Part shown: positions 1-64,000 of the stretch, in pieces | Layout of the letters: each line of letters opens with the position of its first letter | Position numbering within the stretch: the first letter of the stretch is position 1 | NCBI GenBank assembly: GCA_964016885.1 | Contig: OZ024744.1 | Span: 45,570,001 to 45,634,000, forward strand | Direction of reading: 5' to 3' | Origin: Eledone cirrhosa | Lineage: Eukaryota | DNA length: 64,000 nucleotides | Position numbers and translations under genes: made by a program | Notes under the pieces: model-generated | Told to the model about the DNA's origin: nothing | The model's input: only the letters and a program-made list of their open reading frames with translations | The model's database searches: none

Positions 1-35
1 TAAATGGATCTAGTTGATTAAATAAACAACATAAT

Positions 36-560
36 CATCATCATCATCACCGTTTTACATCCGTTCTTCCACGCTAGCATGGGTTAGATAGGTTGTCCTG
101 TTGTAGGCAGTGTCCAGTTGGCTGACCCTGTCTTGCTCATACAGGAACTGATTCTGGCTTGATTTCTACAGCTGTATGCCCTTCCTAACACCAACCTCAT
201 TTACAGTGAGTGCTGGGTGCTTTTTTTCCATGGTGCCTACACGTCCACTTTACAGTGTGGACTGGGTGCTTTTATTGCCGTGGCTCCTCCACGACCACTT
301 TGCAGTGGAGCGTGGGGGCATATTGTCTATATGCTTCAGCTTCAACTTGTTCCTTGAGAAGTCTGGTCTTCTGTATTTCTGCATGATGCCAGAGGTCAAG
401 GTCGTGAGTCATTGCCCTTGAGAGTTGCAATTAGGTAAGGTCGGCATTTATCACCTCATCCCAGGTCTTCTTGGGTCTCCCCAACACTTCTAGTGCTTTG
501 CACCTTTTTATGCAGTTGTCATCCCTCATACGCATCATATTTCCATACCAACGTAACCTA
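36..560 (-). mobile_element. RTE-clade LINE, 3' fragment with (GAT)n tail
   Basis: Minus strand reads RLRWYGNMMRM...GRPKKTWDEVI (RTE C-terminus), then a ~370-nt 3' UTR and a (GAT)n tail seen as catcatcat at ~36-50; homologous to 7112-7650 and 13340-13958. Confidence 0.85.
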
Positions 561-574
561 TATATTAATATACA

Positions 575-608
<34 letters not shown>

Positions 609-657
609 CAGTACAATTTAATATAAAATTATGATCAACACTAATGTGTTTTTTTTG

Positions 658-1318
658 CAAATTGACAATAAATTAGCCAGATAGAAATACCTTAATTCAA
701 GTACATATAGTCCGCCTGTATCGATCTAAAAAATAATAAATCTATACTTACAGATGTAAAATGGCAACTGCCCTGGAAGAAGTATTTCTTAGAGCTTAAT
801 AATTGTATTTGACCCCTGAGTGAAAACTCTAAATTATAATATGTCTGCTCCTTCGGTAGAGCTGAATTCATAATCCTATATTTACGGCTGTTATTTCTAG
901 CGCCATGGATATGAGCCAGAGTGCTGGGAAAAGTCGTGTGCAAAAGCACATGTATTTGGCATGCGACAGACCAGTCTTAAGATATTTATCCTAGGTGAAG
1001 TAACTCTAATTTATCTGGGTGCCTATTGAGAATCACAGAAAATTGATTATTTCACTAATTATTATTTCATAAATAGTTATTCCGTAATTAATTAATTATT
1101 TCATTAGTATACCATCCTTTGTGAAACAGGTTTATTTTTTGAAGTTCGGACTGATCTGCTGAAAAGGTTTGAATTTTGAAATTTAAACTTGTCTAGGCAC
1201 CAGGGCAGTTGCCATTTTACGTCTGTAAGTATAGATTTATTATTTTTTAGATCGATACAGGCGGACTATATGTACTTGAATTAAGGTATTTCTATCTGGC
1301 TAATTTATTGTCAATTTG
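658..1318. repeat. Fold-back element with ~119-bp inverted arms (658-776 / 1200-1318)
   Basis: caaattgacaataaattagccagatag...ggcaactgccctgg is the near-perfect reverse complement of ccagggcagttgcc...ctatctggctaatttattgtcaatttg; ~420-bp non-coding spacer. Confidence 0.85.
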
Positions 1319-4300
1319 TCACGGTCCTTCGTCATCTCCTCGGTGAGTTTCAGCGATCTGAGGTTCGCCCATGTTTTACGTGGTCTACCTCTACTGGGAT
1401 TTCTTGGCACTTCTTTACCCAGCGGTCATCCTCCAAGTGCATCACATGTCCATACCATCTCAGCTTTCTCTCCTGCACACCACAACTTATCCCTCTTATA
1501 CCCAGTTTCTTTCTCAACTCGTCCATGCTTGGTTGCTCACGCACATTGACATTGCACATCCAACGGAGCATACTTGCTTCATTTCTCTCCAGCCGTTGCA
1601 TATCCTCTGCAGTTGCCAACCATGTCTCACTACCATGCATCATCACGCATCTCACACAGGCATCATATAACCGTCCTTTCGTATGCAGGAAGGAACCCTT
1701 CTTTGTCAACAAAGGTAGCAGCTCCCTAAACTTCTTCCAGCCCGTCCTTATTCTAGATACTATGGCCTCGGAACAACCCCCTCCCATGCTAATCCGATCA
1801 CCTAGGTACCGGAAGCTATCAACCACTTCTATAGAACCCACCTGCATTGGAAAAATGTGTCTATCACTGCGATTAATACTGCCAACTTTCCCTGTACATG
1901 TACTGCATACGTAGTTTCCCTACCTGTTAGTTTGCCTGCTATCACACTACATTTCTTGTGTACCCAAGATCTGCATTGCTTACATTTTATAGAATTTATG
2001 CCAGTTCCTTTTCTACATTTCGAACATAGCCATTTCCCTGATGGAATCGGAGTATTGTCCTCTCTTCTACTTATCAACACTTTTGCCTTAGCTATGTTCA
2101 CTCTCAGTTCTCTTGATTCCAACTGTTGTTTCCATAGCCAGAATTTATTCTCTGGCTCCTCTACTGATTCTGCTATAAGAGGCAGATCATCAGCATATAG
2201 AAGTTTCCATGGGCATCCAGTCTTAAACACCTCTGTTATGGCTTGGAGGACTATAATGAACAAGAGCGTGCTGATGTACACCTACTTGTATCTGGAATTC
2301 CTCACTAAACTCCATACCTACTCTCACTTTACTGACAGCACCCCTGTACATAGCTTGCACTGCCCTCACAAGCCATTCCTCCTCATTTAGTTTCCTTAGG
2401 GACCACCAGATGACAGATCTGGGTACCCTATTAAAGGCCTTCTCTAGGTCAACTAAAGCTAAGTATAGTGGCTTATTCTTCTCTAAGAACTTCTCTTGTA
2501 GTAGCCTCACTAAGAAGATAGCATCTGTTGTACTTTTCCGAGGCACAAAACCAAACTGCATCTCATCTAATTTGACCCTTTCTCTAATTAGTTGCGCTAA
2601 TATTCTCTCTGCCACTTTCATAACCTGATCCATCAGCTTTATGCCCCTATAATTGCTCCTCTCTAGAGCATCCCCTTTACCTTTGTAGCAATTTATGAGA
2701 ATACTGCTGCACCAGTCTTCGGGTATGACACCACCATATATAACTTGATTGATGATGCATGCAACCAGTTTAATGCCTACTTCACCTGATGCCTTTAACA
2801 TCTCAGCAACTATCCCCGACGGTCCAGCAGCCTTACCATTCTTCATTTCTTTAATTACTTCTTGTACCCTATATTCGTCAATCTCAATAGCTGGTCCCTC
2901 TGTTGGGTCTACTGGGGCTAATTTCTCTCTGTCCCATTCATTCTCCACATTCATCAGTCTCTCATAGTGACATTTCCAGGCCTCCTTTTTGATCATTCAT
3001 GACACAAAGTACACCGGCATCATTCCGGACACATGTATCTCCAACAACACCCTGATATGCACTGACACACTGCTTTGCAATGTGGAACACTGCACATCTC
3101 TGATCTTCCTGTCGCAGAACATTGGCAAACCTCCTACTCTCAGCCTCCCTGCATGCTAAGTACACCTGATGTCTAGCTTCTCTTCTAGCAGCTGTGTATC
3201 CTTCCCTACTCACACCATTTTTCCAAGCTTTCCATGCCAGTCTTTTGTCTCTAATGGCCCTATCTACCGTGCTGTTCCACCACCAGGTCACTCTCTGTCT
3301 GGTTGAAGCTCTGCCCCAACCACAAGTTTCTTCAGTAGTCTGCAGAAAGTTGTCATGTAAGAAATTCCAGTTATCATCTGTCAGACAACTCTAAATCGTC
3401 TTCTTCTTCATCATACATGTCTTGAAGGGCTTTGCTAAATTTATATTTTAATGAAAGGTCTTTTAGTTTCCAGACCTTTTTTTTCCACACCTTCCTGCAT
3501 GTCTAATTCTTTCTCATGCTTTCTGAGATGTCACTAACGACAAATTATGCTGTGGGGTACATTCTTCCCCAGGGTATGCCTTAGTATTTAACACCATCTG
3601 TCTGTCTCGCTGTCTAACTAGCAGGATGTCAATCTGGCTTATGTGCTCACCTGATTTGTAGGTTGGTTGGTAGGCTTCTGGAAGTTAGTGTTGCAAATGG
3701 TTAGTGCATTTGCATCACAAAATTCAAGAAGCCTCACTCCTTCATTTCTTGAGCTGTAACCGTGCCCACCATCTACCCCAGTGTATCCATCCTGGAGCTG
3801 TCCAACGTGTCCATTGAAGTCCCCTGCTAGCATAACGATGTCTCTGTCCTCTGTCATTGAGGCTGTTTGTAAAAGTTGCTCGTAAAAGCAGTCTTTCTCT
3901 TCTTTACCTAGGCCTGCCTGGGGAGCATAGGCAGAGATGATTGTCAGTAATCTCTTGCCTACAACTAATCTAAGCTTAATTATTCTATCACTATCTCTAA
4001 CTACTTCTATTTTCTTATTAATCCACCTTTCACCCAGTAATATGCCCACCCCACCTAACCCATCATCATTACCCACCCAGAAAAGCTTATAACTACGATG
4101 TTTGCCTGCGATTAGTCTTGCAGAGGCACCTCTCCATCTCATCTCTTGCACACAGCATACATCCACATGCCTTCTCTCCAGCATCTCCGCTATCTCACCA
4201 GATCTACCTATTAGAGTGCCAACATTAAGTGTGGAAACTCTGAGATGCGACGTCTTGTTCTTTTTTCTGTTGTGCGATTGCTTGATGACGGTCGTGGGGT

Positions 4301-4600
4301 TCTCACTCATGGCCTCACTAGCCACCCCACTACCATGCGCAGCCCTAACATGGTTAGTGTTGTTTCTGTGTTCATAGTGTTTAGGAGTAGTATATATACT
4401 GGTTGGATGCCCTTCCTAACACCAGCACCACTTTACAGCATGGACTGGGTGCTTTTATTCGTGCCACAGCACTAGAGAGATTGTCTTACTGGACTCAGGG
4501 CCTTCTTTACCACTTCATTTTACAGCATGGACTGAGTGCTTTTATTCGTGCCACCAGCACTAGGGAAGTTTTCTTACTGGACTTAGGGGACTTCTCTACC
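1319..4600 (-). mobile_element. Near-full-length decayed RTE LINE (APE endonuclease + RT), frameshifted
   Basis: ORFs 3639-4325 (TLNVGTL, VQEMRW, SAYAPQ, GDFNGHVG = APE), 2223-2996 (NYRGIKLM, QFGFVP, VDLEKAFNRV), 1829-2281 (LLYADD), 1350-1847 (FRYLG, LRWYGHV); 5' UTR has a ~88-bp duplicated motif at ~4420-4590. Confidence 0.93.
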
Positions 4601-4809
4601 CTGCAACAATTTATTCGGAGTGATAGCTCTCCTAGATGGGTTGCCTACACTACGGCTTACGGAGCCTCTGTCCACCCCTTGTCTGTTCAATACTATATTC
4701 ACAAGGGAGCGGTTATCGTACAGCATTGGGCATATATACCAAACGTGGTGGAGGTGGGAAGTGAGAAGGAAATATGGCCATAAGCACAAATTTAAATATT
4801 AACATTCAC

Positions 4810-4814
4810 ATCAC

Positions 4815-4881
<67 letters not shown>

Positions 4882-4980
4882 CATATATACATATGTACAT
4901 GTCACATACCTACATATATACATATGTACATGTCACATACCTACATATATATATATAAATATATATATATATAAATATGT
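4810..4980. repeat. (TA)n/(TACA) microsatellite
   Basis: Direct dinucleotide run. Confidence 0.9.
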
Positions 4981-5118
4981 ACAAATCTCATGCGAACCGA
5001 AAATTCTTGGAGATATGAATAATAATAATAAACTTGAACTTATCTCAACGGATTCTCCAAATCATGTATCATATTCAACCAAGAGGTCTTACTGCGTTTT
5101 ACGTATATATCTGGTAGT

Positions 5119-6271
5119 TCCTAAGGAAGCTAGGTGTTGAGGAATGGCTTGTGAGGACAGTGCAAAATTTGTACAGAGGTGCTGTCAGTATAGTGAGGGT
5201 AGGAATGGAGTTTAGTGAGGAATTCCAGATACAAGTAGGAGTACATCAGGGTTCGATCCTCAGCCAGCTCTTGTTTATTATAGTCCTCCAAGCCATAATA
5301 GAGGAGTTTAAGAATGGCTGTCCATGGGAACTTCTCTATGCTGACGATCTGGTTCTTATAGCAGAATCAGTAGAGGAGCTAGATAATAAATTCTTGCTAT
5401 GGAAACAGCAGTTGGAATCAAGAGGACTGAGAGTGAACCTAGCAAAGTCAGAGGACAAATCTCTGATTCCGTCAGGGAAATGGCCATGTTCGATATGCAG
5501 AAAAGGAACTGGCATAATTTCTATAAAATGCACACAATGCAGATCTTGGGTACACAAGTGCTGTAGTGGGATAGCAGGCAAACTAACAGGTAGGGAGAAA
5601 TACGTATGCAGTAGATGTATAGGGAAATTTGACAGTAGAAGTCGCATTGATAGACACATTTTTCCAATGCAGGTGGGTGCAATAGAAGTGGTTGATAGCT
5701 TCCGGTACCTAGGTGATCAGATTAGCATGAGAGGGTGGTGTTCCGAGGTCATAGTATCTAGAATAAGGATGGGATGGAAGAAGTTTAGGTAGCTCCTTCC
5801 TCTGCTGAAGAAGAAGGGTTTCTCCCTGCGTATGAACGGCCGGTTATATGATGCCTGTGTGAGGAGCGCAAGGATATGTGATGCCTGGAGAGAAATGAGG
5901 CAAACATGCTCCGTTGGATGTGCAAAGTCAATGTGCATGAACAGCCGAGCATGGATGTGTTGAGAGAGAAACTGTGTCTGAGAGGGATAGATTGTAGTGT
6001 GCGGGAGAGGAGACTGCGATGGTATGGACATGTGATGCGCATGGCGGATGACCGATGGGTGAAGAAGTGCCAGGAAATGCCAGTTGAAGGAAGACATAGT
6101 AGAGGCTGAACAGGAAAAACATGGGTGGAGGTGGTGAGAGCAGACCTCAGAGTGCTCAAGCTCATGGTGGAGATGACGAAGGACCATAACAAGTGGAGAG
6201 ATGCTGTGCTGAATAGGAGAGGTCCCACCCTTGCAAGCAGGGAAAAGCGGACATAAGATGATGATGATGAT
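5119..6271 (+). mobile_element. 5'-truncated RTE LINE with short 3' UTR and (GAT)n tail
   Basis: ORF 5151-5792 (GVHQGSILS, LLYADD, FRYLG) and 5906-6109 (LRWYGHV); tail gatgatgatgatgat at ~6257-6271; same subfamily as 1319-4600. Confidence 0.92.
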
Positions 6272-7111
6272 ATAAATGGCAGGGACAGCGGCAGTTTGGT
6301 CCATTTGTGTTTGGACCTGGTGTATATATGTATATATCAGAGATAATGAATCCAATAACTGTTTCCTGTATTTGTAATGTTATTTGTATATATACATGTA
6401 GGTTTACTATGATTTTGTTTATATATTCTATGTGACTATATTACAGTGTCGCCTCGCACTGCACCAATCAAGCGTAAATCAGCTGAAAAGAGTAAGTTAT
6501 AATTTAAACATCATGTAATAAATTATTCAGTAACTTATTTAGGTTTTCAACAGTAAATTTACAACTACTTAATTCAGTCAAGAATATCAAGCTCTATATT
6601 ACAAACTCACCTAACATAATGTAGAATAAGCATTTTATTGACTTGCTCAGAGACCTTGTAATGAGGACAAAAGTAAAGATAGACATTTTAGGGCATTATC
6701 AGAGATAGCTGAGAAAGAATGACATTATATATGGTTCAAATGAGAAGATAAATGTTGCACTAGATTCATTGAGGTAGATGGAATTACATCACAGATCAGT
6801 ATTCTCATCTTTAACAAAACATCATCCTACAGTTCTTCACAATTTCTTGTCTCTCTTCATTGTTCATACACTTCATCCTCTTATCCACTACATGAGCCAG
6901 TACTCTAAATATTTGGTTAAACCACTATATATATCTGTTCTTCAGGACCAGTGGGAAACTGTAGAATGTTTCTCTCATAATTTGAGACATCCCACATATG
7001 ACTAGCCAAACTTTACTCCTTTTGGAAGTTTTAGATTTGTGGGATAAGTAAGCATGTCATTGACAGGACAAACCATATAAATGGATCTAGTTGATTAAAT
7101 AAACCACAATA

Positions 7112-8832
7112 TCATCATCATCATCACCGTTTTACATCCGTTCTTCCACACTAGCATGGGTTAGAAGGGGTGTCCTATTGTGGGCAGTGTCCAGTTGGCT
7201 GACTTTGTCTTGCTCATACAGGAACTGATTTTGGCTTGATTTCTACAGTTGGATGCCCTTCCTAACACCAACCTCATTTACAGTGAGTGCTGGGTGCTTT
7301 TTTCCATGGTGCCTACATGTGCACTTGACAGTGTGGGCTGGGTGCTTTTTTGCTGTGGCACCTCCACGACCACTTTGCAGTGGGGGATGGGAGGCAGGGG
7401 ATATTGTCTATATGCTTTTGCTTCGGCTTGTACCTGTGGGGGGGTCGGGTCTTTTGTATTACTGCGTGACACCAGAGGCCACGGTCTTGTGTCATCGCAT
7501 TTGAGAGATTTAATTGGGTAAGGTCGGCTTTTATCACCTCATCCAAGGTCTTCTTGGGTTTCGCCACTCCGCGGTTTCCATCAACTTCTAGTGCTCTGCA
7601 CCTTTTTATGCAGCTGTCCTCCTTCATACGCATCACATGTCCATACCAATACAACCGCCTCTCCTGCACACAGCATTTGATTCCTCTTATGCTCAGTCTC
7701 TCTCTCAATTCATTTATGCTTTTCCGTTCGCGTATATTACTATTTCACATCCATCGGAGCATGCAGGCTTCGTTTCTTTCTAATCTACGTAAGTCTTCTA
7801 CAGACAGCGCCCAGGTTTCACTTCCATGTAACATTGCTGTTCGGATACACGCATCATACAGTCTGCCTTTCATTTTGAGTGAAATGCCTTTTGCAGCTAG
7901 CAGTGGCAGTAGCTCCCTGAAATTCTTCCATCCTGTTCTTACCCTAGTTATTGTACTTTCCGAACACCCACCTCTGCTGCTAATTCGGTCACCTAGGTAG
8001 CATAAGATGTCTACTGTTTCTACAGAGCCCTCCCAGAGTTTGGTGGTGCTTGTTTCCTGTGGTCGTTCACTGCTTGCTGTCCCAGCACAGCTGCTACATA
8101 TGAAGCCTACATTCTTAGTTAAACTTCCTGAGATCCCACTACATCATTTGTGTACCAATTGTTTGCATTTGGGGCAGAGGATGAAGTTCCTACCTACACC
8201 TTTCCTACATACAAGGCCATTTCCCTGAGGGTATCTGAGTTGTGTTTTCTCGTCTACTTACAAGAACCTTAGTCTTTGTCAGGTTGACTCTGAGGCCCCT
8301 CCTTTCTAGTCCCTGCATCCATGTTTGGAATTTCTTCTTTAGTTCCACCATGGATTCAGCTATAAGTACGAGATCATCCACATACCGGAGTTCCCATGGG
8401 CATCTGGTCTTAAACTCCTCCTGTATGCTAAATTCCTCGCTATAGTCATTGCTAACTCTAACTTTGCTGACTGCTCCTCTATACATGGCTTGTACAGCTT
8501 TCACAAGCCATTCATCTACTCCTAGTTTTCTAAGAACCCACCAGACTATAGCACGGGGGACTCTGTCGAAGGCTTTTTCCAGATCGACGAATGCCAGTTA
8601 AAGCAGCTTACTTTTAGCTAGGTACTTTTCCTCTAACTGCCTCACAAGGAAGAGAGCATCAGTGGTGCCTTTTCCTGGTACAAACCCAAATTGCATCTCA
8701 TCTAGTTTCACCCGGTCCCTAATCAACTGTGCTATAACTCTTTCCGTTATTTTCATGACCTGGTCCATAAGCTTTATACCTCTATAGTTTCCTCTATCTA
8801 GTGCATCGTCTTTACCTTTGTAGCAGTTGACA
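7112..8832 (-). mobile_element. 5'-truncated decayed RTE LINE with long 3' UTR
   Basis: Minus-strand RT remnants ([29 protein letters not shown]) and catcatcat tail at ~7112-7126. Confidence 0.92.
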
Positions 8833-8899
8833 TATATACATCGAGCCCTCTTTGGATTTTAGTCTTCAAATTTATTATTATTACTATATATATATATAT

Positions 8900-9840
8900 G
8901 TGAGCTGATAGAGTACAGTCTAAGGATTTACAGAAACCCAAGAAGCTAGATTTAACACCTTTGTAGTGGGTCCGGGTATTATTTTACATTCATTTAAATT
9001 ATTGATGTATTGTTTTATTGATATTTTTTATCTGATTGTCCCGAATCTTCTATTATCGATTTTTTATCGTATGGTTGATTTTAGACTTGTTCTATGTGTG
9101 ATGGTATTTTAACGATAGTTATAGCTCTGATTCATCTGAATTATTGAGCCCTCTGCCGCTCATTTCGAATATTGTTTATCGTGAACTCGTGCGCCGATTT
9201 TTCGATACTCGATCTTTCTAATATTTTTAGCTCTGGACATAGCTATCCACCAGTTAATTTTATTGCTCATTTTTTGTCGATTCTATTGAGTGATGAATAG
9301 CTCCTGTTTTATTTTAACATGTCTATTGAGCACTCTTATTCGATATGTGTATTTCCACATTTCCTCGAATAGTTTTCGCGGATGTAGAGGTTATCTCCCT
9401 TGCCGGATTCCATGTGCGTATTTCACTTGTAGTTAGCCTCTTATCCGCTAGGAAAAAGCTCGTTGATGAAGTAAACTTCCATTCCGCTTGCTCTAGAAGT
9501 CTTATATATTTATATGTGAGCTGATAGAGTACAGTCTAAGGATTTACAGAAACCCAAGAAGCTAGATTTAACACCTTTCTAGTGGGTCCGGGTATGATTT
9601 TACATTCATTTAAATTATTGATGTATTGTTTTATTGATATTTTTTATCTGATTGTCCCGAATCTTCTATTATCGATTTTTTATCGTATGGTTGATTTTAG
9701 ACTTGTTCTATGTGTGACGGTATTTTAACGATAGTTATAGCTCTGATTCATCTGAATTATTGAGCCCTCTGCCGCTCATTTCGAATATTGTTTATCGTGA
9801 ACTCGTGCGCCGATTTTTCGATACTCGATCTTTCTAATAT
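8900..9840. repeat. 616-bp unit in ~1.5 tandem copies within (TA)n; unclassified, possibly PLE terminal-repeat derived
   Basis: gtgagctgatagagtacag at 8900 and 9516; second copy near-identical to ~9840; flanked by TA runs. Confidence 0.8.
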
Positions 9841-10252
9841 ATATATATATATATAGTAATAATAATAAATATATGTATATAATAATAAATATATGTATAT
9901 AATAATAATAAATATATGTATACATTCATATATATATATATATATATGAATGTATACATAAAAACAAATAACGAAACAAAATTAAATTTCGTTTCGTTTG
10001 TAACTCACTTTTGTATGACTGACGCTTAAACAATTAAGTTAAAAATGTACATCCATATATGTATACTGAAATACTAGTATGCATATGAATACACACACGT
10101 ATACATATGTAGATGTACCAAGTCTTTCACTGGTTACTTTACTGTGAGTATCCAGCTATTCTGTATGTAAACACACAGACAAACCGGTTTTTAGAGTCAT
10201 ACTGGTTTTTGAGGAAACACCTTTCCTCTATTCTCCAGAAAGCCAGACAAGG

Positions 10253-10297
10253 AATATTGAACTAGTTTCGTTGTTGTTACAACTCATCAGCAATATT
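10253..10297 (-). ncRNA. Minimal type I hammerhead ribozyme
   Basis: Exact reverse complement of 10776-10820. Confidence 0.82.
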
Positions 10298-10775
10298 TAC
10301 CTATCTACCGGCCTTTCTGGAGAATCGTAAAAGCACATAGCTTTTGAGGAAATTCCTTGTCTGGCTTTCTGGGGAATAGAGGAAAGGTGTTTCCTCAAAA
10401 ACCAGTATGACTCTAAAAACCGGTTTGTCTGTGTGTTTACATACAGAATAGCTGGATACTCACAGTAAAGTAACCAGTGAAAGACTTGGTACATCTACAT
10501 ATGTATACGTGTGTGTATTCATATGCATACTAGTATTTCAGTATACATATATGGATGTACATTTTTAACTTAATTGTTTAAGCGTCAGTCATACAAAAGT
10601 GAGTTATAAACGAAACGAAATTTAATTTTGTTTCGTTATTTGTTTTTATCGTCTCCGTTGAACCGGTACGTACTCACACTCTATGCAAATTAGTCTGCCC
10701 ACTACTAATTTTCATAGAAAAAGCATATAACGATATGTGCTTTTACGATTCTCCAGAAAGGCCGGTAGATAGGTA

Positions 10776-10820
10776 AATATTGCTGATGAGTTGTAACAAC
10801 AACGAAACTAGTTCAATATT
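10776..10820 (+). ncRNA. Minimal type I hammerhead ribozyme
   Basis: AATATTG-CTGATGA-GTTGT(aaca)ACAAC-GAAA-CTAG-TT-CAATATT: 7-bp stem I, canonical core, 5-bp stem II, palindromic stem III (AACTAGTT), GUU cleavage triplet. Confidence 0.85.
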
Positions 10821-11046
10821 CCTTGTCTGGCTTTCTGGAGAATAGAGGAAAGGTGTTTCCTCAAAAACCAGTATGACTCTAAAAACCGGTTTGTCTGTGT
10901 GTTTACATACAGAATAGCTGGATACTCACAGTAAAGTAACCAGTGAAAGACTTGGTACATCTACATATGTATACGTGTGTGTATTCATATGCATACTAGT
11001 ATTTCAGTATACATATATGGATGTACATTTTTAACTTAATTGTTTA

Positions 11047-13560
11047 ATGTATACATATATATATGTATACATATACATATATATACATATATATATGTAT
11101 ACATATACATATATATACATATATATATGTATACATATACATATATATACATATGTATACATATATATATGTATACATATACATATATATACATATAAAT
11201 CCCTCCCCCATGAAGAATGCACCTCCCAACATAGACTGATAATTAGCGACCTCATAGTCAGGACGAGACGTACTCGACAACAGAAGAGGACTATCCTCAG
11301 GAGGAAAATATGGAAGCTAAAGGACCCCACAGCCAGGAATAAATTTCAAAGCATATTACTTGATGCTTTCGACAGTAAGGAAGAACATTTAGAGTCGGAC
11401 AATATAGAGGGAGAGTGGGAATTTCTGAAAGCAAACCTGCTGTTGGCGACAGACGAGGTCTGTGGCTGGAGCAGGCCTGTAGGCAGGAGGAGAGTAACAT
11501 GGTGGTGGAACAGTAAGGTGGAGGGGTCAATTAAGGCCAAAAAGCAGGCTTGGAAAGTATGGCGGGATGGGGGAAGTAGAGAGGACTATCAAGTGGCCAG
11601 GAGGGAAGCTAGGAGACAAGTGTACTTAGCAAGAAGGGAAGCTGAGGAAAGAAAGTTCAAGCATGTTCTACAACGCGATGACCAAAAACGTGAGGTGTTC
11701 AGGATTGCTAGGCAATGCGTCAAGGAAAACCGTGATATTGTCGGGGAGAAGTGTGTACTAAACGACGATGGCACACTTGCCATCACCGACGCTGATAAGA
11801 AGGTAGCTTGGAAGTGTCACTATGAAAGGCTTCTAAATAAGGAGAATAATTGGGAGAAAGGCAGTCTCCCTCATATCGACCCAATAGAGGGACCAGCTGT
11901 GTTAGTCGAGGGGAGTATAATAAGTAAGGCAATCAAGGATATGAAGACTGGTAAGGCGGCTGGGCCTTCGGAAATAGTTGCTGAGATGCTGAAGGCATCT
12001 GGCACGGTGGGACACACCATGGTCACCCGCATAGTTAACCAAGTCGTACAAAACGGGGTTGTTCCGAAGGACTGGCATAGCAGCATCATCGTTAACTGTT
12101 ATAAGGGTAAAGGAGACGCCCTAGATAGGAGTAACTATAGAGGCATTAAATTAATCGACCAGGTCATGAAGGTCACGGAAAGAGTAATAGCGCAACTAAT
12201 CAGAGAGAGAATTGACCTAGATGAAATGCAGTTCGGGTTTGTGTCAGGCAAAAGTACCACAGACGCTCTTTTCATAGTACGACAACTACAAGAGAAGTAC
12301 CTAGCTAAAGGTAAACCCCTCTACTTAGCTTTTGTCGACTTGGAGAAAGCCTTCGACAGAGTCCCCCGCTCCATTATCTGGTGGGCTCTTAGAAAACTAG
12401 GCGTTGACGAATGGCTTGTGAGGGCTATACAAGCCATGTATAAAGAAACAGTCAGCAAGGTTAGAATTAACAACGAATATAGTGAAGAGTTTAGCGTAAA
12501 AGTCGGCGTCCATCAGGGCTCTGTTCTCAGTCCACTACTATTTATTATTGCCCTTCAGGCCATAACAGAGGAGTTCAAGACAGGCTGCCCATGGGAACTC
12601 CTATACGCAGACGACCTGACACTCATAGCGGAATCAATGGCCGAGCTAGAGAAGAAATTCCAAACATGGAAGCACGGCCTAGAGTCAAAAGGACTTAAAA
12701 TTAACCTGGCTAAGACCAAAGTACTAGTTTGTAGGAAAGAAAACAAGGCGGCGGTCCCTTCTGGGAAATGGTCGTGCTCGGTGTGTAGGAAAGGCGTAGG
12801 TAGAAACTCCATTTTATGTCCTAAATGCAAAGTATGGGTGCATAAAAGATGTAGTGGGATCACAGGTAGGCTAACTAAGAACATAGATTTTACATGTGGC
12901 CGGTGCTCTGGTGCAATAAGTAGCAGCAAGTGCCCACAAACTACTAGCTCTTTCAATTGCGCAGAGGGTTCTATAGAAATAGTGGACAGCTTCCGTTACC
13001 TGGGCGATAAAATCAGCAGTGGGGGAGGGTGCTCTGAAAGTACTGTAGCTAGAGTCAGAACTGGTTGGAAAAAGTTCAGAGAGCTTATACCACTATTAGC
13101 TGCTAAAGGGTTCTCACTAAAAATGAAAGGCAGGTTGTACGATGCCTGCATACGAACAGCAATGCTGCATGGCAGTGAGACCTGGGCATTGTGTGCAGAG
13201 GATATACGCAGACTAGAGAGGAACGAAGCTTGCATGCTCCGCTGGATGTGTAACAGTAATATACGTGAACGGCAAAGCATAAACGAACTAAGGAATAAAT
13301 TAGAGATAAGAGGGATCAGATGTTGTTTACTCGAGAGAAGGCTACGTTGGTATGGACACGTGATGCGCATGAAAGTCGATAGCTGTATAACAAAGTGCAG
13401 GGCAATAAAGATAGACGGTAGTCACGGAATAGGCAGACCTAGAAAAACCTGGGACGAGCTGATAAACTCCGACATCACACACTTACACCTCTCCAAGACA
13501 ATGTCACTGGACCGAGACCTTTGGCGGTACTCAGTAACAGAGAAGACCCGCCTTACCTAA
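11047..13560 (+). CDS. RTE LINE reverse transcriptase ORF (5'-truncated; first ~50 codons are fused microsatellite)
   Basis: 837-aa uninterrupted ORF with the APE C-terminal end (SQHRLII), [64 protein letters not shown]. Confidence 0.9.
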
Positions 13561-13958
13561 ATATATAGTAAAACCTACTCCAGCCAGTAGGCATCTCTAA
13601 CAAATACACCCCGTCCCACCACCCCCACCCGATCCACACCACCCCGTTCTATGTAAAGTTATGTTGGTGCCGCGCCATCGAGGCCGAAACAAATGAGATC
13701 GTGTAGGTGTCACGACAAAAAAACACACAGTCCACGCTGTAATGTGGCCGTGTAGGCAACACGGTAAAAACCTCCCAGACCCACACTGTAAATGTGGTTG
13801 GTGTTAGGAAGGGCATCCAACTGTAGAAAACCTGCCAGACAGTCCTATGCGAGCAAGACAATCACTCTTGCCTCAAGTGGGACTACCCCCGTCCAAACCC
13901 ATGCAAGCGTGGAACACGGACGTTAAACGTTGATGATGATGATGATGATGATGATGAT
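11197..13958 (+). mobile_element. Young 5'-truncated RTE LINE inserted in TA-rich microsatellite
   Basis: Intact RT frame, ~370-nt 3' UTR, (GAT)n tail ~13932-13958, TA/TACA microsatellite on both sides. Confidence 0.95.
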
Positions 13959-14989
13959 ATGTATACAAATATATATGTTTACATATACATATATATACAT
14001 ATATATATACATATATATACGTATATATATATATATATATAAATGGCAGGGACAGCAGCAGTTTGGTCTATTTGTTTTTGGACCTGGTGTATATATATAT
14101 ATATGAGAGATAATGAATCTTATAACTGTTTCCTGTATTTGTAATGTTATTTGTATATATACATGTAGGTTTATTATGATTTTGTTTATATATTCTAGGT
14201 GACCATATTACAGTGTCCCCTCATAGTGCTCCAATCAAGCCAAAATCAACCAAAAAGGGTAAGTTATAACATCATCTAATAAGTTATTCAGTAATTTATC
14301 CTTTCACTATATATATATATGTGTGTATATAATAAATGAAGAATTAGAAATAGAAGCCGGGAATATCCGTCATCAGTGGTCTACTAGCCATCATAGGTAT
14401 TTCTTCGCATTACAGACCATATACCTCAAGCTAGGGCGATACAATAACTAAATTAAGTTATTGGGATAAAAAGAGTTGGGTGGAGAAAGAGAGACAGGTA
14501 AACAAACACGAATGGTGAGGCAACGTAAAGAGAGGAAAAAATGAGAAAATCAAGTCAATAATTCATTTTGAACAGTCTTTGCCTTCTCGTCAATATTCGC
14601 AAGTTCTTATGTTCAGGACCAGTGGGAAACTGTAGAATATTTCTCTCATAATCCTAGACATCCCACATATGACTAACCACACTTTACTCCTTTCTATGAA
14701 TTTGTATACATGGAAGTCTATGTAATGTGTATGGTGGAACTAATAAATAAAATATTGTGTACATATATAAGTGAAGTGATGTTGGTATTATGTGTATGTT
14801 GATGTATACATATATATATATATATTGGGTTGTATATCATTTTTCAAGTAACTGTTTGGGGTGTGTTTGTCTATTGATGCCTTTTTGAGTGTGTGTTAGA
14901 TTCTGTGTGAGCCCTGTTTGTGCAAGTGTGAGTGTGAGGTTCTGTGTGTGCACTCTCTGTGCATGTGTATGTAAGAATGAATTTTCTTT

Positions 14990-15110
14990 ATTAGGACTGT
15001 TGTCATGATGATTATAGAGACGAGCTTTAAAAGAGGTGGAAGTGGAGCCAAAATAGGTGAAGGAATTGGTGCTAGTTATAATTTTACATTCATAAATTAA
15101 GTTTTTATCC
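14990..15110 (-). pseudogene. Penelope-like GIY-YIG endonuclease fragment
   Basis: NLIYECKIITSTNSFTYFGSTSTSFKARLYNH in ORF 14837-15175. Confidence 0.75.
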
Positions 15111-15234
15111 CCCCCCCCCTCTCTAAATAAAATATTTTTCCCAATATCACACATCAATCTAAAACCACTTTTCATATGTTGATTTAAAACTGCACTATCA
15201 ACAAGTGTTTTTTAGCCTTCATATCATGTTCTCC

Positions 15235-15305
15235 TGTTTTATCTGATGAAAACACAAATATTATTGCTTGATGATGTTTGTTTTTGAAATGCGCATAATA
15301 AAATA
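15235..15305 (+). ncRNA. Type I hammerhead ribozyme with long stem II
   Basis: TGTTTTAT-CTGATGA-AAACACAAATATTATT(gctt)GATGATGTTTGTTTTT-GAAA-TGCGCA-TA-ATAAAATA: 8-bp stem I, 16-position stem II with one mismatch, palindromic stem III (ATGCGCAT), AUA triplet. Confidence 0.78.
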
Positions 15306-15334
15306 TATGGAACTCCTTTAACCATCTTTTGATC

Positions 15335-15335
15335 T

Positions 15336-15374
<39 letters not shown>

Positions 15375-15586
15375 AAAATATAAGAATATAAACGCACACA
15401 CACACACACACATATACGTAAACACACATATACATACATAGCTAAACAATTATACACATGCAAATACGTATATATCAAAAACACGCACAACCAAATACAA
15501 ATACACACACACACACACACACACACACAACCACACACACACATACATAAAAATAAATACACACACACTTATACATACATACATAC

Positions 15587-15641
<55 letters not shown>

Positions 15642-15922
15642 TATACGTACATATACACATATGCATACACATACACACACACATACATGTGTGTATGTGT
15701 AAAACTCAGTATTAGAAAAGGCAAATGAACCTTACATAAACGTATATATAGTAGTAAAGTAATAAAGCAACATAAGGCAATTATTCCATTCACCAGAGGT
15801 TTCTTAAAAGCAAAAAATGTTTACTTCAATCTTCAGAATGAAAAAAAAATGAAAAAAACCAGGTTTATCCACATATACATACATATACACACACAAATAT
15901 ACATATATATACACATACACAT

Positions 15923-15969
<47 letters not shown>

Positions 15970-16040
15970 CATACATATATACACATATATATATATACAC
16001 ATATATATATATACACACAAAAATACATACACATACACAT
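15335..16040. repeat. Compound (TA)/(CA) microsatellites interrupted by a PLE terminal segment
   Basis: Direct dinucleotide runs at 15335-15700 and 15870-16040. Confidence 0.85.
15784..15843 (-). ncRNA. Type I hammerhead-like motif (GUG triplet, probably impaired) 3' of a PLE
   Basis: Minus: TTCATT-CTGAAGA-TTGAAGTAAA...TTTGCTTTTAA-GAAA-CC(tct)GG-TG-AATGGA; same orientation as, and downstream of, the PLE at 16213-17780. Confidence 0.62.
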
Positions 16041-16212
16041 AGGTATGTGAAGGGCAAAGCAAAAAGAATATATGGGGGGGGGGGGGGGGGCTAAGAGGAG
16101 GTAAAATATAAGGGGAGGTAAGGGAGAAAAAAATTTAGTAAATATACAAGAGTACAGAAGGTAGAATCAGCAAAATAAAAACCGTAGCAGAAGTAAAGGG
16201 AAGAGAAGGGGT

Positions 16213-17780
16213 TCAAGGCGGTTGATTTCTCATAGGAGTGTCAATCCAGTTACAGATCAGATGAGGACAGCATCTGAAGATCTCAGTCTTTGAGTTAAGG
16301 CAAGCGGAAGTGGCTCTCAAGTTTAGCAAAATCCTATACTTTTCTGTGGTACACAAAGAACAATTCTTTGTGCCCCTTTGGTACTCCCTCGAATGGTCTA
16401 ATATAGACCAATCAATAGAGTACGGGATGTTACTATCCTTGAGATCCCATACCTTACTTGCGAGGGCCGTTGATGTTCGTTTATCGGAGTGCTTAAAAGA
16501 AGCGACATGTGAGTAAAATCTGGTTTTAAACCTGTCCTGGGTCATACCGACATATCGCTCACTCCTGGCTGGCTGGTTGTTGATTACTGGCGTTATCTTA
16601 GCCTCATAAACGACAGATTTTGTGTTACATTTACCCTGCAATGGGCATTCATCCGGCTTACTGCAACTGCATCCTGGATTTATCCTCGTACGGTATGAAC
16701 TGGTGATTTTGGACTTCATAGATGGGCAACAACAGTAGCTGATCTTAACTACATTCCTATTAAATATCTTATAATATCTATGAATAGGAGGAAAATGTTT
16801 GTCTAATAGTTCAAGGAATTTCCTTCCTACATTAGTTTTGACAGTTAGAGAGAAGGGGGGTGTGAACCAAATAATCTTCCTTTTCCTGTTATTATGGTTA
16901 GTTTTAGGGGGGGGGGGGGGGAGTAGGTAAATAAGAATTTTTTTCTGTAAAACCGCTGTTCTTAAGGGCTTTATTATAATAAGAGGCGGCTTTATTAAAA
17001 ATGTCTATAGACGAAGATAAGGTAGAAATCCTACGGCTAATGTTAGGAATAAGATTATTAAAAACTATAGGGGGGATGGCAAGACTCTTTGTGTATATAC
17101 CTAAGATTTTCATTAGGTTTATGATAGGGTTTAAAAGAGGCAGTAAGTAGATCAAGATTAATATCAAGAAAGTTAGCATTAGTAAGGTTCGTATCTATAG
17201 TAATTTTAAGGTTAAGATTAGCAAAAGTATTGATTAAATCTTTACGGAATTTATCAAGATTATGCCCGTTGGTGGTATGAGAAACTGCTAATCCGTCATC
17301 ACGGTATAAACCGATATTATGGGACGGAAATTTCTCTTTGAGTGTGTGGAGAAGGAATAATCCTACTAAGTCACACACATCCGCACTGTCATGAACCCAT
17401 TGCAACATCAAAAGAGTTTTCAGGGTTTGACTTTTTAACCCAAATATTATCATTAGTAAAAAGTAAAGTTTTTCTAGCATGAAAGATAATGTCCTCTTCT
17501 AATTTAGAGATATTAATGAAGGGTCTTGCAAAATCTAAGGCATTAGTTAATAAGGAAACAGTAATAGAAGGGTAAAAATCGACAATATCAAATTGGGTAA
17601 ATCTACACTTATTTTTACCTTGTATATTATTGAACCAAGAAATAACAGAGGAAGTATTTAGCCACTGTGATAGGTCAGTGTTAGTTCTAATTTGGAGAAT
17701 TATTTTTCTTAAGATTTTCTTACTAGCAAGGCCAACCTCGGATTTAGCCGGGTTAATCAGTCTACAACTAGGTCGATTAT
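16213..17780 (-). mobile_element. Decayed Penelope-like element (RT + GIY-YIG), Naiad-like
   Basis: QFDIVDFYPSI, GLYRDDGL, NFLDINLDL, IIWFTPPFS, CSCSKPDECPLQGKC, VVYEAKI...YVGMTQDRFKTRFYSH, CSLCTTEK; frameshifted. Confidence 0.9.
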
Positions 17781-17806
17781 ATATATATAGTGAAATATAT
17801 ATATAA

Positions 17807-17839
<33 letters not shown>

Positions 17840-18414
17840 GTGAAAAAAGTGTGGACGTTTGAAAACGTTCTATCTTTCTATACAAATCACGTTGTATGAA
17901 ATAAAAGAAAAGGCACCTTGTATAAATTTAAAGATGAGAGGACTTTATAACATAGACCAAAAGTTGTTTAGCGTAACTTGCTTTCTTAGTTTCTTTTAAA
18001 CATTAATTGTCCTTTCCTTCAGACTCCAGCATTCTGTTTTTCGACTGCTTAGTTAGGGTCACCTCTGTCCTTGCTAAAGTAAGGAGGAATGCACCTTGTT
18101 TTTGGGGTGTGCGTTTGTTGACCCTTGCGTATATATATATATATATATATATAATTTCATTTGAGTATTGGTGAAAGATAGCATGAAAACCATTTACCTC
18201 CTCCTACTCTCATCAACATCAAACACCAGAGTGAGTGAGTGGGAGGGGTAGTAACGAGTAGACAAAAAGAGAGAGGAGCTGAGATATCGACAAATGGAAG
18301 ATAAAATTCATTAATACTTCTTCAGATTTTCCATATATTTATACATTTATCTATTTATTTTAAAATTCGCTGTGTTAGATTATATTTATATATGAAACAT
18401 TATGTAAAGAATAA

Positions 18415-18522
18415 ATAATTGTTTCTACTTTTGGCACAAGGCCAGTAATTACCCAGTGCATTACTGGTACTTTATTTTATCGACCCCGTAAGGATGAAAG
18501 GAAAAGTAAACCTCGGCGGGAT
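18415..18522 (-). mobile_element. 5'-truncated SINE with 17-bp TSD
   Basis: tttatcgaccccgtaaggatgaaagg core and tgtttctacttttggcaca tail; TSD tgtaaagaataaataat at ~18403 and ~18523. Confidence 0.85.
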
Positions 18523-18630
18523 TGTAAAGAATAAATAATGTTGATAAGTGTGTTTTGTTTCTCCATCATGTTCTGTTTATGGATATATATATATATATAT
18601 ATATTTAATGTATAATAAACAATACAATAT

Positions 18631-18708
18631 AATTACCTCTTTACCAGAGGTTTCCCGAATAAACACGAATACAAGAAACGTCCGCATTCGTTCGTCAGAC
18701 AAAGAAAT
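18631..18708 (-). ncRNA. Type I hammerhead ribozyme (PLE-associated), paralog of 24156-24233
   Basis: Minus: CTTTGT-CTGACGA-ACGAATGCGGACG...TATTCGG-GAAA-CC(tct)GG-TA-AAGAGG; 18600-18775 is the reverse complement of ~24095-24265. Confidence 0.62.
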
Positions 18709-18774
18709 TTAAAACAGTGAAATATTTGAAAAATCTCAAGAATGGCTAAAAGTTTAATGGGCAAGAAAAAAATA

Positions 18775-19110
18775 AGTGTGATTTCATGTGTGGGTATGAC
18801 ACAAAACAAATTCAAAACACGATATTACTCACATGTCGCATCTTTCCGACATTCTGAAAAAAGATTTACAACAGCTCTGGCTAGCAGATTATGGGATTTG
18901 AAGGACCAAGGTATCCAATATAAATTAGATTGGTCAATTTTGAACCAATTTAAAGAATACGCAAGAAGAACAAGAAGATGCGCAATCTGCTTAAGTGAAA
19001 AATATTGGATTTAACAGACACCTTAAATCACCAAAAACCTGCCTAAATGCAAAAACAGATATTTTCACCAGTTGCCCACACATGAAATCACACTTGCTTT
19101 CCAGCTCATA
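18775..19110 (+). pseudogene. Penelope-like GIY-YIG C-terminal fragment
   Basis: CVGMTQNKFKTRYYSHVASFRH...WDLKD...CAICLSEKY...CLNAKTDIFTSCPH; similar to 16213-16719. Confidence 0.85.
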
Positions 19111-19614
19111 TAAACTTAACTCACTTTCAAACACATGCTGTCTGGCATGTTCGTATAGTACTATACGAACATGTCAGACAACAACACGACGGTAACATGG
19201 ACAACATAGAAATTAGAATAATATCTAAACATAGAAATGATCCAGCAGATAGGCAAATCAGAAAGGCCAGCGAAATAGAACTTAGAAGGCCAAGGCTAAA
19301 CAGAAAAATATGAATGGAATAACAACACCCAAACAAACAACACTGACCTAAGAGAAGTATAAATAAATAAATACATATACAAGCACAATAACAACAAACA
19401 CATATAAACACACACTAGTTAACTAAGATAGAATACAATAACCAATACATAGTCACCCAAACACGAACACAAAACACACCAAACAAAACACTATACACAC
19501 ACGCAAACATGCGCAGGGAAGACGAAAAAAAAATAATAAACAAATAAATAAATAAATATACAGACTAAATAAACATGGCGTAGTCATACAATACAACGGG
19601 AGGAAACATAATAG

Positions 19615-19662
19615 CAACACTGACGATGTTGCAGATGTGCAACGAAAGAATTTTGTTAGACT
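19615..19662 (+). ncRNA. Degenerate hammerhead-like motif 3' of the GIY-YIG fragment
   Basis: AACA-CTGACGA-t-GTTGCA(gatg)TGCAAC-GAAA-GAATTT-TGTT; stems I and III are weak. Confidence 0.45.
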
Positions 19663-20277
19663 ATATATATGTGTTTGTGTCTATATTGTATCTGTATTTT
19701 TGACCGTTGGTCAGTCAATGGTAACATTGAGGACCGAATAAATTAAATTAACCGATATAAAAGACACAGAAGCGAAAACCAACCAAACAGTGAGTGTGTT
19801 CTGTTATTAATTGTGGCAATATTACTACACAAATATGACCCTCCCCAAGTATAACAATATATATATATACATATACAGTTATATGGTCACTGGTTAAATA
19901 TACGTAGTAGTATATTAAGCGTAACAATTACATCATAACTCAAGAAAATGCATGCTGGATTACTACAATAAACAACCACTCCATGCAGAAAATCACAGGT
20001 CAACATTAAAACCTTGTTCAAGAATCATTTCAAGCCAATTCACCACACACAATTCTGTCACCAACATGTGAATAGAACTTCAGGTCACAGCAAAAACGAT
20101 CAGCATAACCAACGAGTCTAAACAGCACTCGTGTACCAATTGTTAAATACACTAAATATCTTAGCATGTTTTCTAAAAATGGTCAAATTCAAATATATAA
20201 TCAGAGATGAAATGGAATAGATACAAAATAAAGATAAAATTACAAATACAGTCTACATACCACTAAAATTAAATTAA

Positions 20278-20420
20278 AATAATTGTTTCTACTATTGGCA
20301 CAAGGCCAGCAAATTATCCAGTACATTACTGGTACTTTATTTTATCGACCCCGTAAGGATGAAAGGAAACGTTAACCTCGGCGGGATTTGAACTCAGAAT
20401 GGCAAGGGCCGTAACTGGCT
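20278..20420 (-). mobile_element. SINE (partial)
   Basis: Same core and tail as 45768-45957, including gggatttgaactcag (B-box on the minus strand). Confidence 0.85.
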
Positions 20421-20689
20421 TAGAGCGTTTTACTTTATTTAGCGCCACTGAACTCTGTGTACATAAATTGATGACGTCTTAGTTGTTACAGAAAAACGTA
20501 GTTCTCATGTGGTCTCTGTGTACATTAAATGATGATGTTTCAGCTGTTAAAGAGATGACGTTGTACTCAGGATGTGAATGAAAGGGGGATAACTCTGATT
20601 ATTCATCTAATAGGTATTTAATTCAGACTAATATCAGATTAAAGAGAAATGAATATAAGTAGAAAATTATAAGTTCAGTAACTTCACCC

Positions 20690-22220
20690 CATCCTAACCC
20701 GACCCTGCCCCACCAACACCGCACTAACACACATCCCACCACATTACTCCACCCCATAGCCCACTATACCATGGTAGATCTAACCACATCACACCCCTCC
20801 AAACCACAATACAATACACACCATTACACTAAACTACAGGATATCACCCCTACACCAATAGACACCGCAATACTCCACCACATCACAGCATATCAATCAC
20901 CCAGACAAACCAACCAGTCGACACCAAACCGTACCACACCACGCCATACCGCTCCACCAATTCAACCACCATATACCACGCCACACCACACACCGTTATA
21001 AACTACCACTCCTTGAAGCATTATACTACTGTATACCCCATCCACTTCACTGCCCCAGGACCAGTAAAACATATCCAACCTCAAACTACGCACTTCAATA
21101 TTGGGAAAAATTAGACCGCGTTACACCACACAACACCACACCAAACCACAGTACACCAGACTACAACACTAAAAACACACCCCACCGCCATACCCAATCC
21201 TCACAAAATTACAAACACTACATAATACTACACCTCAGCAAATCATACCAAATTCCCTTACACCACCCTACACTACAATACATCACATCACACTAAAATA
21301 CCCCACTCCTCACCACGCTGCACTACATTACTACACACTAGATCCCACTTCACCATACACAGCCACACCACCTCATACCACACTATACTACCACACAACA
21401 CAACCACATACTTCTCACACCCCTCCAAACTCAAAAACTCACCACTGCAGACTATATTATTCCACACCTGAGTCCAGTGAGTATAGCAACTGAAGCTGCC
21501 CCAGTGGCAACAATGTCCGACACCTTATTTCAATCATCACGATACAGCACATCACATCATAACACTACATTACACTCCACCCTACTAATCCACTGGACAC
21601 CTATTCATACTACCCAACACCTAGCTATACTACATTACATCCCACCAAATTGCAAACATTCGATTCAACCACACCAATGTCATCACCCCTACTACAGTAC
21701 GCCTATACACTCCACAACAAATCAAATCAAGTACACCGCCATACGTCACACGACCCTATCAACTACACCACAGGATACTGATCGTTACACTACACTAAAC
21801 TATAATGCTAAGCAACATTGGATAGTACACCAAACCACACTGCACTATACAGTATCTAAATATACAACACCACATCATCCCTTACCAGGCCCTAACTAAA
21901 TAAAACTATCTTACACTTCAGTGCACAACATCGCCTATGTCCATACCATAGTACAGCACAAATAACTCGATAAGATACATCACAGTTCACCACTCAATAC
22001 ATCATTACACCACAATAAAATACAAGTATCACACCACACCTCTGTACACCACACCACTCCACACCATCCTTCATCACCGCGCACTACACTACACTATATC
22101 ACAGATATTATACCACAATACACTACACCACACCCAGATACACCCACACTAAAGTACACCAGAGCCACACTAATTACACCACCCCATACATTCAAAACCA
22201 CACCACAATATACACACTAT
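20690..22220. repeat. Highly degenerate CACCA/CACTA pentamer-derived low-complexity repeat
   Basis: G-poor, recurrent acacc/acact motifs. Confidence 0.75.
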
Positions 22221-22299
22221 GAATTCAATAGGGTTAAGCAGCGGTACTGTACAAGGAGGAGTGATACATCAGCAGAGCTAAGTAATAGGTTTATAGTGG

Positions 22300-23390
22300 T
22301 AAAATGAATTAAGTTTAATGTGAAAACAAGATGAGAAAATCTCAGATTTCCTATTCAGTAATTCGCAGTTAGAGTAAACTATGGCATGAGACTCAAGCAG
22401 GCAGAGGTTACAAGTTTTGATCGGGGGCGGTAGGGTGTCGATTTAGTTACCAACCTCCAATTGAGTGTATAATCTATACCATCATATTTTAAAGAGTGAA
22501 TATATTTAGCTAAGGAAGGTAGCATTTTTAAGCCTATCATATCTAAAAGTATAATTGTGGGAGTTAAATCTACTTTTAAAAGCTGTAGAGGTAGAACCCA
22601 CATATGTCTTAGTTGAAGTTGTTGTTACAACATCACATGCATAAACAATATTCCTCATAAGGCAATTGCCTTTTAAAGGGCAATTTCCACTCCTTCTATA
22701 ATTACAACTACGGTATGTGTCGTTATTCATACCTTGGGATGGCCTATTGTTCAAACCCATTTGACTTGTAATGTGTTCAACAGATGTGATGTCACCGATC
22801 TGCGGTACCGCACTAGCCAATGTTTTAGGTTGCTGTTGGTTACTCACAGTTTTAATATTTTCAAAACCTACACTAATTTTCTGATTATTAGTACGTGCCA
22901 AGTGGTAAGCTAGGTTTGGTGTAGTGGAGTACGATAATTTAATTGTGTTTTTATTGAATATACAATGGTATCTGCTACCCGGCGGGAAGTTGTTTTCTAG
23001 GATTAAGAAGAATGTTTTTGGTATATTAGTTAAGACCTCAGAGTTATATGGTGGGATAAAAAGGTGTTCATTCTTCTATTTTTTCTATTTTTCCCCACTA
23101 CAGTCCGGTTCACACCAGGGCTACTACTCTCCCCTACGCATACAGAACTAAGTCCACCATAAATTGGTGGTGAAATTCTTCCATTACATAGGTCAATATG
23201 TCTATCTAATACTCTACTATGAGTGTGTTTTCCAAATCTTACAGCACTTCCATTAGTGTAACCATTAGAAGTATTTGGAGGATGCATATTAAAGCCATTC
23301 AGTCTAGGCTAGGCTGAGCTAATCACAACATTTGTCCTATCTGAGCAGAGTCCGCAGATCCCATTGTGATATCAAACTTGTTAGTGTTAT
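22300..23390 (-). mobile_element. Internally deleted Penelope-like element relic
   Basis: FDITMGSADSAQI (RT) and SCNYRRSGNCPLKGNCLMRNIVYACDV...TYVGSTSTAFKSRFNSH (GIY-YIG). Confidence 0.8.
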
Positions 23391-24155
23391 ATATATATAT
23401 GGTCGCGTGCGTGCGTGTGAATAGATGTGCATGTATGTATATATATATATGTGTATATGTATGTATGTATGCGTATGTATGCTTTTCTGCACGTGTTTTT
23501 GTCTGTATGTATATATATTTATATATATGTATGTGTGTATGAGCTTGTTCGCGTATATGCATGTTTTCTACTTTTTATTTATTTTTTCTAGTGTTACTTT
23601 ATATATTACAACCCCTCCCACTTATTTCTCTTTGCCTTAATTTTTTATTCTTATCTTATATATTATTTCATTTATTCATCATATTTTATATTTGTATCGA
23701 CCTTGTGTCTGACACTGCGTTGACGTTATACACTCCCTTCCCTGTATATACCACATACATGTATGTGGTTGCGCGTGTGTGTATGTTTATACGCGTGCGT
23801 CCTTTCATCCTTGTATGTGTATATATTTCTGCCCTTAATCCCTGAGTCTGTATGTATGCTAACTCCATTATCTTACAATTTCTATTTTCAACATATATAT
23901 ATATATTTATTTGTAATCACACATACACTAATATATTTGCCCTCATGTATGTACTTACGCACACATTTTTTCACTATACACATGTAGTTGTACATACACA
24001 CACATGTACATATGTATGTGCATATACACACATCCCCTTACTATATTTCTTTATTTTTATTTTTTTATACATTTCTTGAATTATTACTTTTATTTTTTTT
24101 TGCCCGTTAAACTTTTAGCCTTTCTTGAGATTTTTTCAAATATTTCACTGTTTTA

Positions 24156-24233
24156 AATTGCCTTGTCTGACGAACGAATGCGGACGTTTCTTGTATTCGT
24201 CTTATTCGGGAAACCTCTGGTAATGAGGTAATT
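24156..24233 (+). ncRNA. Type I hammerhead ribozyme (PLE-associated)
   Basis: AATTGCCTTGT-CTGACGA-extended stem II-GAAA-CC(tct)GG-TA-ATGAGGTAATT: 11-bp stem I with wobbles, GUA triplet. Confidence 0.7.
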
Positions 24234-24333
24234 ATATTGTATTGTTTATTATACATTAAATATTTACCTCTGTAACTTACATAGAGCACTCTTCATTCCT
24301 CTGATTTTTCAATTTTCAATGGAAACTTCAATA

Positions 24334-24394
<61 letters not shown>

Positions 24395-24551
24395 TATTTA
24401 CGTATCGAGAGAGAAAAAAAGGAGAGGATAGATGATACATATAGTTATTTGCCAAGTAGCGTATGTCAAAGGTGCTCGATACTAGTGCCGGCAGTATTAA
24501 ATATTCGAAGTGTTAATATTTAGTGGGCTAGAGAGTTAGCAGAGCGTAAGC

Positions 24552-24855
24552 ACGTGGAAAAGTAAGAAATCGGAGAATAGACCGTTAAAACATGTTTATT
24601 TAAAACAGCACCTGCGTACGTTTCGCCCGGTTGGACTTCTCAAGGGCATAAATAACCAAAAGTGTTCCTTACATTGCTCGGAAAGTGTTTTTGGGGTTAA
24701 ATTCACGTCAAGGTTCATTGGTCGCAAAAATAGCTTGTTTTGATTTTGCAACAGGAACACTTTTGGTTATTTATGCCATTGAGAAGCCCAACTGGGCGAA
24801 ACGTACGTAGGTGCTGTTTTAACGGTCTAATCTCCGATTTCTTACTTTTCTACGT
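24552..24855. repeat. Fold-back repeat (arms ~24552-24668 / ~24754-24855) with a variant hammerhead motif in each arm
   Basis: acgtggaaaagtaagaaatcggag...aaccaaaagtgttcct versus aggaacacttttggtt...ctccgatttcttacttttctacgt. Confidence 0.75.
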
Positions 24856-24904
24856 ATATATATATATATATTTATCTGTATATATATATATATAAGAGTG
24901 TGTT

Positions 24905-27800
24905 AAAGTTTGCTTGAAGCATTGTGGAATAATAAAATTGGTTGTTTGGAAGCCTCAACAATGCAGTTGGGTAAATCTCAGGGTAACAGAATCAGGTGGT
25001 AATGAGCGAGAGATGTAAGAGGAAATGTAGAATGAGACGTAGAGGGTGTAGAATGTAGGAAAGAGAGTAAAAAAATAACACGAGATAGAGAAGTTACCTT
25101 GGAAGTGATTTAATTGTCCCTATATTTTGGATTTCGCATCCATCAACTGGGGGCTTTCAGAGGGGGAAAGTTTTCTTTTTTTGTTGTCGGAGCGTTCAAC
25201 ACGTGGCTCCTGTTGTTTACCGTGAGCATACGACTGAACTACTCTGTAGGATGCGCGTGCGGCGGAATAGCTGCAGTCAGACAAAGGTTGAGGCAATTCT
25301 TCTATACCAGAGTAGTGGGGTGGTGATGTGTCAATGCGTACGTATCTTCGCTGTCAATTTCATATATTCGGTCTTTGATACTGGCAGGCATGGTGTTATT
25401 ATAGGTAGTCTGCTTGCTTGTTGTCTGTCAGTCGGTGGGTTGTGGACTCGATATATACACAATAACGATCTCTCGATTGCTACTGTGTGTGTGTTGTTGT
25501 TGTTTCATTTGTTACACCAGCCATCTCGCCTCACTTTTCTCGGATCGGTTATTTATTTGTGGTCCGAGGCGTTTGATCCAAAGTGCTTCCTAGATTCTTA
25601 AAGAGCCGACGTTGTGTTCCGTCGCTAATACTGTGACAATGGGCTTTCCGTCTTTGTTTCTGCATTTGATTATATGTTTCCAGAAAGACCAGGCCCTAGT
25701 GTTGATGTGTTCCTTGATCCGGACATGTAGTGGCCAGATGGTGCTACTGATGTAGAAGACGTTACACTTGTCACATTCTACCTTGTATACGACGTACGTG
25801 CGTAAGCAACAGTTCCTCTGGCACATCGGACAGTTGCTGAGGGTACACGCGTCAGCCAACTTTTCAGGTTTCCTGGAGAGGCATCTCCGTAGGGAGGGCC
25901 CCGAGTGGGCCAAGTAGATGTCGAGATCCTCCCTCCGTATGGCTCTGTGGATAGCGTTGGTGGTTTTCTCGCCCAGGTGCAGGATTTTAAGGAAGCACTT
26001 GCCTTGGGTGTTTCTCTGCCTCTTTGGTCTGATATCCCTTATTCTGCTTGTAAATGATGCTGGGTATCCATTCGTCCCCCAGCACCCTGTGGAACCGCTT
26101 GGTATGGGCGACACCACTCACGGGATCGCTGCATCTATTTTTAATCCGCATGATCCCGTTCGTGATGTACCCTCTTTTAGCACTCTTAGTGAGGGCAGAT
26201 TTGTAGTAGACGAACAAGTCCCTACAGGCTGCCTTGCGGTAGAAGTTGGTGTTGATCCCTCCATGCTCTGTGATGTTGATTCGGAAGTCGAGGAGGGCAA
26301 GGGACCCGTCGTCATTGGGGTGTTCAACACTGAAGTCAATATTCTCGTCCGTGTTGCTGAACGTCTCGTAAATACCTTTTGCCATCTCCTGGGAAGATGT
26401 GAGGATGAGGATATCATCCACGTATCTTGAGAAGAAGGCGACGGCGTTGGGGTGGCAGGTGCTGAATACCTTGCGTTCGAAGTTGTCCATGTACAAGATC
26501 ACTAGCACACCTGACAGTCTTGAGCCCTTGGGCAGCCTTAAGGTCTGTTGGTATGGAGCTGGTGGATGTCAGTTGGGGTAAGCCCGAAGCAGTGTACGTT
26601 GGTGAACTGGACACATTCTGTCAGTATGCCGACGGCCGAGGTGTAGAGGGCGACCACATCAAGGCTGAAGGCGTACCTGTTAGCCTTTCGGGTCGCGGTA
26701 TCCATTTGGTGTAGATGCTCCAACACTTCCTCGGAACTGTTGACGTGACCCGGCAAGGTGTTCAGTAGGGGTTTAAATATTTTGACTAGAAACCATGAAA
26801 TTTTGTAGAGCGGTCCTTCCACGAGCGATACAATAGGCCTGATTTTCAGGTCGGGTCCCTGTTTGTGGGTTTTCACGAGGTGATAGAAGGCGTGTAGTCT
26901 GCTGTTCCTTGTGAGGAGGTTGTTTTTAAGCTACTTCGGGAGGTTCTGCCAGTCGCACATGTTGGTCCAGGCGGTGCTGATGTGCTCCTCGATCTGCGCG
27001 GGAGTGATCCTGTGACTTTAGAGTAGAGACTGTCATCGTCAAGGTGTTGGAGGGCTAGGGTGTTTTAGGCCTCTCTGCTGATGACGCTGAATTCTTTTCC
27101 CTTGTCAGGGGGGAGGTAGATGTGGTCCTCAATTTCACGTTGGAGAGAGTGGTGAGTTGAGATTTAGTGATGATGTGTGTTGTGCGTGTGTGTGTTTATG
27201 TAGGATTTCAGAGATGGAGTGTTTCAACCTGATGAGTTTCGTGTCGAGTTCGTGCTTGGTGGGTGGGGGTGGAATGGGTTATCGAGGTATTAAGTGGGGA
27301 ACTTGGGGCGGGTTGTGTGGGTGCCGTCATTCTCTGTGGTGCTGTTGATGGCGGTCACCCATTTAAGTTGGTAGGCGATTTGGCAGAAGTTGGCTTCGAT
27401 GTCGATTTTAAGTCTTTCATCAAGCCGCTAGGTGACGATGAACTTGGGACCGAGGCGTAGGAGTTCCAGCTCGTCCTTCCCTTACGGATGTAAACAATTC
27501 CTGGCTTAGGTGTAGGGATAAGAGAGATTTGAAGTTTACTTGAAGGATTGTGGAATAATAAAATTGGTCGTTTTGGAAGCCTCAACAATGCAGATGGGTA
27601 AATCTCCGGGTAACTGAACTACTATGTAGGGCGGGCGTGCGTGCAGAATAGCTACAGTCAGACAAAGGTCGAGGCAGTTCTTCTATACCAGAGTAGTGGG
27701 GATGGTGATGTGTCAATGGGTGCGCATCTTCGCTGTCAATTTCTTATATTCGGTCTTTGATACTGGCAGACATGGTGTTATTATAGGTAATCTGCCAAAA
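24905..27800 (-). mobile_element. Decayed Penelope/Poseidon-type PLE with direct terminal repeats
   Basis: KTHK...IRPIVS, SLDVVALYTS, YMDNFE, RYVDDIL, LALLDF, VVYKVECDKCNVFYI...LHVRIKEH; direct repeats ~24910-25410 and ~27535-27795. Confidence 0.9.
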
Positions 27801-28053
27801 CGTGGTGCCAAGTGGTATCGGCTGGTGACGCAGTCCTAACTTTACCTATCTCTATACCCACTCTGCATCTATCAAAGTATTTAGTACTCCCAAGGTTGGA
27901 GGGCTCAGCGGTATCAGCATCGCACACACCTTCGATGTATATATGTAAATATATCTTTACAAAGACACACAGTTATATAAATACACCAGTATACACACAC
28001 ACACAGACTCACACACAAAAATACACACACACATACCCCCCCCCCCCCGGCAG

Positions 28054-28100
<47 letters not shown>

Positions 28101-28289
28101 TACACAAAAGCTAACAGACATTCCGACCAGAACAATCCAGAACAGACCTTCTGAGTACCAAGTCCCAAATAGGAAAAAGCAATCTTGACATGAGGGGGTG
28201 TATGTTATAGATATTTACAGAAACAAATGTTCCACAATCTACAATGTAAACAAAACACAGGCTAGATCAAGGTCAGATACACAACAACC

Positions 28290-31135
28290 TACTACAATAT
28301 ATCACATCACACTACAATATACTACATGACACTACCATATATCACACCACACTACACTATATCACACCATACTACAATATACCACACCACATTACAATAT
28401 ATCAAACCACACTACAATATATCAAATCACACTACACTATACCACACCATACTACATTATACCACACCACACTACACTATATCACACCACACTACAATAT
28501 ATCACACCAAACTACAGTATACCACACCACACTACAATATATCACACCACACTACAGTATACCACACCATACTACAATATATCACATCACACTACACTAT
28601 ATCACATCATACTACACTATATCATATCGTACTACAACATAACACACCACACTACAATATACCACACCACACTACAATATATCACACCACACTACAATAT
28701 ACCACATCACACTAGAGTATATCACACCACACTACAATGTACCACACCACATTACTATATATCACACCACACTACAATATACCACATCACACTACAGTAT
28801 ATCACACCACACTACACTATATCACATCACACTACACTATACCACACCACACTATACTATATCACATCACACTACAATATACCACACTACACTACACTAT
28901 ATCATATCACACTACACTATATCACATCACACTACAATATATCACACCACACTACACTATATCACACCACAATACAATATATCACATCGCACTACACTAT
29001 ATCACACCACACTACAATACATCACACCACACTACAATATATCACACCACACTACAATATATCACATCACACTACAATATATCACACTACACTACAATAT
29101 ACCACTCCACACTACAATATTTCACACCACACTACAATATTTCACACCACACTATAATATACCACTTCACACTACAATATATCACACCTCACTACAATAT
29201 ACCACACCACACTACACTATATCACACCACACTACACTATACTACTCTAAAATACTATATATCACACCACACTACACTACTATATACCACACCACATTAC
29301 ACTACTATATACCACACCACATTACAATATATCACATCACACTACACTATACCACTCCACTCCACACTACAATATATCACACTACACTACAATATACCAC
29401 TCCACACTACAATATACCACACTAAAATATATCACACTACACTACACTATACCATACCACACTACACTATATCACACCACACTACAATATAGCACACAAC
29501 ACTATACCACTCCACACTACAATATACCACACTACACAAAAACATATCACACTACACTACATATACCATTCCACACAACAATATACCACACCACACTACA
29601 CTATACCACTCCACACTACTATATATCACACCACACTATACTATATGACACCACACAACAATATGCCACACACTACAACATACCACACCACACTACAATA
29701 TACCACAGCACACTACACTATGCCACTCCACACTACAATATACCCTACAATATATCACGCTACAATATACCACACTACAATATATCACACCACACTACAA
29801 TTTATCACACCACACTACTATACATCACACCACACTACAAGATAACACACCACACTACAATATACCACACCGCACTACACTATACCACTCCACACTACAA
29901 TATACCACACCACACTACAATATATCACACTACACTACAATATATCGCACTACTCTACACTATACCACTCCATATTACAATATATCACATCACACTACAA
30001 AATATCACACTACACTACAATATATCACATCACACTACAAAATATCACACTACACTACAATATAACACACCACACTACACTATGCCACACCACTATACAA
30101 TATATCACACAACACTACAGTATATCACACGACACTACAACATATCACAGCACACTACTATATATCACACTACACAACACGATACTCCTCCACATTACAA
30201 TATACCACTCCACACTTCAATATACCACTCCACCCTACATTATACCACACCACACTACAATATAACACATCACACTACACTATACAGCACTACACTACTA
30301 TATATCAAACAAAGACTACAATATACCACGCCACACTACTATATATCACACCACAGTACACTATACCACTCCACACTACAATATATCACACCACACTACA
30401 ATGTATCACACCACACTACAATATACCACTCCACACTACAATATACCATTCCACACTACAATATACCATACCACTCTACAATATATCACACTACACTATA
30501 CCACCACACTACAATATGTAACACCACACTACAATATACAACTCCCTACTAAACTATACCACACCACACTACACTATACCACTCCACACTACAATATACC
30601 ACTCCACACTACAATATACCATTCCACACTGCAATATATCACACTACAATATATAACACCACACTACACTATACCAAACCACACTACACTATATCAATCC
30701 ACACTACAATATACCACACCACACTACAAAATATCACACTACTCTATACCACACCACACTACAATATATCAATCCACACTACAATATACCACACAACACA
30801 ACACTATATCACACCACGCTACAATATACCACAGCACACTACTATATATCACATCACACTACACTATATCCCACCACACTACAGTATACCACACCACACT
30901 ACACTATACCACTCCACACTACAATATACTACTCCACACTACAATTTATCGCACTACACTAAAATATACCACACTACGCTACAATATATTATAGCACTCT
31001 ACAATATAGCACACCACACTACACTATACCACTCTACACTACAATATACCACACCACACTGCTATATACCACACTACAATATACCACAGCACACTATAAT
31101 ATACCTCACCGTACTACAATATATCACTCAAACTG
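28290..31135. repeat. 20-bp minisatellite (ACCACACCACACTACAATAT)n, moderately diverged
   Basis: 20-nt periodicity visible in aligned 60-nt lines. Confidence 0.95.
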
Positions 31136-31144
31136 CAACAAAAG

Positions 31145-31820
31145 ATGAAAAAAATCTCCCTCGAAGCGGTCTGCACTTTAGTTGAGAGTGCTGACGACTT
31201 GACAGGTGCAATATTCCCTGAGTTGAGCACTAACTACCAAAATCCAAACTGGCTGTGCGAAAGGGCAATACTGGCTCCGAAAAATGAGACTGTCGACAAC
31301 ATCAACGGACAACTGTTTAAGTCTCTTCCTACAGCTTCGTGTACATACAAGTCCATCGATACAGTCATAGACCCCATTAACTACCCAATTGAGTTTCTTA
31401 ACTCATTGAACCCCTCCGGGTTGCCATCTCATCGATTGGAACTTAAGCAAGGATGCCCAATTATGCTTTTGAGGAATCTACACCCACCAAAACTCTGCAA
31501 CGGCACCCGCCTTACAGTAAATAAACTAACGCAAAACTTGATCGAGGCGACGATTCTCTCGGGGTGTGGAAAGCGGGAAAATGTTTTTATCCCAAGGATT
31601 CCTCTTTGTCCGTCAACATCAGAGATCCTCTTTTCATTTAGGAGGCTCCAGTTTCGCTATGACGATAAATAAGTCTCAGGGGCAAACATTGTCCGTCGCG
31701 GGAATAAACCTAGAAGAGCCATGCTTTTCGCACGGTCAGCTATACGTTGGATGTTCCAGAGTGGGAAGCAAAAGAAACCTTTATGCATTTGCTCCAAACG
31801 GTAAAACCAAAAACATTAAG
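31145..31820 (+). mobile_element. Helitron PIF1-like helicase C-terminal fragment (frameshifted)
   Basis: [73 protein letters not shown]. Confidence 0.9.
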
Positions 31821-32955
31821 TTCTGTAATCAACACTGCAACACTCTTCTAACAATCAAATACCTCGTTGCTTTCAATAATTACCAAATTGTAGACATACT
31901 GCCTTTTTGAAATTCATAACACCATCCTTTTCGACTGTAAACGTTGTGACCAGTTTGAGCTGCACGGTATTGAAATGCACGTTCCCCTCCGGTTGGTTGA
32001 GCCAGTTTTCCATGGATTCGCCAGCGCGTGCAGCAGACGTTGATTCACATATCTTTGTTGCCGCAGTTGACGCCGTGTTTCAGTTGATACAGCTCAAACA
32101 GCAGACGTTGACTCACAGTTCTTCGCTGCCGCAGTTGACGCTGTGTTTCGGTTGATGCAGCTCGAGCTGCGGAAGTTGCCTCAGCATTTCTATGCCACCG
32201 TAATGAATGCTGTGGTTCGTTCTCTGCATCTCCTGCAATAGACGTTGCCTCAATATTTGCTTTCTGTCGCAGTGAGGGTTGAGAATCGTTTTCTACACCC
32301 CAAGCAGCAGCAGTTGCCCCAGCATTTATTTGTTGTCGCATCGAACGTTGTGTTTCGTTTTCTGCATCTCGTGCAATAGAAGTTGCTTCAGCATTTTTCT
32401 TTTGGCGTAATAATCGCTATTCGTTATTCTCTGTAACTTTTGCAATCGAGGTTGGTGCAGAATTTGTGTTGAGGAATTTTGAGCGTCCTTAATGTTTGGT
32501 CTATGTCACTGCAATCAGTCTAAGGAAAGCAACGTCACAGTTTCTATTGGCTGCCACAACCATACAGAATGGTAAGCATTTCAAACTACATAAATCATTA
32601 GAATACCTACATATACGCAATGCATAACGAAAAATTTACATGTTTCTACTGTAGCAAACGTATGGCACCCCCCTCATTTGTACCTTTCATTCAAAGTCGT
32701 CATACATTATCTCCGTCATCCCGCAACGACTTCAGTCCCTGAATTGCCAAACATCCTACATTATTGTCATAAATTCCATGTGACTCACTTTTGGGCTGCT
32801 GACTTCCTTGTGGCATAGTTCGCGTTTGGAGCTTCACCGCGTCAACGTCACACTTTTACACTCATTTACCTTTCATATGCCATAACATTTTACCGTTTTT
32901 ACATCGAACAACACATACTTCTTATGGTTAAAAATAAATGTGTCTGATATTTATT

Positions 32956-33369
32956 GTGTCTATAATTGTCTCATCTTTATTGCTATGAGTGCGTGTTACA
33001 ACTTGGAAATAAGACATATCTTTTGAAATAATATAATATGTATAATTGGTATTATTTGTTGTAGAATGTGCCAAAAGTAGAAACAATTATTAGTTGTAGA
33101 ATTGGCGACGAGGTGAGAGAATAAGTTAGTCTCCATATGGTGTCATTGGTTTTCTGTTCCGAAGTTGAAGTCGCCTGAGAGAGAGTTGCTCTTAATATGT
33201 TCACTCCACATGGTGTGGTAAAAATGAAAAGTGGGAGAAGGCAAAATTACATCTTAACTCCTGGACGGCTAGCTTTGTAAGAGAGCGGGTACTTTCAGTT
33301 TCTCAATTTATAGTCTTCATGGGACGTAACTCTCATTAACTCTCCATCTCACCCCAAGGGGTCACTACA
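32956..33369 (-). repeat. 3' LTR of Gypsy element (distal end truncated or diverged)
   Basis: Matches 37941-38318; begins TGTAGTGACC on minus, preceded by PPT GGAGGAAGG (~33373-33381). Confidence 0.9.
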
Positions 33370-36300
33370 ATACCTTCCTCCAGACGATAGGCGAACAACC
33401 CGAAGGTAATTGTAGCGAACCCGCAAGAATGGGATCAAGGCAAAGGTATGAAAAAGGTATATGCATATACAATACACAAAAAAGACACTCTATAGTTAAA
33501 GAAGACTTTCAACTGTTTAGGAACAAGGTAAAGAAAATCATGTAATACACAATACAAAAAAGGCTCCATAGTGGCCAGTTCAGATGAAAACTGTTTGACA
33601 AAGTCTTTTGGGCCAGTGGACTCTTCGACCAGAACGGGTCGTGGTCTTGTATGTAGGTGAAGGTGGGACAGAAGGAGCAGGTGTATGTACAATAGAGAGA
33701 GATGGGAGTATTAGTGGCTCAGGCGTATGAGCGTCTGTGAATGCCCTTTTCAGTCTGTCAACCCAAATTGTCTCTCTGGATCCCTTAGTGTCTACAGTAA
33801 AATGTTTGTCAGCACGTGCTAACACACGGTAGGGTCCAGAGTACGGTTGTGTGAGAGGTGGTCTAACAACGTCGTCTCTGACAAAGACATGTGTCCACGA
33901 GGCAATATCCCTCGGGACTGCAATTTTAATAGTTTGTTTCCTGGTATCCATAGGCGGTAAGTCCTGAAAATATGAGCGCAAACGAGATATGTAGGAAAGG
34001 GGATCTTGATTAGCAAGATCGACAGGTGCAAGCATTTGCACAGGCAACGCTAGAGGGGTACCATACAATAATTCAGCCGGGGAGAACCCAAGGTCCTCCT
34101 TTATTGAAGACCGAATTCCTAACAACACAATAGGAAGGAACTCGCTCCAACGTAGAGAGTCTGGGTAGGCACGAAGAGCGGTCTTTAATTGGCGGTGAAA
34201 ACGCTCCACAATTCCGTTTGAAGCAGGATAAGATGTGGTCCGAATGCGTTGAGTGCCAATAATTTTTGTTAACTCCGAGAAAAGATGTAATTCGAATTGC
34301 CTACCACGGTCTGTAGCAATTGTGGTTGGCACGCCATAGCGGGCAATCCACGTGTGGGCACGCGCTATTGTGTCGGCGGTAATGTCCTTTCAGGAGATGG
34401 CTTCAGGCCATCGCGAAAAACGATCAATGCAGGTCAAAAGGTAAGAATATCCACTACTGACTGGCCAAGGTCCAACGATATCGATGTGGATGTGTCGAAA
34501 ACGAGCATCCGGAGTACTGAAAGTACCAAGTGGAGTCCGGATGTGTCTGTGGACTTTAGATTTTTGACACTGTATGCAGGAACGGCACCAAGCAATAATT
34601 TCGAGCCTCATATTTGGCCAGAAAAATCTCGCCGTTATGAGCTTTACTGTGGCTGAAGATCCTGGGTAAGAAATGCTGCGCAAAGCAAGGAACACAATTC
34701 GACGGTGAGTCTCGGGAACAGAAGGCCGTGGTGAATCCGTAGATACATCGCAGAGAATCTGCATGTCGGTAGTCGACAAGGGCAGATATTTCAGGTTGCA
34801 AGTCGCAAATTCGGCTGATGAAGTATCCAACGATTCGAGTGCAGGTTGGTCTGCTGCCAAACGACTTAAATCTATCTCCTGGGTTGACGAAATCAAGCTG
34901 ATTGGCAAGCGTGACAAGGCGTCTGCAGCTGTATTTAGTGAGCCAGAAATGTGCTGGATATCATTGGTAAACTGCGAAATGTAATAAAGGTCCCTTGTCT
35001 CTCTGGGCGAATATCTGTCGGCTTTAGCCCTCAAAGCGAAGGTCAGAGGTTTGTGGTCAGTGAAAACCGTAAAATTTCTTCCCTCAACAATATGAGACAG
35101 ATATATGGCTAATAACTCCCGACCAAACGTGCTGTAACGGGTTTCTGCCTGTTTCAGCTTCCTGGAGAAAAATGCCAAAAGTTGTTGGTGTTCAGCGTTA
35201 TACTGTTGTAAAACTGCTCCCACAGCAGTATCAGATGCATCGACACAAAGCGAAAGCTTGGCATCGGGTACTGGGTGGGCTAGCAAAGATGAATTAGCAA
35301 GTGCTGTCTTGGTAGCCTGGAAATCTTCGAGTTGTGCTTGTGTCAAGGAAATATCCTCATTCTTCTTACGACGATCTTTCAAAATCTCGGTAAGGGAAAA
35401 CAGTAATTTTGCACATTGAAGCACGAATCGACTATAAAAATTGATTAGGCCTCGGAAGTGACGCAACTGGCGAAGTGAGGTAGGCAGAGGTAAATCCTGT
35501 ATAGCCTTAACTCGCTGTGGAAGGGGTCGAATACCCTCGGCGTCGATGATGTCACCTAACAAATTCAGTGAAGCGGATCCGAAAATACACTTTGCGGGAT
35601 TCACTCGAAAGCGGTAATCCTGGAGTCGTCAAAATAAAAGGTTCAGGTGACGCATATGCTCTTCTGGAGAGGAACTAACGACGAGAAGATCATCTATATA
35701 TGCATAAACGAACTCCAAGCCACGAGTGACTTCGCCTATGAACCGCTGAAAAGTGCTAGCGGCATTTCTAAGTCCGAAAGGCATTTTAAAAACTCGAAGG
35801 ATCCGAAAGGAGTCGTAATAGCTGTTTTCGGGATGTCTTACTTCCTGACTGGTACTTGGTGGTAAGCTCGCACTATATCGAGTTTGGAGAAAATCTTACA
35901 ACCCTGCAAAATCATGGAGGTGGGCAATAGGATATCTATCCGGGACTGTCATCGCGTTTAATCTCCTATAATCCCCAGTGGGTCTCCAGTCGCCAGAAGT
36001 CTTGGCCACCATATGTAACGGAGAAGCCCAAGGACTCGTAGATGGGTGAATAATTCCCAGCTGCAGCATATGGTCGAACTCGGACCGTGCTGCCTTTAAC
36101 TTGTCCGCCGGTAAACAATGTGGACGTGAAAATACTGGAGCACTGGTTGTGGAAATAAAATGTTCGGTTGAGTGAGTTGGCTCGGTAACTCGAACATTTC
36201 CATCGATGAGCTCCGGGAACGATTCTAACAACCAATAGTAGGCGTTTCCAGCGGCAGCGATGAAGAAGATTGGGCTAACTGTTGAAGCACCGGCTCTTCG

Positions 36301-37817
36301 GCCACGAATTGAGAAACCGGTGATGTCATCCACTAGACGTTGGCCTCGGACATCCACAGTCAAGGAGAAATTGTGGAGGAAATCTGCTCCTAAGATTGGG
36401 TATGCAAGTCAGCGACCGTAAAAATCCATTTAAAATCCCTATTTTGGAATTTGAGGAGAAGCGAGATTTGTCCGTACGTCTTTATAGGCGAGTAGTTAAC
36501 GGCCTGCAGAGTAACGGATGACTCCGCGGGGTATCCTTTAGGCTATGGACCGGCCAAATACTGCAGGAGGCTCCTGTATCCACGAGGAAGGCTCTTCTAG
36601 ACAGGAGGTCCTTGATGAAGAAGTGGCGGTTTGGGTGCTTTACGCTGAGGTCGACTGCCGCCCTCAGCGAACCTCTGTCGTTTCCCGACTTCACAAAAGA
36701 ACAAGGCTGTACACAGTGGTTCGCGTTCTCAGCAAAACGCTCGTGGTACCAGCATAAAGATGAAGCTGGTGACCTGGGGCGGTGTCTGAAAGAGGTAGAT
36801 CTACCGCAGCTGCGTGAGCGTGAACGAACATTACCAGAGGCCTACAGCTTCTGTAGCTCCAGCGTGAGTTCTTGAGTAGCTTTTTGCATAGCCATCATAG
36901 CTGCGCTGTCTGCATGAGATGCCGCGCAGGTGGCATGGCCAGGTGTGGCCTGAGCTGGGGGGAGAAACAGTAGCAAGGGCCTAGCTGCCTCCAGCACCCG
37001 TGACCTCAAAAACCTTGTCCGCAGAGAGGGCCAGTTGGTCCACAGAACATGTATCCCTAATGGGGGCCAAAATTGCTTGAACGTTGGTCGGTAGCCGCGA
37101 GAGAAACAACTGCTTCAACATTGCGGTTTCCGCTACCGACCCCTCTGTTAGGTCTTTCATCGGACGTAAGAGGTCCGATGGAGTGCCATCCCCGATATGC
37201 TCTAAATGGACCAGAGCTCTAAAGCGTTTCTCGGCGGACTGTGCCGTCCGGCTGAGTATTTCAGCCTTCAACGACTTGTAAGTAGTGTCAGTCAGTGTCT
37301 CCAATACGAGATCCTTAATAGTTGGGAGAAGTGCCGGAGAAATGGCACTAAGGACGAGGGGACGTTGCTGTGCCTCAGCGATGTTGTTAGCCTCGAAAAA
37401 TGCTTCCATTTCAGCGAACCATAATTTCACGTCACCCGTATATGAAGGGAGAATAGATTGAACTCCCATTGGTGCAATCTCAGTAAGCGACAAAATGCGT
37501 CTCAGTAAAGAAAAATACCTCGAACCCAAGGGAAAAAGAAAATAAACCCACTTGTTTTTGTTTTTTGTCTTTTGTTCAAACAACCGGACAGGAAAAAGAA
37601 TGTATCCGAAATATTGTATAAGTGAGCGACTAAGCAAATAATGGCATTATCTATACATCTACAGAGAACTTAAAGCAAAAACCAACATGGCGCACGGTTT
37701 CGCACAAAAAAAAACTTTTGAAGAAAGCCGCCATCTTGACCTCTTCAAAAATTTCACCAAAGAAAAAAAAAAACGTCAAACACTTGTTTTTTTTAGTGGT
37801 ATATTTTCCATATACCA

Positions 37818-37832
37818 ACGTCTGGGTCACCA
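37818..37832 (-). promoter_or_regulatory. Primer-binding site, tRNA-Trp-like
   Basis: TGGTGACCCAGACGT, 14/15 match to the complement of the usual tRNA-Trp 3' end (TGGTGACCCCGACGT), between the 5' LTR and gag. Confidence 0.7.
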
Positions 37833-37835
37833 CTT

Positions 37836-38318
37836 TAACGAGCATAAAAGTTCGTCGATTTTTATTTAGTGTTTACGTTATTTGGTCATACATTTAGGAA
37901 TAAAGTAATTAAATGAGACATGCTGAAATATCTCACACGAGTGTCTATAATTGTCTCATCTTTATTGTTATGAGTGTTGTTACAACTTGGAAATAAGTCA
38001 TACCTTTTGAAATAATATAATATGTATAATTGGTATCATTAGTTGTTGAATTGGCGACGGGGTGAGAGAACAAGTTAGTCTCCACATGGTGTTATTGGTT
38101 TTCTGTTCCGAAGTTGAAGTCACCTGAGAGGGAATTGCTCTTAATATGTTCACTCCATATGGTGTGGTAAAAATGAAAAGTGGGAGAAGGCAAAATTACA
38201 TCTTAACTCCTGGAAGGCTAGCTTTGTAAGAGAGGAAGTACTTTCATGTTCTCAATTTATAGTCTCCATGGGACGTAACTCTCATTAACTCTCCTTCTCG
38301 CCCCAAGGGGTCACTACA
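37836..38318 (-). repeat. 5' LTR of Gypsy element
   Basis: 37941-38318 matches the 3' LTR; extent to ~37836 inferred from the PBS position. Confidence 0.85.
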
Positions 38319-39835
38319 ACAATATGCCACAGCACACTACAATATACCACACCACAGTATGCCACACCACACTATAATATACAATACCACACTACAATAT
38401 ATATACCACACCACACCACACTACAGTATACCACACGACACTGCAATATCAACACCACACCACTCTACCACACCCCACGCCACACTACAATATAGTAAAC
38501 CACACTACCCTATACCACATCACATTGGATTGGCAGTATCGGTAGAGGGTCTGACGCCATGTCTTGCAGCAAAGAGTTACGGCCCTTTATAGTCTGAGTT
38601 CAAATCCCTCCAAGGTTAACTTTGCCTTTCCTCCTTACGGGGTTGATAAAATAAAGTACCAGTAATACACTGGATTAAATGCTGGCCTTGTGCCAAAAGT
38701 AGAAACAATTACTATGTACCATCCCACACTACAATATACCACACCACATCACACGCCACCATTCCACACCACACCATACTACAGTATACTACACCACGCT
38801 ACATTATACCACACTACACTACAATACACCACACCATACTACAGTATACCACACCACACTACAATGTACCACCTCACACTAATGATATCACATGACACTA
38901 CACTATACCACACCTCATACAATATAACACACCACACTGCACCACTCCACACTACAAAATACCACACCACACTACAATACAATATACCGCATACACTACA
39001 GCATACCACAACACACTACAGTATACGTAACCACTCAACACTATACAACACTACACTACAATATACCACACCGTACTACAATATGCCACACCACATTATA
39101 CCTTACTACACTACAATATACCACACCACACTACAATATACCACACCACATTACAAAATACCACACCACACTACAATATACCACACCACACTACAATATA
39201 CCACACCACACTACAAAATACCACACCACACTACAATATACCACACCAGACAAAATTATACCTTACTACACTACAATATACCACACCGCACTACAATATA
39301 CCACACCACACTACAATGTACCACACCAGACAACATTATACCTTACTACACTACAATATACCACACCGCACTACAAAATACCACACCACATTACAAAATG
39401 CCACACCACACTACAATATACCACACCACACTACAATATACCACACCACACTACAATATACCACACCACACTACAATGTACCACACAACACTACAATATA
39501 CCACACCACACTACAATATACCACACCACACTACAATATACCACACCACACTACAATATACCACACCACACTACAATATACCACACAACACTACAATATA
39601 CCACACCACACTACAATATACCACACCACACTACAATATACCACACCACACTACAATGTACCACACTACACTACAATATACCACACCACACTACAATATA
39701 CCACACCACACTACAATGTACCACACCACACTACAATATACCACACCACACTACAATATACCACACCACACTACAATATACCACACCACACTACACTTCA
39801 ATAAACGAGACTACACTACAATATACCACACCACG
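38319..39835. repeat. 20-bp minisatellite (CCACACCACACTACAATATA)n, near-perfect at 39100-39800, interrupted by a SINE
   Basis: Same unit as 28290-31135. Confidence 0.95.
38525..38712 (+). mobile_element. Full-length tRNA-type SINE
   Basis: tggcagtatcggtag (A-box-like), gagttcaaatccc (B-box), gcctttcctccttacggggttgataaaataaagtacc core, tgtgccaaaagtagaaacaatta tail. Confidence 0.85.
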
Positions 39836-39922
39836 CTTTTCCAGCGCGTCTCCCTTGCCGTCGTCCGGGAAAACGCCTTCTCCATTCTGTCCACCGGGGC
39901 TGTGGGGAGGCCACCGATATGA
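39836..39922 (+). mobile_element. CRE-like non-LTR retrotransposon extreme 3' fragment
   Basis: LFQRVSLAVVRENAFSILST, matching LFQRISLAILRGNAFSIL in the copy at 41205-41890. Confidence 0.7.
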
Positions 39923-40564
39923 TTAACTCACTTATCATTTTATCAGTCAGATACACATATATATACTGAATAATTTTTTAAATAATAAAGTTAGTTATTG
40001 TTTAGGAAAAAACAAACAAAAAATAACACTGAACATAAAGTATGTCCCCCACCCGAAAAAGCAGTGGATTCGGCTGCTATTTCTAGCAAGTGGACCATCT
40101 CATTAACTAGACTGAGACACATTTCAATATTAAAACAGAACACCCAGACACCTGCAGTGAAACGAAGTTAGTTGTTGTTGAAAATAAACAGGACAGAATA
40201 GTTAATTGAGATAGATATAAAATCTACTTTACTTCAGTTAGAGAAAGAAAAAGGAATATGATTACTACTAATCATAAAAGTATAAAGTTGTATGTAAACA
40301 TTAAAAATGAATACCAGGCTATCGTCCGCCATTACTATCACCATAGAAGTTGAACGCCAAGTGACCAGGGAAGGTGTCGTCTCTTTTTTGACAGAAAATT
40401 CTCTCTCTGTCCTCATTCCATGACAGCCTATTTATCGAAAGCTGGTTATTATTTGCTCAAAGGTTGATGACCTCCCGCTGAGTTCTCTTTCAAAGGAGCG
40501 CATATACTGGAGAACAGAGAGCCCTTCGCCTGTCCAGTCGTTCGGGGCCTGCTCAAGTTATATG

Positions 40565-40770
40565 GTCACATCAGGTTTGGTTGACATGCCGAGGGCCTCG
40601 CTGACGAGTTTCTGACTGGAGGGGGTTGAGGAGAGATAGGTCAGCAGTGCCAAATCCGAAGCGGATCGAAGGCCGAGGCCACCGAACCTCACTCAAAGCT
40701 TCACCTCTTCCCAGTCGGTGCAGTCGAAACTGACATTGCAGATAAGTTTTGCACAACGTCGGATGGTGGC
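40565..40770 (-). mobile_element. CRE-like non-LTR fragment
   Basis: Homologous to 46635-46830 (KLICNVSFD...LGGLGLRS motif). Confidence 0.7.
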
Positions 40771-41204
40771 TTGAAAGCATTTGCAATGCCTATATGTCGT
40801 ACCTATCTTCGAGTCTTTGACCTTTTTATGGGTTCTCCATGATTTCATTTCATTAGGACTGCAAGTGAATGTTATAAATATACAGCGCTACCTACTGCTT
40901 TTGCATTGAGTACTCCTTCATTATTTAGAGAATCTTTTAAAAGCAAATACTCTCCGACCTTTAGCTTAGTTTGGTACTGTTTAATGTACAATAATCGTTG
41001 AAACTCAATTTTGGAATACATATCAACTAAATATATTTGGAAAAAATGATTTACATCTTACAATTTTATTCCAAATGATTTAACAGAACTACGTAGTTCA
41101 GCATACCTTGATCTTTTTACTTCAGTTACAATTTCTTGTACCTCCCTATTCTGAGAATCTCTCTCGCCCTCCCCATCTCTCTGTATGGTGAGCAAATGGG
41201 GTCC

Positions 41205-41890
41205 CACGTGCTGGCCTCCCCACAGCCCCGGCGGACAGAATGGAGAAGGCGTTTCCACGCAGGATGGCAAGGGAGATGCGCTGGAAGAGCCATTCCATCT
41301 TACGAGGCTCACACCGGCGGCTGTGCAGCTCAGCGCCTATGGCGGTGTATAGGGAGGTAGCCCTAGGGCCAAGGACACCAGAAGTCTCCACTGCCAAGAG
41401 CACGACCGCGAACCGGTCGGAGAACGTCCGGTACTTGGAGAGCTTGGCCTCCTCAGCCCGACATGCAGCAGAACCTGGGTTAGTCGCAGACTGCACCAGG
41501 TTGTGGTTGGAGAAAGTGTCGTTGTAAGTGGTATCCCAGAGGAGGGAACAAGAAGATGGTCATACCTTCCGGCCTTTTGCCGTCACCTCGGTTCAGCCCC
41601 ACCGACTCGAGCTGGGAGGGGAAGCCTGCAGCGTCCAATCAAATCTTTATGATCTCGTTGAGGGCAGCATGGCATGAAAGGTGGCCGGCACTGTGAAAAC
41701 AGGAAAACGGGTGGAGGCCGAAATACTCCACGGTGGATCCACAGCGATATTTGTGTGGCCCGCAGATCCGGAGGCCAAACCTCAGGGAAAGGCCAATGCG
41801 CAGGCTATCGTTATCCAGCTGTGTGCCAGTGGAGAAGGAGGGCATGGCATGGAACAAGGCACCACTGTGGGGTTTTGAGGCCGCGCCAAA
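41205..41890 (-). mobile_element. CRE-like RLE non-LTR retrotransposon 3' fragment
   Basis: LRIGLSLRFGL...CGS...GLHPFSC...HAALN (zinc knuckle), KRPEGMT, LWDTT, KLSKY, AVETSGVLG, LFQRISLAILRGNA. Confidence 0.82.
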
Positions 41891-42149
41891 ACAGACATGG
41901 CGGTGCTGGAAATTCATAACATTTACTTTCTCAACATATATTCATGAAAATTACTGAAAATTCCAGCATCTTAGGAGTTCTTCCATGTTTGTTTTGGAGA
42001 GTTTTCTAACATATTCTGAAATCTCTAAAACATAGACTTGTTATTGATTTGATCAGGATCCCTCCATCTCCTCCTCTCCTACTCCCCCTTCTCCTTCTCC
42101 TTCTCCTTCTTCTTCCAGTTATTCTTGTGAGGGTCATGGAGACAGAGTC

Positions 42150-44270
42150 CTCAATCACGCCTTCCAGAGGTTCCTGTCAGAAGCAACAGAGCTCATGGGT
42201 GTTACTTCCCTTAAAACACGTTAACATACAAACATAATGTCCTCCAACGTTTGTTTTGTTCTTCCTCGACAATATCCAGCTGGAACTCCTCTCCGCTGGT
42301 TTTATGACTTTGGTCCTGTTCTACCCAGATCCTGAAAGTTGTTTCATGATATTGTAGGTAGATTTACCTACAAAACCTCTGGTTCCAACTTCTATGGTGA
42401 TAACTTTGAGCCAGAAATTGACTCCCCCTGGCTATTGTCCCAACATATTTTCGGTGTTAAACACGTGCCTCTTCTAGTCTACTGATGCAAGGTGAGTAGA
42501 ATCAAAATCACATGTTTTGATGAACTGGAATGGAGTATGATATCCGGCCTCAAGCCATTCTTTCTGGTGATTTCTAGTTGCTTTACCGATTCAGTGAGGT
42601 GTGCTGTACACACCCAGTCCTCTGTACCACCCAGAAGACTCTATTCCCGTGCCCTGTATGATAGAGCTACTCCTGGCCATGATTTTCTGCTCCCTCGCGT
42701 GTAGAAGGTTGTTGGAGATTCTGGTACTGCAGATTTTACATTAGCTATACTTACCTCATGTACGATCTCCTTATGATTGTGTTTCTATGTGTATCTTCCT
42801 TGGGCTAGTGTTACTCTGTATTAGGTCAGAATGTGTTCCACTGTCTGTCTACCCTGGCAGAGTGGGTACTCAAGGTTATTTGATTTTCCCCACTTCACTA
42901 GGTCCATATTCGATGGCAGGATACCATAGAGAGATCTGAGGAGTAAATTGAACACAAGATGTGCTATATGTCACACGTCATTCCGAATTACTCTGGATTG
43001 CACATTCCCACGTCATCCATTGGCCCTGTCGATTCTACTGTACTGTCTTCTGGCATCTTCTTCTTTGTTCACCCCCTGTAAAATCATATCTCTCTTCATC
43101 TTTTCCCTAGCCTCTTACCCCTCTGCCCATGAATATGAGTGTGTCCCATATTTTCTTTGCATCTACCGTCTCATAAACTTTCCACTTACTGCCTGCCATC
43201 AGCTTTCACCAAATCGCTCTCACGACATTGTCTTGCGAGTCATCAAGCTTGCTCAAGAGCCTTGCTTTACCGACTTTGTATTCCTCAACGATGGCTTTGA
43301 GATGCAGCATCAACTTGGCCTGGCGACAGTAGAGTGCAACATCTGTGAGACTTGGTGGGACACCAAGCCACTTGTATCCTTGTTGATTTTGACCGTCATA
43401 ACTTCCACTGTACTGGAGCTAATATCATATTTTAGCAGATATCTGAGAAGCTTTGGGATCAACGTAAACTGCAAACACTAAACCACGTGTTTGCTAGAGA
43501 AGTCACATTGGTCTATGACATGCAGATCCTTTTCCAACATCAGCTTGGTTCCGGTTTCTCTTTGGCCTTCAGAGAGTCATTATAATATCTCCCGAGGCTT
43601 TTGCCAATACAAATGGTATAGGTTAGATTACACAGCCTATTGCTAACCTCTCAATTGATCCAGAAGAACCACATTGAGAACCCATGATAATAGTTCTTTA
43701 GCAATTCCCTGATGTTCTTTGGAACATGATACATCTTGAGAGCAAGTTGGATCATCTTGTATGGGATCAAACTGTAGGTACTAGCCAGATCAATCCACAC
43801 CTCATCAAGATCTCTCTTTAGCAGCTTTAGTTCTTAGATTGCTTCCCAAACCATTGAGGCATGCTCTAAACAACCAGACTCTCCATGGATGACTCTCCCT
43901 TCTGACATGACATATTCAAGTACTTATTCTCTGTGAGGTCTCTAGTTAGCCTAGCTGCCATAACAATGAAGAATGTTCTTCCTTCAATGTTCAGATGTGT
44001 TTTTGGTCTGAATTTGTTTATCCCGCTTGAGTTCTGCTCTTTCAGAATGTACACACCTTTGGTTCTCATCTATTGGTCTTCCAGGCAGATCTTATCATTT
44101 TGTGGAGCAAGTCAAGGACTCTGGGACATTTCTTGTACAATAGATAGGGTATTACGTTTAGCCCCGGTAATGATTTGCCCCTGCTTTCCTAACCACCTTC
44201 CTTACTTTACCCAGAGTTTGGTGGCCTGTCATCGAACGATTCCTCTGGCCCAGAGGGCCACACCAGACTC
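42150..44270 (-). mobile_element. Highly decayed HERO/NeSL-type RLE non-LTR retrotransposon
   Basis: Minus-strand remnants KFRPKTHLNIEGRTFF, VWIDLASTYSLIPYKMIQLA, GLRPDIILH, TIEVGTRGFVGKS. Confidence 0.8.
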
Positions 44271-44280
44271 TGGCATAATA

Positions 44281-45022
44281 TGTATATATCTAGTGTCTGT
44301 GTGTGTCGGTTTATGTATATGTATGTGTAGATATTTGTATGTATGTAATATGTATATATCTAGTGTCTGTGTGTGGATGTTTATGTATAATATGTATGTG
44401 TAGATATGTGTGTATGTAATATGTATATATCTAGTGTATGTGTACGTCTGTTTATGTATATGTATGTGTAGATATGTGTATGTATGTAATATGTATATAT
44501 CTAGTGTCTGGATGTGTCTGTGTATGTATATGTATGTGTAGATATGTGTACGTATGTAATATGTATATATCTAGTGTCTGTATGTGTCTGTGTATGTATA
44601 TGTAGGTGTAGATATGTGAATGTATGTAATATGTATATATCTAGTGTCTGTATGTGTCTGTGTATGTATATGTATGTGTAGATATGTGTATGTATGTAAT
44701 ATGTATATATCTAGTGTCTGTGTGTGTATGTGTATGTATATGTAGGTGTAGATATGTGTATGTATGTAATATGTAACTATCTAGTGTATGTATGTGTCTG
44801 TTTATGTATATGTAGGTGTAGATATGTGTAAGTATGTAATATGTATATATCTAGTGTCTGGATGTGTCTGTTTATGTATATGTAGGTGTAGATATGTGTA
44901 TGTATGTAATATGTATATATCTAGTGTCTGGATGTGTCTGTGTATGTATATGTAGGTGTAGATATGTGTATGTATGTAATATGTAACTATCTAGTGTCTG
45001 GATGTGTCTGTTTATGTATATG
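44281..45022. repeat. 60-bp minisatellite (~12 copies) built from TG/TA microsatellite
   Basis: atatctagtgtctg recurs at 60-nt spacing. Confidence 0.92.
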
Positions 45023-45136
45023 ATGATGTGAATGTGTGTTTATATCATATGTATGTATTTGTCGTATGAAAGTATGTGTCTGTGTATGTATATGTATGCG
45101 TGTTTCTTTGTAACCAGTTTTTTTTTATATAAATTT

Positions 45137-45471
45137 GTCACCCGATATTCGCGGGGGTTACGTTCCTAGAGCACCCGCGAAGAGTGGAAAACCGCGAATA
45201 TGGAACGTGGTCCATAAAAATCCCTATAAACGTCAAAATATAACGTACAATATAATTTAAAAAAAAAGAGGGAGCGTCTAATAGGCCGGCCAATATAGTA
45301 TAATGTTCTTGATAATTTAGAGTTAAAAATATATATATTGCCACGAAAAAAGCCATAAAAACATCATGGCAGATATCTACGATTCCGCGAATATACGGTG
45401 GTTTCCACAAACAATTATTATTTAGGTTCTCAGGAAAATAACCGCGACCGCGAATGTCGGACATACACTGT
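45137..45471. mobile_element. Tigger/pogo-like MITE
   Basis: Imperfect inverted ends ccgatattcgcgg / ccgcgaatgtcgg...acactgta, with internal ccgcgaat repeats. Confidence 0.65.
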
Positions 45472-45767
45472 ACTTCAAAATAGTCTGAGCTATGTTTACG
45501 GCCAGACTGGAGCACCTAAGGTCTGGTTTTCAGAGAATAAATGAAATATCAGGCTAAATTGTATGACAATTATTTATTTGGAAATGTAAATAATTATATA
45601 ATATATACAGAACAATGTTATTTTACAAGATTTAAGATAAACTAGGTGTAGATATAACTAGAGTTGTTTTTAATAGAAAATATAAGTGATTATTTGTACG
45701 TGTATCAGAGACTGTTGTCTCCTCATCTACTGATAACTTACCGCTATGATTCAACTTGTATTACATT

Positions 45768-45957
45768 ATTGGATTGGCAGTATGGGTAGAGGGTCGGGCG
45801 TCATGCTTTGCAGCAAAGAGTTACGGCCCTTTATGGTCTGAGTTCAAATCCCGCCTAGGTTAACATCGCCTTTCATCATTACGGGGTCGATAAAATAAAG
45901 TACCAGTAATACACTGGCATAATTGCTGGCATTGTGCCAAAAGTAGAAACAATTATT
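45768..45957 (+). mobile_element. Full-length tRNA-type SINE (Meta-domain-like core)
   Basis: A/B-box-like motifs, gcctttcatcattacggggtcgataaaataaagtacc core, tgtgccaaaagtagaaacaattatt tail. Confidence 0.87.
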
Positions 45958-45984
45958 AAGAGCGTAGTTTTAACACTTCAAGAT

Positions 45985-47490
45985 CCTAGTAGAAGCTAGC
46001 TGTAAGTATACCAAGCAAGCTTTAGGCGAGATCACGTCATAGAAACGTGTCTCTGACGAGCACCCATAACTGACCTTCTAGCTCATCTCCCGTACGGAAG
46101 ACCCAGTATACACATGTTCGTTGACAAGGTTACTTCCGCTACGGGTGTCAAGCATGGAGACACACTCAGCCCGTTTCTTTTTGCACTGGCAGTTGACCAC
46201 GTCACACGCTGTCCGGCGCCCTTCAACTTTTGTTTATGAAAAACTCGACCATGTTTGGCTCGGCTGAGACGATAATTGAAGATCTTCGGCTAATCAGCCT
46301 AGCTCCTCGAGATCATCCCACCCATATCCGAGGTGATTAATATTAGCCACGGGGAGGCGGAATTCCATGACATCGTACTCAGCATCAATTCCGTCTTGTC
46401 CGGTGCTCTCCTAACGCCCAAAGATGCCGCCTGCATTCTCGGCTCTCCAATTCTCTCGAAATCCATAAAGAGTGCCTGGAGACCAAGCATGCAGATCTGT
46501 CACGAATGGCAGTGAGGCTGTGCCTCATCGACGCTCACCTTATTGAGAAACTGCTTCGCCCTTCCAAAATGTCAGTTGACGCTGCGTGGTGCACCTTGTT
46601 ACCCACACACAGATTACCTCGGGGAACTCGATGCTACCATCCGACGCTGTGCAAAACTCATCTGCAATGTCAGTTTCGACAGCACCAGGTGGGAACAAGT
46701 GAAGCTTCCAGCGAGCTTCGGTGGCCTCGACTTCCGATCCGCTTCGGATTTGGCACTGCTGGCCTACCTCTCCTCAATCTCCTCTAGTCACATCCTCGTC
46801 AGCGAAGTTCTCAGCAAGACAGCCAAATCTGACGTGACTACATAACCAGAGCAGGCCGCGAACGACTGAACAGGCGAAGGGCTCTTTGTTTCCCAGTATA
46901 CAAAGTTCGAAAGTAACTGGGTCGGAATCAAGTGCAGATCTTCCTTCAGCCGGAACGAGTCTGTCTTCGATCAACACTGCCCCGCTTGCCTCCGATCACT
47001 TTCGCAGCCAAACAGCGATACATGGCTCAATTATGTGCTCTCCTCATCAACCAGTACCCTTCTGGATGACGAGTGCATACACATAGGAGTGACCCAACGT
47101 CTCGGCCGCCACGTGTGGGATTCACATAAATACTGTTGTGGGGGCTGTCGTTGGCGAGGGTGGGCTGCATCTACTGTCATGCCGCTAGAACGCAGGTCGG
47201 TTCTCCCGACATGCCGATCTCAACGACATACTGAGAACGACCCTGGACTCAGCTTCTTTCCCATCACAACTGGGGCCAGCAAGCCTTGACCGTGGAGACG
47301 GCAAGCGCCCCGACGGAATTACCCTCTTTTCATTCGAAAGAGGTAAATCCCTAATCTGAGACGCTAAATGCTGTAATACGTTCGCCGCCACAAACCCCTG
47401 TATTTCAGCCCACATTGCAGAGGATAGGAAGACAAGTAAATACCAGGGCTTGTCCGGCCGCTTCCTCTTTGCACCGGTCAACGTCAAGAA
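45985..47490 (+). mobile_element. Decayed CRE-like RLE non-LTR retrotransposon
   Basis: GVKHGDTLSPFLF (RT), [45 protein letters not shown]. Confidence 0.82.
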
Positions 47491-48529
47491 CCCCGCCAGG
47501 TGGGGTGGCTGTTGCTGGCCATTGTCCGCGGAAATGTCTTTCCATTATTGTCCGTGGTGTGTAGCCCAAACAAAGCCTGGCCCCAGACATAAAGCCTATC
47601 CCTCTCCCTCTCTTCTGCGACCTCATAATCTTAGTTTTACCCTCCGTTTCCTCTCATTTATAGTATTTATAGCCCTTTGTCCTACTTTTATGGATTTTTT
47701 TATTCTGGTAGTGGTGGTGGTGCTGGTGGTTGTGGTATTGTTGTTGTTGGTGGTGGTGTTGTAATTGTTATTAGTGGTGGTTTTACTGTTGTTGATATTG
47801 TTGACGCTAGTGCTGGTTATGTTTAGCTGCAAGTCAACTAAGAACGAGAGTAGCTTAAAAGGTGTCCTAACACTGAACATAAAGTGTGTCCCTCACTCGA
47901 AAAAGCAGTGGATTCAACTGCTATTTCTAGCAAGTGGACCATCTCATTCACTAGACTAAGACAAATTTCAATATTAAACTAGAACGCCCAGATGTTTGAA
48001 GTGAAACGGAGTTAGTTGTTGTTGTTGTTGAAAATAAACAGGACAGAATAGTTAATTTTGGTTAGATATAAAATTTACTTCACTTCAGTTAGAAAAGGAA
48101 AAAGGAATATGATTACTTCTAATCATAAAAGTACAAAGTTGTATGTAAACATTCGTAAATGAATACCGCGTTTTTGAAGTTTTGTTGAAGATACTTTGTT
48201 TTATGTTTTATGCTGAAATAGAAGGTGACACGTGTCCGTCATTACTATCACCATAGAAGTTAAAAGCCAAGTGACCAGGGAAGGTGTCGTCTCTTTTGTA
48301 ACAGAAAATTCTCTCTCTGTCCTCGTTCCATGACAGCCTATTTACTCTTTGATCAAACGTCGATGACCTCCTGCTGCGTTCTCTTTCATAGGAATGGCCA
48401 TGTCAGTGAGAGGAAACGCTGGAACATTTCATTCGCTACACACCATCATTAATTCAAGGGAATTAATTTGAAAAAATATAGGGGAAATAACTTCCATTTG
48501 ACATTACTTTCTCTGACTACAGTTTAAAG

Positions 48530-49275
48530 CAGCGGTGGCCAACTGGTGGTCCGATAGAAAATGTTGGTGGTCCGCAGAAAGATTTGGACATTATTTGCAA
48601 TTTCTATGTCTTATTAATAATGGTTTCTTATATAGGCACAAGGCCAGCAATTTTGGGGGAGGAGAAAGTCGATTAAATCGACACTAGTGCGTGACTAGTA
48701 CTTTATTTTATCGACCCCGTAAAGATGAAAGGCAAATGTAACTCAGCGGGATTTGAACTCAGATTATAAAGGGCCGTAACTCTAAGCTGCAAACCATGGC
48801 TTCCGACCCTCTACCTATACTGCCAATCCACTGCCCCATGTCTTATTAATAATAAAAGAAAATTAATATTAGGTTAAAATATATTTTATAGCTCCCTTCC
48901 CCTAAACAAAATCCTCCTCAGTAAAGAACTAACATCCATGAATTTTACATATATGTGTCATCTATCGACAATATGATGCATGTATGCTTCAGTATTGTTT
49001 CTACCATTACAACAGTTATCCCGCTCCGCAAATACCGATTCTCATCCGATTGTTTTATTTTATTTGGCTTTGATAGCTTTGTTTGTTCTTAGATTCCAAT
49101 GAAATAAACCCATAATGAGTGAGAAAAAGCAAGCGACTATATTGCATTTCTTTAGTAATACCAAAGTAACTATTGATAATAATAACACTAGTAATACTTC
49201 ACTTAACCGTGAGTTGATCAATGAATCAGAGCCTCTACAGTCCACGTCAGGCAACAAGAAGAAGAACATTCTAAC
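48530..49275 (+). mobile_element. hAT-like DNA transposon left end with start of a possible transposase
   Basis: Terminus cagcggtggccaact plus subterminal ggtggtccg repeats after the 8-bp site gtttaaag; ORF start MSEKKQATILHFFSN. Confidence 0.55.
48622..48836 (-). mobile_element. SINE, longer variant, with ~16-bp TSD
   Basis: Same core; atgtcttattaataat on both sides. Confidence 0.85.
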
Positions 49276-49284
49276 TAGAGGAGG

Positions 49285-52200
49285 ATTTGGTTCAGATATA
49301 TCGAGGTCCAATTTCAAACACATAATGTTTCGGTAGACAGGACCAAAATTTCTCCTTTTGTTTGGCCACTTCCCCTTGAAATCCTGCAGAAGATCCAGGA
49401 TTTGTTGACAGCCACACCAGGTACATACTCATATGCCACCTTAAGGTCCAAACTTGTAAAGCGGACATCCGTCTCTCAGAAGCACCAGATTAACCAGCTT
49501 CTTTATTCGAGGGCGTTAAGCGATAGGAAACCGTTACAGTTCTTAAGACAGTTAAAACAACTGTTGGGAGAGAACACCATGGAGTCGGCCATCTTGAAAC
49601 AACTTTTCCTACAAAGGCTGTGCCAGCAACTCGCGGCATTTTGGCGGACAGTAAAGCATCCATCCAAATCGAGGTGCTAGCGGATTCAGCTGATAGAATA
49701 ATGGAGGTAGCAGCACCACGGTCATTTGTGGCCCAAGAGAGACACACACATCCACTAATAAGCTCATTTTCTTCCCCTCTTTCTTCCTCGTTTTTTCCTT
49801 CTTCTCCTTCCTCGTCTTCTGTCTCGGAGATGAGACAGGAGGCGCAATTGAACGCACTTATGGCTAAACTGCAGTTACAGCCTCGCAGCAACGCCAGCTC
49901 ATCTCGGCACGATTTACATCAGCGCTCGCGAGACCTGAGCGACTGATCCCTTATGCTATTACCACAGTAAATTCGGTGAAAGGGGCCGTAAATACCTATT
50001 GCCCTGTTCTTTTAGAAGGGATTCCCGTCATGTTCCGGGTAACGACGTGGCCAGGTAGAAACGATGGCAACTACACCTGGCTCTTCCAAATCTAGTCTCT
50101 TGTTCCACATTAGCGACCGATCTACCGGTTTCTGGTGGACACCGGGGTGGAGGTTAGAGTCATACCATCTGCCCTGGTGCCAGGCAGTAGGGAACCCACA
50201 GCAATGCTTCTCAAGGCGCTGAACCACTCTGCTATACCCACATGCGGAGAAAAGTCCTTAACCCTGGATCTTGGGCTCCGCAGAATTTTCCAGTTGGTTT
50301 TTGTCATCGCCAAGTTGCCGACTCCGATCCTAGAAGCGGATTTTCTACTCCATTTTGGCCTCCTGGTGGACGTTAAACACAACAGACTGATTAATTCCAC
50401 CACTGGTCTGAATGATCGCGGTATCAGCACAATGGCACCTTCCGTCAACCTTGTTTTTTTTAAACCAGGCAGTCAGGCAGATACGACGCTATTCTGAGCA
50501 GTAATTCTGACATCTCACACCCTATTTTTAACAGTTGGCCGGTGACCCACAGTGTTACGCATCATATCGTGACCGAGGGCCCTCCGAATTCTGCTAAACC
50601 ATGGTGACTCGCTCCTGAGCATGCTAAAATCGCTAAAGCAGAGTTCGATCATGTGTTGGAACTGGGCATTGATCGTCCATCCAGTAGCAGCTGGTCTTCC
50701 CCACTTCACATGGTTCCCAGAAATCTGTAAGTGATTGGCGACCGTGTGGAGACTATCGGTTTTTTAACACACACAAAACCCAATAAGTACCCGGTACCTC
50801 ACTGAATTTCTCTGCTACCCTACATGGTGCTAGGATCATTTCAAAAATTGACCTCGTGTGGGCGTACAACCAGATTCCTGTTGAACCGGATGACATTCTT
50901 AAAACGGCCATTACAACTCCTTTCGCCCTATTCGAGTTTCTTAGACTGCCATCCGGTTTACGCAATGTTGCATCAACCTTCCAGCGTTTCATCGACACAG
51001 TAGTACGTGGTTTACCCTACGTCTACTCGTATATTGATGATATGCTGATAGCCAGCACATCCCGTGAGGAACACGAAAGGAACCTACAATTGCTTTTCGA
51101 GCATTTTTCTTAGTTTGATGTCATCAACAACCCCAGAAAATGCCTTTTCAGTGTTTCTTCCCTTGATTTTCTGCGACACCACATCGATGAACAAGGAATC
51201 CGCCCCCACCACGATAAAGTTAAGTCCATTTTAGATTTCCCCACTCCAACGTACCCGAGGAAAGTACGTGAGCTCCTCGGCCTCATAAACTTTTACTGCC
51301 CATTCATACTTCGTTGTGCAGAGTTTCTCCAGCCGCTAACAGACATCCTAAGGCAGTGCAATCGGAAGAACCAGCTTATCACTTTCGATGATGCACAAGC
51401 AGCTGCTTTTCTTAAAATGAAGAGGGTCTTGACAGAGTCCACAATGTTGGTTTACCTCAAACCTGACGCACCGCTTTGTCTGTTCGTCGATATATTGGAT
51501 GTCGGGGTCGGTGGCGTCCTCCAACAATGTTTAGACAATGCATGGCAACCAATTTCATTCTTCTCTAGGCGACTCAAACCTGCTGAAACAAAGTATAGCA
51601 CATTCGGTCGGGAATGTTTGGCAGCGTACCTCAGTGTGAGACATTTCCGGCACATGTTAGAAGGTTCTGTGTTTTCTATTTACATGGACTATAAACCTCT
51701 CACGTACGCTTTATATTCCAAGCCTGACCACCACTCAGCTAGAGAAGTGTGTCAAATGGATTTTATATCCCAATATACTACAGATATTCGCCATATAGAC
51801 AACTCTGCAGCCGATGCCCTTTCTCGCTAACTCTTGGGTGCACTGCACACCTCTTTTTCCATCAGTCTCCGATATATTGCCAACAGGCGGACACGGGGAG
51901 CTCCTGAAACTCCGAAATTCTTCATCTTCTTCCTTGTCTTTCAAACTTCCCCCTCTACCTTTTTCTCCTGGTGGTATTTAGTGTGATGTGTCTACGGGTC
52001 ACGCGCGCCCTTAAGTACCTTTAAAGCATCAACGTTCGGTTTTTCTGCGCTGCACAACCTATCGAATGGGTCAGACGTTGCGTCCAGTGTCAAAAGGCAA
52101 ACATTCACCACGATGTCAGGACTCTTCTCGGAACCTTCGCAACACCAGATACGCGTTTCCAACATATTAACATCGTCGGACCACTGCCTCCTGTTAGGGG

Positions 52201-53472
52201 TTGCACTCAGCTTTTGACCTGTGCGGATAGATTCTCCCGGTGGCCATTCCCCTTTCCGACACTACAGCTGAATCTATTTCCAAGGCACTAGTACAGCATT
52301 GGATTTCGCGTTATGGCACACCTTCTACCAACACAATGGACAGAAGCGGCCAGTTCGAACCGAACCTTTTACAACAGCTTATCACCCTACAGCTAACGGT
52401 ATGGTGGAACGTTTCCATCGGCAATTAAAATCTTCTCTCAGAGCATATGTCAACAACAGCAACTAGTTAGACATTTTACCCCTTATCACTCTTGGAATTC
52501 GCTCCACTGTAAAAGAGGGACTCGGTTTTATGCCAGCTGCGCTGGTTTATGGCACGATATTGGTATTACCCGTCTCAACACCCCGTAGATCCAATGAACT
52601 ATATCTATCACCTGCTATTTGTTGCCCCTCGGCCTCAAAGTAACACTACTGAAATTCCATCTGACATACAGCAATGGACAGACGTTTTTGTCAGAAAGGA
52701 CGCTATCAGAGCTCCTTTGCAACCAGGGCCCTACCAGGTACTCAAAAAGACACCCAAGCATTTTATCTTGGACACTGTCAGTGTCTACCGGCTAAAAAAA
52801 CTCATGTGGATTTCAATGGACCCTAACCGTACCAAGTTAACCTAACATCAACGCTCCCCCGCACCGGCAATCCTAACTCTGTGCCAACAACATGAACGAG
52901 ATCCGGTTGACATGTGTACTGGCCATCTTCCTATGCCCAATATGTCGAGTAACAGTATCCTCTCTCTCTATTTACAAGGTAAGTAGGTGACAGTTTTGGG
53001 TCCGAGGTTATTGGTTCTCTATTTCACTACCGTTTCGATCTGGGCGGGGAACTAATATGGCGAAAAAATGTTCCAGCGTTTCTTCTGTAATCCAGGTTTA
53101 AACCGTAGTCAGAGAACGTAATGTCAAATAGAAGTTATTTCCCCTACATTTTTTCAAATTAATTCCCTTGAATTGATGATGGTGTGTAGCGAATGAAATG
53201 TTCCAGCGTTTCCTCTCACTGACATGGCCATTCCTATGAAAGAGACGCAGCGGGAGGTCATCGACCTTTGAGCAAAAATAACCAGCGTTCGATAACTAGG
53301 CTGTCATGGAACGAGGACAGAGAGAGAATTTTCTGTTACAAAAGAGACGACACCTTCCCTGGTCACTTGGCTTTTAACTTCCTAGATGATAGTAATGACG
53401 GACGATAGCCTGCCACCTTCTATTTCAGCATAACACATAAAACAAAGTATCTTCAACAAAACTTCAACAACA
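49285..53472 (+). mobile_element. Heavily decayed Ty3/Gypsy element lacking its 5' LTR; putative 3' LTR ~53057-53472
   Basis: Gag (LKQLFLQRL), protease (VDTGVEVRV), RT ([22 protein letters not shown]), RNase H (KYSTFGRE, DYKPL), integrase (ANGMVERFH, PGPYQVL); PPT-like gggcgggga at ~53042-53050. Confidence 0.9.
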
Positions 53473-54364
53473 CGGTATTCATTTACGAATGTTTACATAC
53501 AACATTGTACTTTTATGATTAGTAGTAATCATATTCCTTTTTTAACTGAAGTGAAGTACATTTTATATCTAACCGACATTACCTATCCTGTCCTATTTAT
53601 TTTCAACAACAACTACTAACCTAGTTTCACTTCAAATATCTGGGTGTTCTGTTTTAATATTGAAATTTGTCTCAGTCTAGTGATAGAGATGGTCCACTTG
53701 CTAGAAATAGCAGCCGAATTCACTGCTTTTTCTGGTGGGGGACACACTTTATGTTCAGTGTTAGGACACCTTTTAAGCGACTCTCGTTCTTAGTTGACTT
53801 GCAGCTAAACAACCAGCACTAGCATCAACAATAATAACAGTAAAACCGCCACTAATAACAACTACAACATTACCACCACCACCACCACCACCACTACCAC
53901 CACCACCACCACAAACAACATCAACAACACTGACACAACAACACCACAAACAACAACAAAATAAAGAAATTTATTCAGTATACAAAATGTTGTCATTTAA
54001 TAAAGGAAAAAGAAAAAAAAGAGATACAAACGAAATAAAGCAACGAACAGAGGGGGAAGGATTAAAGAAGGGCAGATCTGACTATAGGAAAGTAGGAGAA
54101 AGGACTATAAATGTTATAAATGAGAGGAAACGTATGGTAAAACAAAGACTATGAGGTCACGGAAGAGAGGGAGGAGAGATAGGAGGGATGTCTGGGGCCA
54201 GGTGGTGTTTGGGCTGCACACCGCGGACAAAACAGCAAGGTCATTTCCGCGGGCAATGGCCAGCTACACCGCTGCAACAGCCACCCCACCTAGCGGAGCT
54301 CCTTCTTCAGAGGGGCTACTGTTCTGATTTTACGGAGGAGCTTGGCAATACGGGGTCTGATGAC

Positions 54365-54891
54365 GACTGAGTTCTTGACGGTGACCGGTGCAGAGAGGAA
54401 GCGACCAGACAAGCCCCGGTATTTACTTGTCTTCCTATACTCTGTATTGTGGGCCGAAATACCAGGGTTTGTGGCCAAAGAAACAAAATAGGGGCGGAGA
54501 ACGTATCACAGCATTTAGCATCTTAGATGAGGGATTTGCCTCCTTCCAATGAAAAGAGGGTAATTCCGTCGGGGCGCTTGCCATCTCTGCTGCCGAGGCT
54601 TGCTGGCTCCAGTTGTGATGGGAAACCAGCTGAATCCAGGGTCCTTCTTAATTTGTCATTGAGATCGGCATGTCGGGAGTACCGGCCTGCGTTCTGGCGA
54701 CATGATAGTGGATGCAGCCCAAACCCACCAACAACAGCCCCACAACAGTATTTATGTGAACCCCAAACGTGGAGGCCAGGGCGTTGGGTCACTCAGATGT
54801 GTGTGCACTCGTCATCAAGAAGGGTACCGGTTGATGAGGAGAGCACAGATTTGAGCAATGCATCGCTGTTTGGCTGCGAAACAGATCGGAG
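54365..54891 (-). mobile_element. CRE-like fragment, inverted duplicate of 46990-47490
   Basis: GLHPLSC...RHADLN...[10 protein letters not shown] (ORF 54523-54792). Confidence 0.82.
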
Positions 54892-54971
54892 ACAATATCT
54901 TGGACTTCCAACAAAAGTAAAATTACAGCACCTACCTAATTCTTGTGCATTGAGTACTCCTTCCTTTATGA

Positions 54972-55092
54972 TCTGAGTTCAAATCCTGTCGAGGTTAACT
55001 TTGCCTTTCATCCTTACGGGCTCGATAAAATAAAGTACCAGTAATGCACTGAGATAATTGCTGGCCTTGTGCCAAATGTAGAAACAGTTATT
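54972..55092 (+). mobile_element. 5'-truncated SINE
   Basis: ctgagttcaaatcc...gcctttcatccttacgggctcgataaaataaagtacc...tgtgccaaatgtagaaaca. Confidence 0.85.
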
Positions 55093-56169
55093 TACAGAAC
55101 CTTTTAAAAGCGAATACTCTTCAACCCTAAACAAACATACAGCCTCTCGCTCTCTCTCTCTTTCTCTTTCTCTTTCTCGCTCTCCCTGCCTCTTTCTCTC
55201 TATTCTCTCTTTCTTCCATGTCCTCATCTCTTTCTCGCTCTCTTTTTCTATATATATATATATATCACACACACACACACACACACATACATATCTCACT
55301 TTGGCAGTGTTGGTGGGAGAGAGCTGTGGTAGTAAGAAGAGTACAGACAACAGTGACAGTAGGAGTAGGGTGTGTGACGTCATAAGATGGACGCTGTAGA
55401 AAGTTTTGAGATAGGTGGGTTGGTAGGGAGGTATATCTACTATAGAAGTCCCGTTCTGTCTGTCTGTGTAAAGTATTATAACTTGCGTATTGTTCATCGA
55501 TCTCGCTAAAATGTTACACATTGCCAAAGGAGGATGCGAGACGTGTCAATAACAACTATTTATTGCATAATTGTTACTTTCAAAGTGATAATCGCCATGT
55601 TTCTAATACTTGTGTGTCTTTGCGTTAAAACATCTCCATTAGAACTGCCGTAAGCAGTAACCCGGCTGAGAAAGAGAAGGAAGTAGAAAGTGCAGAGTAG
55701 AAGAGAGAGAGGGACAGAAAAAGAAAGAGAGAGAATGTCTATAGGAGGGAAACAGCGAGAGAAAGAAAGAGACAAAGAAAAAAGGGAGAGAGAGAGAGAG
55801 AAGGCTATGTGAGAGAAGGAATTGGCAAAATGAGAGAGAAAGAAGAGGCTGTGTGAGAGGGGAAAGAAAGATAGAGTGAGACAGTAAATAACCGCATGTT
55901 GTGAGAAGAGAAGCAGACGACAAGATAAAACATTAAACACGATATTAGAAAAATATTTTTGTAAATATGGCAATATTTTATATATACATAAATACATAGA
56001 TAAATCTACATATACAATTGCATGTGTATAGTAAAGAAAACAGGTATACATAAATGAAGGTAGAAATAAAATACGTATATAGTAGTTGCTAGACGACTAT
56101 ATACGCACATATAAATAAGAATATATACATACATTAAAATATAAAAATGAAATGGTAAAATAATATAAT

Positions 56170-59100
56170 AAAACGGAAAAAATGAAACGAAATTTAATTT
56201 CCCACTCTTAGTACGGCTGGTACTTAAATATAAGTATGTACACGTACATACATATATGTATACAGACGTACAGTAGTATGTATATATATATACATACATG
56301 CACACATATATATATGTACGTATGGATTCACCGAACATTTATTATAATGCTCGGTGTGTTTGTAAACAAACATCCCGTATTAAGCTGTAGTGTCCAGCAA
56401 CCATCGTTGCTCGTTTGTTCAACACGTGTACATACTTATATTTAAGTAACAGTCGTACAAAGAGTGGTAAATGAAATTTCGTTTCATTTATACCGTTTAT
56501 CGTTTTCGGTGCATCCGACCGATTAACCCACTCGATATGCAAATTGGGTTACTCAGACGTTAATATGCATAAGGTAAGTATATACGTTCAACAATCTGGC
56601 AGGAAGGTATACGTTGCTGACGATAGCTAATAAGTTTGAAACGAGTACTGCGTTACTTTGTCAGTGTTGAACAAACGAACAACGATGGTTTCTGGACACT
56701 ACAGCTTAATACGGGATGTTTGTTTACAAACACACCGAGCATTATAATAAATGTTGGGTGAATCCATACGTACGTATATATATGTGTGCATGTATGTATA
56801 TATATATATATACATACCACTGTACGTCTGTATACATATATGTATGTACGCGTACATACATATTTAAGTAACAGCCGTACTAAGAGTGGGAAATGAAATT
56901 TCGTTTCATTTTTTCCGTTTATAGTTTTCGGTGCACACGGTCAATTAACCCACTCGATACGCAAATATGGGCTACTCAGCCGTTAATATGCATAAGGTAA
57001 GTATATACGTTCAACAATCTGGCAGGAAGGTATACGTTGCTGACGATAGCTAATAAGTTTGAAACTAGTACAGCGTTCCTTTGTCAGTGTTGAACAAATG
57101 ATGCAACGATGGTTCCTGGACACTACGGCTTAATACGGGATGTTTGTTTACAAACACACCGAGCATTATAATAAATGTTCGGTGAATCCATACGTACATA
57201 TATATATGTGTGCATGTATGTATATACATATATACATACTACTGTACGTCTATATACATATATGTATGTACGCGTACATACGTATATTTAAGTAACAGCC
57301 GTACTAAGAGTGGGAAATGAAATTTCGTTTCATTTTTTCCGTTTATCGTTTTCGGTGCACCCGGCCGATTAACCCACTCGATATGCAAATTGGGTTACTC
57401 AGCCGTTAATATGCATGAGGTACGTATATAAGTTCAACTATCTGGCAGGAAGGTTTAGGTTGCTGACGATAGCTAATAAGCTTGAAACTAATACAGCGTT
57501 CCTTTGTCAGTGTTGAACAAACGAGCAAAGATGGATGCTGGACACTACGACTTAATACGGGATGTTTGTTTACAAACACAATGAGCATTATAATAAATGT
57601 TCGGTGAATCCATACGTACATATATATATATATATATGTGTGCATGTATGTATATATATATACATACTACTGTACATCTGTCTACATATAAGTATGTACG
57701 TGTACATACTTATATTTAAGTAACAGCCGTACTAAGAGTGGGAAATGAAATTTCGTTTCATTTTTTTCCGTTTATCGTTTTCGGTGCACCCGGCCGATTA
57801 ACCCACTCGATATGCAAATTGGGCTACTCAGCCGTTACTATGCATAAGGTAAGTATATACGTTCAACAATCTGGCAGGAAGGTATACGTTGCTGACGATA
57901 GCTAATAAGCTTGAAACTAGTACAGCGTTTCTTTGTCAGTGATGAACAAACGAGCAACGATAGTTGTTGGACACTACGGCTTAATACGGGATGTTTGTTT
58001 ACAAACACACCGAGCATTATAATATATGTTCGGTGAATCCATACGTACATATATATATATATGTGTGTGCATGTATGTATATATATATACATACTACTGT
58101 ACGTCTGTATACATATATGTATGTACGTGTACATACTTCTATTTAAGTGACAGCCGTACTAAGAGTGGGAAATGAAAATTCGTCTTATTTTTTCCGTTTC
58201 TCGTTTTCGTTGCACCCGGCCGATTAACCCACTCGATATGCAAATTGGGCTACTCAGCCGTTACTATGCATAAGGTAAGTATATAAGTTCAACAATCTGG
58301 CATGAAGGTATACGTTGCTGACGATAGCTAATAAGCTTGAAACTAGTACAGCGTTTCTTTGTCAGTGTTGAACAAGCGCGCAACGATGCTTGCTGGACAC
58401 TACGGCTTAATACGGGATGTTTGTTTACAAACACACCGAGCATTATAATAAATGTTCGGTGAATCCATACGTACATATATATATGTGTGCATGTATGTAT
58501 ATATATATACATACTACTGTACGTCTGTATACTTATATGTATGTACGTGTACATACTTATATTTAAGTAAGAGCCGTACTAAGAGTGGGAAATGAAATTT
58601 CGTTTCATTTTTTCAGTTTATCGTTTTCGGTGCACCCGGCCGATTAACCCATTCTATATGCAAATTGGGCTACTCAGCCGTTACTATGCATAAGGTAAGT
58701 ATATACGTTCAACAATCTGGCAGGATGGTATACGTTGCTGACGATAGCTAATAAGCTTGAAACTAGTACAGCGTTTCTTTGTTAGTGATGAACAAACGAG
58801 CAACGATGGTTGCTAGACACTACGGCTTAATACGGGATGTTTGTTTACAAACACACCGAGCATTATTATAAATGTTCGTTGAATCCATACGTACATATAT
58901 ATATATGTGTGTGCATTTATGTATATATATATACATACTACTGTACGGCTGTATACATATATGTATGTACGTGTACATTCTTATATTTAAGTAACAGCGG
59001 TACTAAGAGTTTGAAATGAAATTTCGTTTCATTTTTTCCGTTTATCGTTTTCGGTGCACCCGGCCGATTAACCCACTCGATATGCAAATTGGGCTACTCA

Positions 59101-62100
59101 GCCGTTACTATGCATAAGGTAAGTATATACGTTCAACAATTTAGCAGGAAGGTATACGTTGCTGACGATAACTAATAAGCTTGAAACTAGTAAAGCGTTC
59201 CTTTATCAGTGTTGAACAAACGAGCAACGATGGTTTCTGTACACTACGGCTTAATACGGGATGTTTGTTTAAAAACACACCGAACATTATAATAAATGTT
59301 CGGTGAATCCGTACCGACATATATATATATGTGTGTGCATGTATGTATATATATATACATACTATTGTACATCTGTATACATATATGTATGTACGCGTAC
59401 ATTCTTATTTTTAAGTAACAGCGGTACTAAGAGTTTGAAATGAAATTTCGTTTCATTTTGTCCGTTTATCGTTTTCGGTGCACCCGGCCGATTAACCCAC
59501 TCGATATGCAAATTGGGCTACTCAGCCGTTACTATGCATAAGGTAAGTATATAAGTTCAACAATCTGGCAGGAAGGTTACGTTGCTGACGATAGCTAATA
59601 AGCTTGAAACTAGTACAGCGTTCCTTTGTCAGTGTTGAACAAATGATGCAACGATGGTTACTGGATACTACGGCTTAATGCGGGATGTTTGTTTACAAAC
59701 ACACCGAGCATTATAATAAATGTTCGGTGAATCCATACGTACATATATATATGTGTGCATGTATGTATATATATATATACATACTACTGTACGTCTGTAT
59801 ACTTATATGTATGTACGTGTACATACTTATATTTAAGTAACAGCTGTACTAAGAGGGCAAACGAAATTTCGTTTCATTTTTTCTGTTTCTCATTTTCGTT
59901 GCACCCGGCCGATTAACCCACTCGATATGCAAATATGTGCTACTCAACCGTTAATATACATAAGGTAAGTATATACTTATTCAATCTGGCAGGAAGGTAT
60001 ACGTTGCTGACGATAGCTAATAAGCTTGAAACTAGTACAGCGTTCCATTGTCAGTGTTGAACAAACGAGCAACGATGGTTGCTGGACACTACGGCTTAAT
60101 ACGGGATGTTTGTTTACTAACACACCGAACATTATAATAAATATTCGGTGAATCCATACGTATATATATATATATGTGTGCATGTATGTATATATATATA
60201 CATACTACTGTACGTCTGTATCCATATATGTATGTACGTGTACATTCTTATATTTAAGTAACAGCCGTACTAAGAGTTTGAAATGAAATTTCGTTTCATT
60301 TTTTCCGTTTATGGTTTTCGGTGCACCCTGCCGATTAACCCACTCGATATGCAAATTACTATGCATAAGGTAAGTATATAAGTTCAACAATCTGGCAGGA
60401 AGGTATACGTTGCTGACGATAGCTAATAAGCTTGAAACTAGTACAGCGTTTCTTTGTCAGTGATGAACAAACGAGCAACGATAGTTGTTGGACACTACGG
60501 CTTAATACGGGATGTTTGTTTACAAACACACCGAGCATTATAATATATGTTCGGTGAATCCATACGTACATATATATATATGTGTGTGCATGTATGTATA
60601 TATATTTACATAATACTGTACGTCTGTATACATACATGTATGTACGCGTACATACGTATATATAAGTAACAGCCGTACTAAGAGTGGGAAATGAAATTTC
60701 GTTTCATTTTTTCCGTTTATCGTTTTCGGTGCACCCGGCCGATTAACCCACTCGATATGCAAATTGGGTTACTCAGCCGTTAATATGCATGAGGTAAGTA
60801 TATAAGTTCAACAATCTGGCAGGAAGGTATACGTTGCTGACGATAGCTAATAAGCTTGAAACTAGTACAGCGTTCCTTTGTCAGTGTTGAACAAACGAGC
60901 AAAGATGGATGCTGGACACTACGTCTTATACGGGATGTTTGTTTACAAACACAATGAGCATTATAGTAAATGTTCGGTGAATCCATACGTACATATATAT
61001 ATATATGGGTGCATGTATGTATATATATATACATACTACTGCACGTCTGTATACATATATGTATGTACGTGTACATACTTATATTTAAGTACCAGCCGTA
61101 CTAAGAGTGGTAAATGAAATTTCGTTTCATTTTTTTCCTTTATCGTTTTCGGTGCACCCGGCCGATTAAACCACTCGATATGCAAATTGGGTAACTCAGC
61201 CCTTAATATGCATAAGGTAAGTATATACGTTCAACAATTTAGCAGGAAGGTATACGTTGCTGACGATAACTAATAAGCTTGAAACTAGTAAAGCGTTCCT
61301 TTATCAGTGTTGAACAAACGAGCAACGATGGTTTCTGTACACTACGGCTTAATACGGGATGTTTGTTTACAAACACACCGAACATTATAATAAATGTTCG
61401 GTGAATCCGTACCGACATATATATATATGTGTGTACATGTATGTATATATATATACATACTACTGTACATCTGTATACATATATGTATGTACGCGTACAT
61501 ACTTATTTTTAAGTAACAGCCGTACTAAGAGTGAGAAATGAAATTTCGTTTCATTTTTTCCGTTTATCGTTTTCGGTGCACCCAGTCGATTAACCGACTC
61601 GATATGCAAATTGGGCTACTCAGCCGTTAATATGAATAAGGTAAGTATATACGTTCAACAATCTGGCAGGAAGGTTACGTTGCTGACGATAGCTAATATG
61701 CTTGAAACTAGTACAGCGTTCCTTTGTCAGTGTTGAACAAATGATGCAACGATGGTTACTGGATACTACGGCTTAATAGGGGATGTTTGTTTACAAACAC
61801 ACCGAGCATTATAATAAATGTTCGGTGAATCCATACGTACATATATATATGTGTGCATGTATGAATATATATATACATACTACAGTACGTCTGTATACTT
61901 ATATGTATGTACGTGTACATACTTATATTTAAGTAACAGCTGTACTAAGAGGGAAATAAAATTTCGTTTCATTTTTTCCGTTTATCGTTTTCGGTGCACC
62001 CGGCCGATTAACCCACTCGATATGCAAATTGGGCTACTCAGCCGTTACTATGCATAAGGTAATTATATAAGTTCAACAATCTGGCAGGAAGGTATACGTT

Positions 62101-64000
62101 GCTGACGATAGCTAATAAGCTTGAAACTAGTACAGCGTTCCTTTGTCAGTGTTGAACAAATGATGCAACGATGGTTGTTGGATACTACGTCTTAATACGG
62201 GATGTTTGTTTACAAACACACCGAGCATGATAATAAATGTTCGGTGAATCCATACGTACATATATATATGTGTGCATGTATGTATATATATATACATACT
62301 ACTGTACGTCTGTATACTTATATGTATGTACGTGTACATACTTATATTTAAGTAACAGCCGTACTAAGAGTGGTAAATGAAATTTCTTTCATTTTTTTCC
62401 TTTATCGTTTTCGGTGCACCCGGCCGATTAACCCACTCGATACGCAAATATGGGCTACTCAGCCGTTACTATGCATAAGGTAAGTATATACGTTCAACAA
62501 TCTGGCAGAACGGTATTCGTTGCTGACGATAGCTAATAAGCTTGAAACTAGTACAGCGTTTCTTTGTCAGTGATGAACAAACGAGCAACGATAGTTGTTG
62601 GACACTACGGCTTAATACGGGATGTTTGTTTACAAACACACCGAGCATTATAATATATGTTCGGTGAATCCATACGTACATATATATATATGTGCATGTA
62701 TGTATATATATATAAATACTACTGTACGTCTGTTTACATATATGTATGTACGCGTACATACTTATATTTAAGTAACAGCCGTACTAAGAGTGAGAAATAA
62801 AATTTCGTTTCATTTTTTCCGTTTATCGATTTCGGTGCACCCGGCCGATTAACCCACTCGATATGCAAATTGGGCTACTCAGCTGTTAATATGCATAAGG
62901 TAAGTATATAAGTTCAACAATCTGGCAGGAAGGTATACGTTGCTGACGATAGCTAATAAGTTTGAAACTAGTACAGCGTTCCTTTGTCAGTGTTGAACAA
63001 ATGATGCAACGATGGTTCCTGGACACTACGGCTTAATACGGGATGTTTGTTTACAAACACACCGAGCATTATAATAATGTTCGGTAAATCCATACGTACA
63101 TATATATATGTGTGCATGTACGTATATACATATATACATACTACTGTACGTCTATATACATATATGTATGTACGCGTACATACGTATATTTAAGTAACAG
63201 CCGTACTAAGAGTGGGAAATGGAATTTCGTTTCATTTTTTCCGTTTATCGTTTTCGGTGCACCCGGCCGATTAACCCACTCGATATGCAAATTGGGTTAC
63301 TCAGCCGTTAATATGCATGTGGTAAGTATATACGTTCAACAATCTGGCAGGAAGGTATACGTTGCTGACGATAGCTAATAAGCTTGAAACTAGTACAGCG
63401 TTCCTTTGTTAGTGTTGAACAAATGATGCAACGATGGTTACTGGATACTACGGCTTAATACGGGATGTTTGTTTACAAACACACCGAGCATTATAATAAA
63501 TGTTCGGTGAATCCATACGTACATATATATATGTGTGCATGTATGTATATATATATACATACTACTGTACGTCTGTATACTTATATGTATGTACGTGTAC
63601 ATACTTATATTTAAGTAACAGCTGTACTAAGAGGGCAAATGAAATTTCGTTTCATTTTTTCTGTTTCTCATTTTCGTTGCACCCGGCCGATTAACCCACT
63701 TGATATGCAAATATGTGCTACTCAACCGTTAATATACATAAGGTAAGTATATACGTTCAACAATCTGGCAGGAAGGTATACGTTGCTGACGATAGCTAAT
63801 AAGCTTGAAACTAATACAGCGTTCCTTTGTCAGTGTTGAACAAACGAGCAACGATAGTTGCTGGACACTACGGCTTAATACGGGATGTTTGTTTACTAAC
63901 ACACCGAGAATTATAATAGATGTTCGGTGAATCCATACGTATATATATATATATGTGCATGTATGTATATATATATACATACTACTGTACGTCTGTATCC
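56170..64000 (+). repeat. ~423-bp tandem array (18 hammerhead-bearing units, continuing past the window end) preceded by an inverted partial unit (56170-56425)
   Basis: CTGACGA core at 56617, 57040, 57463, 57892, 58318, 58738, 59162, 59585, 60007, 60413, 60837, 61260, 61683, 62102, 62523, 62943, 63365, 63786. Confidence 0.97.
57886..57928 (+). ncRNA. Minimal type I hammerhead ribozyme (representative; one per array unit)
   Basis: ACGTTG-CTGACGA-t-AGCT(aata)AGCT-t-GAAA-CTAG-TA-CAGCGT: stem I 6 bp and extendable, canonical core, palindromic stem III (ACTAGT), GUA triplet. Confidence 0.82.

Follow-up and report, generated by a model that had tools for sequence, protein, structure and literature searches.

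Animal retrozymes accumulate as RNA circles, and their proposed helpers are Penelope-like elements (PLEs; PMC7229834); the enzyme and the RNA that move them are stated to be open questions (PMC7229834; Li et al. 2026, bioRxiv 10.64898/2026.07.22.740005; these and the papers below are cited from the available parts of their text). In those parts, both reports propose that PLEs mobilise the elements, on the grounds of co-occurrence and of pLTR similarity; head-to-head insertions and fixed ends are absent. A purified PLE, modelled as a dimer, cuts and extends both strands in vitro, with two internal start sites bounding the tail, and this activity does not need ribozyme cleavage (PMC11167929).

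Here we describe a repeat from Eledone cirrhosa that, judged by its sequence, belongs with the non-LTR retrozymes and that appears to work like a non-autonomous PLE. The window, that is, the whole stretch of DNA analysed, comprises 64,000 nucleotides (contig OZ024744.1, positions 45,570,001 to 45,634,000) of a 3.0 Gb assembly, and its positions 9958-11046 are occupied by a young, protein-free, hammerhead-bearing copy of a 466-bp repeat, inserted head-to-head. Like the non-LTR retrozymes of animals, the element forms protein-free tandems of low GC content, ranging from dimers to large arrays, co-occurs with PLEs and carries a canonical type I hammerhead with a weak, palindromic helix III (PMC7229834; Li et al. 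2026), although units of 423-466 nt here exceed the 170-400 nt given for invertebrate non-LTR retrozymes. With EN+ PLEs, as described in the available text of three papers (PMC8557442, PMC3846280, PMC11167929), it shares 5'-truncated partial tandems, an inverted 5' copy, a one-ended tail, a pair of internal start sites, targets that are AT-rich or (TA)n, and microhomology joints. Unlike these elements, it has no ORF, its tail measures 51-69 nt rather than the published 30-40 nt, the distances from the cut site to its start sites are 233 and 302 nt, and the one-tail rule is nearly strict, whereas the accounts of EN+ PLEs have it as 'often' or 'optional'. In L1 twin priming, two target-primed cDNAs are joined by microhomology to give a 5' inversion; one primer sits at the poly(A) end and the other at an internal site that varies, and there is hardly any overlap between the arms. 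In contrast, both sites of the present element are fixed and internal, and its arms overlap by hundreds of bases.

The element class and the one-ended tail are already published, and the class itself is ordinary; what is mechanistically useful is the insertion signature. Our literature search, which covered papers outside subscription, returned no description of a head-to-head two-site signature in retrozymes, nor of a counted one-of-each rule. A PLE insertion signature in thousands of young retrozyme copies is more direct than co-occurrence, and a near-strict rule of one end of each kind constrains how PLEs build their inverted ends, which the available text of PMC8557442 states as an open point. 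Moreover, a 466-nt RNA with mapped start sites and long open PLE frames in the same genome make an in vitro test straightforward.

Anatomy of the insertion and its hammerhead

The repeat has a period of 466 bp (10352-10581 recurs at 10818-11047), and we number the unit from the base just after the predicted hammerhead cut (position 1 = 10814). The head-to-head layout, which is absent from the original prediction, consists of two arms. On the minus strand, the inverted arm spans 9958-10339 (382 nt; unit positions 387-466, then 1-302); its outer 3' end falls at a site termed B, directly after GTTTTTAT, and it includes the tail. The sense arm runs on the plus strand from 10352 to 11046 (695 nt or 1.49 units; unit positions 5-466, then 1-233) and its outer 3' end falls at a second site, A, directly after TTAATTGTTTA, without the tail. 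On the plus strand, at 10581-10649, the 69-nt tail reaches from site A (after 10580) to site B (after 10649) and contains a hairpin at 10609-10637. At the head-to-head joint, 12 nt of filler (10340-10351) separate the arms; 10 of these (10342-10351) copy 10207-10216, a templated insertion that we take to be of the type made by microhomology-mediated end joining. The insertion lies in a TA-rich tract, with (TA)n-rich target flanks at 9837-9959 on the left and 11047-11197 on the right. Positions 9949-9959 recur at 11046-11056, a weak candidate target-site duplication that overlaps the element ends. Flank repeats of 12 nt containing G/C were present in 4 of 73 insertions, one or two of them partly element-derived, as compared to 75 of 5256 controls, and most flanks were pure TA.

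The element has a GC content below 45% and no ORF, and is built of short tandem units that each bear a type I hammerhead. No reading frame for a reverse transcriptase and GIY-YIG protein was found in the unit, and tblastn with two PLE proteins matched the window only outside the unit. Recent dispersed copies were found as full-length matches of 97-100% identity on many chromosomes, with up to ~50 units at other loci. In a comparison of four contig runs the 466-bp element was present, one run, which may be the source sample, also showing a loose TA end at 10649. The octamer ATGCAAAT (10683-10690, plus strand) is kept in the 466 and 423 families and is a possible internal promoter element; a link to the snRNA-type promoter of newt satellite 2 was looked for in the literature and not found. 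A transcript across 9958-11046 would fold into ~300 bp of near-perfect double-stranded RNA, and thousands of such head-to-head loci could supply small-RNA or editing pathways.

The plus-strand type I hammerhead (10748-10843) has its core at 10783-10789 and 10804-10807 and a long extended helix I. Matched to the pattern of a CUGANGA...GAAA core and a NUH triplet, it reads CTGATGA (from 10783), GAAA and GUU, with GAAACTAGT at 10804-10812. Helix II comprises 5 bp (GTTGT/ACAAC, 10790-10803), and helix III is a 2-bp palindrome (ACTAGT) in the hammerheads of both arms. The extended helix I is present as originally predicted, with AATATTG/CAATATT in its proximal part and a distal helix pairing ATTCTCCAGAAAG (10748-10760) with CTTTCTGGAGAAT (10831-10843). 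The predicted cut, GUU^C, falls between 10813 and 10814. Folding of 10745-10850 gave z = -4.85. The Rfam model Hammerhead_HH9 matched this hammerhead and that of the inverted arm (minus strand, core at 10290) with E 5.8e-8 and 38.6 bits against a gathering score of 52, and no Rfam family reached its gathering threshold in the insertion; matches to Rfam miRNA families were rejected as hairpin and TA artefacts. The cleavage triplet is GUU here, GUC in 466 subfamilies, which also differ by one helix II change (U-A to A-U), and GUA in the 423 family. GUU, carried by the young subfamily, is a weak cleavage triplet, which counts against the reading of the element given below. The triplet GUU does not occur in the available part of PMC1636495, and self-cleavage was reported for one of nine predicted elements by Li et al. 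(2026). The predicted 466 hammerhead would likely cleave itself as a dimer through the palindromic helix III, a mode of action described for a hammerhead in PMC4209133. With one hammerhead per strand, the window copy could not release a monomer in cis.

Two families are related to the 466-bp repeat. A 423-bp hammerhead array occupies 56171-64000 on the plus strand and runs past the window; its inverted 5' arm of 255 nt (56171-56425) terminates at the homologous site B, and the array extends over ~63 kb, from window position 56171 to G000:C28:45,689,470 (ends located, interior partly read). A duplicate of the left end of the array, inverted arm included, lies ~276 kb upstream (L250). The third family (L252-L281) has a non-coding 434-bp unit with helix II CAGCT/AGCTA and a GUU triplet; it was found by a pattern for hammerheads with the same helix III, which gave 1566 matches, most of those listed belonging to this family. 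Tail lengths are 69, 56 and 51 nt in the 466, 423 and 434 families, respectively. The proposal that the 466- and 423-bp units share their layout and sequence blocks is borne out, as the two are colinear and their alignment extends outside the core: shuffled sequences aligned as well in 0/200 cases for the whole unit, in 0/500 for the tail-plus-downstream region and in 7/500 for the weaker post-cleavage region. Helix II, predicted as GTTGT/ACAAC versus AGCT/AGCT, does pair in both families, but AGCT/AGCT accounts for pairs 2-5 only; pair 1 is G-C in the 466 unit and U.U in the 423 family, the latter resembling the axolotl HHR_Amex2 in its available description. The original prediction that structure is conserved over sequence also held, since two-sided, compensatory changes affect 6 of 15 core pairs among 11 representative sequences, with helix I and helix II contributing three each. 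None of 500 shuffles reached the observed covariation score and slid controls were 27-53% paired, a result that is neither a probability nor phylogeny-aware, the 11 sequences representing about four lineages. In the RNAalifold consensus, 10 of 25 pairs showed two-sided changes across few independent lineages.

Fixed 3' ends and the one-of-each rule

The fixed boundaries of the element are its 3' ends, at sites A and B, 69 nt apart and in (TA)n. Exact junctions counted genome-wide amounted to 2114 for B followed by TA and 599 for two variants of A followed by TA, with none for reversed-pattern controls. We analysed two sets of loci unselected for length: the first 78 of the 2114 exact B-end matches, reduced to 77 by removal of one duplicate (set 1), and 22 additional loci taken from among the first 100 of the 243 matches that an internal pattern gave (set 2). 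Duplicate or overlapping loci (L010, L014, L021-L023, L064, L066, L119, L177) were removed before counting, loci of full-length matches were kept out of the statistics because they had been chosen for length, and arms below 85% identity were ignored. In set 2, 37 of 39 3' ends coincided with A (224-233) or B (294-302); (TA)3 lay within 12 nt of 36 of these 37. Among the 77 consecutive B ends of set 1, the partner was an A end in 53 cases (43 long A arms, 9 short A stubs, and L201 with a long A arm plus a short B arm) and a B end in none; 8 were unresolved and 16 single. A and B being of roughly the same frequency, a B partner would be expected in about one case out of two if the ends were chosen independently. 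The pairs of set 2 comprised 14 AB and one AA; AA pairs do exist, at L094 and L149 (the latter picked separately from set 2). For the 423 family, the two sites were predicted from the alignment and then found at u220 and u276, one of each in seven clear two-armed loci, and the 434 family has A and B sites with the same behaviour. The 423 array of the window was further predicted to have A at its far end; this failed, as the array stops at unit position 401.

An inverted, 5'-truncated copy together with a one-ended tail, by which PLE-type insertions are recognised, is present in insertions of the 466 family. With a probability of about 0.72, we consider the repeat to be a non-coding hammerhead tandem repeat, or non-LTR retrozyme, that is inserted head-to-head with two fixed ends; a Penelope-like reverse transcriptase/GIY-YIG enzyme that targets (TA)n is likely to carry out the insertion in trans. 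This enzyme, which is probably dimeric, would nick both target strands, and the two cDNAs, starting from opposite strands, would be primed at the sites flanking the tail hairpin, the first at B and the second at A. Both cDNAs would copy the RNA backwards for variable lengths until their 3' ends are joined by microhomology, each then templating the second strand of the other. The role of the hammerhead would come before this step: as a dimer within tandem transcripts, it would release monomers for circularisation, without setting the insertion boundary. What counts against assigning A to one strand and B to the other is that the in vitro start sites of a PLE were alike on both strands, no strand difference being seen in the available text of PMC11167929.

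Template, joints and 5' ends

Arms running through the cut site mean that the template usually spans an intact or re-ligated junction, and thus would be either a circle closed by re-ligation or a multimer left uncleaved. At L133, L164, L165, L175, L179 and L207, arms of 5-6 units show 0-1 internal variant, and their distance from the nearest array elsewhere in the sample is 2-5 nt per unit. Because multi-unit arms are internally identical, a monomer circle is favoured in many cases, probably with one RNA serving both arms. The two arms of an insertion usually come from one subfamily. Both arms had an allele in common that was absent from every other sampled arm in 10 of 65 insertions; in 37 of 65, one of the arms was nearer to some other locus than to its partner, a comparison made against the best of ~150 arms, many of them from one young subfamily. 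Skipped in the shared-allele comparison were L005, L025, L145 and pieces of a large array on C1, and gene conversion could be an alternative source of shared alleles. This large array (G000:C1:95,942,340-95,966,310; L091, L092, L123, L124) is likewise head-to-head, with ends B and A, and its B arm of ~50 units shows a 7-unit higher-order repeat indicative of later expansion. Heterogeneous or higher-order-repeat arrays (L123, L132, L134) imply that later expansion also shapes arrays. On balance, the evidence leans towards one circular monomer as the template, without proving it.

A fuller version of this reading, which we advance tentatively and hold to be possible rather than probable, is that a dimer of the Penelope-like enzyme holds a single retrozyme RNA circle, straddling its tail hairpin, and that two reverse transcriptases, one per nicked strand, travel in tandem on the circle, pass the re-ligated ribozyme site and yield products that prime each other. 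If true, this would be genomic proof that animal retrozyme circles serve as PLE templates, would explain the PLE tail and the inverted repeat in one step, and would need no sequence kinship to the helper element.

The same two-site priming might instead operate without circles, on long uncleaved multimers transcribed from genomic arrays or on two separate RNAs, in which case homogeneous arms would reflect young source arrays. Suitable large arrays exist (~50 units, C1:95.94-95.97 Mb), unprocessed RNA is the main in vitro substrate in the available text of PMC11167929, and variant patterns of period 2 and period 4 occur in L132 and L134. However, large arrays are heterogeneous, with 6-8 differences between units (L123, L124) that copying of multimers should transmit, whereas several multi-unit arms, though internally identical, are set apart by fixed differences from every other array sampled, and we regard this alternative as unlikely. 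More improbable still is an inverted arm that arose by fold-back self-priming, as proposed for Penelope (PMC3846280, available text), or by later DNA rearrangement, rather than by a second target-primed event. Of 67 joints, 45 had an overlap of at least 1 nt, 5 were blunt and 17 contained filler, as determined by BLAST or exact extension, which may inflate overlaps. A minority are symmetric and lie in palindromes (L132, L138, L140, L165, L181, L206), which favours this alternative, but most joints connect different unit positions, either arm may be the longer one, and both outer ends fall at fixed, (TA)n-flanked sites in four element families.

The 5' ends, in contrast to the fixed 3' ends, are spread over the whole unit, largely without regard to the cut. 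According to the original prediction, the plus-strand copy begins at 10352, 4 nt past the predicted cut, which is correct (unit position 5), and its cDNA came from a ribozyme-cleaved RNA. As a general rule, a 5' boundary set by cleaved RNA is already refuted: none of 152 5' ends lies at the cut, 122 of 155 arms cross it, and of 221 passes that reach unit position 1, 217 go on to position 450 (the 50-unit array L091/L092 was excluded from the 5'-end test). In the window copy, the cut junction is intact in both arms. Ends within -4 to +6 of the cut numbered 7 of 152 against 3.1-3.7 expected, a roughly twofold excess with p 0.03-0.08, uncorrected, over 5 windows and 2 null models. An account in which the reverse transcriptase stops on reaching the 5' terminus of a linear RNA cleaved by the hammerhead, so that the cut site sets the 5' boundary, is the least probable and a very remote one. 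In its favour, mapped arms include three ending at position 5, two at 4 and one at 2, and end joining could remove a few bases; against it, no end lies at position 1 itself, and the strong hairpin at positions 1-30 could also stall the enzyme there. Most simply, the start of the window arm at position 5 is an ordinary truncation; a small minority of 5' ends may derive from cleaved RNA, the window copy potentially among them.

Penelope-like elements as candidate helpers

An abundant autonomous PLE of Hydra type (L241-L247) is a candidate for the mobiliser of the retrozyme. It has two ends ~92 nt apart and a (TA)n target, and 11 of 11 pairs with both ends visible were AB. A first look gave 64,117 candidates, with open frames of 710-726 aa; the motifs (RWR, DKT, CxCx5C, no CCHH) fit the Hydra description in the available text of PMC8557442, and the clade is assigned by these motifs alone, not by a tree. 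A Pfam search with a 713-aa protein of this PLE returned no match. In place of CUGANGA, almost every copy read has CAGAAGA in its hammerhead-like motif. The PLE thus resembles the 466 element in its (TA)n target, its two 3' ends and its AB pairs, but differs in sequence and in its ~92-nt tail. Compared with the 466 unit, its A-B region was no closer than chance (131/1000 and 547/1000 shuffles as good), and BLAST with its UTR revealed no significant similarity. No autonomous element with sequence in common with the unit, which would represent a pLTR parent, was found, one of the PLE families seen having been examined in depth, and no ORF was linked to the 434 family in 23 loci examined (30 fetched). 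A degenerate B-end pattern, used likewise to look for a helper, matched just 26 times, at what look like 423-type ends.

The surroundings of the insertion hold further sequences of this kind. A tail fragment of the Hydra-type PLE, with a site B end, lies at 8839-8885, so that the TA tract has received at least three PLE-type insertions. In the same tract, 8900-9856 holds ~1.5 tandem copies of a 616-bp repeat (329/341 identical) that opens with a hammerhead-like CTGATAGA...GAAAC and is probably another PLE-type end. Decayed PLE frames at 16261-17778, 18698, 22287-23060 and 24167 are 35-54% identical to the Hydra-type protein and come with two oppositely oriented hammerhead-like cores. At another locus, an unrelated head-to-head hammerhead insertion (L150:4590-5340) with two different ends and the ATGCAAAT octamer adjoins a 676-aa PLE-type reading frame (L150:6601-8628). 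Directly to the right of the window insertion, 11203-13557 contains a 785-aa open frame with an RVT_1 domain and a PHD-like finger, LINE-like and, as we assume, of RTE type; inverted copies related to this frame lie at 7446-8831.
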